DNA of 64,000 nt, taken from assembly GCF_004010195.1 (NCBI RefSeq), contig NC_057719.1, positions 31,794,883 through 31,858,882 on the forward strand, written 5' to 3'. The position numbers were made by a program, and so were the translations under genes. Within the stretch, counting starts at the first letter, position 1, and each line of letters opens with the position of its first letter. The stretch is from Chiloscyllium plagiosum. Lineage: Eukaryota. This document shows positions 1 through 64,000 of the stretch, one piece after another. The notes beneath the pieces are model-generated. The model was not told the DNA's origin, made no database searches, and saw nothing but the letters and a program-made list of their open reading frames with translations.

Positions 1-1235
1 ATTTTTCAACACTAATCAAAACATCTTCTGCATCGTTCAGCAGAGGAGAAGGTGAGGAAGGAAAACAATCAAGTCTTTTAGACTTTCAGCCTCATGTCAT
101 TTTTGGTTTGCTTTTCCATAGATGACAGTCTCATAACTGTCACTGTTTGACTCAAGAGTTTTAATATTTTCAACTTGAGTTGACTGAAAAATGTTGAAAG
201 AGGAACACATTTTCCATATGCTTGCTGAATCATGTTCTGATTGTCCTCCTAGCCTTTGGATGCCAATTATTGGCAGCATTGTTATGTGAGTGAAGGAGTC
301 AATTTAATGAACCAGTTATTAGTCTGGAGGGAAACATGAAATGTCGTGAATAAAACAGCTTGCTGAGGAAGCAATTGAAAGAACCCATTTCCAAAGCAGA
401 TGAATTAAGCTGTGCAGGAAGACATTATTTCGGAGCTATGATAAAGTTACATGAACTAAATGTGCAATGATGGTGAAAAAGAGAAATAGGTGAAGCTGAA
501 AATATGAAAACTTAACAAGGTCTGTACCGAAATTGAATTTCAGGGTTGAAGTTAAATTGCATTTGCTGGCATCACAATCAAACACTGCACAAAACAAATA
601 ATCCTACCAAAGCTTGTTATAATGAATAAATGTAAGCTGTGGAAGCTACTCAATAGTACTGTTACATTATTTGAAATTCTGAATATCTGCACTGTAAACT
701 ATTCTAAATTATTTTGGTAAAATGTTAATCTTTGTTCCTACAGTATTCATTGTTAATAGTTTTTAACTGTTTCCTTCATGCCCCATTTGTGGTTGTGTCA
801 TTTCAGGTTGTAAAATAATGATATCTTGTCCATTATCATTAGAAAATAAATAATTATCACATTTATGGGTGAACTTCCATTGGGTTTCTCCTGTTTGCTT
901 GGCCTAACTTTGCCAGAGGACATGGATAAACCATGGAAAATGGCAAGCATTTTTCAGGATTTTCTACAATCTTTTACCTCGGTAACCAAGAAGGAGTAAG
1001 AAATATTTCGCCACTTATCGGATTTCCAGTTCATTACGTTTCTCACTATCTGTGTTAAGGGAATAGTTCTTTATGCCTTTTATAATTTCAACATCAAATT
1101 AGCTCTCTGCCAATATTTTTGTACCAATGCCTTTTCATCTTTGTTAGTTTGTTGAGTTTATCAATTACCCCCTCACATCTCCTCCTTAAATATCTGTCAT
1201 TTTTTTTGTCTCTTCTTCCAGTGTCATGATTACTT

Positions 1236-1532
1236 TACAGTGTGGAAACAGGCCCTTCGGCCCAACAAGTCCACACCGACCCGCCGAAGCGCAAACCACC
1301 CATACCCCTACATTTACCCCTTACCTAACACTACGGACAATTTAGCATGGCCAATTCACCTGACCTGCACATCTTTTGACTGTGGGAGGAAACCGGAGCA
1401 CCCGGAGGAAACCCACGCAGACACGGGGAGAACGTGCAAACTCCACACAGTCAGTCGCCTGAGGCGGGAAATGAACCCGGGTCTCTGGCGCTGTGAGGCA
1501 GCAGTGCTAACCACTGTGCCACCGTGCCACCC
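1236..1532 (-). mobile_element. HE1-type V-SINE (tRNA-derived head, V-domain, CR1-like tail)
   Basis: Minus strand reads GGGTGGCACGGTGGCACAGTGGTTAGCACTGCTGCCTCACAGCGCCAG (A-box), GGGTTCATTTCCC (B-box-like), V-domain GTGGAGTTTGCACGTTCTCCCCGTGTCTGCGTGGGTTTCCTCCGG, and tail GGGCCGAAGGGCCTGTTTCCACACTGT shared with CR1 3' ends. Confidence 0.9.
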
Positions 1533-3709
1533 ACATGCCCAATATGTTCATTTTCCACATAAATACTGAGGATAATGTAATTACTTGGTATTTCTACCAT
1601 TCCACTGTCATTACTTGGGAGTTTGTCATGTGCATCCTTTAGTAGCCATATTTTTATTATTTATATATCAGTAGATACTTTATTTCTTTTTATATTCCTT
1701 GGCAAGTTAATTTCACCTCCAAATCATTTTCAAATTTCTACATGGATCAGTGTAAGTTTTCCAGTGTGTCTCTCCTGTTTGCTTTTCCTTTTCTTCTTGA
1801 TTTTCAAGCGAGCTGTTTCTGTTGATTTCTTAGTTCCTTATGGTTAATGCAATGCTCAGATCTAGCCCATAGATGACTATGCCAAATCTTTCTTGTTTGA
1901 TCCTGGGGAGAATTGATTAATTATTAAGATTGAGACACACCAGGTGGTTTCCCCTTCCATTGACCATCTGACTGTGATGCAGATATTCATTTTCAGATTA
2001 TGTCTTTATAGGAACTCTTGCAGAAATTCACTCCATAAAGTTTGGTAGAAATGCCATTGAAATCCCAGATATGGTGCACATGTATCTTCCAGAGTTTTCA
2101 CAGCTCCTCAACTGAAGTTATGACTGGGGGATCATTTGTGGAAGTTCATCTCAATAAATGTTTTCAAATTGTAACTACATTTTCACTTTCAAATACTCAA
2201 AGAAAAAACATTTTTTTCTGGACAATTCAGTGACTTTTCAACTGGAACACTAGAGTTTGAACTTGCAGGTTTTCTGTTACTTGAATATAATTAACATGAA
2301 TGACTTCTAGTGAGAATGGAGTTTAAAGAAATACCATAGAATATTTATCCAGTTTTACACTTTATATTATTCAAACCTGGCTGATTGCTTTATGTTGATG
2401 ACACTTACATGGCCCCCAAACAGAAGAACAATCATGTTCAGATGAATATTTAATTGCCTTGCTTAAGTAGTTTAACCTTAAATTCAATTTCTAATCAAAT
2501 ATTTATTCAGTTTCCTTTAAAGAGATGATCAAAATAGCATCAGTCATTCTTGGTGGCAATCCAATTCACATTATCTATTACTCAGTGAAGGAAAATGTCA
2601 TGTAATCTTGATTGAGGCTTGTTAACTTTAGAAGTAGTGAGCTCAAAATTACACACAATATTCTAATTGTGGCCTTTCTAATGACCTTTGCAAGGTGAGA
2701 ATAAATTATACCCATTTATAATCAAGTGTCCTTGAGATGTATTCTAGTACTAGATTAGTTTTGATAATAGTTTGACAATTAATAGACATCTACTCTTATT
2801 TTAAAGTGATAATTTCACAATCAATACTTTCTTTCAAAAAGCAAAGTTCCAAAGATGTTATGCTTTATTTTAACTGTTTCCTGACCTCTCCTTCCATCTT
2901 GTTAACATTTTAAACAGGTATGCCTGGGAGTATATTAGCTGACAACTTTAATTTGAAAACAGCTCTTTGAAAATTCAGAAAAATAAGCAAAGGAGACCAT
3001 GTTATTTTTCATATCCCTGCATTGTCAGTTAAATTTTATTCCAGGAATATATTCAAACAGACATTTCTTTGCATATTCAAGTTACCAGCATGAAACAACC
3101 ATGCAAATTCAGCTCATGTGCAGAATCCAAGCTGGATCTGTGAGGTTTACTTGTATTAAAATTCAAACAGCTTCAGAAAGTAGGATTCTGGGATTTCTCT
3201 ATCTGCATCTCGGAAAGGGAGGCAACTTCAAAGGATGCATACAAGTCTACTCAAATCACTTCCAGGAGAATTTAGATTAAGTGGAAAGCCTTGATCACAG
3301 AAAAAGACTTGGATATTCACGATATCAAAATTGCATGACCACTGGTCCACACTGCTGAAGACACAAGTTTGTCTGATGAAGAAACTGAAGCTTGGAACGA
3401 TCAAACTTCTGAATAGCAGTAGTTAGAGTTTAAGTGTATAATTATGGGCTGAATGTCATCAAAAATTGACTTAGTGCCAATTTTGAGTTTAATGGAGGGT
3501 TTCTCTCTGTGAGCTCCAGTGAGTTTTCTCTCATAGTTCTTTGTTGCTCATGTCATTATGTGTATATCATGTCTCCACGACACTGCCCTCCTGTTTATCA
3601 GTGGTGGTACTATTCACCACTGTTGGAACCTTATTGGATTTCTGCTATCATTTAAAGGGGAGTTGTGCACCTGGTCAAATGCTGTCAGCCACAAGTAGCT
3701 CTAGGCACT

Positions 3710-3823
3710 CACTGGACTCAAAACCTTAACTCTGGTTTCTTTCCGCAGATGCTGCCAGATTTGAGTTCCTTCAGCATTTTCTCTTTGTGTTTCAGATTTC
3801 CAGCATCAACAGTTGGTTGTTTT
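3710..3823 (+). mobile_element. Short PLE-terminus-like (MER6-like) repeat fragment
   Basis: CAGATGCTGCCAGA..TGAGTTCCTTCAGCATTTT...TTTCAGATTTCCAGCATC; similar to 13650-13760 and 30842-30939. Confidence 0.55.
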
Positions 3824-4238
3824 ATTCTCCTGGAAATCACCCTTGGAAGGCATCCAAACCTTGAAATGAAGCAGTCATATGAGTATTCTTACAGATATTG
3901 ACATTGTGGAATATTCCAGGGAACCTGGTGCAGATCTCCAAGATGTTGTACCAATAATCACTGATGACTCAGATACTGATGGATTGGAACCTTTTTCTGT
4001 TTTGATGAAATCAGCCATGTTATGATATGGCACTCTCAACACAATGTGTGTACAGTTTATAGTGTCCTGCACCTAGGAGAAGCCAACTAAGTTGGAAAAG
4101 CCTACTGCTAAGGTTACAGTCCAGACTTCATCATGAGGAAATGAGAAGAGGTATGATCTGGCACAAATTACATCAATAACAGCCTTGAAAACATTTGTGT
4201 TGACAATTGAGAGATCCCACACAGTCCACTATGGATGC

Positions 4239-4475
4239 TTTTTCACACAGAGGGTGGTATGTGTATGGAATGAACTGCCAGAGGAAGTGGTGGAGGTTGG
4301 TACAATGACAACATTAAAAAAGGTATCTGGATGCACAAATGAATAAGAAGGGTTTAAAGAGATATGGGCCAAGTGCTGGTAAATGGGACTAGATTAATTT
4401 AGGTTATCTGGTCAGCATGGATGAGTTGGACTGACGGATCTGTTTCTGTGCCACAAATGTCTATGACTCTATGAC
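4239..4475 (+). mobile_element. CR1/HER1-like LINE 3' end
   Basis: FTQRVVCVWNELPEEVVE-type terminal coding motif, 3' UTR and (CTATGACT)n tail; homologous to 8165-8394. Confidence 0.85.
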
Positions 4476-4652
4476 CATGGAATGCCTGTATGTGGACCAT
4501 GAACATTGTGGACCTTATTCTGATGTATACAGAACAAATCCAGTAAGTTAGTGAAACCTGGTTTCCCCTTTCCCACTGCTCATATAATGCAAGAAACGCA
4601 TAATTGCATAGAAGATAATGTTGTCAAATTCACGGTGAGAATAAATAAGTGC

Positions 4653-4916
4653 CATAGAACATAGAACATAGAAGAATACAACGCAGTACAGGCCCTTCGG
4701 CCCTCGATGTTGCGCTGATCCAAGCCCACCTAACCTACACTAGCCCACGATCCTCCATATGCCTATCCAATGCCCGCTTAAATGCCCATAATGAGGGAGA
4801 GTCCACCACTGCTACTGGCAGGGCATTCCATGAACTCACGACTCGCTGAGTAAAGAACCTACCCCTAACATCTGTCCTATACCTACCCCCCCTTAATTTA
4901 AAGCTATGCCCCCTTG
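4653..4916 (-). mobile_element. CR1-like LINE 3' end (second subfamily)
   Basis: (CATAGAA)n tail on plus strand, GGCCCTTCGGCCC stem, minus-strand TQRVVSSWNALP motif. Confidence 0.85.
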
Positions 4917-5304
4917 TTCTTACAGACCTGGGATTTTCTTCATGAATTGTGGCCTACAAGTAACTTTATTCCAGGTCATCTGGAATTACCATTGCTTCAC
5001 GAAGATGACTATGATCAATTTTTATTGACCAATGACATGGTCAATATTGCTTGTGGCCAGCAACTTGTATTCAATATTACGTCCACAGGCGGAATATTCT
5101 GATTGCAGATGTGTTTAACCTGTAATGTGTAAGTAACATATTAATGTAATGAAGGGCTTTATGCTGCTCATAATTTGAAGATGTATCCTCCAACAGGAAA
5201 GCAAAGTACTTACTCCATCCACGCTGGGTGTCATGACAATTCGTTTTTCATTTCCATTATGCATTAGTAATTCAGATGAAGATGGAAGGCAACATGGATT
5301 GGTT

Positions 5305-5633
5305 TAGAATCATAGAGTCACTGAGATGTATAGCACTGAAACAGACTCTTTGGTCCAACTCGTCCATGCCAGCCAGATATCCTAACCTAATCTAGTCCCA
5401 TTTGCCAGCACATGACCCATATCCCTGTAAACCCTTCCTATTCATGGATCCATCCAGATGCATTTTAAATGCTGTAATTGTACCAACTTCCACCACTTCA
5501 TCTGTCAGCTCATTCTATACACACATCACTCTTTGCGTGAAAACGTTGCCCCTTAGTTCCCTTTTATATCTTTCTCCTCTAACCTTGAACCTGTGCCCTC
5601 TAGTTTTGCCTCCCCCACCCCAGGGAAAAGACC
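5305..5633 (-). mobile_element. CR1/HER1-like LINE 3' end
   Basis: Reverse complement of the CR1 3' end at 8075-8394. Confidence 0.85.
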
Positions 5634-5770
5634 ACCTGATCCCCAAGCCTTAAAAACTCCTTTCTTCCATACTCCCTGTTGACCCATTCCCTCCCAATAT
5701 TTTTGTATAAGTCTTCATATTCTCACTTTTCCTCCTGAGCCCCAGGCCCATAGTTTATTTATGCTAGCTA

Positions 5771-6110
5771 TCATGTTGCAAAGTTCCCCAAGGGAGCCAG
5801 GGTGCTGGTCTGCATCAATGATCCTCCCAACTTGGCAAGAACTCTTGCCCTCCAATGGCTGACGGACCACTGGGAGATGGAGCAAAAACCCTCAATATTA
5901 AAACAAATGGACAAAACCCTGAATTTTTGGGCTGAGCCCTGGAGTTTCAAAGCTTTTAAAAAGAAAAGGAACAGTTGGACTGAATTCTGCAGGAAACACA
6001 CAGCATAACGAGAAGAATGGAGAGTGTATTGTTCAGCCTGGAATCCCAATTTACATCTCCTCTCTCAAAGAATAAATTAACCAAAACCAGCAGAATGTAG
6101 CCGGAGACAG
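5771..6110 (-). mobile_element. Possible degraded Tx1/L1-type ORF1 (ZCCHC3-like N-terminus) relic
   Basis: ORF 5771-6049 (GFQAEQYTL..RYAVCF...FLKALK) loosely resembles the start of vertebrate Tx1 ORF1; recognition is weak. Confidence 0.3.
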
Positions 6111-6752
6111 TTTTGACATCTCGGGCTATATGGTGCCGACAGTATGGAACTTAGAGACACTTGACATTCAACCTCGATCAAAACCCATTCACACCCACTT
6201 TAGCCATTACAAAGTCAATTAACCTTAGAAGAGAAGATTAAAAGCACAGTGTAAACTACAGAATTGGCGCGGAGATGGGAGGCCCTGATCTCAGTTGAAG
6301 AAAGACCTTTCCAACAATAAGCTCCTGCACGAATAGCTGCCTCACAAGCTCTTCCCCCCTCCAAATCAAGCCTGAGGGAGGCAGAGTTGAGAGGCTGAAC
6401 AGAGAAGCTCAATCAGGATGTTGAACCAAGAGCATCATCAAAACAAAGGACAATTGATAGAGGGATGCCAACCAAGAGATCCACAGCAGAACAGGCTGAA
6501 CAACTCACTCGACCAATACCACAAGTCCTCAGATATAGCGTGAGGTGAAAAACAGGCTCACTAACCAACAAAAGTAAAGGAAACCAGGTACTTACCAGAT
6601 AGACTCAATACACACCTGAAATAGCTGCACAGAGGGCAGCATCCCATCACCAAATCTCCCTTTATTTACTTGTGTACAGTACACTGGCTGTGGCCAACCA
6701 GCCTGGAGTCAGTCCTCTAAACTGAGGAGATTCTAATCTCCTAGTTATATAG

Positions 6753-7626
6753 ATTTTTTTTCTTCAACATCATACAAATTAACATGACCCACTAACAGTT
6801 AACAGTGAAAAATAACTACAAAGAAACAGGTTCTTGAAATTAAACACCTCAAGTCCCCCTGTAACCAACATGAAAAACAGTACACAGAACCAACAAAATG
6901 GGGCAGCATGGTGCGTCTCTGGTTTGCACTACTCCCTCACAGTGCCAGGGACCCAGGTTCGATTCCATGCCCGGGTGACTGTCTGTGTGGAGTTTACACA
7001 TTCTCCCTGGTTTCCTCTGGGCGCTCCGGTTTCCTCCCACAATTCAAAGATGTATAAGTTAGGTGAATTGACTGTGCTAAATTGCCCATAGTATTCAGGA
7101 ACGTATAGGTTAGGTGCATTAGTCAGGGGTAAACGTCGGATAATATGGTATAGGAACAGGTCTAGGTGGGTTACTCTTCGGAGGGTCAGTGTGGACTTGT
7201 TGGGCCGAAGGGCCGGTTTCCACACTGTTTGGATTCTATGAAAAAATAAACCATATTGCAATCCTCCAAATAAAAACACACAGCGAACAGCTGAAAAACA
7301 GTGCATTAAAGGAAACCCACATGCCAGCACTCCCAGTGAAATTAACTCTCCCCAGTTATCCTGTTTTTTTTCTTCCTTTTCTTTTTGTAAACCCCCACTA
7401 CCCCCAAAAAGCAGTGGTGCTTATTTTTACCCCAGCACCCATGTTGTGTGTGTGCAGGTATAGGACACAGTGAAGAAACAACAGGTGCAGAAATCATTAT
7501 TCAATTTCTACCACCAGGAAGAAAAGAAACACCCGAGTGGCCAGTGACAGCAGTGCCCTATCTCAACACAGGACACTACCTAAGTGATCGAAATAGTGAA
7601 CAAGGGTGTGGAGTAGGATTAAATAA
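6753..7626 (-). mobile_element. Tx1-like LINE 3' UTR fragment (interrupted by a SINE)
   Basis: 7440-7629 is homologous to the Tx1 3' UTR at 35527-35711; T-tract at ~6754; flanked by AATCTCCT(A/G)GTTA at 6735-6747 and 7627-7639. Confidence 0.7.
6900..7240 (+). mobile_element. HE1-type V-SINE
   Basis: tRNA-like head with B-box GGTTCGATTCC, V-domain, and tail TGGGCCGAAGGGCCGGTTTCCACACTGT..GATTCTATG. Confidence 0.88.
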
Positions 7627-7639
7627 AATCTCCTGGTTA

Positions 7640-8394
7640 GCAGGACTTATACACTTGATGGTAAGGTCCTAGTGTTGCTGAACAAAGAGACCTTGGAGTG
7701 AAGGTTCATAGCTCCTTGAAAGTGGAGTCGCAGGTAGATAGGATAGTGAAGAAGGCGTTTGGTATGCTTTCCTTTATTGGTCAGAGTATTGAGTAGAGGA
7801 GTTGGGAGGTCATGTTGCAAGTGTACAGGACATTGCTTAGGCCACTGTTGGAATATTCCATGCAATTCTGGTCTCCTTCCTATCAGAAAGATGTTGTGAA
7901 ACTTGAAAGGGTTCAGAAAAGATTTACAAGGATGTTGCCAGGGTTGGAGGATCTGAGCTACAGGGAGAGGCTGAACAGGCTGGGGCTGTTTTTCCTGGAA
8001 CGTCGGAGGCTGAGGGGTGACCTTATAGAGGTTTACAAAATTATGAGGGGCATGGATAGGATAAATAGACAAAGTCTTTTCCCTGTGGTTGGGGAGTCCA
8101 GAACTAGAGGGCATAGGTTTAGGGTGAGAGGGGAAAGATATAAAAGAGACCTAAGGGCAACATTTTCACGCAGAGGGTGGTACATGTATGGAATGAGCTA
8201 CCAGAGGAAGTGGTGGAGGCTGGTACAATTGCAACATTTAAGAGGCATTTGGATGTGTATATGAATAGGAAGGGTTTGGAGGGATATGGGCCGGGTGCTG
8301 GCAGATGGGACTAGATTGGGTTGGAATGTCTGGTCGGTGTGGATGGGTTGAACCGAAGGGTCTGTTTCTATGCTGTACATCTGTATGACTCCAT
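7640..8394 (+). mobile_element. 5'-truncated CR1/HER1-like LINE (ORF2 C-terminus + 3' UTR)
   Basis: ORF 7812-8264 YRTLLRPLLEYSMQFWSP..LERVQKRFTRM..LERRRLRGDLIEVYKIM..RTRGH; CTATGACT-type tail. Confidence 0.93.
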
Positions 8395-10201
8395 ATTGGT
8401 CAGCCAGAGCTTTCCTGATTGGTCAAGGTTAATAACACCAACCAAGGATCTTGCAGCCAACAAAATCCAGCCAATCCAATCACTATGACACCTAACTGCA
8501 AACTGAAAAGGGTTGTACAGCTCAAAGTCCTCAACTGCACTCTTGGTACGGAAAGCCAGAACAGCTAAGCGACCTTCAAAACCACCTTCTCAGTGGTGAG
8601 CATAAACTCCTGAAACCCCAATGTTCCAACATAGTTAGCAGTGGCAGGTGGTGATATCAATGCTTTGGGACCCTACTGCCAGGAATTCTTGTTAAGCATG
8701 TAAATTTAAATACTGTTTGTTTTCTGTAAATCAGTGACTAGTGTCTAATTAGTGTGTTTTAAAGTACTGCTGTTTCCTGTATGTTAATTGTGTTAATTTC
8801 CTTGGATTTATCATATAACCTATTTCTTGTATTATAATGACCCTTTCTACCTTAACTAAATTCAGAGATTCTCTTGCTATTAAATGCCTGTCTAATGGGT
8901 CTTCATTTACATCCTCATAAATAAGTCCAGTGGCCAGAACCGGGGGTCTGTGAATGATTCAAACTACTTTAAGATCAGGAAAATAACTGATTGTAACCCA
9001 GTATCCTCCCCCCCACCCCCCCCCCCCCTCACATTGAATGTTCACATATTGGTACTGCCTGACAACAGTCCTTTGGACTTGAGAAATAACTATTCTCCCT
9101 AGGCTTTGAGACATGGTCAAGTGTTTGAAACACATGCAACATTGTTGCTGCATATATTGCTACCACATGCTGCGCTTTGAGATTCAGCAACATGTCTGTC
9201 CCCTTGTCTAAACATTGCTGGAAAACATGACAGGCTGTCTGGTTTTGTATCTGCAATTAAAGGCCAGGCAATACAGAAGTAATTTGAAGCTGTAAGTTCT
9301 GAATGAGGTGACAATATATAAAAAGATAAGGCAAGACAGAAATGCTGTGAACATCCAAGTAGGCACAAGGTGAGTGAGTTCTAAAGAGAGCAAGTGAAGA
9401 GCCCAGGGATGCACCTTTCACCATGCGTGTGATGAGTGTCTGTCCCTGCTTACAAAGCAACATGGCAGCAGCATTGTAACATAGGGCGTCTTTGAGCTCC
9501 AATGTGCAATATTGAAGTGGTGAACTGAAACAAAACATTTTATATATGAACCTCTGTATTAAGATAACTTCCTTAACAAAAAGTGTGAAGGAAAATAAAT
9601 GAGTTTAACAGGATGTAAAATTTACAGGGCATTGGAGGAAGAGAATAATTATTTTGTTCTTTTTATTGAACAATGATTCAGTAATATTGCTACAGCCTGG
9701 TAATCAGCTTTGCAATTGCCCTGCCAATCGATGATGTATAATCCAGAGCATTACGGCAAGAAGAGGGCAACACATAAAACAGTAATCATTAACTGTTAGT
9801 GATTAAACAGACACTTCATGCATAAAAAAGTAGAAATTATATCAATGATGGGGCATGATTTTCTGACATTTGCAGGTGTTTATAATGATTGTATTATGAT
9901 AATGTGAATCATCAATATTTGTGTGCTAAGTTAAAATTTTCAACAATCCTTCAAAGGTTTACTACTCCAAGAAATGTTAAGTATGAAGCATCTTTATAAC
10001 ACCCTCACCCTCAAAAAATGAAGTGCCGTTTTTAAACATGTCCCATTGTAAAGCTTGGACAAAGTTGTTTAAAGATTACAAGTATTTGCACACTGATTCT
10101 GATTTGCATTTTACATGTAGCTTGTAAAATTATGTCTGATACCTTCTCAGTATTTCAAACGTAATTTTTCAGATATTTTAAACAAAGTTACATATTTGAT
10201 A

Positions 10202-10298
10202 GTCGAAAATTGTGGCACTGGGAAAGCACAGAGGTCAAGCAGCATCCGAGGAGCAGGAGATTCGACATTTCGGGCATACACCCTTCATCAGGAATGTG
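10202..10298 (-). mobile_element. 97-bp PLE pseudo-LTR mini-element
   Basis: Matches the PLE terminus at 23033-23126; 10-bp TSD ATATTTGATA at 10192-10201 and 10299-10308. Confidence 0.8.
10260..10295 (-). ncRNA. Minimal type-I hammerhead ribozyme motif
   Basis: AUUC-CUGAUGA-A-GGGU(GUAU)GCCC-GAAAU-GUC-GAAU: conserved core, stem II and paired stem I AUUC/GAAU. Confidence 0.65.
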
Positions 10299-11077
10299 AT
10301 ATTTGATAAACCATTAGCAATTATGCTATTTTCTCTGCAATGTGAACAATTCTTAATCAGTAAGGCTGAATTGCAAACACCGATAAATTAGTCTGGTAGT
10401 TTGGAAGGTAGCTATGTTCACCGTTATACTTGTGATTTTCTTCAGAAAGGTTAAGAGATTATGATCAGTATATATCTGTGACTCTTTATAGTGGTGATAA
10501 ATAAATGCTTCAAAATGTTTAAGAGCAGTGTTTCTTCCCTAACTGTAAAGTATTTCTTTTGGTATTGATCTAGTTCTTTAGAAAGGTATCTTACTAGCTT
10601 CTTTATGTCTGACCCATTTTCTCATAATAGAATTGCATCAATTCTCAAATCACGAGCAACAAATGTTACCATGAAGGTCTTAATGAAATTTGGTACAGCT
10701 AACTGGTTCATTGATCAAAGTTGCTTTCAACTTCTCAGTACATATCTGGTACTCCCTGACCACATTACCTGAGCTTTCTTTTGTAGTAAATCTGTCAGTG
10801 GAGCAAATCCTGAATAAAATCTCAATTCCTTGTTTATTTTCAGGGATAGGGAACTCGACCAGTGCTTGTACATTTGCTGTTCTTTACAGAATTTCTCCTT
10901 ACCTTGCTTTGAGCCTGAAGAAAGTTATTTTTGCCTTTGCAAATGTAGTTTTGGCAATGTTAATCATCAAATCAGCTAATTTTATTTCTTAAATAATGCC
11001 TCAAATTGTTCTAAGTAGTAATCCAATTGCAATTGTATTTTATCATAATTTTAGTTGAATTGTTCAGAGATAATATT

Positions 11078-11162
11078 ACATGCCCGTGTAGCAGGTGGGA
11101 CTTGAACCTGAGCTTCCTGATACAAAGTTAGGGAACACTACTACTGTATCACAAGAGCCCTT
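11078..11162 (-). mobile_element. Short tRNA-derived SINE head
   Basis: Minus strand GGGCTCTTGTGATACAGTAGTAGTG...CAGGTTCAAGTCCCACCTGCT (A/B boxes); same family as 15662-15770 and 30566-30990. Confidence 0.6.
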
Positions 11163-11269
11163 AAACTAGTACATCATCAAGGCAAATTACACAATTAGGA
11201 ATGGTGGTTTCCACTTGATTCATTAGTCTTTGGGAAATTGCTTAACCACTTTAGATAAAATGACATCCT

Positions 11270-12228
11270 AGATTCATAGAGTCATATAGCATAGAAACAT
11301 ATCCTTTGGTCCAACTCATCCATGCTAGCTAGGTTTCCCAAACTAAGTTAGTCCCATTTGCGTGCATTTGGCCCATATCATTCTAAACCTTTCCTATTCA
11401 TGTACCCATCCAAATGACTCAAGTGTTGTAATTGTACCTGTGTCTATTTCTTCCTCAGGTAGTTCATTCTACATTTGAACCACCCTCTGTGAGAAAACGT
11501 TGCCCCTTGGGTCCCCTTTAAATCTTTCTCCTCTCACCTCAAGATTATGCTCCCTAGTTCGGAACTCCTCAATTCTAGAGAAAAGACTTTTGCTATTCAC
11601 CTTTTCTATGCCTTCATGATTTTATAAGATCCGCCTCAATCTCCTAAAAAATTACCAGCTTCTCCAGCCTCTTTTTATAACTCCAATCCTCTAATCCCAA
11701 CAACACCCCTGTAAATCTTTTCTGAACCCTCTCTAATTTAATAATATTCTTCCTATAGCAGGGTGACCAGAATTGCACACAGTACTCCAAAAGTAATCTC
11801 ACTAACATCCTATACAACCGCAACATGACGTCCCAATTCCTAAACTCAAAAGATCTGCGCAATGAAGGCAAATGTTCCAAATGTCTTCTTTACCAATCTG
11901 TCTACTTGTGATTGACTTTCAATGAACTACATTCCTGAATCTTTATAGGTCTCTCCGTTGTACAACACTCCTGAGGGCCCTACTATATACAGTGTAAGTC
12001 CTGCTCTTGCTCATCTTACCAAAACAGAACACCTTGCATTTATCTAAATTGAACTCCGTCTGCCACTTCTTGGCCCATTGGCCCAAATGATCACGGTCTT
12101 TTTGTAACCTTAGATAACGTTCTTCACTGTCCACTCTTTTGATGTCATCCACATACACACTAACCATGCTTCCAATGCGCTCGTCCAAATCATTTATATA
12201 AATAACAAACAACAGTGGATCCAGCACA
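11270..12228 (-). mobile_element. Degraded CR1 LINE (RT to 3' end)
   Basis: ORFs 11943-12257 (SVLDPLLFVIYINDLD..YVDD) and 11644-11880 (LLEYCVQFWSP..LERVQKRFT); 3' tail at ~11270. Confidence 0.9.
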
Positions 12229-12919
12229 GAATTTGAAAAGATTGCTTGATGTGACAAAGGCTGATATTTCTTTAGTTATGTGTGCTAAAGGTACTTGCCA
12301 TTAATCCTTTTAAAAATCTGATTTGGTAATAAATCTGCACTGCTAAATTTATTATAAACAGACTCTCAAGTGAGGAGTTGGTTGCCTGCTTTTGTTATTG
12401 CATTGATCTTCCTGTGGTCTATGCAGAATCCGTTGAACCATCAGACTTAGGCACGTAAACTACTGGGGAACTCAAACAGCTTTGACTGGGTTCAAATAGG
12501 TGACTTGCTAACATGTATTGGATTTCTGCTTGCACCCTAGCCTGTTTCTCTGATCTTAGTTTTAAAGATGCTGTTTTGCAGGAGAAGATTCTCCCGCACC
12601 CACATCACGTATGGCTGAAGTTTCAAACCCTGGTTTGAAACTACAGACTGCTTCAAGTTTGACCAGTAACCCTGTAAAGTCTTTCATTCTTCTGCTTCTA
12701 AAGATGAAAACGTGGTATCTAACTTTTCTAATAGTTCAGTGATAGCTAATCAATAGAGAGAGGTTCAGTTTGGGAATTGTCTGGGCATCTCTTTGCCTCA
12801 TCTTTACTGCTTGTTCATCCACTAAAGTCCATACAACATGACACGTCTATGCTGGCTTATCCTCCTCCTGATAGTAATATCAATTAAACATAACGATATG
12901 ACATTGTTGATTATTTTAA

Positions 12920-13466
12920 GAGATTACCATTGACCACAAAGGAGCTTGACTAGCCATATAAATATGGTGGCTTCATGTACAAGTCAAAGGCTAGGAATAC
13001 TGCCGGGATCAACTATCCTTTTGACTCCCCAAAACCTGTCCATCATCTACAAGGTACAAGTCAGGAGTGTAATGGACAAAGCATCTCACTTGATTGAAAC
13101 TGCAACCATATTAACTTCCTCCCTCTCTCTACTGGTGGTTCTCAGTAGCATCAGTGTGAACCATCTACAAGATGCTCTGCAGAAATTCACTGAGTCTCAT
13201 TTGACAGCACCATCCAAACTCACAGCCACTACCATCTAGAAGGATAAGGGCAACAGATACATGGGAATAGCACCAGCTGCAAAATCCCCTCCAAATACTC
13301 ACCATCCTGACTTGGAAACATATCACTGTCCATTCAGTGTTGCTGGGTCAAAGTCCTGGAACTCCCTCCCGAATGGCAGATCATAAGTTAGTTCATCACC
13401 ACCTTTTCAAGGGAAACTAATGACGGGCAATTTCAGTGCTGCCCCCATCCTATGAATGGAGAAAAA
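12920..13466 (+). mobile_element. CR1/L2-group LINE 3' fragment (tail shared with SacSINE1-like SINE)
   Basis: LSIIYKVQVRSVM motif; homologous to 63160-63500 and to the reverse complement of 19732-20192. Confidence 0.7.
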
Positions 13467-13547
13467 CAATCTCAAGTTTCACTTGCCCCAGTTGAGGAAT
13501 TAAGAGTTACTTTTCCTGTGCTGACAAGTGTTTAAATTTGAAACATA

Positions 13548-13765
13548 AAAATTGCTGGAAAAGCTCAGCAGGTCTGGCAGCATTTGTGGAGAGAAATCAG
13601 AGTTAACATTTCGGGCCAAGAGACCCCATCTGAGGAAGGGTCACTCAACCCAAAACATTAACTCCAATTCCTCTCCACAAATGCTGCCTGATCTGTTGAG
13701 CTTTTGCAGCAATTTATGTTATTGTTTCTGATTTACAGCCTCACCCTTTCTTTTGGCTTTTATTT
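13548..13765. mobile_element. Fold-back (MER6-like) mini-element with a degenerate hammerhead core at its centre
   Basis: Inverted arms AAATTGCTGGAAAAGCTCAGCAGGTCTGGCAGCATTTGTGGAGAG / CTCTCCACAAATGCTGCCTGATCTGTTGAGCTTTTGCAGCAATTT; centre CTGAGGAAGGGTCACTCAACCCAAAAC. Confidence 0.75.
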
Positions 13766-13940
13766 AGTATCTAACCTTGGTCTCAGGTGCAGAGAGAGTT
13801 ACAGTTTGGTTTGTTCTGCTGTCTGCATTGACCTGCTTGCCCTCATGCATCCCATGTACATACCTCACAATGGAAACACACACACTTTCCACATCACTTT
13901 ACCATCAGCATCTTTCCTTTCGGCCTGCAGAGGAGATCCT

Positions 13941-15310
13941 GTCAGTATGGATTTATGAAGAGGAAATCATGCTTGACTAATCTTCTGGAATGTTTTGAGA
14001 ATGTAACTCTGAAGATGGACGAGGGAGATCCAGTAGTGTAATTCCTCAACTGGGGCAAGTGAAACTTGAGGTTGTTTTTCTCCATTCATAGGATGGGGGC
14101 AGCACTGAAATGTAGTGTACCTGGGCTTTCAGAAAGCTTTTGATAAAGTCCCACATAGGAGGTTAGTGAGCAAAATTATGGCGCATGGTATTGGGGGCAA
14201 AGTACTAACTTGGATTGAAAGTTGTTTGGCTGATAGGAAACAAAGAGTAGTGATAAACGGCTCCATTTTGGAATGGCAGGCAGTGACCAGTGGGGTACTG
14301 CAGGGATCAGTGTTGGAACCGCAGCTTTTTACAATATATGTTAATAATATAGAAGATGGTAGTAGTAATAACATTAGCAAATTTGCTGATGATACTAAGC
14401 TGGGTGGCAGGGTGAAATGTGAGGAGGATGTTAGGAGATTACAGGGTGACCTGGACAAGTTAGGTGAGTGGTCAGATGCATGGCAGATGCAGTTTAATGT
14501 GGATAAATGTATGGTTATCCACTTTGGTGGCAAGAACAGGAAGGCAGATTACTACCTAAATGGAATCAATTTAGGTAAAGGGGCAGTACAGAGAAATCAG
14601 GGAGTTCTTGTACACCAGTCAATGAAGGTAAGCATGCAGGTACAGCAGGTAGTGAAGAAGGCTAATAGCATGCTGGCCTTCATAACAAGAGGGATTGAGT
14701 ATAGAAGCAAAGAGGTTCTTCTGCAGCTGTACAGGGCCCTGGTGAGACCACATCTGGAGTACTGTGTGCAGTTCTGGTCTCCAAATTTGAGGAAAGACAT
14801 TCTGGCTATTGAGGGAGTGCAGCGTAGGTTCACGAGGTCAATTCCTGGTTTGGCGGGACTACCTTACGCTGAAAGACTGGAGCGACTGGGCTTGTATACC
14901 CTTGAGTTTAGAAGACTGAGATCTAGAAGATCTGATTGAGTTATATAAGATTATTAAAGGATTGGACACTCTGGAGGCAGAAACATGTTTCCAATGATGG
15001 GGGAGTGCCGAACCAGAGGACACAGCTTAAAAATACGGGGTAGACCATTTAGGACAGAGATGAGGAGAAATTTCTTCACCCAGAGAGTGGTGGCTGTGTG
15101 GAATGCTCTGCCCCAGAGGGCAGTGGAGGCCCAGTCTCTGGATTCATTCAAGAAAGAGTTGGATAGAGCTCTCAAGGATAGTGGAATCAAGGGTTATGGA
15201 GATAAGGCAGGAACAGGATACTGATTAAGGATGATCAGCCATGATCATATTGAGCAGTGGTGCAGGCTTGAAGGGCAGAATGGCCTACTCCTGCACCTAT
15301 TGTTTATTAC
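13941..15310 (+). mobile_element. CR1 LINE, RT domain to 3' end (pseudogenised)
   Basis: QYGFMKRKSCLTNLL then ORF 14115-14939 FQKAFDKVPH..SGVLQGSVLEP..SKFADDTKL..RPHLEYCVQFWSP; ORF 14985-15224 FFTQRVVAVWNALP. Confidence 0.95.
14039..14111 (-). repeat. 73-bp inverted copy of 13430-13502 inserted in the CR1 RT
   Basis: Reverse-complement match with 1 mismatch; flanked by GTAGTGTA at 14033-14040 and 14112-14119. Confidence 0.92.
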
Positions 15311-15661
15311 TTCCTATCCCTTTGAATCCCTGGCAAACTTTCTTTTCACCCTCCCACCATCTCATTCATGTAGGGGTTATGGAAGAAGGGTTTAGATTTG
15401 TGGACAAGGCCCATCATCATAGACAGTCACAGCTGTCTATCTGGTTGTTGCAACCTTCCAGTTTTCTACGTGAGTGACTACCAATAGAGCGAGTGACTTC
15501 CTAGTTCTTCTAGGACTGTTATTTCCATATGTGAAGCATATGTTGTCTCTCACATTAATGCCCGCATCCAATGGTCTTCACATTCTGCTGCAGAGTTACA
15601 GGATAATGTTATGTAAAATCTAGGATTATTTGCCTGCAATTTATTTATTGTTTTAATTCTA

Positions 15662-15770
15662 GCACTCTTGTTGCACAGTGATAGTGTTCCTCTCTGTAGA
15701 CCAGGAGGCCTGGCTTAAAATCCCACATGCTCCAGCAATGCGTGATAACATCTTTACAGATTGGTTAAAA
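15662..15770 (+). mobile_element. Short tRNA-derived SINE
   Basis: CTCTTGTTGCACAGTGATAGTGTTCC..GGCTTAAAATCCCACATGCTCCAG; same family as 11078-11162. Confidence 0.55.
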
Positions 15771-16244
15771 AAATTGTTTTAATTCTGATGTCTTAGAGGC
15801 TTGGGGGCAGTGCTAAACAAGAAAATCAAGGCTTCTGCTACCTAACAGGTGTGGTCAGCTAATTAACTAACTGGATTTTGTATTTGCAAGTTAGGATAGG
15901 GATCTGAGTCCCACGACTGAGTGCACTGGTACTGAGTGGTCAAACTACAAAGCTTGGTGAAAGGGGAATTTCCCTATTTTCAGCTTTTTGGAAACCACGA
16001 GTTTAAAAACTCAACAATTAGATTGAGCTTTGAAATTATACAAGTGTGACATTGCATAAGCTCATCAATTAGTACTGGAATCCAACATGGGACATGTAGC
16101 AGCTTTGGTCAGTGAGACCAAGTGAGTATTTCAATTGTTCAGTCTTTACAATAAAGAAATTAGTTTAGATTAAACATTGTTGGTATATCTTTATAGTCTT
16201 TTAACCAGAGGAATTAAATAGAAAGAGAATAATTGAAGGATAAG

Positions 16245-16505
16245 TTATCACAAGGCAGCTTAGCCAGGGGGACTACTCCTCCTGTATCAGGTGGGAAGTC
16301 AGGCACGTCTCCAATGTCCAGGATGATTACCTGTGCAGGAAGTGTATCCAGCCGCAGCGAGTGTAAATCAACATTACAGATTTGGAGTGGCGTATGGATT
16401 GGCAGAGGATTATCTGCAAGGCTGAGACAATCGAAGATAGCATATATCGTGAGCTGGTCACATTGCAGGTAAAGAGTGCACAGGTAGAAAAGGAATGGGT
16501 GACCG
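16245..16505 (+). mobile_element. CR1 ORF1 N-terminal zinc-finger relic
   Basis: Translates to SSCIRWEVRHVSNVQDDYLCRKCIQ then AETIEDSIYRELVTLQVK..EWVT, typical of CR1 ORF1. Confidence 0.65.
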
Positions 16506-19084
16506 CTGGTGTAAAAACTGTACACTTGGATCAGCATTGGCAATCTGGCATTATGCCCCACTAGCAATGTAATGGCACAGGAGCCAAAAAGCCATGATTA
16601 TAGATAGCATAGCTTATATTCCATCACAGATATAACCCCATTATCTACCCTGGTTGCAGTTTAATCATCAGACCACACATTTTATCATCTGCAGTTAAAT
16701 GCTCTGTCTAAGAAAACACAAGTCTGTCTGCAATGGTCACTGGATACCTTTCATTCCTGGCAGATGGAATTGGGGTGGAAAACTGTTTCTCCTGCACCCC
16801 CCCATTAATACCAAAGGGCTCTGTAGCAGGGTGCTCTTCCTGAGAAGGGTGCTCCTTTTCCTCTTGGTTGGGGGTTGGGGGGAGGGGGGGGTGGGAGGTG
16901 CAACTGCTGGCCCTGGTCCTCCTGCATATTCTTAGGTAGGCAGCCAATAACCAATATCCACCAATGGCTGGCTGCAGGACTCTCTATATTATTACTATCA
17001 TGAGGGAAAGGTATTCGTAGATCTCAGAAAAATCATTGGAGGAATATGCTGCAATGAGGGCTGCACACACCCCTCCACCCAGTGAGACATGCAGCAACCC
17101 AATAATGAGGGCTGTACCTCCATCATTCATTTAGTTTTAGCCTCAGCATGGGCACCAACTTGGTGAATGTGCCACACTAGCCGAGTGACCAGCATGTTAG
17201 ATTAGAAAGGGAGTGTCTGCTGCATTCCAGCTGCCTTTCCACCTCAGACCCACATCAAACATTCAACATTTCATTGTATTCAGCACAGCTCCTCATTAAA
17301 CTTACATTACAGGTATTAATGCAAAGGTGTGAACGTCCCTTAGAAGTTGCATGGACATTGGGTCACATTTGGCCAGGATTTGCACATTTTAAGTCATTCT
17401 GCCAATGTTGGTATCATTGAGATGGCAATGTTTAATTTGCAAATGAATAGCTTGGGTACAAGTTGCTTTTGAACAGTATCCCACCCCCAAGAACCTTCAC
17501 TCTGCATGACTAACAAATGGGCAATAAAATGATTACAAATTAACTGTACCTTGGAAAAAGCCAATTCATGTATTTGTTCCTTCAACGGGGAGTCTGCTTT
17601 CACTATCAAACTGACACTTGCTCTGCCCGTTGTTGTCCCAGACATTTTGTAGTAGCGCATTGAGAGAACAAAAAGTGATGGAAGGGAATGTAGTTCACGT
17701 TTGATACCGACAGCACTGGGCTCTGCCTGGTGACTGACTGCCCTCAGAGATCCTCTAAATCCCCCTTTACCTCAGACCAACCCGACAACCCATTTCCACA
17801 CACCCCACCAGATCGAACTTCACTTAAAAGTGTGCTCTCTGCCACGGAACCCAAGCATTACATCTTAACAATGCCCATTCTGATTCTCTATGTTCCCACT
17901 CTGGAGTCCACAGTGGTGATAACTGCTCCAAATCTACCCCTCTCCAGTACCCTACAATGTCCTATGATACCATTCTACATGTCTCATACACCTGGAAGTC
18001 CCTTGAGTTGGTCTTTGGGAAATTTATAGCTCTCTTCTGGATATTTTTGATCATTTATGTAAAGATCAAAAGCATTACAGATTACCTAATTCATTACTTA
18101 TTAATATTAATTTTACAAATGGCAAACAAAAGTTTTTAAAGTTCCTTTCTTAGATTCTCCTATTGCTTAATATGAAAAATAGAGTTTCCATGATAGTTAT
18201 AATTCAGTAAATCAATTAGTGCCCGATCCATAACAAACGTTTGCATTCAATTTGTCTTTGGAGGTCTTCGCGCTTTTTTTTAGAAGTACAGTGTTTAGTT
18301 CTAACTCAGATAAGAAATTACTTTAGGATAAACAGTTTTCAATCTTACATCATATAGACAGCAACCCAAAGAGTCAGTTCATAAGCTTGTCAGAACATAA
18401 CACAGCAAAGGGCATAAATGAGACTTGTCTGAAGAAGGCTTATTTAATTTGTGTTCACCTAGATACCAATTCAGGCCTTCAGAAAGGATCCTCTGGGCTA
18501 GGAAAAGGGCCATTCAGTTGATGCCATTTTAGTGAATGGACATAAGTATGAAGGCATAGTTGCAGGTCAATACTAATTGCATGCTTAGGTCTAGCCAACA
18601 CTATTGACAGAGTGAGCAAAGTGAACCAAACCACAAAATCTGTAACAGATTTGACTCTCAGTTATATTAACTTTTCTTTCCTGTTTTTCCCCCTCTATCC
18701 ACTTCCTTTCATTTTTGTATGTTGCTGCTCATTTATTGGATGTGGCTTCTTTAAGAATGCTGCTTTGAGAATTACAGGCTTGGAGATTCAAAATTGTTAA
18801 CTTGTAGTAGCAGGTTTCTACCCATAGGTTGTAGTCACACCAAATGTGTTGATGCCCTGCATCTTTTATTTTGGTGTCTGTTTGAAGAAAGGAAAAAAAA
18901 GGAACCAGTTGCAATCTGGACATGGTTAAGACTTCTTGCTTTTTATAGTATTTTTAAAGCCATATTTTCTTTCAAGCAAACAATGTTTTTAAGAAAAGTC
19001 AAACCTTCATTTTTTTTTAAAAATCACAACTGCATAGTGTCACAATTTTCTGAAGAAAGAGACACATAGTCAACACATTAATAT

Positions 19085-20360
19085 AATCTGTACCAATGAT
19101 TTGGAGGAAGGAAACAAATGCACTGTAGCCAGATTTGCAGACAACACAAAAACAGGTGGAAAGGGTTATAGATTAGAGATATACTGATATGTTAAATAAA
19201 TGGGCAAAAAATTGGCAAATGAAGTATATAGTGGGAAACTGTGAAGTTGTTCCTTTTGGAAGGCAGACCAAAGGTGTAGAGTACTGTTTAAATGGAGAAA
19301 AACTGTGGAAAGCTGCAACATAAAGGGACTGGAGGTAAATGTGCACGAAACACAGAAAACTTGCACACAGTTTGGCATCTTCCTATTTAAGGAAAAATAT
19401 GGTTTCATTGGAGGCAATTCAGAGAAGGTTCATTAGGGTGATTCTTGGTATGGGGAAGTTGTTTGATGAGCAAAGGTTTAATAGACTGGGACTCTACTCA
19501 CTGGAATTCAGAAGGATGAGAGGTGATCTCATTGAAACATATAGCATTCTTAAGGGGCTTAACAAAATAAATACTGAGAGAATGTTTCCCTTCATGGGAG
19601 AGTGTAGGACCAGAGGGCATAATCTCAGAATAAAGGGACCATTGTAAGACTGAGATGTGGGGAAATTTCTTCTGTCAGAGTGTTGTGAATCTTTGGAACT
19701 CCTTGCCATACTCAGCTGTGGAGTAGAGCTCTTTTTTATTCACTTGTGGGAATGTGAGCATTGCTGGCTGGCTAACATTTATTGCCTATCCCTAGTTGCC
19801 CTTAAGGTGGTAATGGTCAGCTGCTTTCTCAAACTACTGCTGTCCACCTTTTTGTGGGTTGACCCACAATGCCATTATAGAGGAAATTCCAGGATTTTGA
19901 CTCAGCAACAGAAAAGGAACTGCACTATATTTCCAAGTCATGATACCGAGTGGCTAGGAGGGAACTTGCAAGTGGTGTTGTTCCCATGCATCCACTGCTA
20001 TTGTCCTTCTAAATGGATGTGGTCATGGATTTGGAATGTGCTAAGGATCTTTGGTGAACTTCTATAGTGTACCTTAAAAAGATAGACACTCAGTAGCACC
20101 AGTGTGTACTATGTTGGAGGGAACAGAGGCTTGTGGATGTGGTTCCAATCAAGCAAGATGCATTGTCCTTGATGTTGTGAAACTTCTTGAGTTTAAGACT
20201 ACAATAAATAGGTTCTTGATTAGTAAGGGAATTAAGGTTTCAGCGAAATGAGAGGAAAGTGGATGTGAGGAATGTCAGATCAGCCATGATCCTATTGAAT
20301 GATAGAGCAGGCTTGAGGGGCTGAATGGCCTACTCTTGTTCCTATTTCTTATGGTCTTAT
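19085..20360 (+). mobile_element. Degraded CR1 LINE, interrupted at 19732-20192
   Basis: ARFADNTK, LEAIQRRFIR..GLYSLEFRRMRGDLIETY..RTRGH; 3' UTR resumes after ~20192 and ends TTCTTATGGTCTTAT. Confidence 0.85.
19732..20192 (-). mobile_element. CR1/L2-group LINE 3' fragment nested in CR1
   Basis: Reverse complement of the 12920-13466 family, starting with the T-rich tail TTTTTTATTCACTTGTGGG. Confidence 0.7.
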
Positions 20361-22995
20361 AGATCAGGAGTCTTGGTTTTGATTGTGTTGGTAACTGCAG
20401 CCTTTTATTTTTAAAGGTAATCCTTGAAGTTTTTTTGTATCTTGATAGACTTTATCTGAAAATAAATAATCTCTGCCTTTTGGCTGTCAATTCCCTAGGA
20501 CATATGTGTACAGGTGTCTGTATCCACAGCAGCTGATGCTTTGTTTTCTTGCTGTACAGGATTGTTATCCAGTTGGTCTTCAATTAGTTTCCCGCATATT
20601 TACCACTGAGATCTTGGAGTCTTTTCACTGTGGATGACCACCATTGTTAGCCATTATCTGTGGCTTGCCTTCAGCAGTTTAGCTTTATCTGATGCAGCAA
20701 TGCTCACCTTATCCCTCATAACAGAAGAAACTATTGATAATGTGATACTGAAGAATTCAGCAGACATTAATTACAACTCACTAGTGTAGCCAAATATTGC
20801 ATTCACAGGTACATCAATGCCTGAGTTCACGATAATTTGTCTGGTTAAAAACAGCAGGGTGGATCGCATGATCCCCAATAACATAGCATCAGAGATCTTT
20901 CTGCCCCTTCAGTCCCATGCTATATTGTAGTGATGAAATCATGTGCATGTCTCATAAAGGTACACTGACATATGGACTGTGAACATAACAACAGCTACAT
21001 CCAGGAAAAATAGCTTCATCTATCTGGCTCCCAGTTATTGATTTATTCTTGATGTCTGTGGGAAAATCCTGGCCAACATGACAGTTATCAGTACATTTTT
21101 GAAAACTTTTAGAAGTTTCTTGATATTTAAGTGGCATCATATTAAACCTTAGCCTTATATATAAGTGGAGATTTGGCCTCTTAGCTCCTAAGTAACTTTA
21201 TTTCGTGGCAGATTCACACTCTGTTTGGTGTCATTTTGATAGAATGGCTCTATTATCCTTGCTTTTAGTTGTAGAGCTATTATACATTGACAGGAGATGG
21301 ACAGGGATGTTTTAATTACAAATCTTCTCATGCTCCAAAAAGAACATAATTATCACCATTCTATAGAAAACTGTCTTGCATTTTGGTTAATCACTAATAG
21401 TATACTATTGAAAAAGGTGAATGTTGTTGAAAAATGCCTAATGGCCTCTATAGTAAATTACTGTCCATGGTGTCATTAAAAACATGAAGTGGAAATGGAA
21501 CTAGCACTTTTATCATTTGCAGAGAGAAGTTTTTTTTTCCATTCCTCTAATAAGGACTTGTGGAAGGAGCAACCATATTTACTGAAGAGAGACCATCAAC
21601 AATAACTACACTCAAAAAAAAATTTCATTATTGTGGAGTATCTTACTATGTCCTGCAGACATGAAAGATTTGATTATAAATCCAATTATTTTTCATCTTA
21701 TGTTATCTTTAATAAAAGTAAGGTCTTAATGCTATTGTCTTCTTAAAAGAAAAAAACAATTCACATCAAGTTTTCAGTGGAAAACGAGTCTCATAAATGT
21801 AAACTCTAGATTATATCGAATGAAGCATTTGAATAGTGTCATTAACCACATGCTTGTACCAACATTTCTTACGGAAGGTGACATATGTGACTAAATTATC
21901 CAATTAGTACATTTTCAGTGAATATAATTAGATCCTTCGCATTTGTTCACTCTGTCATGATGAGGCTCTGGGTTCCAATAAATAGTAGCTTGTGTTTGGG
22001 TAAATTTGCTGTGACAAATGCTTTTTTTTTGTGTATTAGTTCTAATGTTTTGTACTACTGAAAGTTAGACAGGATAGATCACTAGAGAATCTTAAAAGAG
22101 CAGTATGTATTTTACACAAGGTTTAGCTTGTTGCATGATACCTTTAGGTATGCTTAACATCAATTAGTTATTAGTGATGACCACTATGAGAAGCTGGATA
22201 TGCCACATTGTTCAATATCAATACTGTATGTGTGTATCTGTTTTACAGTTTCAAACTTTAAAAAAAATACCCAGGAGCAAACTATTATAAAATCACAATG
22301 GTGCCTTCCACCTTCCAGAGGGTTTCCCCACATTTTGCACATAAGATGGATACTTTCTCCCCGATAAAGTATTGCTTCCCTGCTTTTTACGGCCTAATAC
22401 CTTGTACGAGAAAATGTGCACTATTTTGAAAACAGACTTCTGTGGCTGTTGTCTTAATGACGTCTCCCATGAAAACCATGGTTTATATCCTGAGTGTCCC
22501 AAGCTAAGAGTCTTAAAATTCTATCTTTCTTTGTCGATTAAAGTCCTCTTAAAAATCTTTTATATTTGTCCTTTCATTGATGTAAATAACCTTTGCCTCT
22601 TTGCGGATACTGCAGTCTTGGTATAAAATTACTTTGCTGTATCTACAGTAGCTGTGCCTCAGAGCCTACACAAGACGGTGGCAATTTTCAGTTCGAAGGG
22701 TAAATAGGCCCCTTTCCCTTCTCTCATTCACACCTTGGTCTTTGCATTGTTATTGTTGTATAAAGATTTTTTCCCCTTTTCCTCAAAAATTTCGACCTTT
22801 ACTCTCCGAGTTTTTAATTGCTCACTTAGCATTCTTTTACTCTGTTGCTTTTCAGAATGCCCAGCCTTCACTTTTTTTCCCCAGCACACAGTCTTCACCT
22901 CAGACCTTTAAAAAGCTCAGGGAAAATATTTTTCTGATGAGATACTTTCAACTTGTCTTTTCTCCCATGAGTGCTGCTGACTGTTTGCTTATCCA

Positions 22996-24403
22996 GGAGA
23001 AAAGTGATGACCGCAGATGCTGGAATATCAGAGTCGAGAGTGTGGGCCTGGAAAAGCACAGCAGGTCAGGCAGCATTCGAGGAGCAGGAGAATCGATGTT
23101 TCGGGCATAAGCCCTTCATCAGGAATGAGGCTTGTGAGCCAAAGGGTTACAGAGATAAATGGGACGGGGGTAAGGCTGGGGAGAAGGTAGCTAAGAGTGT
23201 GATAGGTAGATGAAGGTGGGGGTAATGGCGATAGGTTAGAGAGGAGGATGGAGCGGATAGGTGGGATGGAAGATGGACAGGCCATGAGAGCAGTGCCGAG
23301 TTGGAAGGTTGGAACTGGGATAAGGTGGGGGCAGGGAAAATGAGGAAACTAGTGAAATCTACCTTGGGACCCTCCAACCACAAGGTAGAAGATGAAGTGT
23401 TCTTCCTCCAGGTGTCAGATGATTAGAGTTTAGCGATGGAGGAGGCCCAGCACCTGCATATCCTTGGCGGAATGGAAGAGGGAGTTGAAGTGTTTGGCTA
23501 GGAGGCAGTAGGGTTGCTTAGTGAGTGTGTCCTGGAGATGTTCTCTGAAGCGTTCTGCAAGTAGGCGTCCTGTCTCCCCTATATAAAGGGGACGACATTG
23601 GGAGAAACGGATACAGTAAATGATGTGTGGAAGTGCAGGTAAATTTCTGATGGATGTGGAGGGCTCCTTTGGGACCTTGGAAGGAGGTGAGGGGGGAGAT
23701 GTGGGCACAGATTTTGCAATTCTTGCAAGTGGCAGGGGAAGGTGCCAGGAGGGGAGGGTGGGTTGGTGTGGGGTGTGGACCTGACAAGAGAGTTGCAGAG
23801 GGAATGGTCTTTATGGATTGCAAATAGGGGGCAGGAGGGAAATATATCTCTGTTGGTGGGGTCCGTTTGTAGGTGGCGGAAATGGCCGAGGATGATGTGA
23901 TGTATCCGGAGGTTGGTGGGATGGAAGGTGAGGTTCGGGGGGGTTCTGTCCTTGTTGCGGTTGGAGGGGTTCCAGCGTGGAGATGCGGGAAGTGGAAGAG
24001 ATGTGCTGGAGGGCATCAACCACATGGGAGGGGAAACACCTCATCTTCCACCTTGGGACTCGCCAACCACACAGGATCAATGTGGATTTCACCAGTTTCC
24101 TCATTTCCCTTCCCCCCATCTTATCCCAGATCCAACCTTCCAACTTGGCAGCACCCTCTTGACCTGCCCATCTTCCTTCCCACCTATCCACTCCACCCTC
24201 CTCTCTGGCCTATCCCCATTACCCCCACCTTCATCGACCTACTGCACTCTCAGCTACCTTCCCCCCAGCCCTAAACACACCACCACCCTCCCATTAATCT
24301 CTTCACCTCCTTGGCTCACAAGCGTCATTCCTGATGAAGGACTTATGCCTGAAACATTGATTTGTCTGCACCTCGGATGCCGCCTGACCTGTGCTGTGCT
24401 TTC
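22996..24403 (-). mobile_element. 5'-truncated Penelope-like element (family A) with inverted terminal segment
   Basis: ORF 23430-23708 IIYCIRFSQC..LYIGETGRLLAERFREHL..HFN (GIY-YIG); ~24035-24403 is an inverted copy of the 3' end; 16-bp TSD ACTGTTTGCTTAT(C/G)CA at 22980-22995 and 24404-24419. Confidence 0.9.
23091..23126 (-). ncRNA. Minimal hammerhead ribozyme motif in pLTR
   Basis: AUUC-CUGAUGA-A-GGGC(UUAU)GCCC-GAAAC-AUC-GAUU; a more decayed sister copy lies at 24327-24362 (+). Confidence 0.65.
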
Positions 24404-27351
24404 ACTGTTTGCTTATGCATCTTAGCTGCTGACTTACATTCTGTGTTTTCTTGAAATGATGATGGTCTTAAAATGGTGAACTCAATTGTCTTTTATTTTC
24501 TTCATCTGGGTTATCTGATTTTCTCCATGACTTAAAAAAAGGTATTTCATCAATGATACCCATTTTATTGGCCGTCAAGTTGTACTGGGCTCTGGATAAC
24601 AACGTCTGGCAGCTCGTGGTTGTGATAGTTTACGCCTGCCAATCTGGTTTTTAACACTTTTAAAGAAAACATTAATCAAGTTAAACAGCTTCTGGTAGGG
24701 CACTCAAAAACTAAATTTAAACATACAATGAAAGATTACAAATCTAAAATAATGAGAATAACATCATTTAGGGTGATGATGCACCCAAGACCCTGCAGTG
24801 CCTACAGGTCTTTAAAAGCCTCTATTGTTGTGGTTCTGTTCGCCGAGCTGGGAATTTGTGTTGCAGACGTTTTGTCCCCTGTCTAGATGACATCCTCAGT
24901 GCTTGGGAGCCTCCTGTGAAGCGCTTCTGTGATGTTTCCTCCAGCATTTATAGTGTTTTGTATCTGCTGCTTCCGGTTGTCAGTTCAAGCTGTCCGCTAC
25001 AGTGGCCGGTATATTGGGTCCAGGTCGATGTGCTTATGGATTGAATCTGTGGATGAGTGCCATGCCTCTAGGAATTCCCTGGCTTGTCCTATAATAGTAG
25101 TGTTGTCCCAGTCGAACTCCTATTGCTTGTCATCTGAGTGTGTGGCTATTAAGGATAGCTGGTTGTGTCGTTTCGTGGCTAGTTGGTGTTCATGGATGCG
25201 GATCATTAGCTGTCTTCCTGTTTGTCCTATGTAATGTTTTGTGCAGTCCTTGCATGGGATTTTGTACACCACATTGGTTTTGCTCATGTTGGGCTCGGGT
25301 CCTTTGTCCTGGTGAGTTGTTGTCTGAGAGTGGCTGTTGGTTTGTGTGCTGTTATGAGTCCTAGTGGTCGCAGTAGTCTGGCTGTCAGTTCAGAAATGCT
25401 CTTGATGTATGGTAGTGTGGCTAGTCCTTTGGGTTGCAGCATGTCCTCATTCCATTGTCTTTCCCTTAGGCATCAGTTGATGGAATTGCGGGGGTATCCG
25501 TTTTTGGCAAATACATTGTATAGGTATTCCTCTTCCTCTTTTTGCAGTTCTGGTGTATTGCAGTGTGTTGTGGCCCTTTTGAATAGTGTCTTGGTGCAAC
25601 TTCTTTTGTGTGTGTTGGGGTGGTTGCTTTTGTAGTTCAGGACTTGGTCTGTGTGTGTGGCTTTCCTGTATACCCTTGTGGTGAATTCTCTGTTTGGTGT
25701 TCTCTGTACCATCACGTCTAGGAATGGGAGTTGGTTGTCCTTTTCTTCCTCTGTGGTGAATCGGATTCCTGTTAGTGTGGCGTTGATGATCCAGTGTGTG
25801 TTCTCTATTTCTGTGTAATAATTAAAAACAAAAGGTGTCATTCACATATCTGACCCAGAGTTTGGGTTGAATTTCGGGTAAGACTGTTTGTTCTAATCTT
25901 TGCATTACCGCTTTTGCTAGGAGTCCAGAGATGGGTGAGCCCATGGGTGTGCTGTTGATTTGTTCATATATTTGGTTGTTGAATGTGAAGTGTGTTGTGA
26001 GGCACAGGTCCAGTAGTTTGAACCTATCAACAAAGACGGCATACTCAATGTCCTGTTGTCTGTTCTGTATGTCCAGCAGGTTGGCTATTGTTTCTCTGAC
26101 TAGGGTTTTGTCGATAGAGGTGAACAGTGCCGTTACATCGAATGAAATCATGGTTTCTTCCTTGTCTATGTGTATATTTCTGATGATGTCCAAGAATTCC
26201 TGTGTTGACTGTATAGAGTGTCTGGATCCGCTGATCAGGTGTTTCAGTTTCTGCTGTAGTTCTTTAGCCAGTTTGTGTGATGGTGTCCCTGGTAGCGATA
26301 CGATGGGTCTGAGTGGGATGTCTGGTTTGTGCACTTTAGGTAGTCCATAGAATCTGGGGGTGGTGTTGCTTTCAGGATTCATTCTCTGTAGGTCAAACCT
26401 GGTTATCTGTCTATTTTTTTGTAGGTTCCTCAGTATGTTGTTTATCCTATTGTTGAGCTGTGGGGTGGGGTCAAACTCCCTCTTTTGGTAGGTGTTGGTA
26501 TCTGAAAGTAGTTACTGCGCTTTTTGGATTTAGTCTGCTTTGTCCAGGATGACCGTCATTCTGCCTTTGTCTGCTGGTAGTATGATTATGTTCTTATCGT
26601 TTCTTAGTGATTTTAGTGCTTCCCTCTCCTTGGCGTTGAGGTTATGTGTTTGTCTTTTCCTTGTTGTCAGAGCTACGATACTTTGTCTCACTGTTTGTTG
26701 TGTCTCTTCTGTCAGTCCATTGTTCCTGAGTGTGCATTCTAGTGCTGCTAGGAAGTCTGCTGTCTTGGCGTCCCTGTGGTTATAGTTGAGTCCCTTGGCC
26801 TGTATTGTTCCTTCCGTGTCTGTGAGCTATCTGTGGGAGAGGTTTCTAACCCAGGTGTGTGTTGTGGTGTCCTCTCTGTTGTGTGTTAGTTTGGCCATTT
26901 TTTTCTTTTAGTGCCATTTTTTTGCGGTGTGTGGTCCTGTTCTGTAATATGGTGACAGCCTGTTCTATGGTCCGGGTCCATTCCTGATTGGTGGTTTTTG
27001 AAATTAATGATTTTTGGTGTGCAATTTGTTGTCTGTATTTGTGAAGTCTGCTGTGTGCGTCTGTAATCATTACCTGGATCATCCTGAATCCGTTCTGTCT
27101 GGCTGTGTCCCAGGCTTGTGGGTTGTTGACTGGTGGTCTGTATCTGACACAAGGTGGAAGGATTTGATTCTTTCGGCATTCGTGCAGGAACCGGAGTTGT
27201 TCGTATGTGGTCCTTAGGCGGTTGGCACAGGATTCCCATTTCCTGGCTTGTCTTAGCGTCTCTCGCCCGTAGGTGTTCAAAGTTTGCGAGAAGATTTGTA
27301 GCTCGGGTGCTCGTTGTTGTGGTTCTGTTCGCCGAGCTGGAAATTTGTGTT

Positions 27352-27391
27352 GCAGACGTTTCATCCCCTGTCTAGGTGACATCCTCAGTGC
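27352..27391 (-). ncRNA. Minimal type-I hammerhead ribozyme motif (intact core)
   Basis: GCA-CUGAGGA-U-GUCACCU(AGAC)AGGGGAU-GAAAC-GUC-UGC; stem I GCA/UGC and palindromic ACGU stem III. A same-sense copy at 24863-24902 has GAAA changed to AAAA. Confidence 0.75.
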
Positions 27392-27787
27392 TTGGGAGCC
27401 TCCTGTGAAGCGCTTCTGTGATGTTTCCTCCAGCATTTAAAGTGCTTTGTATCTGCCGCTTCCGATTGTCAGTTCCAGCTGTCCGCTGCAGTGGCCGGTA
27501 TATTGGGTCCAGGTCGACGTGCTTATTGATTAACACACTCAGATGACAAGCAACATGAATTTGACTGGGACAACACCACTATTATAGGACAAGCCAAACA
27601 GAGAACAGCCAGGGAATTGCTAGAGGCATGGCACTCATCCACAGATTCAATCAATAAGCACATCGACCTGGACCCAATATACCGGCCACTACAGCGGACA
27701 GCTGGAACTGACAACCGGAAGCAGCAGATACAAATCACTATAAATGCTGGAGGAAACATCACAGAAGCGCTTCACAGAGACTCCCAA

Positions 27788-27827
27788 GCACTGAGGATGT
27801 CACCTAGACAGGGGATGAAACGTCTGC
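27788..27827 (+). ncRNA. Minimal type-I hammerhead ribozyme motif (intact core)
   Basis: Identical motif to 27352-27391, located in the inverted pLTR. Confidence 0.75.
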
Positions 27828-27964
27828 AACACAAATTCCCAGCTCGGTGAACAGAACCACAACAATGAGCACCCGAGCTACAAATCTTCTCACAAACTTT
27901 GAGCCTCTATTTTGTTTACATCATCTTCTGTCTGCTGAATCCGAGATCTTAGTCCAACTGCAGT

Positions 27965-29228
27965 TGTTGTGTGTATATTCGCCGAGCTAGGAATTTGGTT
28001 TGCAGGTGTTTTGTCCCCTGTCTTGGTGACATCCTCAATGGTCTGGAGCCTCCTGTGAAGCGCTGCTGGACTGTGTCAGTTGGAATTTATTTGGTTTCAT
28101 TCCCACTGCTGCTGGTTGCCAGTTCTGGTTGTTTGTTGCAGTGGTCGGTATATTGGGTCTAGGTCAACGTGTTTAATGACGGAAACTATGGATGTGTGCC
28201 GAACCTCTAGGAATTCTCTGGCTTGTCCTATTATTGTTGTTTTGCCCCAGCTGAATATGTGGTCCTTGTTATCTGTGAGTGTAGGTACTTGGCCGGCACT
28301 TTCGTAATAATTAAAAGAACAGAGATCGAGAGCACACACCGGATTATCAACACCAGGTTCACAGGTATCAGATTTACGAGAGAGAGTAGAAAATTAACAA
28401 CCAACTCCCATTCCTGGATGTGATAGTAGAAAGAAAACAGAACGGGAAATGCATGACAAAAGCGCACCGAAAAGCCACCTACATGGATCAGATCCTGAAT
28501 TATAACAACAACCACCAAACACACACAAGAGAAGCTGCATTAGGACCCTGTTCAAAAGGGCTACACACTGCAGCACTCCCTGCATGCCAGAACCCAACAC
28601 TTACCGCTCTACTTTATATTAAAAAAATCTCAGAAATGACAGCTAGACTCTTATGACCACTCGGATTTATAACAGCATATAAACCAACAGCCATGCTCAG
28701 ACAACAACTAACCAGAACAAAGGACCCAATACCCATCATAAGCAGGATAGATATGGTGTACAAGATTCCATGCAGGGGCTGCATGAAATACTGTATAGGA
28801 CAAACAGGCAGACAGCTAGCAATCTACATTCATGAACGTCAACTAGCCACTAGACGCTGTGACCAACTGGCCCTAGTACCTATAAACAGACAACAAGGAC
28901 TGCAAATTCAACCAGGACAACACAACAATAACAGGACAAGCTAAACAGAGGACAGCCAGAGAATTCCTACAAGTACGGCCTCCATCAATAAACACTTTGA
29001 CCAGACCCAATATACCGACCACTGCAACAAGCAACCGGAAGAAACGGGAACGAAACCAAATAGATGCCAACCGACACAGAACAGCAGCGCTTCACAGGAA
29101 AATGCACAGCACTGAGGATGTCACCTAGAAAGGGGACAAAACATCTGCAAATCAAATTCCCAGCTCATCGCACATATCCACAACCACGGCAACCGCCACA
29201 TGAGCTACACAGTTTTGCACAAATCTTA
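27965..29228 (+). mobile_element. Older truncated Penelope-like element (family B relative) with inverted pLTR at its 5' side
   Basis: INTRFTGIRFT, HRKATYMDQILNY, MVYKIPCRGCMKYCIGQTGRQL (GIY-YIG); decayed hammerheads at ~28002-28041 (-) and 29109-29148 (+). Confidence 0.85.
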
Positions 29229-30621
29229 TCTAATTGCCAGTTGTAGAGGACAGGTCACAAGAGAGTCTTAAGAAAAAAAACCAAGAGGCACTTAACAAGC
29301 TATAGCTTACATAACAAGCTATAATTCAGTGTAATAGCAATAGATGCAATTAATAATAACTCGTTAGGCACAATTCAGGAGCCAGGTTTATCACGTTTGT
29401 CTCGATTGGGACTTTATTATAAGACTAACTATTTCTCCACCTAAAGACTGTACAGCATTATCAGGTGGAGCTAGTCCAACTTCAACATTATCTGATTCAG
29501 AGTCATTGCCTCACACAATACATTCCACATGCAGTTTGCTGAGCTGATCAAACAACCTGTAATAAGTTTGGAAAATTAACTCCTCAAGTATGTGTAGTTG
29601 GATAGACCAGATTAGTTAAACAATTGACTCCCTCATTTATTCAGTGCGGAGCTAACAGTCAAAAATTACATCCATTGCAAACAATTTTGGTAACTCTCCA
29701 CTGGCACCTGGAACCATATGTTAATAAAATATAGGGCCTGCAAGGTAATTCTCTCATTCTATCTTACTCCCAACCTAATTCCTCAGAGATGGGGTTGGGT
29801 GATAGTGGGGATATGGTGGCATACATTTTCCAAATTCCTCGAAGTGGCTAAGACATATTTAGCTGATTGTGGGCTGCATCCTTCTGATAAAGCAAGGGTC
29901 AAGTCTCTAAGCAAGCACAAAGGCCCTCCATATCTATCTTGTACAATAATTACCACAGGGCACTGTATAGAATATCTCCCAACTCTCTCTACCTGCCTCC
30001 AAAAGCCATTTTCCATTTCACATTTTGGCAAGTTGGAATGAAGATGCTCCATTTTGAGATAATTTCTTTCTCACTTCCCTGCTGTGGCATCTACCTTCAA
30101 GTTAGAAGGTCTCTGATTGACCTTCCAGCTTTGTGAGCCCATCCTCTGGTTATTGACCAGCTGCTGTAAAGAAAATCACAATAGCTGACCGTTTTCTCTT
30201 CCAATGTGATCTTCAGACTCACAGTAGAGCATGATGGGGAGGTTCAGAAGCTCACAGGGAAAATCCTGTCTTAGAATTTTGTTTATGCCATATGAAATAT
30301 GCAAAAATTGAATTTTTTGTGATTACCAGACATCTGACAGTTCAATCCTTTTAAAACACTAGTCACAGTGATTAACATTATATTACTGTTTATGATAAAG
30401 GAAGATTAAGCCCCACAGTTAATGTTATGTACTTAGCCCTTTAGTTCCTTTTCCTTAGTTTAAACCTTTTCAAATACTTATAAATCACAGTAATGAAAGA
30501 AAACTAATTTTAAACTAACCTAGTTGTCCTTTCCAGACTATTGGAAAACATTTAAAAGGAATGCAGAGGTTCTTGTGGCATAGTGGAAGTGTCACTACCA
30601 CTGGGCTAGAAGAGCAGGGTT

Positions 30622-30819
30622 GAAAGATGTGTTGCTGGAAAAGCGCAGCAGGTCAGGCAACATCAAAGGAACAGGAGAATCCATGTTTTGGGCATAAGCC
30701 CTTCTTCAGGAATTGAAACGTTGATTCTCCTGCTCCTTTGATGCTGCCTGACCTGCTGTGCTTTTCCAGCAACACATTTTTCAGCTCTGATCTCCAGCAT
30801 CTGCAGTCCTCACTTTCTC
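30622..30819. mobile_element. Fold-back PLE family-A mini-element
   Basis: Two inverted pLTR ends joined at the hammerhead region; perfect 16-bp TSD CTAGAAGAGCAGGGTT at 30606-30621 and 30820-30835. Confidence 0.88.
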
Positions 30820-30841
30820 CTAGAAGAGCAGGGTTCAAGTC

Positions 30842-30939
30842 TTCTGCTGAAGAATCACCAGAATCAAAACATGAACACTGCTTTGTTCTCACAAATGCTG
30901 CCAGACCTGTTGGGTTTCTCCAGCAATTCCTACTTCTGT
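30842..30939 (+). mobile_element. MER6-like / PLE-terminus mini-element
   Basis: CACAAATGCTGCCAGACCTGTTGGGTTTCTCCAGCAATT; 8-bp TSD TTCAAGTC at 30834-30841 and 30940-30947. Confidence 0.7.
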
Positions 30940-31059
30940 TTCAAGTCCTACCTGGTCCAGGTTTTTCATAATAGGTCTGAACAGGTTCCTTAAAAGTCCT
31001 TAAAAAGGTGTGTAGGAACTGGGTGAGTATATACAGTATTTGAAGCTGCTGAGACAAGT

Positions 31060-31640
31060 TGTGAAAGATATTTAGAAATCTTACTTCCTTGGGATTGCAA
31101 ACAGCAGCATAGTGGACAAAAGCAAGAAACTCCTACTAAACTTTATTAATCAATGGTTAGGTTTGAGCTGAGACATTGTGTTTAATGATGGACATGACAC
31201 TTCAGGATTGATGTGGAAACCTTAGAGAATATACAGGAGACATTTGCTAAAACAGTACTTCAGGAGTTCAGTTACATGGACGGACCAACGGAGTTGGTGC
31301 TGTTCTACCTAGAGCACTGTTTGATAGAACAGAGTTTGGTATAATAAATAAGAAGTGAAAAATGATCATTACTAGAGGACATATATAAACCGTTAAAGGA
31401 ACCAGAGGCAGTTTAAGGAGAAATCTTTATGCAGTGACATGCTTTTATCTAAAATGCAATATCTGAAGGGATAGTGTAAGCAGAATCAATAATAACTTTC
31501 AGAAGGAAATTAGATGGTTACATCAAAGGGAATATTTTGGGGATGAGAAAGAAAGAGCAGGGCAATGGGATGAACTGGATGGCTGTTTCACAGAGTCAGG
31601 ACTGGCAACATTGGTTTTTTTTGTACTGCCTCATTTCATA
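31060..31640 (+). mobile_element. Very old CR1 3' relic
   Basis: Decayed LYKSLVR/LEYCV, ALERVQRRF and FFTQ-like segments in CR1 order. Confidence 0.5.
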
Positions 31641-33169
31641 ATTTTATGGTTCTTTTGGATAGAAGTCAAAAGGCTGATTGCTTGTGACATGATTTCCACT
31701 TTTTCATCTAACATGAAGACAGTAGATCTAAATTACTTTGATAAAAGGTATAATTTCAGATAGATATTCAATTTGATGACAAGGTTGGTGAAGACATCTG
31801 CAGTTAGTTTTACTGCATTGTGCCTTAAAAATAAATCAGCTTTACTTCTTGATTTGACATGTGAAATCCAGATAACGAACAAAAAAAATATTGCCAGAGG
31901 TGAATGTTGCCACTTAGAGTTAACTTGTATGAGTAGGCTTCACCTGCTGATCAAACAGAATCAACTAAAATATTCACAAATAAAAGGATCCTGCAAAAGT
32001 GCTAGTATCAGTACATTTAATAATTGGATATCATTGAACATTGGGAAAAATGTTCTCTGGGACACCATAGCTGCTGGCAAAAGTTGTGCTCAATTTCCAT
32101 CTGCTCGTCTCTCCTGGCTGTAATTAATTTCCTAGGGCCATGATCAATAGAAACACACACTGGGCAACATGCTAGTGATAGGCTTGACTTGAGTCCATTA
32201 GCTTGCAATGTGGCCATTTATGAGACAGCTAAGAGGGACTAACTAACAATTGTGGAAAAGCCAAAAAGAGATTTTGTAATCTTGACGTGAGAAATCTTTA
32301 TGTGAAGGAGCAGAAAGCAGCTCATGTATTAACAAGGGCTAGGAACATCAAATGTTGAATGGGTCAAACTGCCATAATGAAACAGTTCATGTTCTAATCT
32401 CAATGCCTTTGCATTTTTTGCTATATCAGAACTAGAAATAGGTGGTTGATTACCATGAAACAACTTTTTAGTTGTCCAGCATGGCTTTTAAGAATGGCTT
32501 AGATTTGCATCTCACATTGACCCTGCACCATTTTTACGACAATTTACTCAAATTGGTCACTGAGATATGGACTAACAGCCAAGCTTGGTTCACCACCAAC
32601 AGAATGCAAGAGATTTTCTTAAAAAAAAGGAGAAAAATAAAATGTTATTGCTGTGCAGCCAGAAGGAACAGGAGTTCCCTGATTAAATAGCATTTGGGTC
32701 CATCTCCCATACACATTGTTGACCTTCACTGTACCCCCCTCATCACCATAGGGGCATCTACGCACCTGAGATGATGGGGCAAATGGCTTTATTAATTCTG
32801 GAAAATGAGCTCACTATCTATCGAATCTAGAATAGATTCTAGATGATCACCAATTTTGGACCCTAACAAGCAAAAGTCAATTTCTACCCCTTTATCAATT
32901 CCTGGTGGCTTTGGGGAAGTTTGTATCAAACTTAAAGTATTGAGGATGCTGAAACATTAACATCCTTGTTATACCTTGGTTCTCTGAAGTCTGGCATTGA
33001 TCAGGAATATTTGGAATTTTAAATTTTGTGAATGGCTAACTTCCTTTCAGGGATCTCAGGTCCTGTAAGGTACTCCACTTTCAGTATTGATTTGAAGCAA
33101 GCAGGGTATTTTCAGTCCAGCAATGATTGAAGATTCATTGTCACTGTTGTTCCATTGCTTGTAGGAAAG

Positions 33170-34101
33170 ATGTAGAGTTATGTAGCATGGGAATAGATGC
33201 TTCGGTCCAACCCATCCACGCTGAATGTAATCCCAAACTGAACTAGTTCTTGCTCCTGGCCCATATTGCTTCAAACTTTTCCTAACCATATACTTAGATA
33301 AGTGTCTTTTAAAACACTAACTGCCCACATCCAACACTGTCTCAGGAAGTTAATTTCACATGCAAACCACTCTTTTTTAAAAATACATGAAAGGCAAATT
33401 TTATACACTCTACCCTTGCATCTTAAAAATCTGCTCTCTAGTCTTGAAACCTCCATTCTAGGAGAAAGACACTTACCATTAGCTCTACTTGTAGCCCTTA
33501 TAGAGTTATAGAGATGTACAGCATAGAAACAGACCCTTTAGTCCAACTCAATGCTGACCAGATATCCTAAAATTATCTAGTCCCATTTGCCAGTGTTTGG
33601 TCCACATCCCTCTAAACCTTTCCTATTCACATACCAATCCAGGTGCCTTTTAAATGTCACAGTTGTACCAGCCTCCACTACTTCCTTTGGCTGCACATTC
33701 CTTCTGTGTAGCAAAGTTTCCCTTTAGGTTTCTTAAGTCTTTCCCCTCACTTGAAACCCATGACCTGTAGTTTTGGACTCCCCCATTCTCAGGGAAAAGA
33801 CCTTGGCTATTCACCCTATCCATGTCCCTCATGATTTTTTATAAACCTTTATAAGGACACCCCTCAGCCTCCAATGCTCCAGGGAAATCAGCTCCAGCCT
33901 ATTCAGCCTCTCCCTATAGCTCAAACTCTCCAACCCTGGCAACATCCTTGTAAATTTTTTGAATCCTTTCAAGTTTCACAATATCCTTCTTATGGTAGGG
34001 AGACCAGAATTGCACACAACAGTCCAATGATGGCTTAACCAATGTCCTGTGCAGTTACAACATGACCACTCAACCCCTATACTCATGATTTTATAAACCT
34101 T
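33170..34101 (-). mobile_element. Two CR1 3' fragments, the second (~33500-34085) nested in the first
   Basis: Two tails (~33170 and ~33500); both are reverse complements of the 7800-8394 type sequence. Confidence 0.85.
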
Positions 34102-35498
34102 TGAAGTTATTCACATGATGTATAACATAACACATAGCCCACTAAATGACAATGACTTAATTCACTTCAGTAATGAAAACATACAAAACAAAGATTGTAA
34201 TAGCCAAGAAGCTGGACGACCTGTAGGTTTTCTGAACACAAATCAAATTCCCATCTACAATGTTAATTGCTTGCCACTCCTTCAGATGCTGATGAACCTG
34301 CTGAACATATCAAGTATTTTCTAATCATACAAAGAAAACAAGAAGATGCTCTGCCCTCAATATCTCAGGCTGGTAATCCTCACATATAATGATTTAAGCA
34401 CAGTTCTGTGGGTCACTGTGACCTAATAATTTAAATGAAGACCAGTAATGCATGGCTTAAATCCTTCAATATTATATTAATTGGTTTCAATGGATATTTA
34501 GACCACAGAATTAACCAAAAGGATCTAACCTACTTCCTACCTCTAAACTATTAATTAGTGAGAATGCTTTAGACTGCATTCTGAAAATTAAATAGGGCTT
34601 CCTGGTAATTTAAACTAATTATCATACATAATGCCTGCTGGACAAATGCCAAAATCATGATATTGTTTTCAATCTTTTGATATTTAAAGTGGATAGTAAT
34701 GGTGTTTACCACAAGTAGCCTCAGTTTGCAGCTGGCATATTTGAATGGTGAGAGCACAGTTATTTTTTGCTGCTTAATATTTCAAAGAACTGCCCCCTAA
34801 TATAAACAGCTCAGCTCTATTCATCTGCTGCATTGAAGTTTTTATTCCTTTTATCTCTGCACACTACAGATATCATTGGACTGAACAGCTGGGAGATGTA
34901 ATGGAACCAGACAGTATAGTAGGAGAATGTTATATTAATATCAATAGACTGAGTCAGTGCATGTCATCAGTGCCATTCAGTGTGGTGTTCAGGAGATGTA
35001 AGTGAATCAGATTGTTTCAGGGTACAACACGTCCATAACTCTAGGGTGCCTCAGTACTCTCATAATTTTGACTGTACATGTTACATTCACAACATTTTTG
35101 AATCAGTTACTTATCCTACATAATCCCCACTCACACTTTAAAAATAGAAATGAAACTGAATCTACAGAGAAGATCATACAAACACCGTTAGGTTGCACGT
35201 TTATCCTTTTTTTGACCTTCCCATATACGTGGCCAGCATGCTACAAGCTCTGATATTCTGTTTCATTTCAAGAGTGTACATGCAAGTCAGAATGCCAGAA
35301 ACCAATGTGTTTACCAGATAATCTTCACAAACAACATTTTGTTAATTTTTGGCTATCAACACACTGTTCCTCCCATATCTGCCCTTTGAGAGATTTGGAG
35401 ATGGAAGAGATAGCAAAAAGACACACAAGGCTAGTGTGCTCCTGTGGCCATATAACATTACCAAAGAAGGGAATGCTATTTGCTCAACTGCCTTTTGA

Positions 35499-36251
35499 TT
35501 TTTTTTTTCTTTTTTTTTTCTTTTTTATGGTGTGTGTGTGCAGGTGTGAGACACAGTGGAAGACACAAAGTGCACCAATCTTTATTCAATTTCCACCACC
35601 AGGAAGATAGGAAAACACCCGGGTGGCCAGTGACAAACACTGCCCTTCACATCAAAGGGCAATGCTGTGTGATCAAAACAGTGAGGGGGAGGGTAGGGAC
35701 TAAATCAAAATAGAATTGGAGGGAGAAATGATGCACTCCACTCCCTGCGGCGCCCACCTCTCCCTGAACAACTCCAGGGTGTTGGTCGACACCGCGTGCT
35801 CCTTCTCCAAGGACACCCGGGCTCTAACATAACCGCGGAAGAGGGGCAGGCAGTCGGCCCTAACGACCCCCTCCACGGCCCGCTGCCTGGACCTGTTGAT
35901 GGCCAGTTTGGCCAGGCCCAGGAGCAGACCCACGAGGAGATCTTCAGACCTGCCCTCCTTCCTCCGTACCGGGTGCCCAAAGATCAGGAGCGTGGGACTG
36001 AAGTGCAGCCAAAAACAGAGAAGGTTTTTCAGGAAATCAAAAAGGGAGTGCAAACGCCCACACCCAATATATACGTGGTCCACGGACTCCACAGCGCCAC
36101 AGAACAAGCAGTTGGGCTGGGAGTCCGTGAACCACCGCAACCTGCGGTTGCAGGGGACTGCTGCATGCAGCACCCTCCACCCCAGATCCCCGAGAGAAAG
36201 GGGGAGGACTCCCGCGTAGAGAGCCCTCCACTGGGGATCCCCACCGCCCGG
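35499..36251 (-). mobile_element. Young 5'-truncated Tx1-like LINE (ORF2 C-terminal zinc finger, 3' UTR, poly-A)
   Basis: ORF 35700-36173 CLFCGAVESVDHVYIGC (CCHC knuckle)..LLLGLAKLAINRSR; CpG-rich; T-tract 35499-35526; perfect 15-bp TSD TCAACTGCCTTTTGA at 35484-35498 and 36252-36266. Confidence 0.92.
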
Positions 36252-36330
36252 TCAACTGCCTTTTGACCAGAAGTAGTCACTCAGTTAAGAAAGTTAAGGT
36301 AATTAGTTGGCTTATTGATGGGCACTTCAG

Positions 36331-36825
36331 ATAAGAGGTAGGAGCAGATGAAGATCATTCAGTTCTGAGCCTGCTCCACTATTCAATCTTGGACTTTAAC
36401 TCCACTTTCCTGCCTGCTCTCCATATCCCTTGATTTTGTGTAAAATCAAAAATCTAACTTTCTGAGCTTTAAATCTTAAGTGTACTGAATGAAGGAGTAC
36501 TCAAAAACATCTGGGGTGGAAAATCCAAAAGGTTCAGAGCTACTTGAGTAAAGAAGTTTCTCCTAATCTCAGTACTAAATTGATCAATCCCTTGACCTGG
36601 GTTTGTGCTCCAATCATGTAGATTCTGCAGGGAGACAATCTCTCAGTGTCTACATGGCCAATCCCCTTCAAAATCTTGTAAGTTCCAATTAAATAACCTC
36701 TCAATCTTCTAAATGTCAGAGAATGCAAGCCCAATTTATGAAATCATTTTAGGATAACCACCTTATTGTAGGAACTAACATACTGCTGTACTTCCTTTTG
36801 AGCCAAGCATATCCTTCCTTAAAAA
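36331..36825 (-). mobile_element. Degraded CR1 3' fragment
   Basis: ORF 36540-36734 GLHSLTFRRLRGYLIGTYKILKG. Confidence 0.75.
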
Positions 36826-38164
36826 GCACTCAAAGCATTAACAGGATTGGACAGAGTCTATGCCTACTATACGGTGTTGGTATAAGTGTACAGATTGTGG
36901 GTCAGTGTTTTGTACAAGCTAATTACAGAATATTGTGCTGGTTGCTTAAATCCATTCTCCCCAATTTCTTTCCTGTGTCTCCTTTAGATGTTCCCTTTCT
37001 TCACTCCTGCAGCTTGCTTTTCCTCAGCTTCATGACTTTGCATTTCTCCAAATTAAGTATCATCTTCATCACTAGGGTTTAATTCCTAACCTGTCCAGAT
37101 CTTTCTGAAGTTGATCATTGAATTCCCAGCTAATCTACGTGATTTCCTAATTTGCAATTTTTGGCAGACTTGGGGAGTTTGATTCCTATTCAACCAAATC
37201 ATCAATATTTGACGAGACCACAACAGACTGTGGCTCATTGCTGATCTCCTCTTTCCAAGTTAATGTGGTTCATTTAACATGTACCCTCTGACTTCATTGG
37301 TTAGGTATCCACTTCAAAATCCTCCCTCATATTCCATCTCTTTGTACCTCATATAATAACTTCCTCCTTGGTATTTTATTAACAGCTTTGCTGAAGTCTT
37401 GGTTAGTTAAATTTAGAATTCCCCTTAGCAACTAATCAATTAGGTCTTTCATGATTCATCATGCAAAAGCTAGGTATTTTTATTGTTTATCATTATATTG
37501 CCTCACTGTCCTCTCAGAATACTTTGAATTATTTTCTCACTATGCCAAGGCCGTTGGCCTATTGTTTCCTTAATTGCTATTTTTAGTTTTTACAAATTGG
37601 GAACTACATTTTCTATTCTTCAGTCTCCTTTACATTTTAGTGAGCCTTTAGATATCCATAATTTATCTCCACTTCAGCATTCCATTTTGAAGTCAGGTCC
37701 TCATGCTTTGATCTGTTTAATTTTCTCTCATTGTGACTCCTTTTAGGTAATTTCCCTTTGCTCTTTAAATTCGAACTAAGTGTGAGGATGGCAGTATTCC
37801 AACTTGTTAGCAAACGCAGTCACAAAGAAGTCATTAGTAATATTGACTCTTCCTTGGTCATTTTTTAAGTCAAATTCTCCTGGGCTACCTCAGGTGGGCC
37901 ACTGTTTCTTTATCCTCTGTTTTTTTCTCATCTGTTTATGGAAGCTTCCAATATTCCTTTTTTACTGTTTCCTGCCATATTAAAAATATTGTTATCCATT
38001 TCTGTTCCCTTTGTCCTTACCCTTTCCTACACTCATCCCAATTCTCAATTATCTACAGTTTTAACATATAATTTAAGACTATTTAACATCCTTCCCTTGT
38101 TGCTTATATTGGTTCCCGACTCTTGTTGTCACTCTTTAGTTCACTGATATCTAACAGTTACGTA

Positions 38165-40020
38165 TTATGGCAGTCCCAGTCTACGTTTTGAAAGTTAAAA
38201 TCCCCAACCATAACCACCTTCTTATTCTTACAGATAACTGAAATCTCCTTCCAAATTTGTTTCTCGATTTCCCTCTGAATACTGCGGGTCTATAATACAA
38301 TCCCAATAAGGTGATCATCCCTTTCTTATTTCTCAGTTCCACCCAAATAACCTCCCTGGATGTATTCCCAGGAATATCCTCCCCAAGTACAGCCACAATG
38401 CTATCCCTTATCAAAAACGCCACTCCCCCTCTTCTCTTGCACCCTTTTCTGTCCTTCCTATAACAGTTGTTTCCTGGGACATTAAGCTACTGTCCATCCC
38501 GAAGTCTTTGTAATTGCTATTATATCCTAATCCCATGTTTCTCACCATGCCCTGAGTTCATCCGCCTTCCCTGTTAGGCCTCTTGCATTTAAATAAATGC
38601 AATTAAATTTATCATTGCTACCTTATTCTCTACTTTGTCCCTGCCTACCCTGACTGTTTGATTGTCTCCTTTGCCCAAGTTCACCATCTCATATTGATCT
38701 CTTTCCTCACTATTTCTCTGGGATCAATCTCCTCACCTTACTAGTATCAATCCGCCCCAGCAGCTCTTGCAAGTCTCCCTGCCAGAATATTAGTCCCCTT
38801 CCAATTCAGGTGCAATCCGTCCTTCTTGTATTGGTCACTTATACCCCAGAAGAGATTCCCGTGATCCAAAACTGTGAATCCTTCTCCCCTCCACCAGCTC
38901 CTCAGCCACACATTCATCTGCTCTATCTTTCTATTCCTACCCTCACTAGTTTGTAGCACTGGGAGTAATCCAGATATTACTACCATCGAGAACCTCCTTT
39001 TGAAATTCCTGCCTAACTCTCTCTAATCTCCCTTCAGAATCTCAACCTTTTCCCTTCCTATGTCATTGGATCCAGTGTGTACAATCACCTCCTGCTGGTC
39101 CCCTCCCTTTTTGAGAACATTCTGCACCCTCTCTGAGATATCCTTGATTCTGGCACCAGGGAAGCAACACACCATTCTGAATTTTCGCTGCCGGCCACAG
39201 AAACATCTGTCTGTGCCTCTGACTAGGGATTCGCCTAACACAGTTGATTGCTTGGAACTCAATGTACCTCTCATTACATTAGAGACATTCTTGGTACCAA
39301 AACCTTGGCTGTTCATGATACATTCCCCTGAGAGTCCATCACCCCCTAAATTTTGTTTGAGATGGGGAAAGCCACAGAAGACTCCTGCATTACCCGCGTA
39401 CCCCTCCTAGCTTTCCTGCAGTTAACCCATCTACCTGAATGTATCTGTGGCTTTTCTCCCTTCCTATAACCATCCATCACACTCCCTTGCTCCTGTAAAT
39501 TTCTTATTGCCTCTAACTGCCGGTCCAACCGATCCATGCGATCTGATAGGATTCACAACCAAAGACACTTGCCACTGACATAATCATCAGTAACATGGAA
39601 ACGCGCCCTAAACTCCCACATCAACAGGATAAGACATCACTCTACTAAAGGCCATCTTTACTCCTTCACAATGTACAGACCTAGAGAATAGCACTGTCTT
39701 ATTGCTCTAAAAAAACTGCTCCAGGCTAATAATTATTGTTTATATTTTTAAAATTTAATCAGGAGACAGATTTTAATAAAACAAAAAGATCAAGAAAGAA
39801 CCCAATCCCCTCATCATTATAGATTTACAGCAAGACTACACTAAAAATCTATGCGCCTATCTGTTCCTATGCTGTGAGCTCTCTCACACAGGTTCCTCCA
39901 AGGTCAGCTGTGAATATTGCTGTTTGCTAATTTTTCCAAGACACACTCCAATGTCCAGAGATACATGAACTCAACAGCAAAGGCAGTAACTGTGCAGATT
40001 CACTTCTGTGTCAGACAGGA
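38165..40020 (-). mobile_element. CR1 5' half: 5' UTR, ORF1 with SGNH/GDSL esterase, start of ORF2 APE endonuclease
   Basis: VLGESLVRG..CCFPGARIKD..VIVHTGSNDIG, VVISGLLP..DGLHLNWKGT (esterase blocks); EVIWVELRNKKG..LGLYYRP and VMVGDFNF (APE). The 5' UTR boundary is approximate. Confidence 0.88.
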
Positions 40021-41389
40021 GTATTTAATAATGTTCACCAGAGTCTGGTCCTCTTGCTTTGTTGTCATGTGTTGGGAATTATAGAAAGCCATTGGCATTT
40101 TTTTCAAGAATATGTACACCATTTTTTGAATGCAGAGTTGAAGAATGCAATGACTTCTGGTGAAAATGTCACTTGCTGTGCCCTGGGAAATCTCTTAGGC
40201 TAATATTCAGGATGATGGTAATCTTACCAGCTGTCCTCAATTATGTCAATTGTCTTGTGTTTGCTGCAGTGAGAGATTCAACTCCATGAAAAGGTGGGGC
40301 CTCCTCACAAACCAGTTTTCTGTAAATTAAGCTTCTGAGCTTCTATATTTATGTGAGATAAGCTATTCTGTGAATGTCCCCTCTGTCTCTAGTCTCTGCA
40401 GCAGTAACTCTATGGACTACTGTTTCCTTCTCCTCATCTTTCTGCTATAACAGCTGTTCAAGCAGCAAACCTATCAATAGTTATTAAAGATTTCTGATGA
40501 AAACGTGCTGTTGACTTACCGAACAGCTTCACAAAAGATGACTGTTACCTTGAGTAGCCAGAACTCGCAAAAAGCTCAAAAGAAAACATTTTGACTGTCC
40601 AAATAGCGGACAAGTGATTTACCCACAGTTAGCTTTGCAATGAGACATGGAATTGGTCGAAAAGAGCCTATAAACTGTGAAGAATATGTTGAAAGAAGTT
40701 TTCATTGGTTTCAAGCATGGGTACTAGATGTCAATCAGATGTGCAAATTCAAAATGGCAACAGTGGAATTCTGCAGCATATGCGAGTGTGAAATTGATAC
40801 TAATTTTCAATGCCTTAACTTTCATTTCTGCAGGCTCTTCAGTTTAATTTTCCCTGCCATTGCATATATCTTTACACTTCCAGCAATAAGTGACATTCAG
40901 ATCCAATGGCTTTTTTTCTGTGCATAATAATCACTGTATCTCTCATTTACATGCATCATTCATCAACATGAATAATTTTGCACTTTGTACATGTAACACA
41001 CCAAAGTATTGTATTAATTGCTACAGCTCATCGACATTTCTGCTAATGCTTACACTGTATGCTATTTGGTCAATTTAATACCTGATAAGTATTAGATTTG
41101 CTGCAGACTGGAATTTGAAAATAAAAGATCTGTCACAGCTTCACTTTTCTCAAAGCTGCTAAATTAAACTAAGCTCACTGATCTGAAGACCTTGATATTA
41201 ATGTCCAAAGGAGTGTGGTTAAATGAGAGAAATGAAGAACATGATCCTAAAAGGCACTCATGTGCCATTACCATTTTTGTAGTGACAGGATTCGTGGTGT
41301 GTAAATCTGTCACTGCAGAGTGGGCAAGTAATTTATTCACATACAGTAAGGGAAGTAATAAGCGGATAATTTTTCAGGTTGTTTGGCCA

Positions 41390-43410
41390 TAATAATAACA
41401 AGGACCAGTGCTTAGGCCTTATCAATTTTTTCTAATAGTTTGGATGAAAGGATCAATTGTAACTCCCCACGTTTGCTGATGAGACGAAACTCAGTGGGAG
41501 AGTACCCTGTGAGGGGGACACAAGCTCTGGAATCTTGTGGGCATAGAAAATAATTGAAGTCAGGAACCATTTCCAAGTCCCAACCATGTTGGTGTCTTGC
41601 ATCCCTGCAACACCAGATTCATGCCGGAAGCAGGCAATCAACAGAGAGCCTCTGGATCTGAACAGAGTTTCCTGATAATCTCCTGTCTCCCATACCTTCA
41701 AAGTTACGCAAATAATATGGACAAGACTGTAAATAGATACAGACAGGTTATGTGAATGGGGAAACAAGTATTAAAATGGAGTTAATGACATTGTTCCATT
41801 TATTTGTAAGAATAGAAAAAAAACAAGTTTCTTATAATTTGAAAAAAAATATCATACTCAAACAGAGGGATGGTCTTAGACATGAAATATAGAAGGCTAA
41901 CATGCTATCTTTATTACAGAGGGAATGGCGATCAAGAATGAAGACATTTTACGGCATTTGCTTTTGTGAATTTTCACCTGGAATGTCATACACAATTTTG
42001 GGTGCCTTATTCAAATGAAGGATATTCTTGGGGCCATAACTGATTCTTGCAATGAGAGGGTTGTTGGATGGAGGTATTGAATAAAATAAACACATACTCT
42101 CTGGAATTTAGAAGCTTGCAAGATGGTCTCCTTGAAGCATTGAGGATTCATAAAGGATTTACAGATAGTTGTCGAGAGGATATTTCATAATTTTTAAATT
42201 TTCAAACTTGTTGATGAAACTAAACTGGATAGGAATGTAAGCTGTGAAGATGCCTTTAGGGGATTTGGACAGGTTAATTGCATTGGTTCAAACATGGCAG
42301 ATGGAATAGAATGTGAATACCTGTGAACCTATTCACTTTGATAGAAAAAAAACAGGCAGAATATTTGTTTAATGTTGAAGTTGGGAAATGCAGGTTTCTG
42401 AAGGGACCTGGTGTCCTTGTTTTTATGTCATTAAATATTAGCTTGCAAATGCAGCAAACAGTTAGGAAGGCAAATCATATGTTCGCCTTCATCACAAAGG
42501 GATTTAGGTACAGGATCAAAATGTCTTGCCAAAGTTATATAATGCCTTAGTGAAACCTCACTGGAGTTTATGTACAGCTTTGGTCCTCTCATCCCATTGA
42601 GGGAGTGTAATGGCAGTTCACTCTTGAATAGTGGATTGTTGAATGCAGAGAGACTGAGGAACCGGGGTCTGTATTGTCTAGAAATTGAAGTATGAGAAAT
42701 GATCTCATTGAAACATTTAAAATTATTATAGTCCATAAAGAGGTCGTTACAGATAAAATATTTCCTCTGACTCCAAAATCAGAGAGCATAATCTCATGGA
42801 CTCAGTCTTAAATGATTCAACCATTAAGTCTGCTGAGGCCTTCACTTAAACAATAGCTGGTGCCAATCCCTGCAATGTCTCATAAAGAGGTCGTTACAGA
42901 TAAAATATTTCCTCTGACTCCAAAATCAGAGAGCATAATCTCATGGACTCAGTCTTAAACGATTGACATTTTTCATAATGCTATCACCTCTGATTCTGGA
43001 ACAGAGGAGCAGGGAATAGGCTGTTCAACCATTAAGCCTGCTGAGGCCTTCACTTAAACAATAGCTGGTGCCAATCCCTGCAATGTCTTCCTACCCCCTT
43101 AATGTTGTTAGTTTCCAGAAATCTCTGAATTTCTGTGTAGAATGTACTCAATGATTAAGCTTTCACACCCCTCTGGGTAGAGAATTTCAAAGATTTTTCT
43201 ACCGTCTGAATGACAATATTCTTACTCAAAAGAGTCCATTAACAGTGATACTGTTGTGAATCTTTGGAATTCTATCCCACAGGCGGTTATGGAGCCAATT
43301 GTTGAGTATGTTCAAACCTGATGTTGGCAGGTATTTGAACTTTAAGTGACATGGGAATCAGACGAAAATTTGGGTCAGAGGATCTACTTCTGCTCGTATA
43401 TTATATGTTT
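41390..43410 (+). mobile_element. Patchwork of old CR1 fragments (with an antisense CR1 3' end at ~43005-43230)
   Basis: FADETKL / LVDETKL, QQTVRKANHMFAFITKG and RNDLIETFKII-type motifs. Confidence 0.65.
42734..43088. repeat. Interleaved local duplication A-B-A-C-B
   Basis: A=42734-42817 and 42881-42964 (84 bp, 1 mismatch); B=42816-42880 and 43024-43088 (65 bp, 1 mismatch). Confidence 0.92.
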
Positions 43411-43966
43411 TTAAATTTAGCTTATGCAGTGAATCAGGAGCTTAATGCAAATTTTCTAGATGCAGATCTAAGGATTGGGCAATGCAGTAGTGAGGGCAAG
43501 CTGGAGATGCTGGTCTCAAGCTAATGCTGATACTCCCTGTGGGTCAGGAGGAGTGAGAGTGTTTATAAAACACTAGCCCCTCAAGAAAGTATTTGGCTCC
43601 TCTCAGATAATTACAGCCTCTCTCATTTTAATCACTTAATCACCAGGCCTCACCTCTCCAGATCAAATGATTCCCCTTTCCATTAAGCTAATTTCATCCT
43701 CAACCATTGCTGACCTTTTGCTTTTTCAATAACCACCTCCTTTGTCAAGCTCAGTCCTAAATGTCAATCTTCCCCTCTCCAAATACTAGAGAATAACTGT
43801 TGGAATTGCCTTTCTCACCTGGTAGCCAGCAAAATTGCCAGTCTCAAATAATCATAATTTCATCTTACTGTTATTGCCTTAAATACCCATTCCTCTACTC
43901 TTCTGTTTAACTTTGGATGTAGATCTTCTGTTAACATATCACAAATAATGTATGTTAGGTTATCAT

Positions 43967-44256
43967 GGGGCGGCACAGTGTCTCAGTGGTTAGCACTGCT
44001 GCCTCACAGCACCAGTGTCCCAGGTTCGATTCCAGCCTTGGGTGACTGTCTGTGTGGAGTTTGCACATTCTCCCCATGTTTGCGTGGGTTTCCTCCCACA
44101 GTCCCAAATGTGCAGTAGGTGAATTGGCCATGGTAAATTGCCCATAGTGTTAGGTGCATCATTCGGGGGAAATGGGTCTGGGTGGGTTACTCTTCGGTAG
44201 GTCAGTGTGCCTGGTTGGGCTGAAGGGCCTATCTCCATACTATAGGGAATCTAATC
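43967..44256 (+). mobile_element. HE1-type V-SINE
   Basis: GGGGCGGCACAGTG..CAGTGGTTAGCACTGCTGCCTCACAGC, B-box GGTTCGATTCC, V-domain and CR1-like tail. Confidence 0.9.
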
Positions 44257-44507
44257 ATAATGCTGGACATTCCCTCCTCCTTCATGTAGACTATTGGAAA
44301 GCCAGTTCAAAGTGTAATTTCTAAATTTACATTTCAACTAAGTGCATGCAAAAGAATATTTAAAGACTAATGTTCTTTGGCTAACCCTTAGCAGTGACAA
44401 AATATAAAAGTGGTGCTGCTCAAATATTGCTTTAAAACAGTTGTAGTAAATTGGAACAAGCTGATGTCTGCTTATGTCAAGAATGAGGAAATAGTGTTTT
44501 CAATATT

Positions 44508-44713
44508 AAATTTATTCACAGGACAAGGACATCAGAAGCTAGACCAGGATTTATTGCCCACCTCTAATTGCCCAGAGGGCAGTTAAAAGTCAACCACATT
44601 GCAGTGGTCAGGCCAGGTAAGGATGGCAGTTTTCTTAGCTAAAGGGCATTCGTACAACAGATGGCTTTTTCCTGACAATCAACAATGGATTCCATTGTTA
44701 TAGATGTTAATCC
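44508..44713 (-). mobile_element. SacSINE1/DeuSINE-like fragment
   Basis: TTTATTGCCCACCTCTAATTGCCCAGAGGGCAGTTAAAAGTCAACCACATTGC..GGCCAGGTAAGGATGGCAG. Confidence 0.65.
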
Positions 44714-44877
44714 AAGGATTGGGCAACCCAGCAGTGAGGGAAGCTGGAGATGCTGATCTCACAAGCTAATACTAATACTCCCGGTAGGTCAGGGCGGGTG
44801 AGAGCATTTATAAAACACTAGCCTCTCAAGGAAGTATTTGGCTCCTCTCAGATAATCACAGCCTCTCTCTTTCTAAT

Positions 44878-44968
44878 GTCACAACCACCTGATGAAGAAG
44901 CAGCACTTCAAAAGCCACTGCCTCGGACCTGTTGGACTATAACCTGGTGTTTTGTGATTTTTAACATT
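44878..44968 (+). mobile_element. PLE family-C terminus mini-element with decayed hammerhead
   Basis: CACCTGATGAAGAAGCAGCACTTCAAAAGC then CCTGTTGGACTATAACCTGGTGTTTTGTGATTTTTAAC; related to 60999-61140 and ~62952-63000. Confidence 0.65.
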
Positions 44969-45814
44969 CTTCTGGGAATTAATGTAATCTCATGGGCAAA
45001 GACAGGAATTCACTGTGACATAGCATGTGGATTTTGTAGCTGTGTAGATATTATGAAGATCTACAAATATAGTGTCAATACCTATAATGCTGCTATGAAT
45101 CTTGAGCAGTAGATTAACCTAATACTAGGATGCTCTCATTAAATATCTCTAAATCAACTAATTGGATTCCTGGGTTTTGATAAACTACACTGTCAACTAT
45201 TAATTATAAGTATTTATTATTATTATTTTTTAATGCTGTTCCTACGCTTATTCAAGGTGGTCCTTTGTGAATAAGATCCAAGTAACAGATTGTGATGTCT
45301 GAATTTTGCTTTACATTAGTGATTATATTCCTTAGGCTGAGTGTGTGACTGATTCTCTTGATGCTTCTATTTTAAGTATAATCAAGTTTTGTGAAGCCAT
45401 ATTTTCAAAATCAAATTCCCAAATATGTTGTAAAATGGCAGAATTTATTGCAGTGTATTTATTCTTCATGTGGGGACTAATAAACCAATGCCTGCAGAAT
45501 TTGGAAAAGTTGAAAAAAAGAAAATCCCTCTGCTTAAGCCTGCGCTGTCTTCAGTCTGTTATAAAGTTATTAGCTTTTAATATGAAACTATATTTTGAAA
45601 TTCTTGTGATAGATAGCTTACCTTAACAACCTAATTTAAAAATGAAATCTGATTATGTTAGTAATGATTCAGAGCTCTAATGACTGAGATTGAGTCCAAC
45701 AGAACCATCAAAAATCAAACTCGTCAATGATAGATGCATAGCCTGTCAAACCATTGACAATCAGATCCTTCATTAATCAGACCCATCAAGAATCTGACAG
45801 GTCTACAAGCATAG

Positions 45815-46049
45815 TGAAATAACTGTACACAGGCTAGTATCTTGTCACCAAATTCCCTTGTTTATTTAAACGTGCACAGTATATAGGCTCTGACCAGCCA
45901 GTTCAGAGCCAGTCCTTAGAATGAGGAGACTCTCTGAAACTCATGTTTAGATCTATCAGCCAGAGCTCCCTGATTGGTCTTGGTTAACAACCCCAAACAA
46001 GGATCTCATAGCCAATGAGATCCACCTGGCTGTCATTCCAATCACTGCA
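45815..46049 (-). mobile_element. Solo LTR (235 bp)
   Basis: TG...CA ends, AATAAA on minus strand, flanks CATAG/CAGAG (5-bp TSD with 1 mismatch); homologous to the split copy at 6617-8487. Confidence 0.75.
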
Positions 46050-46055
46050 CAGAGA

Positions 46056-46870
46056 CAACAATTTGCCTTTATATAGCACTTTTCATATCATAAAATATCC
46101 AAGGTGCTGTATGTATTATCAAACAAAGTTTTAATCTGAACTGTAAAATGAGATATTAGGAATGACTGGTAGTTTAGTCATTCATAGAGGACATGATAAG
46201 TGTCCAAGAGGAAAAGATGCAAATAAAAAAGTGGAGAACTCTACCAAGGAAGTTCCAGTGCTTAAGATACGAGAAGCTAAATACATGGCTGCCAATAAAG
46301 GAGTTATTAAAATCAGAAGTGCTTAAGAGCCTGAATTGGGAAAGTATGTTGGTCTTAGGGGCATTTGTATGTTTGGAGGAAATTATAGAGATGAAGAAGT
46401 TCAAGGGCATAGAGGGATTTACAAACAAGGTTGAGAATTTTAAAATTGGAAGTGTTGCTTAATTGGTAGCTAACATGGGTGAGTGAGCACAAGGGATATG
46501 GGAGAGCTGGGCTTCGTGCAACTTACTCACAGGTAGCAAGATGTTGAATGATTAAGTTAACAGGAGCTCGAACTAAGGAGATTGGTCTGGAGTGTGTTAG
46601 AACAGTCAGGTTCAAAGCTTGAACAGACAGGGATGAAGATTGAAGCAGCAGATGAGCTGAGACAAAGGTGGAGAAAGGTGAAGTTACAGTGAGGAAATAG
46701 TCAATGTTAGACATTGCATTGATATGTTCCTAAAGATTAATCTTAAATTCAGGTATGACATCCAGAGTCCAGTTCAACCTCAGCAGACAGCTGTCAGAGG
46801 AAGCGAATGGGTTAGTGGCGAGGGAATAGAGATCAAGAGATAAAGACCAAGATTTTTGTGGAGTCATGGA
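46056..46870 (-). mobile_element. Old L2-type LINE/SINE 3' relic
   Basis: Begins CAACAATTTGCCTTTATATAGCACTTTTCAT, the reverse complement of an L2/AmnSINE-type tail; the interior is strongly decayed. Confidence 0.5.
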
Positions 46871-49800
46871 GACTCAGCAATCTACCCAAAATGGTGCTAG
46901 ATCCCTTGAATCCAAAGCCCATTTTCAAATAATTCTATTGAGACAATAGGAACAGGAACTTAATATTGGGGGAAACCCAAAATTAGCAAGGCCCTTTGAA
47001 CTCAATGTTGAATTCAAATAGACCCATTTTTGCTGGAGAGATAGGGCATTGGTTACATAACTTGTGGCTTATGAGTTTAGCCATGTTTTTCTTATTAATT
47101 CAATGTTTGTGGGCTACCCTGGCTGTGCCAGCATTAATGGTTAATCACTATTTCCCCTTTCAAATGTTGTAGTGAGCTGACTTCTTGACTGTTGTAGTTC
47201 ATTTGGTGTTGTTTAAATAACTTGATTGTGAATTGTCAAGTTGTCAAGTTATTAAGTAGTTTGCATTTTAAAAATTGAGAAATAAAACCCTGCTTGGCTC
47301 AGTATGAATTGAAAAAATCAGTTTTAGAATTTTACGTAGTTATTTGCTGATATAATCTTAACTATTATCTTTATAGCATCATTATTGTTTGAATGCTTCC
47401 AGAACCTATCATTATCTTGGTGTAGGATGACTGACAAATCTGTTTGTCTTTATAAAGTACTTGAAAGGATTTAAACTGGCTTTCATGAATGAAATTTCTT
47501 TTGATATTACAAAGTCAGTAATATATATTTAGAACTTTCTTCTCATATCAGCGCAATTCCTGAGTGTGCCCATGGTAGATCCTAGGCGATTTGGCATGTA
47601 AGACAAAAAGACAAAGCTCAGTGGATTGGGAGCATGAATTGGCAGTAATTTGGCTTGGGGCTATAGGCACCATGGAAGTGGGTGTGTGATTAAAGTTGGC
47701 ATGTGTGGGTAGGAAGAGTAGGTTGGGATTAAGAGTGTGTGTTAGGGTGCTTAATATTTAACATAACTAGAACATGGTCCAGTGAACATAAACTGACATT
47801 TTAACCAGTCTGCCATGGTACTTGGCAGAGAGAGTGACTGCCTCTGATCTGGCTTGGGACCAGAAAGCCTGACTCTAAATTGCACTGCACCCATCAAAAT
47901 GTGGGTTACTTTACCCCAGGGTGGGTGTAGTAAGGGCTGGAAGTCTTCTCAGGTAAGACTCTGGGTCAAAAGTCCAGGCTTTGGCTTGTACCTTTCCAGT
48001 GTTTAATTGGAGAAAAATTCTGCTTCTCCAGTATTGGATGGTGTCTGTACCAGATGACAATCTTGAAATAGTGAAGGCATCAAACGAACAGAGATTAGAT
48101 GAAGGAAGTCACCAAGACCCATTGGCAGTCAGTGATCTATATAGTTGATTTCAGCTACAGTCTGACAGTTTGGAGGATTTTGCTTAATCTTTCCATAATA
48201 GCCTTTTGATTTTGTACTTTATAATCTAACATTTTCTAAAACTAGATGGAATGGAATATGTCACAACAAATGTTGTAGTTATCGAGATTTCCAGCTTATT
48301 TGTATTTTCACTTATTTTCATCTTAACAGCCCAGTTACCAAATGGGAGGTTGAAGGGACAAGAAATTGAAGCCTGGAGAGAGAAGTGTTGACAATCACAG
48401 GAAGAATACAGAGAAAGGAATATGGGAATAGATTGTCTATTGTAGCAAATATGAAGTTAGAAGGGAGTTTGGTGGGTTAATAGTTGTAGGAGAGTTGAAG
48501 TTAGTGACTGGGACGGTTCTGGGGGTGTTGATTGTAAGTAAGTAAATAGGCAGGGAGGAAGTTTAATGGAAACTGAAGGCTGGGACAGGGGAAGTCCCAC
48601 AAGGAATGCTGCAGAAAGCATTTCCCACCTCCATTTCACTGCCGTGTCCTCTGGTGTAATGTTCCACGCAACATCTGTAAAATTGAAACAGACTCCTAAT
48701 TCCAAAAAGGGGATCTGACTTAACAACGTTAAAGTGTCCTGCACGACGCAAAACTCACTACTCTAATAATGGTAAAACACATGCACTCAATGTGTGGAGA
48801 TTATGTTCCTTCTTTCATATTTTTAACTGGCCCGAAGAATTTCACCCACCCATTGTCGATGGTTAGTACCAACGCCATTGTAAACATACTCTATCTTCTT
48901 TTAAATATTTAGAACGCTTGTATTCTTTTATCCTGTTTCCATGATGTCTATGTTTCTAGATTTTGGGAGACAGTTCGACTTTTTTATGTCAACTCTGGGT
49001 ATTACAAAGCTTTCTCCTAAACAAGGTACTCGGAGCACCAGTCAGACAGGAGCCAAGCAGCTTCTTAACTTGAGCTACAATTAAAATTGCAGTCAAATAT
49101 TTCTTAAATAAATGACATATTCCAAATGTCTTCCTCCCCATTCCAAACTCATTGCTGTGTTGCTTTCCAATTCAATTTTTTCTGTTTAATTTGAAAAATG
49201 ATGTCATGCAGATCATTCCTAACAATGGGTTCTTTTCCAACATTTTATTCAGAAAGAGTTCAGCTGTGGGTCATCTCAAATTCCATTGATTCTTTTAAAT
49301 GAATATACCCTCCAACCTGAAGGCATTCAAAGTGTTTCATTCAATGGTCACTTAGAAGTTAAAATTATATCACAAGAAACAACATCTTCCACTGAACCAA
49401 TGTTTTTCTGTCAATAGATGTCTCCTGGCAACATGCCAGCATCTCACTATTATCTTGTACTGTTGGATGTATTTCAAACATTTGTCATAATCTTGGCTTT
49501 TAATTTACTTCCCACAGTTGTACAACTAGAACAGAGGCAACCTATACATCTGTAGAGATTTTAAGGATGGTCACATTTTTGCAAAAGTAAGTGTTGCGAT
49601 AGTCAAGAGAGATTTAGTTGGATGTTTTCCCTTCTTTTCCCACTTTTCAACCAACCACAACAAAATATGTTTAAGGAAATGCCTTCATGCCTTGAGTGTT
49701 TGGTGACGCTCAAGAACAGCTATTGAATGGGTATTTGTTATAACTTAAAAAAATGTTTAATTCATAATACCCAAATCTAACTGCAACAGCTCCCTTGCTT

Positions 49801-50295
49801 ACTTACACAAGACATACACATGCCATCGAAAGTAAATGCTAAAGAAGTAGCATGCTGTTAGGGTTTTAATGATCCATAAAGTTATGGTACTACTGCATTT
49901 TGAGGTGTAAACTGAAAATTTTGGCAATTTCTTTTTGAAGAAAATAGGGTTTGAATGTTCTTGGTGATGAATTCATGGTCAGCTAGTCCTTGTAGGTTTT
50001 TGGTTTTACTACAGTTCAAGTTGTTGTCAAAACCCTGCAATAAACCCATGGCTTAGTTCAGTAAATTGACAGGAGGATAGTTCTAATTCTCTGCCCAAGG
50101 AATAATTTCTGGGTCGGATTCTTCCTTTACTGTGAAGGGAAGATAATTGCTTCTCTTTGTCTCCTAGATCACTCAAGATGTATTTACTCTCAAGATGTAT
50201 TTCCTCTCAAATATTTCCTACATGTTGGTTTGTGTCATGTAACTATTTTGGTCATGTTCCTATTGTCCACAAAATTGGTCCCTGATGATGTGAAC

Positions 50296-51060
50296 TGAAA
50301 ATGTGTTGCTGGAAAAGCGCAGCAGGTCAGGCAGCATCCAAGGAGCAGGAGAATCGACGTTCCGGCATGAGCCCTTCTTCAGGATTGAGGAAAGTGTGTC
50401 CAGCAGGCTAAGATAAAAGTTAGGGAGGAGGGACCTGGGGGAGGGGTGTTGGAAATGGGATAGGTGGAAGGAGGTTAAGGTGAGGGTGATAAGGTGAGGG
50501 TGATAGGCCGGAGTAGGGGGGGGGGCGGAGAGGTCAGGAAGAAGATTACAGGTTAGGAAGGTNNNNNNNNNNNNNNNNNNNNNNNNNNNNNNNNNNNNNN
50601 NNNNNNNNNNNNNNNNNNNNNNNNNNNNNNNNNNNNNNNNNNNNNNNNNNNNNNNNNNNNNNNNNNNNNNNNNNNNNNNNNNNNNNNNNNNNNNNNNNNN
50701 TAAATGATGTGTGTGGAGGTGCAGGTGAATTTGTGGCGGATATGGAAGGATCCCTTGGGGCCTTGGAGGGAAGTAAGGGGGGAGGTGTAGGCGCAAGTTT
50801 TGCATTTCTTGTGGTTGCAGGGGAAGGTGCCGGGAGTGGAGGTTGGGTTGTTGGGGAGTGTGGACCTGACAAGGGAATAACGGAGGTAGTGGTCTTTTCG
50901 GAACGCTGATAGGGGAGGGAAGGGAAATATATCCCTGGTTGTGGTGGTCCACCTCCAAACGTCGATTCTCCTGCTCCTTGGATGCTGCCTGACCTGCTGC
51001 GCTTTTCCAGCAACACATTTTCAGCTCTGATCTCCAGCATCTGCAGTCCTCACTTTCTCC
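50296..51060 (-). mobile_element. Truncated PLE family A with inverted terminus (contains assembly gap)
   Basis: Homologous to 23030-23880; hammerhead motif AAUC-CUGAAGA..GUC-GAUU at 50352-50386; 17-bp duplication TCCCTGATGATGTGAAC at 50279-50295 and 51058-51074. Confidence 0.88.
50563..50700. other. Assembly gap (138 N)
   Basis: Run of N. Confidence 1.
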
Positions 51061-52934
51061 CTGATGATGTGAACACTTGCATACAATTGAGTTTGAAACT
51101 CAGCTATGTGCATCCTCCTGCAGTACAGTGCATTTCTTTCACATTCTCCTTTGTGGAATTTCTTTTTGTAGCCACTAAATCTGGATGGTCATTGTATATT
51201 ATACTTGAATGCTTGGTGTATAAAAAAACTGCTATCAAAAACTGCAAATATCGACAATACAAAACAAATGCACCAAAGGAGGCCATTGTCAAATTCATGG
51301 AGTTATGCTTGAAAATCTGTAGAAGATAATATTTGATGTTGATTCCACAGAAGATATCTGTGGCATTTTTAATATCTCTTTAAGGAAATATTCAAATAGA
51401 TTATTTGCATTTTAATGTCCAAAACAGACGTGCAGGCTACTGTCCAGCATTGAACAGTTTAACCTATAACGTGCCGTCAATATTGACTAAGCAAAATCAT
51501 GGTGCACATGCATGGTCTTGCCAATTCCCTTACCAGTATCAACACTGCAGAGAGACATGTCAAATGCAAGCTTCTCATCCAGCCATGCTCGAAAGTGATT
51601 GTGAGATTCCTGACTGTAATGATAAAGCCTATAATGAACCATTTAAACCTCAAAACAACGAGGAAGTTCATCAGACCATATTGTTTCAAGATAAATTGGC
51701 TATTCTCCAACTTGGTTTTCTAAAAAGTAAAGCATCAACCTTCTATAAATTTGGAAGCATAACCATATGGGTTTGACAATGTTATGGTCTCCTGTGGTGA
51801 GTTGTTCTGCATTTGTCAATATGTATAGTATTTCATAGCAGTTTTTTTATATCAACCATCAAAAAGCATTCAAATATGATGAAATTGCAATATATACATT
51901 AATCAATCAAATCCCTTTGTACAATATTCCCGTGCTTTATAAAAAAAAGCTTGTCATTTTATTTTATCATAGTCATACTGCAGTAACAATTTCTTAAATC
52001 CATCTCACAGTTTGTACTTCATGAACTATTTATAGCATTAAAACAAACACAATATCACTTTATATTTCTCTGGACACCAGGTTCTTAGACATGAATCAAA
52101 AAGCACCAAAATAGTTTGACACTGCTTGAATTATCATCATATTTCTAAAAATGCTCAAGGTATGTTCAATTATATGTTACTGTTGGTTCAAGAAAACTTT
52201 ATTTGTTCAATTATAATATTAAAATTTTAGAATTAAAGATCTTTTCAATACCAAGAGCAGTAAATAAATATGTGCTGAAGATATTTCATCAGATGATCCC
52301 AATGAAAATCAAATTTACAATTAAAATTAATGGCTATTACATGCTTGTTTTAATAATGTTCTGCATTAACATTAATCAAATCACTATATGAGTAAGCACA
52401 TCAGTTTTACACTAGATTAGAAAATGGTTCTGCAGCCTTCTCTTGATTGCGTAGTAACAATTCCAGTCTGAAACATCTGAGTTTAATATTTTCTTCATGT
52501 TGTAACAAAAGGAAATTAAAAATGCTGAAGATCTGTCTTGCCATGGAATTCTGTTAACCTTTTGAGGTTGCTTCTCCACATATTACTTTTTATCTCCATC
52601 GGATGTCAAATTAAGCTCCAGAGTACCTAAATATCCATTAACATCTTACATTAAATATTCTTAACTATTTGTTTTCCAATACATCACATTTCAGATATCT
52701 TAAATGTTTGGGAGCTTTTAAAATTCAACCATATCCATACTATTCCCAACCAGTTATTCACTACCTCATTTTAAAGGTGCTAATTGTTTACCTGGGGTCA
52801 ATCTGACATGAGTTGTAGCTTCTTCATTGCTCATTTTTAAGCCATTAGAAACATACCCAAAGGTATATCCAAGAGTAGGGAAATGAAATGAAAAAGGTCT
52901 CTACACAGTTTAAATGGGTATAATGGTAATCTCT

Positions 52935-53028
52935 ATTCCTGATGAAGGGCTTATGCCCGAAACGTTGATTGTCCTGCTCCTCGGATGCTGCCTGACTAGC
53001 TGTGCTTTTCCAGCATCACACTTTCGAC
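52935..53028 (+). mobile_element. 94-bp PLE family-A mini-element beginning at its hammerhead motif
   Basis: ATTC-CTGATGA-A-GGGC(TTAT)GCCC-GAAAC-GTT-GATT at 52935-52970; degenerate 19-bp TSD at 52919-52937 and 53029-53047 (3 mismatches). Confidence 0.8.
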
Positions 53029-53399
53029 TATAATTGTAGTCTCCATTAATATACACAGTGTTCAAGCCATTACATTGGGATACTTTGTCAACTTCAAACA
53101 GCGCCTGATTTTCTTTGAGGGAATGCTGAATACTGCACTTCGTCACCTACAACTGATGTTGTGAAGGTGTCTCATGGGCTAACTATATAGTCAGGAGGAA
53201 TGATGCTGTTTCAGTGACCATGGTAATCTGCTCTAGGAAGGCAAATTCCCTGCCATTGAAGTTGAGGAGTGGTAGGCACTGTCTCGTAATAAGCAAAATA
53301 TTATATTAAAATGTTTCACTGCAGTAAATCTATGTATATCCATGCAAGCACACAGAATTCACTCCAGATGGATCAATGACAGTTGATGTCAGGGATGTA

Positions 53400-53800
53400 A
53401 CAAAGTCAGCAGCATTCACACTTTGCTGTTCAAAGTCCATTTCGTGTAGGAGGATGAGGCATGCTTATGTTTTGTCTTCAAACACCTTTGCAGAGGAAGC
53501 TCTGTGATCTGCAAAGTGATAAGGAAAAGATGGCTTGATAGCATCATTATAGCATTCTGTCCTAAGTGTCAGCATATGTTTTCATTGTAGGCTGCCTGGC
53601 ATGAAGCCCATGTCAGGAGGCACAGCTGCCCATCCAACCTGTTCCCTATCACAGAGATCCAAATAACACCATGTAGGAATGCCTAGTCAAACTGCTAATG
53701 TTGGACAATTTGTCAACAGTCATCACATCTTTTGAAGTGAGTAAACTTTCAGAAGAAATGGCTTATGGCTGAGTTGTGTTTGATTTTGTAATATTGACTG
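53400..53800 (-). mobile_element. Possible ancient RTE-like RT relic
   Basis: Minus-strand GFMPGS...TLR near 53560-53612 resembles the GFRPGRST..TLR motif; otherwise heavily decayed. Confidence 0.3.
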
Positions 53801-54189
53801 CATTAGCCCCAATCTGCTGGAAGTGCACACAAATAGTACACTGGCTGGCAGCATGTTGGAATTCCCAGAAAACAAAACGCAGCATTACCTTTATCCATCA
53901 ACAATAGGACAGAGTGAGGGAATAAAAATGGTAGCCCACTTCACTGTTAAATATGAATTATGAAATCCTAACTAAGGGTCAAGTCTATTCTGCAGGTTGT
54001 GATCCATCCTGATCAGACCAATTCTGTACGTTCAGGAAGATCTTTGATTGCCTTCTGTTACTCATACATATGATTGTTAAGTGCAAGGTAGAGGGTGGGT
54101 ACCTGTTTCATCAATATGAACTGGGATATCTGTGGAGGGGAAATATTTGGAGTTTATAATCAACAATAGGGTAACTGATCATCTCATAA

Positions 54190-54480
54190 AATTTCAGTTA
54201 ATTAGGGTGAGTCAACATAGATTAATGAAGGGTAAGTCATGCCTGACTAATCTCATAGAATCTTTTTGAAGAAGTGAAAAAGGTGATTGACAGAGGTAAG
54301 TCAATGGATATAGTTTCTATGGATATCTAGAAGGCATTTGATAAGATCCCACACAAGGGACTCTTAGATAAGTTGGAAGCCCACAGAAGTGACAACAAAT
54401 TATTGACATGGATAGGAAATTGGTTGAGTGGCAGAAAACAGAGAGTTGAAATAATGGGCAAATAATCAAATTGACAAGAT
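54190..54480 (+). mobile_element. CR1 RT fragment
   Basis: SQHRLMKGKSCLTNLIE..MDI*KAFDKIPH. Confidence 0.8.
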
Positions 54481-55120
54481 CCTGTATGTATCTGATCAAT
54501 GAAGTGTCTGAAATGATTTTTGGGCAGGAAAGTTTTGCAGTTTGATCCAATTGCTCTACAAAAACATTAGTAACACAGATGCAATCAATGGATGGGAACT
54601 GCAAAGTTTCCTGATGAAATATAGAGTCAGGCAAGGGTGTCTTCCCTCCACTGTCCCTTGCTTAGAAGAAAAATCCTCTGCCAAGTCCAACAAGTAAGGT
54701 GTAAACTTTAGAGAAGTAACAATCTCAGGCAGCTAGTACCTTGACGACGTAACTGTTTTCTGCTTGGATCCACTATCAGGTCATAGACAGATGGACTTCT
54801 CTGAACTGTTTGAACTCACATCAAGAGTCAAAGTGAGATGCAAAAGTGAGGTCATGTTCTTTGCAAACTTGGCAGACCAGTCCATTGTTTCTTTCACTGT
54901 CAGATCAGACAACCTGAGCCTGAGGACATGACTCACAGGACCAGGGCATCAGACAAAATTAGAAGGAGGAAATAGCCAAGGGCCAACCAGGACTGAGTAT
55001 GTGCGAGTGACAGTCCCTCTCCAGTACAGTTAATAATCTGGGCATCAGGTATGTGCTTCTGATGGCATTGCAGTACATAATGCAGTTCTGGTCCATCCCT
55101 GCCATTATACCCACGTCCAA
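54480..55120 (+). mobile_element. Degraded Tx1-like RT fragment
   Basis: INGWELQSFLMKYRVRQGC (cf. SGVRQGCP) and YLDDV at ~54737-54751. Confidence 0.6.
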
Positions 55121-56659
55121 CTCTTCATCACCCTTCTAGTCCTCCATATCCCCTCTGACTCACTACAACCATTTCAATTCCTGCCAATGCCACTTCAATA
55201 CCCATACCACTCTGATTCTTACATGACATAGTGTTCGCATTCTAGAATCTGCCACCAAACCCAATTATCTTACTCAAAAACACACTGCAAAGCTACTTAA
55301 ATAGACTATAACCTCTTGGCATGTTAGTGGCTAAAGATGTACCAGAAAACAGCAGTAAATGCTACAAAAAAAGGAGCACAGCTTGATTTCCACCCAATGA
55401 TCCCATGCATCAAAGAAGGTCTCTGTTGGAAGATGGCTGTGCATTTCTAAAGTGGCCAGGCTTGAAAGCAGTGCTGTGGACTGCAGTGGTTCAAGAAGGC
55501 AGCTCACTATCATCATCTCTAAGGCAATGAGGGACGGATAATACATGCTGGCCTATCCTGCGGTGCCAAACCAGATGAATACATGAAAGAAAAGTCCCAA
55601 CCAGAAATACAGAGACACATCTTTGGAAAAAAAAGTAAGAGTCAAGTGCATGGCATTATGACAGTGGATGTAACTCCTTGGAAGATTTGCTCCAATGAGT
55701 TGGCAGCACGTTTTGCATATCAGACGATTTTCTTTTCTCACTAGCTCAGAAACAAGTGTTTATGTATTTGTCTAATATCAACTCAAAAGATAAATTATGT
55801 AAACTTTTTGTTATATATAATTTCTGAAATGAATTCAGCTTGAGTGGTCATAGTGTATGGTGTGTGCTTTGCTAAGTGTTAGATCCAACAGAAATAAACG
55901 ATTTAACAGCCAGCACATTCCCATTGCAGACACAACAATAAAATCACTTACAAAATAATTAACTAATTATTATTCAGTGTGCTATTCATATTCTGATTCA
56001 TTGATCCTTTAAAGCAAGCAACTATTTCTACTTTGAAAACCCATTCTTTCAGCTTTAATGTTGGCAATTAGAAAGAGAGAAAGCAAGTGGAAAACTTAAA
56101 GATCAAAAGCTATGGAAATTTTATAGAGAAATAGTGAGAATAATTTTTTAAAAATTAGACTCTGAGAAAATAAGCAAGAGGCAACATGGATGTAGCTGAG
56201 CAGGAAGGCTTCTGAAATAACTACCAAAATTACAATGTAGGTGATGGAGGAAAACCCAGAGATTTATATTTATTCGAGCTTTGCGACATAAAAAGCCATA
56301 TTTCACAAAGCCATGTCCAAACTCACAAATATGTGAAACACTCTGTGATTCTGTAAGATCCATATTTATTGATGGACAAATTGATAAATGTACATGGAAG
56401 TTCATTTGTATTGGTCATTGATTAGTAACAAGCAAATTGGTCACTTGAATTACCCATTTAGTAGAAACTTATCCTCTCAGTATTTCTGATACATTGGAGA
56501 GTATTTAGGAGTTGGAAGATCAACTTTTTGCACAGTCTATGAGCAATATCCCCAAATAGCTGACTTCAAACTGTTTCTCTTCTAGAATTTCACCCTGAGT
56601 GTCTGGTCCTCGGAGTTGCACAGATCACACTTGTGACATTATTTATAGAATCTGAGAGC

Positions 56660-57130
56660 CAAAGTGTTATCCTGAATCCCATGTGATCTAACTTTACTAA
56701 TTAGTCTACCGTGCAGAATCTTGTTAAAGGCTTTATTAACATCTATGTAAACAATGTCTATTGCTCTACCCTCATCAGTCTTTTTGGTTACTTCCTCAAA
56801 AAACTCAATCAAGTTGGTGAGACATGATTTCTCTGACACAAAGCCACCCTTAATCAGTCTTAGCCTCTCCACATGCATGTAAATCCTATCCTTATCCTTA
56901 GAATCACCTCCAGCAATTTACCCACCATTGATGTCAGACTCATAGGCCTATAGTTCTCAGGCTTCTCCTTGCAGCCTTTCTTAGATAAACGCACAACACT
57001 AGCCACCCTTCAGTCTGTCAGCACCTCACCCAGTTATAGGTGATACAAATATCTCACTAGGGGCCTAGCAATTTCTTCTTGAACTTCCTACAATGTCCTG
57101 GGATATACAATACTAGATCAGGTCCCAGAG
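56660..57130 (-). mobile_element. CR1 RT fragment
   Basis: ORF 56639-56878 GFVSEKSCLTNLIEFFEEVT..DVNKAFNKILH. Confidence 0.85.
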
Positions 57131-57574
57131 ACTAATGTCCCACTGCACATAATATTGCACATAATAATTTTATTAGCATGGTTCATGTTCACCATTGGGA
57201 TTATTGGAAGAAGAGAAATTCATAAAATCTTTAGGGATGAAGTTTAACTTTTGGGAGTCACAAATCCTAGTATGATTACTGGGTACGATGACTCTTTGCT
57301 ATCGATCCATGGCAGACTAATCCAGAAACATTGAAAGCTTCTATCAGGCTGCAGATGCTGAGCTACCTGGTGTTGTTTTTCTGAAAATTCTAAGGCACTC
57401 AAAGCATCTCCTCTGCCTGTTGAGGAATGGATTTTGGTTGCCGTTTGAAAACTGAAAATTGGACCACACAGGGTCAGATGGATTCGTAATCCTGGCACAA
57501 CGTTTTTGTAAATGAGCTAAATCTGAAAGGATTAATACTGAGAAGTTCCACAAGCACCACCCAAAAGGATGACA

Positions 57575-58035
57575 TCATATGAGCTTATGGATAGAAAAAC
57601 TTGGGGTGCCAGAAGATTGGAGGTTGGGTAATGTGGTGCCATTATTTAAGAATGGCTGTAAGGGAAAGCCAGGGAACTTTAAACCAGTGAGCCTGTCAGT
57701 GGTGGGTTTCTGAGGGATAGCATTTATATGCATTTGGAAGGGCAAGGACTGATTGTGATAGCCAGCATGGATTTGTGCATGGGAAATCATGTCTCACTAA
57801 CTTGATTGAGGTTTTTGAAGAGGTGACAAAGAAGATTGATGACGGCAGAGGGGTAGACATTATCTATATCAACTTCAGCAAAGTGTTTGACAAGGTTCCA
57901 CATCGTAGACTGATTAGTAAAATTAGATCAAATGGGATCCAGGAAGACCTAGCCAATTGGATACAAAATTGACTTGACAGTAGGAGACAGAGGGTGGTGG
58001 TGGAGAGTTGCTTTTCATATTGGTGGTCAATGACC
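57575..58035 (+). mobile_element. CR1 RT fragment
   Basis: ORF 57775-57972 GKSCLTNLIEVFEEVT..NFSKVFDKVPH. Confidence 0.85.
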
Positions 58036-60998
58036 CGCGATGGCAATGCGCCAACCCGAAGACATCCCGAATGGTTCCAGTGCACATGGCCATATCATTA
58101 CGGCAATTATCAGATTGTGATTGCAGGTCCTTGCTGTGCACATATTGAATGCTGAGCTTCCTGCAATACAACAGTGGTGACACATTATAATTACTTAATT
58201 GGCTATAAAACATTATGTGACATCCTGAGGTTATAAGAAGTGTTGAATGTAAATTAACTGACAGATGTTGAGACATTCTGCTCCTGGAAGAAAGTTGGGC
58301 AGCTTGATTAAAAGGCCTGCAATCCATTCCAAATGATTACTGCTCAGGCATTGTAGATGAAAATCTATACAATTATTCCAGTTGCTGTGTCATATAATTC
58401 AACTTCAAATGTGTAAGATTGTAACTGAGATGGTGTGAATGAAATTCTTATCTATTTTATCAGATGAACTGAACACTTTAGAGCATTTTGTTTAAGGTTA
58501 TGAATTCATAATCTATAGGGAACATTGAAACAGACCAAAAATAAGAAATATTTTTGTTTTGTTGGAAAAGTTGTGAAGTATTAATAAAGTTATTTATTCC
58601 CAAACAGTGCTTCAATGTTATCAACCAGAAACCTTTATCTGTCAACTTACATTGGGAAGAAAATAATCAAAGCCAGAAGGTTAAACCAAAATAGTTTCAA
58701 ATTTGACTCTTAAAAAGGATATCTATCAGTACAAGTAACAAAAATATGTTTTCCATCATATTTTTGCAACGTTGCATCTATAGATGTAATTAGCCTATAT
58801 GCTTACAATTCATATTTGTGATATATTGTGAATGTTGTGATAAAAACTAGCTTAAACTCCCGTTAACACAATAAACACTGAAGAAGGGACTTCTTGTACA
58901 AAGGATGACCTCAATATAGTATGGATGCTGGTGCTGATTTAAACATTCTGCTGGGGAGTCTATTTGACATGTGAAGAAAAAAAATGGAAGGATATGGGGA
59001 AAGTGCAGCACAATGTATTTGGCGAGATAGGGTTCTAGCATGGACACAATGCATTAGTACATCTATAATTGGATGGAATAAATATAAGATATCATGTGTT
59101 TGGTCCGGAAGTTCAAGTTACCCTACAAACTAAGAAACTTGTGAAAAGGTTTTGTTGAATGGTGCTATACACTTGAATTCAATGAACAACAGAGTCTAAC
59201 AAACCAATCTTATTTTGACAATCTACTTTCCTAATCTCAACCCCAAAGCAACTCTTTCTAGACTAACACAAGCAAAAATATAGCTAGACCAACAATTGGT
59301 GCATCACTATTACAAGAACATTTAGTTTGAATATATGATTTGGTAATATCAGTGGAGAAGGCTGAACTGGTGCAGATGTCGTAGATCTCAGTCCACCTGT
59401 AAAGTAAGGAGATAAGGCCCTGATATTTACAGCGAGGCAATGAAGGAGTAGAGATGGTTAAGGAGAGAAGTTTATGTAATCGCGTGAAGTCCTGCTGACC
59501 CTAGCAACACAATCAGATTATAATTTTTGGAATGTATTTCTTGTAGCCAGCTAGAGTGAGAATCAGCTTCTGGCACCAGGACAAAGCTTAGCATATAGAA
59601 GAAAGAAGTGAGCTGAGGAGACCTCGATAAGAACAGCCTAGAGAGATGAGATGTGGAAGGCATATTGATAATGGAGCCAGAAAAATCAAGTTTTAGTGGA
59701 AGGACATCATTAGGTACCTGTAGACTTTGAGTGGTGTGGAGGAGAACATCACAGGAGAATATGAAGAGTTGCAAGGGCAGGAGTGTGGACATCATGAACT
59801 GGAGAGAAAGTTCAGCCTATGTACAATCTTGATGAAAAGATTAGGTCTTAATTTAAGGATTTGGGTTAATGTTGTCCTTGATGCCACTAATAACAGGAAC
59901 AGGTTACATTCACATTGCAATTCTGACATTAACAAATTTTTCCCATTTCCAATTTTGTCTCATGACAGAAAACATTTCTGACCCTCGGCACTGATGTCCC
60001 TACAGCTCCCTGACTGACTTACCCGTAATCCTGGACTGATCATATTTAAACTTCAGGACTGACTGTGAATCAGTGCCTGGTCTACAAAGGCATTGATCCC
60101 TGGACTCAGGTAGTACAAAGTGCCAGGCTGGCAGTGGGCGACCACCTGGACTGGAATTGAATGAACCACATGACTGATTGTGGTGGTACTTCCTGACTGA
60201 CCTAGTTTCCCTTCAATGTTAGTTTCCTCTTGAATTTGTATTCTTGTGAAGTGTTCTGATGAGTGCAAGATGAAAAACTTCAACAAATTGTGTCTTTTTA
60301 CAGCAATACTGAAGTTCTGTACCACTTAGTTACTATTTAGATACTGGATATCTGCATTTTCCCCGTTGTGGATCATGATATGTGATGATACTATGACTTT
60401 AAGAGGTGTGGCCAACACTGAGGAAATGGTTAACACAACTTGCAGGACATAGTTAAGCAGATCCCCACCAGACCTTTGACTACAATGGGATTGATCACCA
60501 TCATTGTCCTCATCACTACTCTGACCTTTCACTTCCACTTCCGCCATTTTAAGTTGACTTTTGAATTTTCAGCTCCAACCTGTGAAGTTCAAGAATTTTC
60601 TTTTATTCCCTTTCTTCTCCTTTCATTTCCTTTCCTTTTTCCTCTGCTTTTAATCAGAATTCAAACTGTTTCATTTCCTTTCCATGATTAAGCTGCTTCA
60701 TTTGCAGCAGAATTTAACTATTTCCAATGATTTCAACAGCATTTCTGGCAATCGTAAATACAGAGCTATTGCTTCAATACCTCCATTTCTCGCATGGACA
60801 AAGGCAAGCCAATTCCAGCTTGTCTGTTTATTCTAAACCTTTGGCTTGCTCACTTTCTGTAAACTTCTGAAGTGACTTCTTCCATCCCTAGGAAACTTTT
60901 CGTAACTGAAAGTCATTACTGCATGAGGTACGCCCTATTTAAACCAACTGAATTCAACACCCCCAAAAAAAACAGAACATCAACACTCACCACTTTGA

Positions 60999-61140
60999 GT
61001 ACAAAGTTAAAAATTACACAACACCAGGTTATAGTCCAACAGGTTTAATTGGAAGCACACTAGCTTTCGGAGCTATAACCTGATGTTGTGTGATTTTTAA
61101 CTTTGTACACCCCAGTCCAACACCGGCATCGCCAAATCAT
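60999..61140. mobile_element. Fold-back PLE family-C mini-element inserted in the Gypsy leader
   Basis: Arms GTACAAAGTTAAAAATTACACAACACCAGGTTATAG / CTATAACCTGATGTTGTGTGATTTTTAACTTTGTAC; duplication CACTTTGAGTACAA at 60991-61004 and 61141-61154. Confidence 0.82.
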
Positions 61141-61188
61141 CACTTTGAGTACAATAGTCTTAAATCCAACCTGGAATTAGAGATTTTG

Positions 61189-61207
61189 ATCCTGGCAAGA
61201 ACCCCCA
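61189..61207 (-). promoter_or_regulatory. Primer-binding site, tRNA-Pro-like
   Basis: TGGGGGTTCTTGCCAGGAT versus canonical PBS-Pro TGGGGGCTCGTCCGGGAT, 3 nt inside the LTR end. Confidence 0.65.
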
Positions 61208-63159
61208 TTTTGTTGTGGACCGGATCAAACCCCATCAAAATGTATTAAGAAGATATTATACATTTTTCTTATTTTAAAAGTAAATATAAGGCGCTGTGTT
61301 CCAGATACAATTCAATTGATCCAGCTACAAAATGTGCTTTATTTGTACACTATAATTAAAATACAAATAAAATAAAAATAAAAGCATTGACTTAACTGTA
61401 ACTCTGTTGAAATGCTTAACAAAATACTATATATCTTAACTACAGCTAATGAACTGTTCCAGTATAGTAATATCCCATAAACACAGCTTTGGTTAAAATA
61501 GAATATGCCAGCTTTTAGCTGAAACAAAGAGAGTAGTAAAAGCTTCAAGTTTCAGTTTCAAGACCCCAGCAACTGATTCTGAAGGCTAAAAGTAAAAAAA
61601 AACTGCTTTTGTGGGAGTTGACTCTGCTCATTCAGGATGCTTGGCTTGTTCCAATTTAAAAAAAAATCCCAAGGTTTCAAAAGCTGTTTACTTTATTGGC
61701 TTTGGAGCAGACTGCTTTGCACTCCTGTGTCAATGTTTCAAACAAACAAAAAGGACAAAATGCATCTCTTAAAGTCATTGTACCATTTCAGACAGCAGAA
61801 AGGATTTTACGTAGTTTGGTTGGTAATATTCTTCATCACTAACTGCACAAGGCATTTCATGTTGTATCAACAGATCATTTTCCTTTTGTGCAACTCGCGA
61901 AACTTGTGTTTTCTCAAATTATTGTAGTCATTTCCATTAGAAAAATTGAAAGGTTTGTGATGTACATTGGACAATAATGCATATTTCATCAAATACATTT
62001 CAACATTAGCACATGGATATTGAGTCCATAGCATCCTGTCATCAATGCAGCTACTGGAGTTGGCAACACACGACAATGTGTGATCAACGGATCAACGGAA
62101 CTGAATTATATGATGCTGAAGGTTGTAAACCAGTACAACTGCAGTCATCTCCTATATTTATATCATCTTGTCTCTAAGGGCTTTGGAAGCCATTAGTGAG
62201 GAAACATATAAGGAGTAGGTCAATTGACATGTAATATATTACATCCAGGACTGCTTGCACACAAAAAAAATTGATGGGCAAAGTAACAGAAAAACCAAAA
62301 CCAATAAATATACCTGTGCAAAGTGGTTTAAACACTTTTCAAAACCACTTTATAATGAATATTTCAGATTCTAAACCTTATGAATTACACATGGCAGCTA
62401 TGCTAAGTATCAAGTAGATGACAGCATTTTCTATTTTTGGAATAAAGTTCATTAATTTCTAATGAAGCTGGAACAGGAGATGCCACTGTTATACTGTGTA
62501 GATCTAAGTCTAATTTAGATAATGTCATTCTGACACTTTTTGTTAGTCTTGCTTTCTATCATTCAGACTGCTTTCATTTATGAATAAATTGCATTCATAA
62601 ATAAGCTTCCCCAAGACGTGTCAATCAGTGACAATGGATTCTGCAGAAGCTGTCAGTGAATCAGAACCTAATTTTCTCATAATCCAGTTGAAGCACATGC
62701 AAATGCCCAAAACATTTAGCACATTATATTCCATTGAAACCTCTGTATTTAAACTTGATCATATAATAAGCCATCAGCAATTATTTCATACATGTAACTT
62801 GAGACTGGCACTTCTTTATGTTGGTAACCAGGCGTGAAAGTAAAAAATTGATTTGTCAGCATGCGCTGGTGTCTCTCCTTTGCAAACAATGGAAAGAACC
62901 AGAGACTGAATTTTACCTGTAACTGAAATATGGACACAGTCAGATATCCCATGACACCAGGTTATAGTCCAACAGGTTTATTTGAAATCACAAGCTTTCA
63001 GACATCACAGAGGTACATTAGTTCATCTCTTAGTTTATTGACTAGACTCACTGTGTGTAGTGTCTATATCCCTCTTTAAATTAGATTTGTGCTTTTGGGT
63101 TTGAGATGGAGCAGAGAAGTAAGGTAGAACCTTTTTGTATAGTGAGACAGAATGACTGG

Positions 63160-63500
63160 AAACTCCTCTCTTGACTCTCCAAAGTCTGTCCACCAACTAT
63201 AAGGCATACGTTAGGAGTGTGATGGATGAGTGCAGCTCAAGAAAAGGCACTCAAAAAACTTGACAGCATCCAGCACAAAACAGTCCACTTTATTCACAAG
63301 TATCCACTTCCTCTACCACTCCCTCAGTAGCATCAGTGTGTACTATCTACAAGGTGCAATGCAGAAATTCACCAAATGTCCTTACACAGCGCTTCCCAAA
63401 CTGATGACCACTTCCAAGTAGAAGGACAGCAGATACATGGGAAAATCACCATCTGCTCGTTCCCCTCCAAACCACACATTATCCTGACTTGGGATGTCTT
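63160..63500 (+). mobile_element. CR1/L2-group LINE 3' fragment
   Basis: Homologous to 13015-13320. Confidence 0.7.
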
Positions 63501-63501
63501 A

Positions 63502-63575
63502 CAGCAACATATCCATATCCTTCATTGCTGACTGCTAATAACCAGTCAGCAATGAAGGATATGGATATGTTGCTG
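63502..63575. repeat. Perfect palindrome, 33-bp arms and 8-nt loop
   Basis: CAGCAACATATCCATATCCTTCATTGCTGACTG-ctaataac-CAGTCAGCAATGAAGGATATGGATATGTTGCTG. Confidence 0.97.
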
Positions 63576-63764
63576 AATTATAACAGTGTTAAAAACTATA
63601 ATGGAATAAAGCAGTGCTTTGAGCCTTGGTGGAGTTACTGCATGACAGTCAGCAAGTAAGCAGCCCTTAGATGCCTTCTGGTCCAATCTGTGAGCTGGAT
63701 GTTGGTCCTGCTGCATAAAGGATCATTGCAGCAGAATTGCAGATACAGTCGCCAGTGCACTCCA

Positions 63765-63930
63765 TACTGCAGCAAACTATGGTGTAAGTATATCAATGAC
63801 ACATTTCGTATGCCAGCATCCGTGAACATAAGGTTCACATGGCTGTTGCCCATGGAGTGTTCCCTGAGATGTTGGTGCTGGATGTCCAAGATGGCAAGTG
63901 GTAAACTGGACTCACCAGGTACCTGCTCAG
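63765..63930 (+). mobile_element. Ancient PLE-type RT relic
   Basis: KLWCKYINDTF then NIRFT, matching the PLE WxRYVDDTF..IxFT pattern. Confidence 0.45.
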
Positions 63931-64000
63931 AGATTCACGTCAGGCAATCTCAGTGTTTCCTTGCAGCGAGTGGTTGGATAGGAGACTGCATGTTAATGAG

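Follow-up and report, generated by a model that had tools for sequence, protein, structure and literature searches.

What do the hammerhead ribozymes in the pLTRs of Penelope-like (PLE) retrotransposons do for the element that carries them: do they make the RNA from which a new copy is inserted, or do they act on that RNA in some other way? One locus on contig NC_057719.1 of the shark Chiloscyllium plagiosum raises this question directly, as it holds three such motifs around a broken ORF. The sequence-only reading of the 64,000-nt stretch analysed here (the window) had proposed that a minus-strand transcript of the ancestral element carried two hammerheads able to excise a unit RNA of about 2.5 kb. 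We found that the locus is, with a probability of about three in four, a dead, nearly full-length Penelope/Poseidon copy laid down in one event. The layout of the element is ordinary, and earlier publications already cover pLTR hammerheads, the idea that they act as dimers, the inverted copy and the tail; new here is the reading of the whole unit as a single insertion with a 10-bp target-site duplication and with the family's two 3' termini, spaced by 37 nt, at its ends. As a clean record of one insertion, the locus fits in vitro data on an anole element and bears, as one more case, on what PLE hammerheads do. Its features are as follows.

24817–24826, plus strand: left target-site duplication, 10 bp, ending in ATT (sequence match to the right edge)
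24825–25042, minus strand: copy A, the 3' pLTR, reaching the short 3' terminus at +69, counted from the AUG, and overlapping the duplication by 2 nt
24863–24902, minus strand: hammerhead A, carrying G12A and a single change in stem II, with its cut site at 24866/24865
24994–25281, minus strand: GIY-YIG endonuclease domain, broken, with stops at 25122 and 24999 and a 15-nt deletion near 25084
25290–26898, minus strand: RT and thumb, with the DKG motif and YVND at 25848–25837 (tblastn)
26829, 26532, 26514 and 25475, minus strand: premature stops in RT and thumb (alignment to relatives)
26899–27382, minus strand: N-terminal domain, an open frame from the AUG in hammerhead B to a frameshift near 26898
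27277–27313, minus strand: 37-nt 'tail', part of the ORF start, between the family's 3' termini at +69 and +106
27314–27531, minus strand: 5' pLTR, copy B, 5'-truncated at 27531
27352–27391, minus strand: hammerhead B, core complete, with G10.1-U11.1; AUG at 27382–27380, cut site 27355/27354
27533–27902, plus strand: inverted arm C, made of the endonuclease end, pLTR and tail, ending at the long terminus
27788–27827, plus strand: hammerhead C, core complete, with G10.1-U11.1
27902–27911, plus strand: right target-site duplication, 10 bp (sequence match to the left edge)

The span 24817..27911 given in the sequence-only reading fits the element, although its first base is that of the left target-site duplication, which had gone unmentioned. 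Searches with three full-length relatives (tblastn) placed an N-terminal domain, RT, thumb and GIY-YIG endonuclease in that order on the minus strand, within one broken ORF that joins a PLE-type RT (DKG motif) to a C-terminal GIY-YIG domain, as in EN+ Penelope-like elements. The partial-tandem direct pLTRs, the 5'-truncated inverted copy, the tail in the 30–40 bp range and the target-site duplication are those of the EN+ PLE layout. The Cys-rich linker between RT and endonuclease that characterises Neptune is absent from the translated linker, as in the Penelope/Poseidon clade; such a linker is clear in a window element near 50.8 kb and decayed in another near 23.6 kb. Pfam RVT_1 matched the RT with an E-value of 1.9e-6, slightly below the curated cut-off. 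The unit, at 2489 nt and coding, differs from non-LTR retrozymes, which are short non-coding tandem repeats with a hammerhead in each according to the excerpted text of bioRxiv 10.64898/2026.07.22.740005, which also describes retrozymes from a chondrichthyan and the occurrence of Poseidon and Neptune PLEs in different vertebrate classes. A PDB sequence search with the RT piece returned 0 matches, exact pLTR patterns returned 0 matches in viral contigs and 0 in metagenome contigs, and no relatives of the element were found in viral contigs.

The RT and GIY-YIG ORF, with YVND in place of YVDD, had been read correctly from the letters. The few frameshifts claimed for it are also there, near 26898, 25830 and 25294 (the last just upstream of the endonuclease domain), but its decay extends to seven premature stops (26829, 26532, 26514, 25475, 25122, 24999 and 24987), the 15-nt deletion and a small inversion, in which some 29 nt of the RT gene, at 26021–26049, have been flipped within a flanking 4-bp inverted repeat. 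The natural stop, a TAG at 24885–24883, lies in loop II of hammerhead A, and the endonuclease frame of relative protein P0018 ends at the same place. An older relative of the element lies 60 nt away, at 27959–29240; it is about 71–75% alike, has the same inverted layout and carries two further copies, D and E, both of whose hammerheads are G12A. The same 15 nt missing near 25084 in copy A are missing near 28220 in copy D, each time between short direct repeats in the endonuclease region; A and D differ in age, and the 15 nt are present in C and E.

The 10-bp duplication is the only exact repeat of at least 6 bp between the two edge zones and, judged from sequence, would frame one insertion. 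Two same-sense pLTRs and an inverted third, as described earlier, lie inside it; the spacing of A and B is 2489 nt, and over 218 nt they are 94.5% alike. A 3' end of the element stands at each outer edge, in A at +69 counted from the AUG and in C at +106, and RNA folding predicts each of these termini to lie in a hairpin loop, the first of them AC-rich. Loose ends of the family occurred at 24825 in three of four runs, among the reads and contigs listed, and at 27276 and 27278 in run X21 (52 and 25 reads, among those listed). In run X1, summed depth, which does not equal copy number, dropped roughly 100-fold between the 3' end and the start of the ORF, as expected from 5' truncation of family copies. 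The long arm, 2705 nt or 1.09 units in length, extends beyond both cut sites, and its junction with arm C consists of one extra base. Arm C suggested an 'endless' frame through the pLTR; this was rejected, since the frame results from a 1-nt deletion that C alone carries.

These ends suggest a mechanism in which the element's protein would cleave the two strands of an AT-rich site at positions 10 nt from each other, and each cut end would prime reverse transcription at one of two neighbouring internal starts within the ORF's first 110 nt; a cDNA of 2.7 kb, or 1.09 units, and another of 370 nt would then be joined head to head at their truncated ends. Priming from both cut strands is, we infer, the simplest account of arm C. 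In its favour are the duplication at each outer edge, the family's ends at the two termini and the behaviour of Poseidon-Ac (PAc) of Anolis carolinensis, whose protein cuts and extends both strands, prefers ATT and, in the part of that study consulted, uses two internal RT starts that define the tail (PMC11167929). PAc, which we liken to this element by its description, also joins RT and C-terminal GIY-YIG in one ORF, and in both elements two 3' termini lie in hairpin loops near the ORF start and ATT stands at the target; the long terminus is at +111–118 in PAc, as given in that excerpt, versus +106 in the dead copy here. Against this account, the same excerpt reports that start sites did not differ between the strands, so that one tail per insertion is not predicted (PMC11167929).

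The inverted arm could instead have arisen by fold-back self-priming, or been added when a second insertion followed later. For inverted PLE copies, self-priming on an antisense template is favoured in the relevant part of PMC3846280, and PLEs are said, in an excerpt of PMC6765202, to insert beside older copies; the older relative here is 60 nt away. However, the B–C junction shows no palindrome, and a single duplication surrounds both arms. In arm C, 100 nt from the end of the endonuclease, the pLTR and the tail follow one another unbroken, and no such single piece exists in the long arm, so C could not have been copied from it in one piece and needed its own pass over RNA. Divergence is also about equal between A and B (12/218 differences) and between B and C (12/255). 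We therefore regard both of these routes to the inverted arm as distinctly unlikely and retain two-strand priming.

Much of this anatomy has precedents. Direct and inverted pLTRs, a target duplication and a tail that is often confined to one end are described in the available parts of PMC3846280 and PMC8557442. In Pen2a_Av of Adineta vaga, as excerpted in the former, the ORF lies between direct pLTRs of 218 bp, the same length as here, with a duplication of 9 bp versus 10 and a tail, on one end, of 31 bp versus 37. There, as in the general PLE scheme (PMC8557442, Figure 2 legend) and at this locus, an inverted pLTR is adjacent and the pLTR holds the first codons. Here, in contrast to Pen2a_Av as described in that excerpt, the inverted arm exceeds the direct 5' pLTR in length, and the junction lacks a palindrome. 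Within the window, a survey of ends and duplications found at least six head-to-head PLE insertions, belonging to three families:

13533–13760: head-to-head PLE insertion
22980–24419: head-to-head PLE insertion
24817–27911: the element described here
27959–29240: the older relative
30606–30838: head-to-head PLE insertion
50279–51074: head-to-head PLE insertion

All six have one short and one tailed end, and four have a clear duplication of 10–19 bp; the short end of the 23-kb insertion is about 20 nt shorter than usual. Neptune-like arms at 10295 (minus), 52935 (plus) and 30713 (minus) start at the first base of the stem I 5' strand. Longer copies carry TCATTC around these starts, which we take to be an initiator-like motif, and the starts could mark either a transcription start or an RT stop.

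The three motif sites named in the sequence-only reading were recovered, with GCA-CUGAGGA-U-stem II-GAAAC-GUC-UGC at 27391–27352 (minus) and 27788–27827 (plus) and, as had been said, a mutated copy (G12A) at 24902–24863 (minus). A strict core search gave three matches in the window and none in each of 10 Markov controls, and a search for the core with at most one mismatch plus stems gave five, again with none in each of the 10 controls. Rfam matched no hammerhead family in the window at up to E = 1; its six matches were miRNA-precursor or cis-regulatory hairpin families, all far under gathering scores, and its silence on hammerheads is taken as a gap in the models, given the core-pattern matches and the relatives' motifs. 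B and C have been called intact, which holds for every core base (C3–A9, G12–A14, A15.1, U16.1 and H17) but not for the closing pair of stem II, G10.1-U11.1 where G-C is expected; stem II has 6 of 7 pairs, stem I has 3 bp, an extra U follows A9, and stem III is a palindromic ACGU. Hammerhead A keeps G-C at 10.1–11.1 and has lost G12, the catalytic base of the hammerhead. Position 11.1 is C in A, D and E, and relative protein P0001 reads G-T-K-R there, while G12 is kept in B and C; the simplest account would be that U11.1 in B and C and G12A in A are opposite-strand decay of one CpG. The same G-U pair occurs in 4 of 25 distant motifs, which argues that B and C are near-intact.

These motifs share with the minimal type-I hammerheads, as described in the accessible part of PMC4209133, the CUGANGA core, an extra base between 9 and 10.1, a long stem II, a short stem I, a palindromic 15.2–16.2 and the lack of a loop 3. 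Stem I has 3 bp here versus 4–5 in the schistosome motifs of that excerpt, and in contrast to those motifs no copy here combines G10.1-C11.1 with G12. At least three unrelated stem-II sequences had been claimed for the window. We found three types, but two of them, one from Neptune-like elements, are related to each other (94% alike in the 32 nt downstream), and only the Poseidon type stands apart.

The claim that selection acts on the fold is supported by distant relatives. From 80 loci 28–43% identical to the query, 40 reach the ORF end with at least 350 nt behind it; the core was found in 32 of these 40 3' zones, and in 28 it came with 4/4 stem II pairs, compared to 0/40 on the antisense strand, 0/40 in the ORF in either sense, and at most 2 in 200 shuffles. 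Some of these loci share one motif, and the motifs listed comprise 25 distinct strings, among which stem II pairs vary in type and the first pair is G-C in 20. This conservation repeats what is reported in the portion of PMC4209133 used here, which describes hammerheads in fish Poseidon and Neptune elements with low dimer activity and an excise-and-circularise model; an excerpt of PMC6765202 reviews the dimer work of Lunse et al. Together these data lead us to conclude, with good confidence, that the hammerheads are real, selected parts of the family. Four distant PLEs (L009, L050, L059 and L079) carry a U3-A8 core variant with a fully paired stem II, a variant also present in schistosome elements in the same source excerpt (PMC4209133). 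Another, L014, has the same hammerhead at 5216 and 7729, one of them within the ORF match span, and is probably a partial tandem or nested copy.

The long arm records what RNA was copied. It reaches 41 nt past the 3' cut site and to about 176 nt before the 5' cut site, so the template was not a linear RNA cut at both hammerheads, and the sequence of the arm argues that the RNA copied was an uncut tandem transcript or a circle. The earlier proposal is supported for the ancestral transcript, with two same-sense motifs 2489 nt apart, and is not supported for an excised linear unit as the working RNA here. The ORF's AUG is itself part of the motif (A9-U9.1-G10.1), and the cut falls 28 nt after it; since the other in-frame AUG, at 27436, likewise precedes the hammerhead B cut, a cut linear unit would have no start for the conserved N-terminus. 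The AUG of PAc likewise opens stem II, 26 nt ahead of the cut. Its RNA is cleaved only with the protein, insertion in vitro does not depend on cleavage, and RNA ends were not observed at the cut (PMC11167929). The hammerheads would be weak and probably protein-assisted, and they sit where a cut removes the start codon; their likelier role is to retire or process the mRNA rather than to supply the template for insertion. A general rule that the core AUG opens the ORF in all Poseidons was rejected, as an early stop follows in 4/4 distant loci with a 5' copy (3 distinct motifs), so removal of the start codon is not a general role; the hammerhead is mostly non-coding in distant loci.

The present copy is unlikely to cleave as a tandem pair. 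A is G12A and C is on the other strand, making the locus a poor dimer substrate, and RNA read through from C to B is predicted to fold into a 255-bp hairpin in which all 34 core bases of B pair with antisense C. Under the dimer model of PMC4209133, in which each core cuts the other copy's site, a B–A dimer could cut once at best.

A circular unit RNA, as in the excise-and-circularise model, would give the same long arm of 1.09 units, would have its AUG restored by ligation, and fits both the palindromic ACGU of stem III and the 2489-nt spacing; dimer cleavage of the schistosome motif is low but real in the excerpt consulted (PMC4209133). An uncut tandem transcript accounts for the long arm equally, however, and cleavage is dispensable in the anole element (PMC11167929). 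The designed dimer is also less stable (−11.2 to −11.7 kcal/mol) than the best cofold (−21 to −23 kcal/mol) in a model that ignores core contacts, and no pile-up of RNA ends at the cut appeared in run X21, a weak test in a polyA single-cell library of which about 2% was read. RNA reads joining 27313 to 24825, going back 2489 nt, were rejected as a sign of circles because any tailed genomic copy gives the same joint. Differences shared among A, B and C were likewise rejected as a test of circle versus tandem, as they do not show the template of each; both shared derived changes lie at CpG sites. We consider a circle unlikely as the source of the long arm.

The overlap of stop and start suggests a different role, in which the hammerhead of this sub-clade would be a translation element, allowing stop and restart on tandem or circular RNA with cleavage as a switch. 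The endonuclease stop in loop II and the next AUG at the base of stem II overlap within 11 nt in a different frame (24885–24883 and 27382–27372), and they do so in A, B and E and in proteins P0018 and P0001; P0008 and P0010, known from proteins alone, start M-x(5-7)-KRL, as if the core were translated. Hammerheads support cap-independent initiation in fungal viruses, according to an excerpt of PMC13725137. Yet the C-termini of non-shark relatives differ in length and sequence, the ORF stop lies 39–551 nt before the core in 26 of 27 distant 3' copies, and copy D lacks that stop. A translational role therefore seems to us very improbable, and retirement or processing of the mRNA stays the preferred role.

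The RT of this shark element has its closest named non-shark proteins in parasitic flatworms. Its RT piece is 83–86% identical to Chiloscyllium punctatum proteins, 91% to Hemiscyllium over half its length and 59–63% to Stegostoma; the named shark relatives are Chiloscyllium, Hemiscyllium, Stegostoma and Rhincodon. Across some 410 residues (fewer in two of the trematodes), the shark protein is 51–55% identical to four trematode proteins, 41–45% to four cestode proteins and 35–38% to 15 bony-vertebrate Poseidons, and no bony vertebrate is named among the best 240 rows of two direct protein searches. The trematode and cestode proteins are presumably of Perere type. The same label is used for flatworm PLEs in the consulted part of PMC3846280. 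One trematode protein also has an ORF that apparently starts inside a hammerhead.

A tree of 35 rows, hand-picked from about 360 proteins and rooted on two long arachnid rows, placed the shark rows (100/98) inside a trematode and cestode clade (98/92), forking with trematodes at 90/91, with bony-vertebrate Poseidons apart; all rows are database proteins, a set from which PAc, Perere10 and other chondrichthyans are absent. The shark lineage in it comprises window positions 25825–26511 and proteins P0001 and P0121–P0124. Grouping sharks with bony vertebrates was rejected by an AU test (p-AU 1.5e-84), for a group named after an earlier tree and with a bony-vertebrate set drawn from a query of the other clade. 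We tentatively suggest that this Poseidon family of carpet sharks was acquired horizontally, in a transfer between parasitic flatworms and an early orectolobiform shark, a reading we place somewhat short of even odds. The alternative is ancient paralogy with losses, deep Penelope/Poseidon subfamilies being known from the part of PMC6515669 drawn on here. The literature searched contained no report of a flatworm–shark Penelope transfer; if true, such a transfer would add a parasite–host route for retrotransposon spread in cartilaginous fish and would matter more than the locus itself.

Elsewhere in the window, CR1/L2-like RT fragments lie at 7797–8264, 14109–14939 and 19339–19647, and a frame at 35697–36266 resembles, in what we assume to be a true likeness, the C-terminal zinc-binding part of an L1/Tx1-type ORF2. 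Long hairpins formed by short inverted repeats, with sub-threshold miRNA matches, at 60998–61110 and 63499–63578 are possibly MITE-like.
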